The notes under the pieces were generated by a model. That model did not search any database. It was not told the DNA's origin and saw only the letters and a program-made list of their open reading frames with translations. This document shows positions 1 through 16,435 of a stretch of DNA of 16,435 nt, piece after piece (within the stretch, counting starts at the first letter, position 1; every line of letters starts with the position of its first letter). Origin of the DNA: a virus. Taxonomy: Duplodnaviria; Heunggongvirae; Uroviricota; Caudoviricetes. The position numbers and the translations under genes are program-made. The stretch is from positions 1-16,435 of IMG/VR virus record IMGVR_UViG_2690315742_000009. One strand, 5' to 3'.

Positions 1-1119
1 TCAAATAACCAACTTAACCCATTCCTGACCTCGAGTATCGTTATAGCGATCGGTGGTTGCCTGGACTTTATGTCCTAGTAATGTTTTTGTATCAATACCC
101 TGTGCACGGTACAGCCGTTCTGATAGAGAGCGTTGTTCATGAAATGTTGGCGGAGTTTTTCCTGCTGGTGGAATTATCCCAGCCAGATCCCGTGCTTTGG
201 CAAAGTAGTCGCTCAGGTTGTCTTTACTCATCGGCTTCGGTTGTTTCTGGTGCCGACTATGGATTAGATATGGACTTAATATTCTGTCTCGGCACCCATC
301 AATAACTTCTTTTAACGTTATCCCAATGGCATCACATCGTAGTGTAAGCGGTAACGCCAGACGCATTCCGGTTTTTCCCTGGGTGATATGCAAGTGTTCG
401 TTCCACACATCTGAAAAACGCATGTGGCAAATGTCATCACGGCGCTGACCAGTAACAATCGCAAGAAGCATTGCGTTACGGATAAAGTGTTTTTCAGGCG
501 TTGCATTGTAAATTTTTTGCCAGTCTTCCATGGTGAGCCTGGCTCTGGTTACTTTAGGGATCGGTTTACGGGTAGCCTCCGGAGGATTCCATCCAGGAGG
601 AACTTCCCCTGCATGCTGTGCTTCTTTATAAATATCAACCCATAATCCACGATTTACTCTCGCTGTGCTGACCATGTCTTTATCCAGCCACTCATCCAGT
701 ATTAATGCAAAGTCTCTTACTTCCAGTTCTTTCAATGGGTGGTTTCCCAGACGGGAAACCAGGTATGCAGCCATTCGGGTTTTTTCTTTGTGAGTTGTAG
801 CTGCAATATCTCCATTTTTCAGTCGCGTGTCCTGTATTTTCAGATATCGATCAACCCATGCCTTTAATCTGATACCCCGACGTTTTGTTGCTGACGGACT
901 TTCATCAATTTTGCGCATGAAATATTCAGCTTCTGCTGCAGCTATTCGCTGATTGGCTGTGGAAGCGATTTTTTCTGCCTTACCTTTGTCTGTTCCGAGT
1001 CCGTGAAATTTTCCAGTCACAGGATTTTTATACTGGTAGTAAACTCTGCCAGTTCTGCGATCAAACTTTTCGTAAAGACCGGCTACGTCAGTGCTGTTTT
1101 TTCGTGGCCTCGGTGACAT
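1..1119 (-). CDS. int: Phage-type tyrosine recombinase (integrase)
   Basis: 372-aa ORF, ATG at 1117-1119 with AGGAG about 12 nt upstream, TGA at 1-3. C-terminal half has the R...H-x-x-R...Y arrangement of tyrosine recombinases (TGQRRDD, HEQRS, TDRY). Excisionase-like gene lies immediately upstream, overlapping by about 30 nt. Confidence 0.85.
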   Translation of the reverse strand: MSPRPRKNSTDVAGLYEKFDRRTGRVYYQYKNPVTGKFHGLGTDKGKAEKIASTANQRIAAAEAEYFMRKIDESPSATKRRGIRLKAWVDRYLKIQDTRLKNGDIAATTHKEKTRMAAYLVSRLGNHPLKELEVRDFALILDEWLDKDMVSTARVNRGLWVDIYKEAQHAGEVPPGWNPPEATRKPIPKVTRARLTMEDWQKIYNATPEKHFIRNAMLLAIVTGQRRDDICHMRFSDVWNEHLHITQGKTGMRLALPLTLRCDAIGITLKEVIDGCRDRILSPYLIHSRHQKQPKPMSKDNLSDYFAKARDLAGIIPPAGKTPPTFHEQRSLSERLYRAQGIDTKTLLGHKVQATTDRYNDTRGQEWVKLVI

Positions 1120-1357
1120 GAGTTAAAATCTCCTTCAGTGCATCATCATCGCCAGTATGAATTTCCGGCGCAATTCCCGTTTCACCAGGCCCAACAAATA
1201 CTGCTCGGCGATCTATCAGCCAACGCCCACGAATTTTTTGTGGCCTTGGAACGATGTATCCTAGTTTTCCGTATTTCACCAGGGTAGTGTTTGTTATTGG
1301 GAGACTGAACCGTTTTGGTTTCCACTCGTCGAGCGTTATCAGGTACTGTTCGCTCAT
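1088..1357 (-). CDS. Excisionase-like small protein (DUF1233-type putative Xis)
   Basis: 89 aa from ATG at 1355-1357 with GGAG 8 nt upstream; the track's longer start is a GTG three codons earlier. Position directly upstream of and overlapping int is the classic xis position. Family assignment is from memory. Confidence 0.6.
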   Translation of the reverse strand: MSEQYLITLDEWKPKRFSLPITNTTLVKYGKLGYIVPRPQKIRGRWLIDRRAVFVGPGETGIAPEIHTGDDDALKEILTHVTEATKKQH

Positions 1358-1418
1358 GGCTATCACTCCGGAACGCGCCAGTTGCAGAATATCAACGACA
1401 ACTGGCGACGGTTGAACA

Positions 1419-3860
1419 TTAAAAATCAGCCTGACTCGGGATCAGTTTTTGCCAGATAACTGAAACGTATTTTGCCTGGTAACGAGCGTCATCAAGTGCA
1501 TTATGGCGCTCACCTTCGAATGGAATAGCCGTTCTGGCATCGAAGTCTATGGCTTTCCCCAGCTCAACGATTGTGCGTACATCGCGATCGTTGTAGTAAC
1601 GCCACGGGCAGGGGATCCCCTGCCGTTCGTATGAACGGCGCAAAATCGTGTTGTCGAAGTTGGCTCCATTTCCCCAGACCTGAACAAAAAATTCACCGGA
1701 GTTTTCGTCGATAAATTCCCGCAATTGTAACAGTGCATCATCTAACGGGATTTCATCGGTCATAATGGCAGATTGCGCTTCGCGTGATTGCTTAAGCCAC
1801 CATTTAATGGTGTCCCGATCAATGACTCCGCCAGCAGTTTCCAGATCGATAGTCTTACTAAATTCCGGTCCCATATCTCCGGTTTGCGGATCGAAAAATA
1901 TTGCACCTATTGAGATGATCGGGGCATCAGGATTTTTTCCCATGGTTTCAAGGTCGATCATTAGATGGTCACACGTCCTGCTGGTGGATGTGATTTCGTG
2001 ATGACCGTTCACCTTAATTGAGTGATCTGCCGTCTCGCCAGTTTTATTATCGCTGGCGTGATGCTGATTGCCGCCAGGGTTCTCCTTGTGTGGATGTTCA
2101 GCGCCTTCCATTTCCTCCGGATCATTTTCCTGAACTTCAACCTGATTCTCTTCATCGAATGTTTCCTGGTATGTTGCGTCGCCCATCACCGCGCCACAAT
2201 CAGGGCAGTTGCCGCCACCGCTCTGACCGCAGGCGGTGCAGACTTTTTCCGGTTCCTGTTGCGCTACTGGTTCGGATTGTTTCGTTTCTGGCTCGTTTTG
2301 TAACGCATTTGGGCTGTTTTGTTCCGCTTTTTGGTCGTTCCGTTCCGATTCATGCTGGTTCTGGTTCACAGAATCGCGAGTCTGGATCCCCTTGACCCAT
2401 TTCGGATCATTAGGGTCGCTAATCCCCTCAACAAATTCACCACGCGATACAGCAAGTAACTTATCGGCGTCAGGCTGGCTGATATTGGCTGCCTGCATAA
2501 TTTTGTTTACTTCGTCAGCGGTGACTTTTACTTGGTTAGCGGAACTCACCTGCGACTGAGCATCCAGCGACTGCGCGTTCTGGCCATGTTCAGTTGTATC
2601 CGGTTCCATTGTTTCAGTTGTTGCCTGTTCACCTGCCATTGCGTCAGATGGTTGTGGTTTTTCTTCTTCTGTTTCACGCTCAGTAACCACCTCGCGGTTA
2701 ATTTCTTCCAGGATATCTTTTTCCGGCGTATGCCGGGCAGCTGTGAGAGTTTCCTTGCTGGGGTTCTCGTGATCAGTTTCCGTCAAATAGGCGTTGATAT
2801 ACCCCTGAAGGCGTCCCGGGTAGTGATAAAATTCAGGGTGTGCGCTTCGGATAAGTGCAAAAATAGCGGCGCGGGAATAGTCCAGAATACCCGGGGTTGC
2901 ACGAAGTGCTGCGGACCATTCTTTGAACGGACTTTCTTTGTTCAGGACTACTTCTTTTGCGCGACGATAAACGCTGCCCGGAATTTCATAAATATTAAAA
3001 TCCATCGGAAGTGTGGCTGCTGCAATCTCCACATCCAGTGTGTCGAGGGTGTGTACTAAATTCGGATTGCGATCGGTTTTGTTCCCACCGCCAGCATTAG
3101 CACCGGAAGCCGTGCGGGTGATGCGTGAAACACGATTTCCTTTCATCCACTCTTTTGTCAGCAGACCCCGATCAGTGTAGTCAGCGTCCAGGTATGCTTC
3201 GAAAAAAGCAGTTATTAGTCCCAGGTCTGAATTACCAGGATTAGGGAAAACTTTGTCAGTGTCACGAACCAGTTTGTGGAGGTCGCGAATCTCCAGCGAG
3301 TCGAGCAGACTGGTTTTATGCGAAATAGCCAGGGCAGTAACAGCCGGTAGTTCTTCAGCCCGTGCAATGTGTAATGCCTGGAGTTCGTCGCGTGAAACGT
3401 GCGTTACTGGTTTTTCGCTGCCGTGTTGAGCAAGCCAACGAATGGGCAGTTCCTGACCGGAGACAGGCAGAAGCATGCTCTCCTCAATCTCAGTCATGTC
3501 TTCGCCGTTGATGTTGGTATTGTCAGTGCTGGCTGGTTTGTCCTGAACAGAGGGGGAAGGGCCGATAAATGTCATTGTGATGCCATCTTTCCCGCCTTTT
3601 TCATAGCGGTTGCAGAATTCAGTATCAAACACGCCTTCTGGCGGAAGGTCGTCAACAACGGGCAAATTGACGCGGACGGGTTTTTTAAAGTCGTCTTCAT
3701 CATAATCGTTGTCATCCATTGCGGTAATGCAGCGGGAGATTGCAACAGATAATTTTTTTGCTGTAGTCCAGTAAAAACCACCTTTAATTCCCAGGCGTTT
3801 TCTTACTTTGTCATTTTTTGCTTCGCAATATAGTGCAAATTCTTCTTTATCAGTGCTCAT
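1419..3860 (-). CDS. Exonuclease: RecE-like N-terminal region fused to a DEDDh (DnaQ-like) 3'-5' exonuclease domain
   Basis: 813-aa ORF, ATG at 3858-3860 with GAGG upstream. Residues about 110-600 closely resemble the non-catalytic N-terminal part of Rac RecE as I recall it (e.g. [71 protein letters not shown]). The C-terminal 200 aa carry DEDDh motifs (DLETMG; [12 protein letters not shown]; [13 protein letters not shown]) in place of the RecE nuclease domain. A long acidic low-complexity linker lies between. Confidence 0.8.
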
Positions 3861-3953
3861 TATTGGTAAACCTCATCACAGATTTAAGGGTGAACAAATC
3901 TCTGCCATTGCTGACATATAAGAATGAAACTGGATATTTATTACGGTGCTGTT

Positions 3954-4145
3954 TTAAAATCCTGCCGGGATTTCGTTATTATCCTGGTGAATAACTTTAT
4001 CGACCGGATAACAGTTGCCTGGAATTTTCTGTTCGGTTGCTGCTGCCATACATTCCTGCATTGTTCTGTGAACACTGACTGCAATATCAACTGGCTCTCC
4101 GGAAACAAGAAAAACCGTCAGAATAAGTGCAAATACTGGATTCAT
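3954..4145 (-). CDS. ydfD: YdfD-like small lysis protein (63 aa, N-terminal hydrophobic segment)
   Basis: ATG at 4143-4145 overlaps the dicB stop (ATGA). Protein MNPVFALILTVFLVSGEPVDIAVSVHRTMQECMAAATEQKIPGNCYPVDKVIHQDNNEIPAGF matches my memory of Qin YdfD in length and sequence. TAA at 3954-3956. Confidence 0.7.
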   Translation of the reverse strand: MNPVFALILTVFLVSGEPVDIAVSVHRTMQECMAAATEQKIPGNCYPVDKVIHQDNNEIPAGF

Positions 4146-4330
4146 TGTGCACATCCTTTTGGCATCAGACGTAAACGGGCCAGCATTGAAACAATGCATA
4201 CTTTATTTAATAACTCCCGTTCGTGTTTTCTTTTGTTAATGGCATCTTCAGTAAATACAGGATTACTGATAGTGACACCAATTTCAAAACAACCTTCAGA
4301 CGTATTAACGTTTGGTAATAACGTTTTCAT
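4142..4330 (-). CDS. dicB: Cell division inhibitor DicB (62 aa)
   Basis: ATG at 4328-4330 with GAGGG about 7 nt upstream; the track's GTG at 4435 is an upstream extension. Protein MKTLLPNVNTSEGCFEIGVTISNPVFTEDAINKRKHERELLNKVCIVSMLARLRLMPKGCAQ matches recalled DicB of the Qin dicBF operon. Lies immediately downstream of DicF. Confidence 0.75.
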   Translation of the reverse strand: MKTLLPNVNTSEGCFEIGVTISNPVFTEDAINKRKHERELLNKVCIVSMLARLRLMPKGCAQ

Positions 4331-4503
4331 TATCGCGCCCTCAACAATGAGTTTTGTGATGCGGTGCCTGGTGCCTCCAGGTGACGTTAACCAGTTAACA
4401 ATTAACGCCGGATACAGAGAATCCACCCATAACACTGTTTTTGGTTTTAACTGTTCCGCGTGCGCTTAGCCGCATTCACCGCATCACAAAATTCACTTTA
4501 AAA

Positions 4504-4556
4504 AGGGCGGCAGAGCAGTCACGGAGTAAAACTGATACCGCCAAACGTCACCAGAA
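4504..4556 (-). ncRNA. dicF: DicF small RNA (53 nt)
   Basis: Minus strand reads TTTCTGGTGACGTTTGGCGGTATCAGTTTTACTCCGTGACTGCTCTGCCGCCC followed by TTTT, which matches the 53-nt E. coli DicF sequence as I recall it. Contains a GC-rich terminator stem (GGCGG...CCGCC) and sits between a ydfC-like ORF and dicB as in the Qin operon. Confidence 0.8.
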
Positions 4557-4898
4557 AATTGATAACAGAGGGCGTTGCAGTGGGGTTGTCACTTAAGCGT
4601 ATGGTCAACCTGACAACCCGGTGTCCTCAACGGGGGAAGGAATAACCCCGCCATACTTACCGCCGCGCCATTTCGCGGATTGCCACAACCGGAAGCGCAC
4701 GGTCGACGAAAATTTAACGACAGGCTATCTATGAACCAGCTACCTCGCCGTGCGCTTTCGCGTTATGGTCTGACTTTTCAGGGAAATATCCTTTCAGTAA
4801 ACTGTCAGTGCCGGATGCTCACCCGTGTCCGGCGCACGCACTCCACCTCACCCGTGGAGAACTCCTTAATTACCAACCTTAGCTTCGTTGGTTAGCTA

Positions 4899-5117
4899 TT
4901 AACGCTGGTATGTAATCATTCTGGCAATGCTTAATGCCGCTGCTTTTTCCAGCCTGGTGATATCCTGCTCCAGAGCGGACAGATTTTCAGCCTGCTTAGC
5001 CCTGGCTTCATTGGCCCATTTCAGATCCTGCGCTGCATTAATTTTCTGGCGCATCCACTCATAAAGTTCATCATCGGTATAGTCTGGCGCGATGATGACG
5101 GGTTCTCGTTTCTGCAT
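4899..5117 (-). CDS. Small protein in ydfC position of the dicBF operon (72 aa)
   Basis: ATG at 5115-5117 preceded by a strong SD (AAGGAG, 7-nt spacer). Same length and operon position as Qin YdfC; sequence identity not verified. Confidence 0.6.
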   Translation of the reverse strand: MQKREPVIIAPDYTDDELYEWMRQKINAAQDLKWANEARAKQAENLSALEQDITRLEKAAALSIARMITYQR

Positions 5118-5188
5118 GTCGGCTCCTTGTGGTTAGCGTTGCCTGCTTTTAACCACGTCAGGCGAGGTGGTATCCTCTGAGGGGTCTG

Positions 5189-5545
5189 TTACTCGAGAGG
5201 AAATTGGTTATGAATACAATCAAGTTTTCTTGCCCAGAATGTGGTGGCGAAGTCTTTGACACATCCTTTAAGCCGCAGGGCTCTGACAGTTTCGCGGGAG
5301 CCATCTGCAAAAATTGTGGTCACCTTGTAACTGAAGATGAGTCCTCGCAGTTCGATGACGAAATCGTTGACAATATCTTCGGTGCACTCACCAGAGACTT
5401 TCTGAAATAAAGACGCATACCGCTTAGTTACCGCTCTGATAACTCTTACCTGTCCGGCAATGGCGCTGATGTCAATATAAAGCGCCATTGCTGCTTCTTT
5501 GCCGATCCCGTGATGCCTTCCATTCTGATGTTTGACTTCGCCCAC
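5189..5545 (-). CDS. Hypothetical protein (118 aa from GTG, or 99 aa from ATG at 5488); competing call with the plus-strand ORF 5210..5410
   Basis: Co-directional with the early-left operon. GTG at 5543-5545 preceded by AGAGGA (9 nt). Codon first-position G is about 44 percent in the non-overlapping part 5411-5545. Lies where ydfA/ydfB-type genes would be expected by synteny. It shares exact codon triplets in antisense with the plus-strand zinc-ribbon ORF, so one of the two is probably an artifact. Confidence 0.35.
   Translation of the reverse strand: MGEVKHQNGRHHGIGKEAAMALYIDISAIAGQVRVIRAVTKRYASLFQKVSGECTEDIVNDFVIELRGLIFSYKVTTIFADGSRETVRALRLKGCVKDFATTFWARKLDCIHNQFPLE
5210..5410 (+). CDS. 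Small acidic zinc-ribbon protein (66 aa); competing call with the minus-strand ORF 5189..5545
   Basis: ATG at 5210 with GAGAGG about 10 nt upstream. Two CxxCG knuckles 20 residues apart (CPECGG ... CKNCGH) form a canonical zinc-ribbon signature; acidic C-terminus. Opposite in orientation to the surrounding operon. Confidence 0.4.
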   Translation: MNTIKFSCPECGGEVFDTSFKPQGSDSFAGAICKNCGHLVTEDESSQFDDEIVDNIFGALTRDFLK

Positions 5546-5727
5546 TGAGAAATCCTCTGTTTCCCCTTAACGCCGGGGTAGCGGAACAAAAACCTGCTGC
5601 ATAGTTAAAGTTGAACCCTGCCGTCATGTTCTTACGCCTCGGGCTGGCTACTTAACCCCTGACCACTGCCTGGTAACTCGAAGTATTGCCCTGCATTCTG
5701 TGGGGCGGGGTGGGTTGGTATGTTGTT

Positions 5728-5756
5728 AAGGTAACAAGAGTTACCTTTAGAGTCAA
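5728..5756 (-). promoter_or_regulatory. pL-like early leftward promoter with overlapping repressor operator
   Basis: Minus strand reads TTGACT, 17-nt spacer, TACCTT. An 18-bp perfect palindrome AGGTAACAAGAGTTACCT (plus 5729-5746) overlaps the spacer and -10. Sits just downstream of the repressor gene terminator, facing the dicBF-exo-xis-int operon. Confidence 0.5.
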
Positions 5757-5786
5757 TACAATGTTGCAAAAGGTACATTTGAGGGC

Positions 5787-5811
5787 ATAAAAAACCCGCA
5801 ATGAATGCGGG
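5787..5811 (-). terminator. Rho-independent terminator after the repressor gene
   Basis: Minus strand CCCGCA-TTCAT-TGCGGG followed by TTTTTTAT; 6-bp GC-rich stem immediately after the repressor stop codon (5819-5821). Confidence 0.7.
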
Positions 5812-5818
5812 TTCTGAC

Positions 5819-6493
5819 TCAGTCTAAGTATTGATGTATTTGTGAAACTTTACCTTTAATGGTGTAACCACCATTCAGTTCGATGGGTTTGTAAAGCGGA
5901 TTCAGTGACAACAGATAGATGTTTGGTCCGTCAATCGCAACTTTTTTTAGTGTTACGTTTGGCGTTCCTTCCAATTGGATTAAGATTATTTTTCCCACCA
6001 GTTCTCTAATGTTACTTGAGCATGGTGTGATCAGCACGGTAGATCCGTCGGGGATGGTTGGGAGGCCGTTAGAGTTTGTCATCGCATCTCCCTCAACATG
6101 CAATAAAAAAGAGTTTTCAGCGGTTTTTGTCATGACATCAACCCAATTCTTAATACCAGGAATCTCGGTTACTGGACAACTCATATCCCAATAACCAGCC
6201 TGTTCCCACGTTAAAACGGGCAACCGGGCGATGTTGTCACTAATGTAAGGGTACTGATTCAGACGCAGATCATCGGTTTTATCGTGACAGTCCTTTCCAT
6301 AAAGAATCCATTCAGGAGATTTGGAAAGCAATTTTGACAGTAGATGCAAATTCTCACCGTCAGGTTTTGAAGAGCCATTTTCCCATTTTGTTACGGATAC
6401 ACGAGATATGCCGATTGCTTTCGCAACCTGCTGTTGGGTTAATCCAACGTCTTTTCGACGATTCCGAATACGTTCGCTGATAGTGTTTTTCAT
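5819..6493 (-). CDS. cI-like prophage repressor (N-terminal XRE-type HTH plus C-terminal S24/LexA-like peptidase domain)
   Basis: HTH signature LTQQQVAKAIGISRVSVTKWENG near the N-terminus and a LexA/cI-like C-terminal domain. Preferred start is ATG at 6491-6493 (224 aa, no SD, operator abutting, suggesting a leaderless transcript as for lambda cI). Alternative ATG at 6536; the track's TTG at 6592 would overlap the cro-like start. Confidence 0.85.
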   Translation of the reverse strand: MKNTISERIRNRRKDVGLTQQQVAKAIGISRVSVTKWENGSSKPDGENLHLLSKLLSKSPEWILYGKDCHDKTDDLRLNQYPYISDNIARLPVLTWEQAGYWDMSCPVTEIPGIKNWVDVMTKTAENSFLLHVEGDAMTNSNGLPTIPDGSTVLITPCSSNIRELVGKIILIQLEGTPNVTLKKVAIDGPNIYLLSLNPLYKPIELNGGYTIKGKVSQIHQYLD

Positions 6494-6509
6494 GTAACCA
6501 ATGTTACTA
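6492..6509. promoter_or_regulatory. Operator-like palindrome (ATGTAAC-CAAT-GTTACTA) at the repressor start; PRM-like region
   Basis: Third copy of GTAAC-N4-GTTAC, directly abutting the repressor ATG. A TAACAT -10-like hexamer lies 7 nt upstream of the ATG on the minus strand. Confidence 0.45.
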
Positions 6510-6528
6510 CCAAGTGATGTTGCTATGG

Positions 6529-6558
6529 TTGACATTGCTATGTAACTATTGTTACCCT
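6529..6558 (+). promoter_or_regulatory. pR-like early rightward promoter with overlapping operator
   Basis: TTGACA (6529-6534), 18-nt spacer, TACCCT (6553-6558). Palindrome GTAACTATTGTTAC (6542-6555) overlaps the spacer and -10, mirroring the pL-like architecture. SD AGGAG and the cro-like ATG follow at 6585. Confidence 0.5.
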
Positions 6559-6584
6559 CCCGCTCGAAATAACAGGAGAGTTTT

Positions 6585-6797
6585 ATGTTCAAAGATGATG
6601 TTCTGCGCTATTTCAAAAAAAAGCGACTAGTAGCTGAGGCTCTTGGAATTTCACATGTGGCTGTTGTGCGGTGGAAAGCAGTTATTCCCAAACTTCGCGC
6701 AATGGAACTGGATGAAATTACTAACGGTGAATTGAAATACAACCCAGAACTTTACAAGAAGCAGGATAGCACCTCGAACGAAGGAAAGAATGATTAA
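6585..6797 (+). CDS. Cro/DicC-like small HTH regulator (70 aa)
   Basis: Divergent from the repressor; AGGAG 7 nt upstream of ATG. Sequence pattern (LRYF...LVAEALGISHVAVVRWKA...RAMELDEITNGELKYNPELY) resembles DicC/YdaS-type Cro-like proteins from memory. Stop overlaps the next gene's start by 1 nt. Confidence 0.75.
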   Translation: MFKDDVLRYFKKKRLVAEALGISHVAVVRWKAVIPKLRAMELDEITNGELKYNPELYKKQDSTSNEGKND

Positions 6798-7222
6798 TGA
6801 AAATCAAGCATGAACACATCCGCATGGCGATGAATGCCTGGGCGCATCCGGACGGCGAAAAAGTACCGGCTGCGAAAATTACCAAAGCGTATTTCGAGCT
6901 GGGAATGACGTTCCCGGAACTGTATGACGACAGCCATCCGGAAGCCCTGGCTCGCAATACTCAGAAAATATTCCGCTGGGTGGAGAAAGACACCCCTGAT
7001 GCTGTTGAAAAAATTCAGGCGTTGTTACCAGCGATCGAAAAAGCAATGCCACCTCTGCTGGTGGCCCGAATGCGCAGCCACAGTTCAGCCTATTTTCGGG
7101 AGCTGGTGGAGATGCGGGAACGACTGGTGAGAGACGCTGATGATTTTGTCGCAGTGGCGATCGCTGGTTTCAATCAGATGAATCGTGGTGGTCCGGCGGG
7201 AAATGCCGTGGTGGTGCATTGA
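6797..7222 (+). CDS. cII-position regulator (YdaT-like, 141 aa)
   Basis: Translationally coupled to the cro-like gene (TAATG overlap). Sits between cro-like and replication genes, i.e. the cII position. N-terminus MKIKHEHI resembles Rac YdaT as I recall it; unverified. Confidence 0.55.
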   Translation: MKIKHEHIRMAMNAWAHPDGEKVPAAKITKAYFELGMTFPELYDDSHPEALARNTQKIFRWVEKDTPDAVEKIQALLPAIEKAMPPLLVARMRSHSSAYFRELVEMRERLVRDADDFVAVAIAGFNQMNRGGPAGNAVVVH

Positions 7223-7243
7223 TAACGTGTTCTGGGGGAGGGG

Positions 7244-8209
7244 ATGAAGCTCCTTTTTGCTGAACGTCCGCTGGTTATAAACACGCAGCTGGCGATGAAA
7301 ATTGGTCTGAACGAAGCCATCGTGTTGCAGCAGCTGCATTACTGGTTGAGAGATACCAGTTCCGGCATGGAATGTGATGGTGTTCGCTGGATTTATAACA
7401 CAACAGAACAATGGCTGGAACAGTTCCCGTTCTGGTCAGAGTCAACGTTAAAACGCGCATTTGCAAGTCTGAAAACGCTGGGGCTTTTGCGTTGCGAAAA
7501 GCTCAACAAATCAAAGCGTGATATGACTAATTTTTACACGATTAATTACGAGAGCGAGCTTTTAGATGGTGGCAAAGTGAACGAATCCATCAGGTCAAAA
7601 TGCGCCGCTCCATCAGGTCAAAATGACACGATGGAAGAGGTCAAAATGGCACGCTCCATTGGTTCAAAACGACCCAATGTCATCGGGTCAAAATGGCCTG
7701 ATGATCTTACAGAGAATACAACAGAGATTACTACAGAGAATAAAAAAACTTCTCGTCCGGAAGCTTCGCAACCGGACATGCAGACGGCTGAACAGGATTT
7801 TTTAAACCGACACCCTGACGCGGTTGTGTTCAGTGCGAAAAAACGCCAGTGGGGCAGCCAGGAAGATTTAGCGTGTGCGCAGTGGATCTGGGGACGAATC
7901 GTGAGTCTTTACGAGCAGGCTGCCAGCGATGATGGCGAAATCATGCGACCGAAAGAACCAAACTGGACTGCATGGGCCAATGATGTGCGCACAATGCGGA
8001 TGCTGGATGGCAGAACTCACAGACAAATTTGCGAAATGTTTGGTCGGGTACAGCGGGATCCATTCTGGGTAAAAAACGTCATGAGCCCGTCAAAGCTTCG
8101 CGAAAAATGGGATGAGCTGGTTATTCGTCTGGGGCGTTCGCCTGTACAGCGTTGCGTGAATCACATTTCTGAACCGGACACCGAAATTCCGCCGGGGTTC
8201 AGGGGGTAA
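7244..8209 (+). CDS. Replication initiator (lambda O-like replisome organizer) with internal origin
   Basis: 321-aa ORF directly upstream of the DnaC-like loader. Five 23-bp-spaced iterons and an AT-rich tract lie inside the coding region, as ori-lambda lies within O. GGAGG sits only about 2 nt from the ATG, so the start is uncertain. Confidence 0.7.
   Translation: MKLLFAERPLVINTQLAMKIGLNEAIVLQQLHYWLRDTSSGMECDGVRWIYNTTEQWLEQFPFWSESTLKRAFASLKTLGLLRCEKLNKSKRDMTNFYTINYESELLDGGKVNESIRSKCAAPSGQNDTMEEVKMARSIGSKRPNVIGSKWPDDLTENTTEITTENKKTSRPEASQPDMQTAEQDFLNRHPDAVVFSAKKRQWGSQEDLACAQWIWGRIVSLYEQAASDDGEIMRPKEPNWTAWANDVRTMRMLDGRTHRQICEMFGRVQRDPFWVKNVMSPSKLREKWDELVIRLGRSPVQRCVNHISEPDTEIPPGFRG
7587..7695. 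repeat. Iteron array: 5 direct repeats of about (CCATCA)GGTCAAAATG with exact 23-bp periodicity; putative replication origin
   Basis: TCAAAA cores at 7596, 7619, 7642, 7665 and 7688. First two copies are identical 16-mers (CCATCAGGTCAAAATG); the others are degenerate (GAGGTCAAAATG, TTGGTTCAAAACG, CGGGTCAAAATG). Confidence 0.7.
7709..7748. repeat. AT-rich tract with three phased ACAGAGA(A/T)TA repeats ending in A7; putative DNA-unwinding element of the origin
   Basis: TACAGAGAATA, ACAGAGATTA and TACAGAGAATAAAAAAA spaced about 11-12 bp apart (helical phasing) immediately downstream of the iterons. Confidence 0.55.
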
Positions 8210-8215
8210 CGGGCT

Positions 8216-8962
8216 ATGAAAAATATTGCGGCAGATGGTGTTCTTGAGCGTATCCGTAAGCTGGCCCCGCAGCATGTAACTGCGGCGTACCGGACAGTGG
8301 ACGAGTGGCGGGAGTGGCAGCTTGCAGAAGGGCGAAAACGTAGCGAGGAGATCAACCGCCAGAATCGCCAGTTACGGGTGGAAAAATTCCTGAATCGTTC
8401 CGGTATCCAGCCGTTGCACCAGAAATGTTCGTTTGCGAATTACCAGGTGCAGAACGACGGACAGCGTCATGCACTCAGCCAGGCGAAGTCCATTGCAGGC
8501 GAACTGATAACCGGGTGCACGAATTTTGTGTTCAGCGGTAAGCCGGGTACCGGAAAGAATCATCTGGCAGCAGCCATTGGCAACCATCTTCTGGCGAAAG
8601 GTCGCAGCGTGATTGTGGTGACGGTGGCGGATGTGATGCTGGCGTTACACGGCAACTACGACAACAAAAACTCAGGCGAAAAATTTTTGCAGGGGTTGTG
8701 TGAAGTTGACCTGCTTATCCTGGATGAAATCGGTATGCAGCGGGATACGCGTAACGAACAGGTCACACTGAACCAGATAGTCGATCGCAGAACGGCCTCG
8801 ATGCACAGCGTCGGGATGCTGACAAACCTGAACCACGCAGCGATGAATACGCTGCTTGGCGAACGCGTGATGGACCGCATGACCATGAACGGTGGTCGCT
8901 GGGTGAATTTTAACTGGGAGAGCTGGCGCCCGAATGTTGGTCAGCCAGGTATTGAAAAGTAA
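8216..8962 (+). CDS. DnaC-like replicative helicase loader (IstB-like AAA+ ATPase)
   Basis: Walker [16 protein letters not shown] and Walker [10 protein letters not shown]; 248 aa; immediately downstream of the O-like gene. Confidence 0.85.
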
Positions 8963-8982
8963 TTTTTACCGGGAGGAAATTT

Positions 8983-9726
8983 ATGGAGACTGTTTTTGAC
9001 GCACTGAAAGCGATGGGAAAAGCCACGTCGGTAGAGCTGGCTGCGCGACTTGATATCAGTCGTGAAGAAGTACTGAACGAGCTGTGGGAACTGAAAAAGG
9101 CTGGTTTTGTTGATAAAAGCGCGTACACCTGGCGTGTGGCTGATAACAACGTTCAGCAGGAACAGCCAGCGCCAGAAGAACAGCCGGAAGAAACCACCAC
9201 GGCGACAGTAGCGAAAATCTCAGAGTGCGATTTAACCGCGACGATTGAACAACGCGGACCACAAACGGCGGATGAACTGGCTACGCTGTTCGGTACAACA
9301 TCCCGCAAAGTGGCTTCAACGCTGGCAATGGCAATCAGCAAAGGTCGTCTGATTCGTGTTAATCAGAACGGTAAATTTCGTTACTGCATGCCGGGCGAGA
9401 ATTTACCAGCAGAGCCGAAAGCGGCATCGGTAGCGGAAACTGATGGTAAAGCCTTTCCTCAGCCTGCATGTGTTGCGTTACCAGTACAGGAAGCTGCAAC
9501 ACAGGAAGATATTAAAACAGAAACTGTGGCGGACATTGTGCAGCCGCTTGAGAAGCGAGTGGATAATCTGGTTCTGCCATCGCTGCGACAGGCAAACCGC
9601 GAACTGCGTCGGGCGAAAAGTGATATCAGGAAATGGGAGCGAGTCTGTGCCGCGCTGCGGGAGCTGAATAAATATCGCGATATTGTCGCCCAGCTTTGCC
9701 AGGAGGCAACCAGTGAGAAAAATTAA
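8983..9726 (+). CDS. Hypothetical protein with two winged-helix-like segments (DUF1627-like, from memory)
   Basis: GGGAGG 7 nt upstream of ATG. Acidic, Q/E/P-rich linker between two HTH-like stretches ([28 protein letters not shown]; [32 protein letters not shown]). Confidence 0.5.
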
Positions 9727-10282
9727 TTATCAGGCGCTACGTGAGATAGCAAAACAGGCAACACAAGGCGAATGGGTCGCATTTATTTCGCCGGGCAAAT
9801 ACGGCACGTACGCCGTGCACACGCCAGGAGATAATCATCACGGAGATATTGTCGACTGGCCTGGATTCGACGGACAGAAAAACGCAGAGAACAACGCTCG
9901 TTATATCGCAGCTTTCAACCCTGAAGTAGTGCAGGCGCTGCTGGATGAACGGGAAGCCCAAAGCAAACGCATTGCAGAACTGGAAGCTAATTTTGCGACG
10001 CTGGCAGTGGAGAATGTGGGGTTAAATAAATTCATTAAGGATGATTGCTTTATTTATACAAGCGATGACATCAGCCCACGCGATGCAAATGGATTCAAGC
10101 CTGAAACGCCAGCTACTGACGCTTTCCTGGTTGATATACAGGCGGTGGCGTTTAACGAGCTTCGCGCGGCGTTTGTCAGGCATGCAAAAGTTGCAGAACT
10201 GGATGATGCCGATACTGTAACGCTTAAGGAAGTGATGGATGCGCTGCTGCATTGTGTAGAACAGCTTCGCGCTCCAGAATAA
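9713..10282 (+). CDS. Ead/Ea22-like protein (189 aa from GTG)
   Basis: AGGAGG (9701-9706) 6 nt upstream of GTG at 9713; the track's TTG at 9683 is less likely. N-terminal motif [19 protein letters not shown] resembles the Ead/Ea22 family from memory. Overlaps the previous gene by 14 nt. Confidence 0.6.
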
Positions 10283-10377
10283 ATAAATTTATCACTGTAA
10301 ATAAAATTTAATCCTTAACCGGAGGGATTTCTACACCCTCAGAACAGCAGGAGGCCACCCGAAAGGGCGGTAGTGAA

Positions 10378-10560
10378 ATGCGAAAGTTCAAAGTAATTAT
10401 TGAAACTGGAATAGCTGGTGGAGATTTTGAGGATGTATTCGAAGTGGACGATGACGCAACACCTGATGAAATTCATGACGAAGCAAAAGAAATTTTCTTT
10501 AACTACTGCAATTACTCATATCACGAAATAAAAGACGAAGAGGAAGAACAAAATGGCTGA
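10378..10560 (+). CDS. Small highly acidic hypothetical protein (60 aa, 19 D/E against 5 K/R)
   Basis: ATG at 10378. An AGGAGG lies 24 nt upstream but is brought closer by a predicted GAAA-loop hairpin between SD and ATG. Stop overlaps the next ORF's start. Confidence 0.45.
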   Translation: MRKFKVIIETGIAGGDFEDVFEVDDDATPDEIHDEAKEIFFNYCNYSYHEIKDEEEEQNG

Positions 10561-10729
10561 TTTTGGTTCAACTAAATATAACGCCAGTTTTGAAGAATGG
10601 CATGAACTGTTAATGGACTATGCAGAGTTACGCGGTGGAAGTGCCGCCGATGCTGAAGCATGGCGTGATGACTATGAAGCAGGAAAAACTCCGGTCGAAG
10701 CATATTGTGATGAGTGGGGCTATGAATGA
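10553..10729 (+). CDS. Small acidic hypothetical protein (58 aa, 15 D/E against 4 K/R)
   Basis: Not in the supplied track (below 60 aa). ATG at 10553 with GAGGAAG upstream, overlapping the previous stop. Its TGA overlaps the next gene's ATG (ATGA). Sequence MADFGSTKYNASFEEWHELLMDYAELRGGSAADAEAWRDDYEAGKTPVEAYCDEWGYE. Confidence 0.45.
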   Translation: MADFGSTKYNASFEEWHELLMDYAELRGGSAADAEAWRDDYEAGKTPVEAYCDEWGYE

Positions 10730-11241
10730 GCGAGATTAATTATCAGGAAGGGCATGAAACGGCAGGGCAGGCAAAACCAGTTGCATGGCGATATCGCTAC
10801 GTGAAAAAAGGCGTTACGGACTTTCAGGAGAAGATGTGGGTTGGTGACTGGAAATATGTACCGACAAAAGAGGATTGCAACGACAGGCCGAGCTATGAGA
10901 TTCAGGCATTATTCACTACCCCGCCAGTCCCGGTGATATCAGAAGGACTGGTTAAAGCCGTGCGCTTTTATGAACAGGTAAAGCGTGAAAATCCGCCAGC
11001 CGAAACAGGAGCATGGAAAGACGCTGTTGACTGGGTGCTCAAAGAGGCCTGCTGTGCTGTCATTCTGGGTAAAGCCGACAATCCACTAGCATCCAGTAAT
11101 CAGGTTGGCGAATTAACAATGTGGGTTAAACGACTGGTCAGTCAACTGAAAAAAGCTAATCCAGACTGCAAATTACCGGAGATGGCGATGCATTACCTGA
11201 AACGAAATGGACTGATAAGCGTGGAGGATGTTTTACGATGA
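10726..11241 (+). CDS. Hypothetical protein (171 aa) with Ead/Ea22-like N-terminal motif
   Basis: ATG coupled to the upstream ORF (ATGA). N-terminus SEINYQEGHETAGQAKPVAW parallels the N-terminus of the 9713..10282 protein. Confidence 0.6.
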   Translation: MSEINYQEGHETAGQAKPVAWRYRYVKKGVTDFQEKMWVGDWKYVPTKEDCNDRPSYEIQALFTTPPVPVISEGLVKAVRFYEQVKRENPPAETGAWKDAVDWVLKEACCAVILGKADNPLASSNQVGELTMWVKRLVSQLKKANPDCKLPEMAMHYLKRNGLISVEDVLR

Positions 11242-11321
11242 CCTGGCCTGAGGCATTTACAACGGCAGGAATTGCAATGGCGGCGGCGCTGGTGGTGTAT
11301 TCGATTTGCCGCTGGGGATAA
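11238..11321 (+). CDS. Possible 27-aa hydrophobic peptide (MTWPEAFTTAGIAMAAALVVYSICRWG)
   Basis: ATG overlaps the stop of the 171-aa gene (ATGA); single predicted transmembrane-like stretch. Very short, so speculative. Confidence 0.25.
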   Translation: MTWPEAFTTAGIAMAAALVVYSICRWG

Positions 11322-11328
11322 AAACGGT

Positions 11329-11356
11329 TTGCGGGAAAAGGAGAGTTAAGTAGAAT
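11329..11356 (+). promoter_or_regulatory. Candidate promoter of the hok mRNA
   Basis: TTGCGG, 16-nt spacer, TAGAAT. The predicted start (about 11361-11365) coincides with a 5' element (GCGGGTGCTTGAGG, 11361-11374) that is complementary to the mRNA 3' end. Confidence 0.4.
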
Positions 11357-11475
11357 TGCAGCGGGTGCTTGAGGCTATCTGTCTCAGGCATGAACACCAA
11401 AAGGCAGATAGAGAAAAGCCCCAGTTAACATTACGCGTCCTGCAAGACGCTTAACATTAATCTGAGGCCATATCT

Positions 11476-11535
11476 ATGCGACACATAGAGATTAGCCTCT
11501 TACGGACCGAAAGGTCAAGGAGAAGCAGGCTATGA
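11476..11535 (+). CDS. Short upstream reading frame coupled to hok (mok-like, 19 codons)
   Basis: ATG at 11476; its TGA overlaps the hok ATG (ATGA). Analogous to mok-dependent translational coupling in hok/sok loci, but much shorter than classical mok. Confidence 0.3.
   Translation: MRHIEISLLRTERSRRSRL
11489..11518 (-). promoter_or_regulatory. Candidate promoter for a Sok-like antisense RNA
   Basis: Minus strand TTGACC (plus 11513-11518), 18-nt spacer, TAATCT (plus 11489-11494). Predicted antisense start near 11482, reading across the start of the upstream coupled frame. Confidence 0.4.
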
Positions 11536-11687
11536 AGCAGCAAAAGGCGATGTTAATCGCCCTGATCGTCATCTGTTTAACCGTCATAGTGACGGCACTG
11601 GTAACGAGGAAAGACCTCTGCGAGGTACGAATCCGAACCGGCCAGACGGAGGTCGCTGTCTTCACAGCTTACGAACCTGAGGAGTAA
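11532..11687 (+). CDS. hokD: Hok/Gef-family type I toxin (51 aa)
   Basis: AAGGAG SD. Protein MKQQKAMLIALIVICLTVIVTALVTRKDLCEVRIRTGQTEVAVFTAYEPEE has a single transmembrane helix plus a conserved Cys-containing periplasmic tail, and matches my memory of HokD (RelF). Confidence 0.85.
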   Translation: MKQQKAMLIALIVICLTVIVTALVTRKDLCEVRIRTGQTEVAVFTAYEPEE

Positions 11688-11755
11688 GAGACCAGGCGGG
11701 GGAGAAATCCCTCGCCACCTCTGATGTGTCAGGCATCCTCAACGCACCCGCACGT

Positions 11756-11783
11756 AACCCGCTTCGGCGGGTTTTGTTTTTTC
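11756..11783 (+). terminator. Rho-independent terminator of the hok transcript
   Basis: AACCCGC-TTCG-GCGGGTT (UUCG tetraloop, 7-bp stem) followed by TTGTTTTTT. Confidence 0.75.
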
Positions 11784-11854
11784 CTGGCATTCTGGTTTAC
11801 AATTCGCACGCCAGCCTGAACAACTGGCACCTGCTGCGCCAGCAGAGACAACCG

Positions 11855-12127
11855 ATGGCGCACAATACCAAATATCACAATTCTGATACCGACCTTGCCA
11901 GCAGGTGCGGGCTGTGTTCTCACGCATTCAAATATGACTGGTATCAGCACGATCCCTGCACTGAAGAACAGGCCGAATGGCTGATTCATAACTACCGCAG
12001 ACGTGGGTATGAGTTTAAGAAAGCCCTTAGCCTCGACTACCGTCACTGGATAATCTACGTCAGGCTCCCTTATTCCGAACGCCCGCCGCGTCCGTCCCGC
12101 ACATTCCAGCAACGCATCTGGAGGTAA
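11855..12127 (+). CDS. Small Cys/His-containing protein in the position of Qin rem (90 aa)
   Basis: ATG at 11855. The track's upstream start at 11726 would run through the hok terminator hairpin, so I truncated it. Contains CGLCSHAFKYDWYQHDPC. GGAGG near its 3' end serves the next gene. Confidence 0.5.
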   Translation: MAHNTKYHNSDTDLASRCGLCSHAFKYDWYQHDPCTEEQAEWLIHNYRRRGYEFKKALSLDYRHWIIYVRLPYSERPPRPSRTFQQRIWR

Positions 12128-12128
12128 T

Positions 12129-13184
12129 GTGAGGGTATTAGTGACTCCTGAAATTGCTCACCGTCTGGGGATTGTACTTTTCAGGCCCGGTCCTGATGCG
12201 ATGCCTTTGTTTATGCAGGGGCGTGTACTGGTCGAGCCGGAACCAAAAAGCATGCGCGGTCTGCCGTCCGGGGTCGTTCCTGCCGTTCGCCAGCCGCTGG
12301 CGGAAGACAAATCTCTGCTGCCATTTTTCAGCGATGAGCGGGTGATTCGTGCTGCCGGCGGCGCTGGTGCACTGTCTGACTGGCTACTGCGTCATGTCAA
12401 ATCCTGCCAGTGGCCTCATGGTGACTACCATCACAGTGAAACCGTCATACATCGTTACGGTACCGGCGCGATGGTGTTGTGCTGGCACTGCGACAACCAG
12501 CTGCGTGACCAGACCTCCGAATCACTGGAACATCTGGCTCAACAAAACCTGGCAGCATGGATGATTGACGTCATCGGTCACGCAGTAAGCGGTACGCAGG
12601 AGCGTGAATTATCTCTGGCTGAATTATCCTGGTGGGCAGTCCGCAATCAGGTGGCGGACGCGCTACCGGAAGCGGTATTACGTCGTTCGCTGGGGTTGCG
12701 TGCGGAAAAAATCCGCTCAATGTACCGTGAAAGCGACATCGTACCGGGAGAGCAGACCGCCACCAGCATACTGAAGCAGCGCACAAAAAATCTTGCGCCG
12801 CTGCCTCACGCCCACCAGCAAAACCCGCCACAGGAAAAGACGGTGGTCAGCATTGCTGTTGATCCGGAGTCACCGGCTCAGTATCTCCAGCGCCAGAAAC
12901 CACAACGGGAAGAGATGCCTGTATACACGCGCTGGGTAAAAACGCAGAAATGCATGACGTGCGGTAATCAGGCAGATGATCCGCATCACATCATTGGTCA
13001 TGGACTGGGAGGGATGGGAACAAAGGCTGATGATTTGTTTGTTATTCCGCTGTGCCGTAAATGTCATAACGAACTGCACGCCGGGGTAAAAGATTTTGAA
13101 GAAAAACACGGCAGCCAGCTGTTGTTGCTGATTCGTTTTTTAATGCACGCGAGAAATTCGGGTGTCCTGAAGTGGAAAGCATGA
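12129..13184 (+). CDS. DUF968-type protein with C-terminal HNH-like Cys/His motif (YdfU-like)
   Basis: GTG at 12129 with GGAGG 5 nt upstream. C-terminus CMTCGNQADDPHHIIGHGLGG...CRKCHNELH resembles an HNH/zinc-finger nuclease motif. Upstream of rusA, in the nin-region equivalent. Confidence 0.75.
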   Translation: MRVLVTPEIAHRLGIVLFRPGPDAMPLFMQGRVLVEPEPKSMRGLPSGVVPAVRQPLAEDKSLLPFFSDERVIRAAGGAGALSDWLLRHVKSCQWPHGDYHHSETVIHRYGTGAMVLCWHCDNQLRDQTSESLEHLAQQNLAAWMIDVIGHAVSGTQERELSLAELSWWAVRNQVADALPEAVLRRSLGLRAEKIRSMYRESDIVPGEQTATSILKQRTKNLAPLPHAHQQNPPQEKTVVSIAVDPESPAQYLQRQKPQREEMPVYTRWVKTQKCMTCGNQADDPHHIIGHGLGGMGTKADDLFVIPLCRKCHNELHAGVKDFEEKHGSQLLLLIRFLMHARNSGVLKWKA

Positions 13185-13550
13185 ATGACTGAACGCATAG
13201 AATTTGTTTTGCCTTACCCGCCGACGGTGAATACCTACTGGCGACGTCATGGCAATACGTATTTCATCTCGGAGGCCGGAAAGCGTTATCGCCATGATGT
13301 GGCGCTAATTGTTCGCCAGCAGCGGTTGAAATTAAACCTGTCCGGAAGGCTGACGATAAAGATTATTGCAGAGCCACCGGATAAGCGCCGTCGTGACCTG
13401 GACAATATCCTGAAAGCACCACTGGATGCGCTGACGCATGCCGGACTACTCATAGACGACGAGCAGTTTGATGAAATCAATATTGTGCGCGGTCAGCTCG
13501 TTCCTGGTGGGCGGCTGGGGATAAAAATCACAGAACTGGAGTGCGCATGA
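13185..13550 (+). CDS. rusA: RusA Holliday junction resolvase
   Basis: 121 aa. Conserved RusA signature (PPDKRRRDLDNILKAPLDALTHAGLLIDDEQF ... GGRLGIKITE) aligns with E. coli RusA as I recall it. ATG overlaps the upstream stop. Confidence 0.9.
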   Translation: MTERIEFVLPYPPTVNTYWRRHGNTYFISEAGKRYRHDVALIVRQQRLKLNLSGRLTIKIIAEPPDKRRRDLDNILKAPLDALTHAGLLIDDEQFDEINIVRGQLVPGGRLGIKITELECA

Positions 13551-14236
13551 ATAACCAGTATTTACAGTTTGTGCGTGAGCAGCTCATTATCGCCACCGCT
13601 GATTTGAGTGGGGCAACAAAAGGTCAGCTTGAAGCCTGGCAGGAGAATGCCATGTTTGATACAGGGCGTTACAGGCGTAAAAAAATCCGGTACCGAGATG
13701 AAGTGACTGGAAGAATGATAACGCGGGATAGTCCACCGATACCGGGAAAACAATCACTGGCGAAAGGCTCATCAATTGCTCTGGTAAGTCAGGTTGAGTT
13801 TTCGACATCATCATGGCGACGGGCAGTTCTGTCTCTTGAAGAACATCATAAAGCCTGGTTGTTGTGGTGTTACAGCGGGAGTATTTGTTGGGAATATCAG
13901 ATCGCGATAACACAGTGGGCGTGGAATGAATTTAATACTCAATCCGGTACCAGAAAAATTGCAGGGAAAACGCAGGAACGCCTGAAAAAATTAATCTGGC
14001 TGGCGGCGCAGGCATTAAAAGCAGAACTTTTTGGTGGGGAAGGTTATGAATACCAGGAGCTGGCATTACTGGCGGGAGTGACAACTAAAAACTGGTCCAA
14101 AACATTTACTCGTCACTGGGTTGCAATGAAACACATTTTTCACCGACTTGATAGTGAGGCTTTATTGTTTGTAATGAGAACACGTTCAAAACAAAAGGCG
14201 GCATTTTCAAAGCAAAGTGTTGCAAAAGTAGATTGA
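13547..14236 (+). CDS. Putative late-gene antiterminator (Q-like) by position; function unverified
   Basis: 229 aa from ATG at 13547 (GGAG 7 nt upstream, ATGA overlap with the rusA stop). Sits between rusA and a promoter/terminator pair followed by tRNAs and lysis genes, the canonical Q position. Confidence 0.45.
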   Translation: MNNQYLQFVREQLIIATADLSGATKGQLEAWQENAMFDTGRYRRKKIRYRDEVTGRMITRDSPPIPGKQSLAKGSSIALVSQVEFSTSSWRRAVLSLEEHHKAWLLWCYSGSICWEYQIAITQWAWNEFNTQSGTRKIAGKTQERLKKLIWLAAQALKAELFGGEGYEYQELALLAGVTTKNWSKTFTRHWVAMKHIFHRLDSEALLFVMRTRSKQKAAFSKQSVAKVD

Positions 14237-14248
14237 AAGGCATATATT
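14220..14248 (+). promoter_or_regulatory. Candidate late promoter (pR'-like) at the 3' end of the Q-like gene
   Basis: TTGCAA (14220-14225), 17-nt spacer, TATATT (14243-14248); the predicted transcript runs about 70-80 nt into the terminator at 14303-14326. Confidence 0.45.
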
Positions 14249-14302
14249 TCATGCAAATCTGATATTTTGCCGATTTTGTACGTGATGGCAAAAGCAAACA
14301 AA

Positions 14303-14326
14303 ACCCGCCCACAAGCGGGTTTTTTG
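14303..14326 (+). terminator. Rho-independent terminator (tR'-like)
   Basis: ACCCGC-CCACAA-GCGGGT followed by TTTTTTG. Confidence 0.7.
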
Positions 14327-14392
14327 TGCCACTTATCTCGGATAGACATGGTGAATGCGCTGGTGGAGGAGATAAGGGTGATTTTTGAATGC

Positions 14393-14421
14393 TTGCAACA
14401 TTGATTTCGTAACGTTATTAT
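14393..14421 (+). promoter_or_regulatory. Strong sigma70-type promoter of the tRNA array
   Basis: TTGCAA (14393-14398), 17-nt spacer, TATTAT (14416-14421), followed by a GC-rich discriminator (CCTGCGCCC) and the first tRNA 9 nt downstream. Confidence 0.55.
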
Positions 14422-14430
14422 CCTGCGCCC

Positions 14431-14506
14431 GGCCCTTTAGCTCAGTGGTGAGAGCGAGCGACTCATAATCGCCAGGTCGCTGGTTCAAATCCAGCAAGGG
14501 CCACCA
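14431..14506 (+). tRNA. tRNA with CAU anticodon (Ile2-lysidine type or elongator Met)
   Basis: Hand-folded cloverleaf: acceptor GGCCCTT/AAGGGCC, D-stem GCTC/GAGC, anticodon loop CTCATAA, T-loop TTCAAAT, encoded CCA. Close to E. coli ileX as recalled. Confidence 0.8.
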
Positions 14507-14507
14507 G

Positions 14508-14584
14508 CCGCCACTAGCTCATCAGGAAAGAGCGTCAACCCTTTAAGTTGAGTGTGCGAGGTTCGAGTCCCCGGTGGCGGTCCA
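14508..14584 (+). tRNA. tRNA-like gene with unusual anticodon loop CCTTTAA (nominal anticodon UUU, Lys-type; C at position 33)
   Basis: Cloverleaf folds: acceptor CCGCCAC/GTGGCGG, D-stem GCTC/GAGC, perfect anticodon stem TCAAC/GTTGA, T-loop TTCGAGT, encoded CCA. T-stem has one A-C mismatch and position 33 is C, not the near-universal U. Confidence 0.55.
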
Positions 14585-14586
14585 GT

Positions 14587-14662
<76 letters not shown>

Positions 14663-14665
14663 TAT

Positions 14666-14740
<75 letters not shown>

Positions 14741-14746
14741 GTTAGA

Positions 14747-14792
14747 GTCTTTCAGTCTGCGATGATGGGAAATCCCGGAGTGACTGAAAGAC
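14747..14792. repeat. Perfect 11-bp inverted repeat (GTCTTTCAGTC / GACTGAAAGAC) with 24-nt loop
   Basis: Starts 7 nt after the tRNA-Gly 3' end; the loop contains a GGGAAATCCC mini-hairpin; no clear U-tract. Confidence 0.6.
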
Positions 14793-14801
14793 GTTTAAGT
14801 T

Positions 14802-14870
14802 ATGAATGATCGCCTTTTTTTGCAAAATTGCTGTGCAGAAATACTAACCTTCGGGCAGGCGATCATTCAT
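14802..14870. repeat. Perfect 13-bp inverted repeat (ATGAATGATCGCC / GGCGATCATTCAT) with 43-nt structured loop
   Basis: Loop contains a CC-UUCG-GG tetraloop hairpin and a T7 tract; lies between the tRNA array and the lysis genes. Confidence 0.6.
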
Positions 14871-14950
14871 AAGCACTCTGCTTTTATTCCGATTAACTGT
14901 GGGTGTGGTTTGTTGGATAGAGTGCTTTCCTTTCTGTATATATCGTTTCG

Positions 14951-14973
14951 CCCGCTTTTGCGGTTTTTTCTTT
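14951..14973 (+). terminator. Weak terminator-like hairpin with long U-tract upstream of the holin gene
   Basis: CCCGC-TTTT-GCGG followed by TTTTTTCTTTT; preceded by a promoter-like TTGGAT-17/18-(G)TATAT(A) at 14913-14942. Confidence 0.4.
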
Positions 14974-15034
14974 TCAAATCCCTTTCATTTCTCAGTGTAA
15001 AACTACGCCATCCGTTATTTGCGGAGGTGAGGCT

Positions 15035-15250
15035 ATGAAATCCATGGACAAAATTTCAACGGGCATTGCCTACGGCACCTCCGCAGGCAGTGCTGGCTAC
15101 TGGTTTTTACAGTGGCTTGATCAGGTCAGTCCTTCACAGTGGGCTGCGATTGGTGTACTGGGGAGTCTGGTTCTGGGCTTCCTGACTTATCTGACAAATC
15201 TGTACTTCAAAATCAGAGAAGACAAGCGTAAGGCTGCACGGGGAGAGTAA
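15035..15250 (+). CDS. Class II holin, phage 21 S-type pinholin with dual-start motif
   Basis: GGAGGTGAGG SD. N-terminus MKSMDKI gives two in-frame starts (Met1, Met4) as in the S21 antiholin/holin pair; two transmembrane segments; basic C-terminus. Matches S21/EssQ-like sequence as recalled. Confidence 0.85.
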
Positions 15251-15254
15251 TTCA

Positions 15255-15605
15255 ATGACTCAAAACTATGAACTGATTGTGAAAGGAATCCGCAATTTTG
15301 AGAATAAAGTTACGGTAACTTTAGCGTTACGGGACAAAAAAGGCTTTGACGGTGAAATTTTTGACCTGGACATCTCGCTGGACCGTGTTGAAGGTGCCGC
15401 GCTGGAGTTTTATGAGGCAGCAGCCAGAAGGAGCATCAGACAGGTCTTCCTGGATGTTGCTGCCGGGTTATGTGAAGGGGATGAGCAGTCGCCGGAAAAG
15501 CGCCCCGTAATTTTAGATGCGCAGAATGTTTGGATAACCTACAAAGGAAAGCTACCAGGAAGAATTACTGGTTCTCTGAAGACTCCTCCGGAATCACAAC
15601 CTTAA
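15255..15605 (+). CDS. Hypothetical cytoplasmic protein (116 aa) between holin and endolysin
   Basis: GGGGAGAG SD 8 nt upstream of ATG, 4 nt after the holin stop. No transmembrane or signal sequence; no recognisable motif. Confidence 0.6.
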   Translation: MTQNYELIVKGIRNFENKVTVTLALRDKKGFDGEIFDLDISLDRVEGAALEFYEAAARRSIRQVFLDVAAGLCEGDEQSPEKRPVILDAQNVWITYKGKLPGRITGSLKTPPESQP

Positions 15606-15668
15606 GTCACTGACCGGAACAGATAAACCTGTCCGTGGGCAGAAACCGATAAATCCTGATAAATATCC

Positions 15669-16202
15669 ATGAACGCAAAAATCAGATACGGCCTGTCGGC
15701 TGCCGTTCTGGCACTGATTGCCGTCGGTGCGCCCGCGCCTGATATTCTCGACCAGTTTCTGGATGAAAAAGAAGGTAACCACACAACGGCATACCGCGAT
15801 GGGTCCGGCATCTGGACCATCTGTCGGGGTGCCACGATGGTGGATGGAAAACCCGTTTTTCCCGGTATGAAACTGTCGAAGGAAAAATGCGACCAGGTCA
15901 ACGCCATTGAGCGTGATAAGGCGCTGGCATGGGTGGAGCGCAATATTAAAGTACCACTGACCGAGCCACAAAAAGCCGGTATCGCGTCATTTTGTCCCTA
16001 TAACATTGGCCCCGGTAAGTGTTTTCCGTCGACGTTTTATAAGCGGCTGAATGCTGGTGATCGTAAAGGTGCATGCGAGGCGATTCGCTGGTGGATAAAA
16101 GATGGTGGGCGCGATTGCCGCATACGTTCAAATAACTGCTATGGACAGGTTATTCGTCGTGACCAGGAAAGCGCATTAGCCTGTTGGGGGATAGATCAGT
16201 GA
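15669..16202 (+). CDS. SAR-type endolysin (T4-lysozyme-like muramidase with N-terminal signal-anchor-release segment)
   Basis: N-terminal weakly hydrophobic Gly/Ala-rich segment ([17 protein letters not shown]) followed by an E...D...T catalytic arrangement ([20 protein letters not shown]); 177 aa, typical of phage 21 R-type SAR endolysins. Confidence 0.85.
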
Positions 16203-16435
16203 GCAGAGTCGCCGCGATTATTTATGCTCTGGTTATCTGCATCATCGTCTGCCTGTCGTGGGCGGTCAATCATTACCGTGATAACGCCATCGCCTACAAA
16301 GAACAGCGTGATAAAAAAGTCAGTGAGCTGAAGCTGGCGATCGCCACCATCGCTGACATGCAGCAGCGTCAGCGTGATGTTGCTGCGCTCGATGCAAAGT
16401 ACTCGAGAGAATTAGCCAATGCGCAAGCTGAAAAT
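16199..16435 (+). CDS. Rz-like i-spanin (N-terminal part; continues beyond the window)
   Basis: GTG at 16199 overlapping the endolysin stop. N-terminal transmembrane segment ([18 protein letters not shown]) followed by a charged, coiled-coil-like region. No stop within the window. Confidence 0.6.

Follow-up and report, generated by a model that had tools for sequence, protein, structure and literature searches.

The window analyzed here, a stretch of 16,435 nt read on one strand, corresponds as a whole to a Rac/Qin-like lambdoid prophage, as comparison with the near-identical RefSeq CREC-2 prophage illustrates. The prophage gene order is integrase, dicB, racR, hok/sok, DUF968, RusA, Q, four tRNAs, holin, YdfR, lysozyme, Rz, HNH, and terminase. 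Rfam places a sok antitoxin RNA at 11363-11534 (+; 107 bits), which in the related prophage neighbors a hok-type gene; in the dicB region it places a DicF sRNA at 4505-4556 (-; 77 bits). The four tRNA genes (14431-14740; anticodons CAT, TTT, TGT, and TCC) have the Q antiterminator gene on one side and the holin gene on the other, which puts them within the presumed late transcript; the CAT tRNA is a tRNA-Ile in the RefSeq annotation of the near-identical prophage. A 78-codon ORF (14802-15038, +), whose end overlaps the holin start through ATGA, is probably spurious, because it lies between the tRNAs and the holin and is unannotated in the near-identical RefSeq prophage.

The lysis genes that follow form a phage-21-type cassette with an additional gene between holin and endolysin (Table 1). 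The first-pass annotation had singled out this gene as a well-initiated ORF of 116 aa, 4 nt past the holin stop and flanked by a pinholin and a SAR endolysin, and that description is borne out. The holin stop codon, TAA, is followed by the four nucleotides TTCA and then by the ATG of a plus-strand ORF of 116 codons, with a GGAGAG Shine-Dalgarno sequence 7 nt upstream of that ATG. The upstream neighbor matches the pinholin family PF04971, while the downstream neighbor, a PF00959 lysozyme with a SAR-type N-terminus, is a putative SAR endolysin. The Rz-like gene opens with a GTG that overlaps the stop codon of the endolysin gene. The 4-nt spacing and the Shine-Dalgarno sequence embedded in the holin gene lead us to infer that translation of the ORF would be coupled with that of the pinholin, late in lytic growth.

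Table 1. Features of the lysis cassette and of the YdfR-family gene within it (window coordinates)
Feature	Coordinates	Strand	Basis
Phage-21 S-type (class II) pinholin gene, MKSM dual start	15035..15250	+	Pfam PF04971 E 1.4e-35, PHROG holin families
GGAGAG Shine-Dalgarno of the ORF, inside the last holin codons	15242..15247	+	Sequence
YdfR-family (DUF1327) gene, 116 aa plus stop	15255..15605	+	Pfam PF07041, PHROGs, RefSeq name
N-domain, residues 1-74, conserved family core	15255..15476	+	AF2; stand-alone relatives; K-12 YdfR identity
Module B, residues 75-113 (...EKRPVILDAQNVWITYKGKLPGRITGSLKTPP), low-confidence structure	15477..15593	+	Alignments; pLDDT below 50
Segment without counterpart in five longer or 114-aa alleles	15591..15641	+	blastn against L142, L119, L091, L100, L166
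Spacer and endolysin leader, 63 nt, A/T-rich	15606..15668	+	Sequence
Endolysin (phage lysozyme), Ala/Gly-rich SAR-type N-terminus	15669..16202	+	PF00959 E 1.4e-24, PHROG 7 endolysin
Start of Rz-like spanin gene, runs off the window	16199..16435	+	Sequence; 'lysis protein' at this place in the near-identical CREC-2 prophage

It is near certain that the ORF is an intact member of an already catalogued family, YdfR/DUF1327. Its product matches Pfam DUF1327 (PF07041) across residues 1-112 with 141.4 bits, relative to a cut-off of 25 (E 1.1e-41), and the core residues of the family, Y5, Y53, E54, and the YE-x-x-A helix start, are all in place. The gene also conforms to the typical DUF1327 slot, straight after a phage-21-type holin gene, and RefSeq copies with 99.7% identity bear the name 'YdfR family protein'. 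The Pfam score, together with dN/dS values of 0.40-0.48 over 88 distinct alleles, speaks for a real gene rather than a chance ORF, and the same match overturns the earlier impression that the product contains no recognizable motif. The label 'unexplained' is fair as far as function goes; the PHROGs matched by the product (406, 2091, and 1085) are all annotated as being of unknown function. YdfR-family genes are ordinary for E. coli prophages, and the family is already known: the DNA of the gene is matched in 4257 of 5426 complete E. coli genomes (~78%), at up to nine places per genome and with Shiga-toxin phages included. The family is small and of narrow distribution, with 313 clusters when grouped at 90% identity and, in a set of 1.84 billion proteins, 91 representatives at 50%; the source names attached to its members are nearly all Escherichia or Shigella, with a few distant ones such as Pantoea.

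Homology and fold searches indicated no function for the 116-aa product. NCBIfam and PADLOC returned no match (for PADLOC, zero families at E up to 1), a profile search of the PDB gave nothing below E 0.5, the predicted fold of the N-domain had no significant structural neighbor, and one distant related-locus query found no match. A literature search located 'DUF1327' or 'YdfR family' in a single genomics paper.

Within the product, only residues 1-74 are conserved family-wide, and it is this N-domain alone that makes up the stand-alone relatives of 72-76 aa. The AF2 model of the N-domain, built on a deeper alignment (pLDDT 87.7, pTM 0.74), has antiparallel strands at residues 5-14, 18-27, and 34-43 followed by a long helix at residues 50-73; a compact three-stranded sheet with one long helix is thus confidently predicted. 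Y53 and E54 are invariant, and Y5 nearly so, across relatives at 25-45% identity. A dsRBD was considered and rejected, as the alpha-beta-beta-beta-alpha fold of that domain, with its N-terminal helix and basic RNA-contact loops, does not correspond to what is predicted here. Two metagenomic proteins of 170-176 aa (P0190 and P0191) carry two DUF1327-like domains in tandem, an arrangement that hints at an N-domain working as a dimer. The N-domain is acidic (pI 4.9), as is the full product (pI 5.2), whose highest mean Kyte-Doolittle hydropathy over 19 residues is 0.69, compared with 1.72 for the adjacent holin. The hydropathy scan found no transmembrane segment, of which a holin or antiholin would have at least one. 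The sequence is accordingly that of a soluble, cytoplasmic protein, in agreement with the first-pass annotation, which had called it soluble and free of transmembrane segments.

YdfR of the K-12 Qin prophage (P76160; PF07041) belongs to the same family and occupies the same slot, in the order essD holin, ydfR, rrrQ lysozyme, and rzpQ. The two proteins are 80% identical and 95% similar over residues 1-74, but their C-termini are unrelated: K-12 YdfR finishes in a basic tail of 29 aa, whose coding DNA corresponds to non-coding endolysin leader in the window, whereas the window protein continues into module B, which the 63-nt spacer follows. Module B is common to the forms of 114-329 aa. The long DUF1327 proteins among these (176-329 aa; PHROG 1085/2091), found in Stx1/Stx2c-type and other lambdoid prophages, share the N-domain, module B, and the 4-nt junction; past module B they extend into a coiled-coil and further modules, in which a Pfam search found no match, often with a convergent small ORF thereafter. 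Unlike these long forms, the window gene ends 3-4 codons past module B.

The manner of that ending can be traced in some detail. In blastn comparisons with five other alleles, a set including the 268- and 329-aa forms, homology to the window ends at 15590 (codon 112); for four of the five (all but L100) it resumes at ~15642-15646, ~25 nt upstream of the endolysin. Between the two blocks the window has 51 nt of unique sequence, made up of the final codons of the gene (ESQP) with its stop and of the initial stretch of the spacer, while ~670 nt of the 329-aa allele are missing. It is this stop and restart of homology, together with the missing DNA, that marks the 116-aa form as a deletion or replacement derivative of a longer gene, with relatives of up to 329 aa. 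C-terminal ends are highly variable among relatives, from 72 to 329 aa. Natural alleles of 84-85 aa (P0252, P0255-P0257; window frame 15346-15510) shift to the +1 frame after about residue 65, keeping most of the N-domain and losing module B.

At the 5′ side of the gene, matters are far more uniform. The junction of stop, 4 nt, and ATG after the holin recurs in 160 of the 167 loci examined, the window and K-12 included, while the distance from the 3′ end of the gene to the endolysin varies freely among the loci examined (-4, 42, 50, 63, or 230-1317 nt). In phage 933W it is the endolysin ATG that stands at this same 4-nt offset from the holin stop, with a GGAGAG motif; since the 933W endolysin ATG occupies that junction, the DUF1327 gene is, on comparative grounds, inserted exactly at the S/R coupling site of the phage-21-type cassette. 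By tblastn, phage records with an S21-type holin number 438 and those with a DUF1327 N-domain 101 (~23%). The arrangement in 933W and this minority share confirm the earlier view that the ORF interrupts the usual adjacency of holin and endolysin. The endolysin itself is left with a 63-nt leader in which no Shine-Dalgarno-like motif could be discerned by eye, as opposed to the coupled start in 933W and the ATGA overlap between the endolysin start and the ydfR stop in K-12 Qin, so that the insertion probably alters translation of the SAR endolysin. An RNA element in the 63-nt spacer was considered and rejected (fold z-score -0.35, no Rfam match).

Distant relatives occupy other late slots. One, in Pantoea, lies between Q and a class-I holin, ahead of a putative endolysin with a faint GH19 Pfam hit and an Rz-type lysis gene; others lie between the tail genes I and J. 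Taken with the 101 and 438 records and with the S-R adjacency of 933W, these placements identify the gene as an optional and portable accessory gene of the late operon and not a core lysis component. This optionality and the other genomic slots make it less likely that the gene is a committed partner of the pinholin or of the SAR endolysin. A further observation is that, in three different genomic slots, a small helical ORF (74-110 aa) follows the DUF1327 gene in convergent orientation, on the reverse strand: within the DUF1327-endolysin interval in L092, L093, L132, and L164, and at 5240-5545 (-) in L004, 5282-5506 (-) in L007, and 4244-4576 (-) in L003. They are assigned to different PHROGs, all of unknown function, and no similarity among them was detectable, so that the pairs could not be ascribed to a defined two-gene system; the window copy has no such partner.

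What, then, might the product do? The most informative lead comes from work on K-12 YdfR (PMC13232886). Residues 1-72 were isolated in a two-hybrid library screen, with signals for RNase G and, more strongly, for RNase E 1-597; chromosomally encoded Rne1-598-FLAG co-purified with Strep-YdfR, and the Strep-YdfR eluate contained DNase-resistant nucleic acid. The same study recorded almost no RNA-seq reads for ydfR in uninduced cells and, upon overproduction of YdfR, no growth defect and few transcriptome changes. Across the mapped RNase E-binding region the window protein is 80% identical to its K-12 counterpart. The mechanism we consider most likely, with a probability of roughly one in three, is that the N-domain would dock on RNase E through the enzyme's catalytic N-terminal half, more weakly on RNase G, and possibly together with RNA. 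Late in infection, the protein would then be a modulator or adaptor of the RNA decay or processing that depends on RNase E, and would not act on holin, endolysin, or envelope. The proposal has a single source, homology to K-12 YdfR. The scant effect on the transcriptome of uninfected cells would fit a target that is present only during phage late expression. An involvement of RNA is made less plausible by the acidity of the N-domain and by the fact that the window protein does not have the basic tail of K-12 YdfR.

Several other explanations merit consideration. One, which we regard as doubtful, is that the gene is a largely functionless deletion remnant of a longer, multi-module gene that persists at no cost in a recombination-active junction. 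The scar at codon 112 with its loss of ~670 nt, the extreme variability of C-terminal ends, the existence of frameshifted 84-aa alleles, and the encoding of the K-12 YdfR tail by DNA that serves as non-coding leader in the window are all what a remnant might be expected to leave behind. Close-clade variants, moreover, are only mildly biased against amino-acid change, with nonsynonymous to synonymous counts of 23:16 in the N-domain and 17:9 in module B. Over deep divergence, however, dN/dS lies well below 1 across the 88 alleles, with values of 0.40 in the N-domain (dS 0.51) and 0.48 in module B, which indicates purifying but weak selection on the gene. Furthermore, the N-domain frame is intact at every one of the 167 loci examined, each giving a product of 72 aa or more, and stand-alone N-domain genes of 72-76 aa are kept in other genera and other slots, so that the N-domain, at least, appears to be selected. 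Also unlikely is a modulator of lysis timing, which could act in trans, as a cytoplasmic factor on the charged C-terminal tail of the pinholin, or in cis, with the ORF uncoupling endolysin translation and lowering or delaying synthesis of the SAR endolysin. T4 RIII, a small soluble cytoplasmic phage protein that serves as an antiholin cofactor and could influence triggering of holin T, sets a precedent for the former, although no relation to YdfR in sequence or fold was found. The near-invariant holin-stop junction, the presence of an adjoining holin in two of the family's three genomic contexts, and the 63-nt leader here as against 4-nt coupling to S in 933W all suit this explanation, whereas ~77% of phage records with the holin type do without the gene, the product has no membrane segment, and the spacing and coupling of the endolysin vary freely. 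Nor do the positions of relatives fit it well: next to a class-I holin of unrelated type, whose putative endolysin is weakly GH19-like, and in the interval from tail gene I to tail gene J. An envelope leak of the Keio ydfR mutant in a CPRG screen might seem to favor a lysis role, but was discounted (L001; K-12 Qin 3001-3312) as probably a polar effect of the kanamycin cassette, which could drive the endolysin gene rrrQ directly downstream.

Least likely among the rivals, and in our view improbable, is moron cargo that benefits the lysogen through superinfection exclusion, anti-phage defense, or virulence, as the first-pass annotation had envisaged for defense or virulence cargo. The region is a classic moron-rich one in which the gene is an optional insertion, its GC content of 46% is slightly lower than the 50-52% of its flanks, and a convergent small ORF often accompanies its relatives in a manner reminiscent of mobile two-gene cassettes; in addition, plasmid-borne ydfR gave a threefold higher streptomycin MIC in one screen (PMC12924614). 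Yet the idea does not fare well at this locus. A scan of the plus strand from 14750 to 16200 found no promoter- or terminator-like site flanking the gene (a consensus scan only, and hence weak), and a start codon 4 nt past the holin stop means that the product should be made only with the late operon. The empty PADLOC search and the missing convergent partner in the window count against cargo too, as does the behavior of the K-12 homolog, near-silent when uninduced and harmless to growth when overproduced (PMC13232886).

A late-acting adaptor or modulator of RNase E would find company among phage and host proteins. T4 Srd, T7 gp0.7, and phiKZ Dip (gp37) offer a functional analogy only, as small phage proteins that bind or modify RNase E and reshape RNA decay. 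T4 Srd binds the N-terminal half of RNase E; the Dip protein of phiKZ is considered separately below. The host adaptor RapZ, which presents GlmZ to RNase E, binds the catalytic domain and co-purifies with RNA, as reported for K-12 YdfR in the same assays, but RapZ is a large, kinase-like tetramer that has a defined RNA partner and shares no homology with YdfR. A more specific version of the RNase E proposal, and one we hold to be unlikely as it stands, is that the 74-residue N-domain constitutes a previously unrecognized RNase E-docking fold, which temperate phages would carry in the late operon, on its own or joined to variable effector tails, so as to redirect or block RNase E cleavage of phage late transcripts. 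Read in this way, the N-domain would do for temperate phages what is done by T4 Srd or by phiKZ Dip, itself described as an RNase E-targeting phage protein (PMC4980113), residing in most E. coli genomes.

The immediate value of these observations is low, as an annotated gene has been re-identified, and their modest interest lies in function and in the RNase E lead. Should the link to RNase E prove true, it would account for an unusual but conserved feature of phage-21-type lysis cassettes, and would furnish temperate lambdoid phages with a late-acting handle on host RNA decay.
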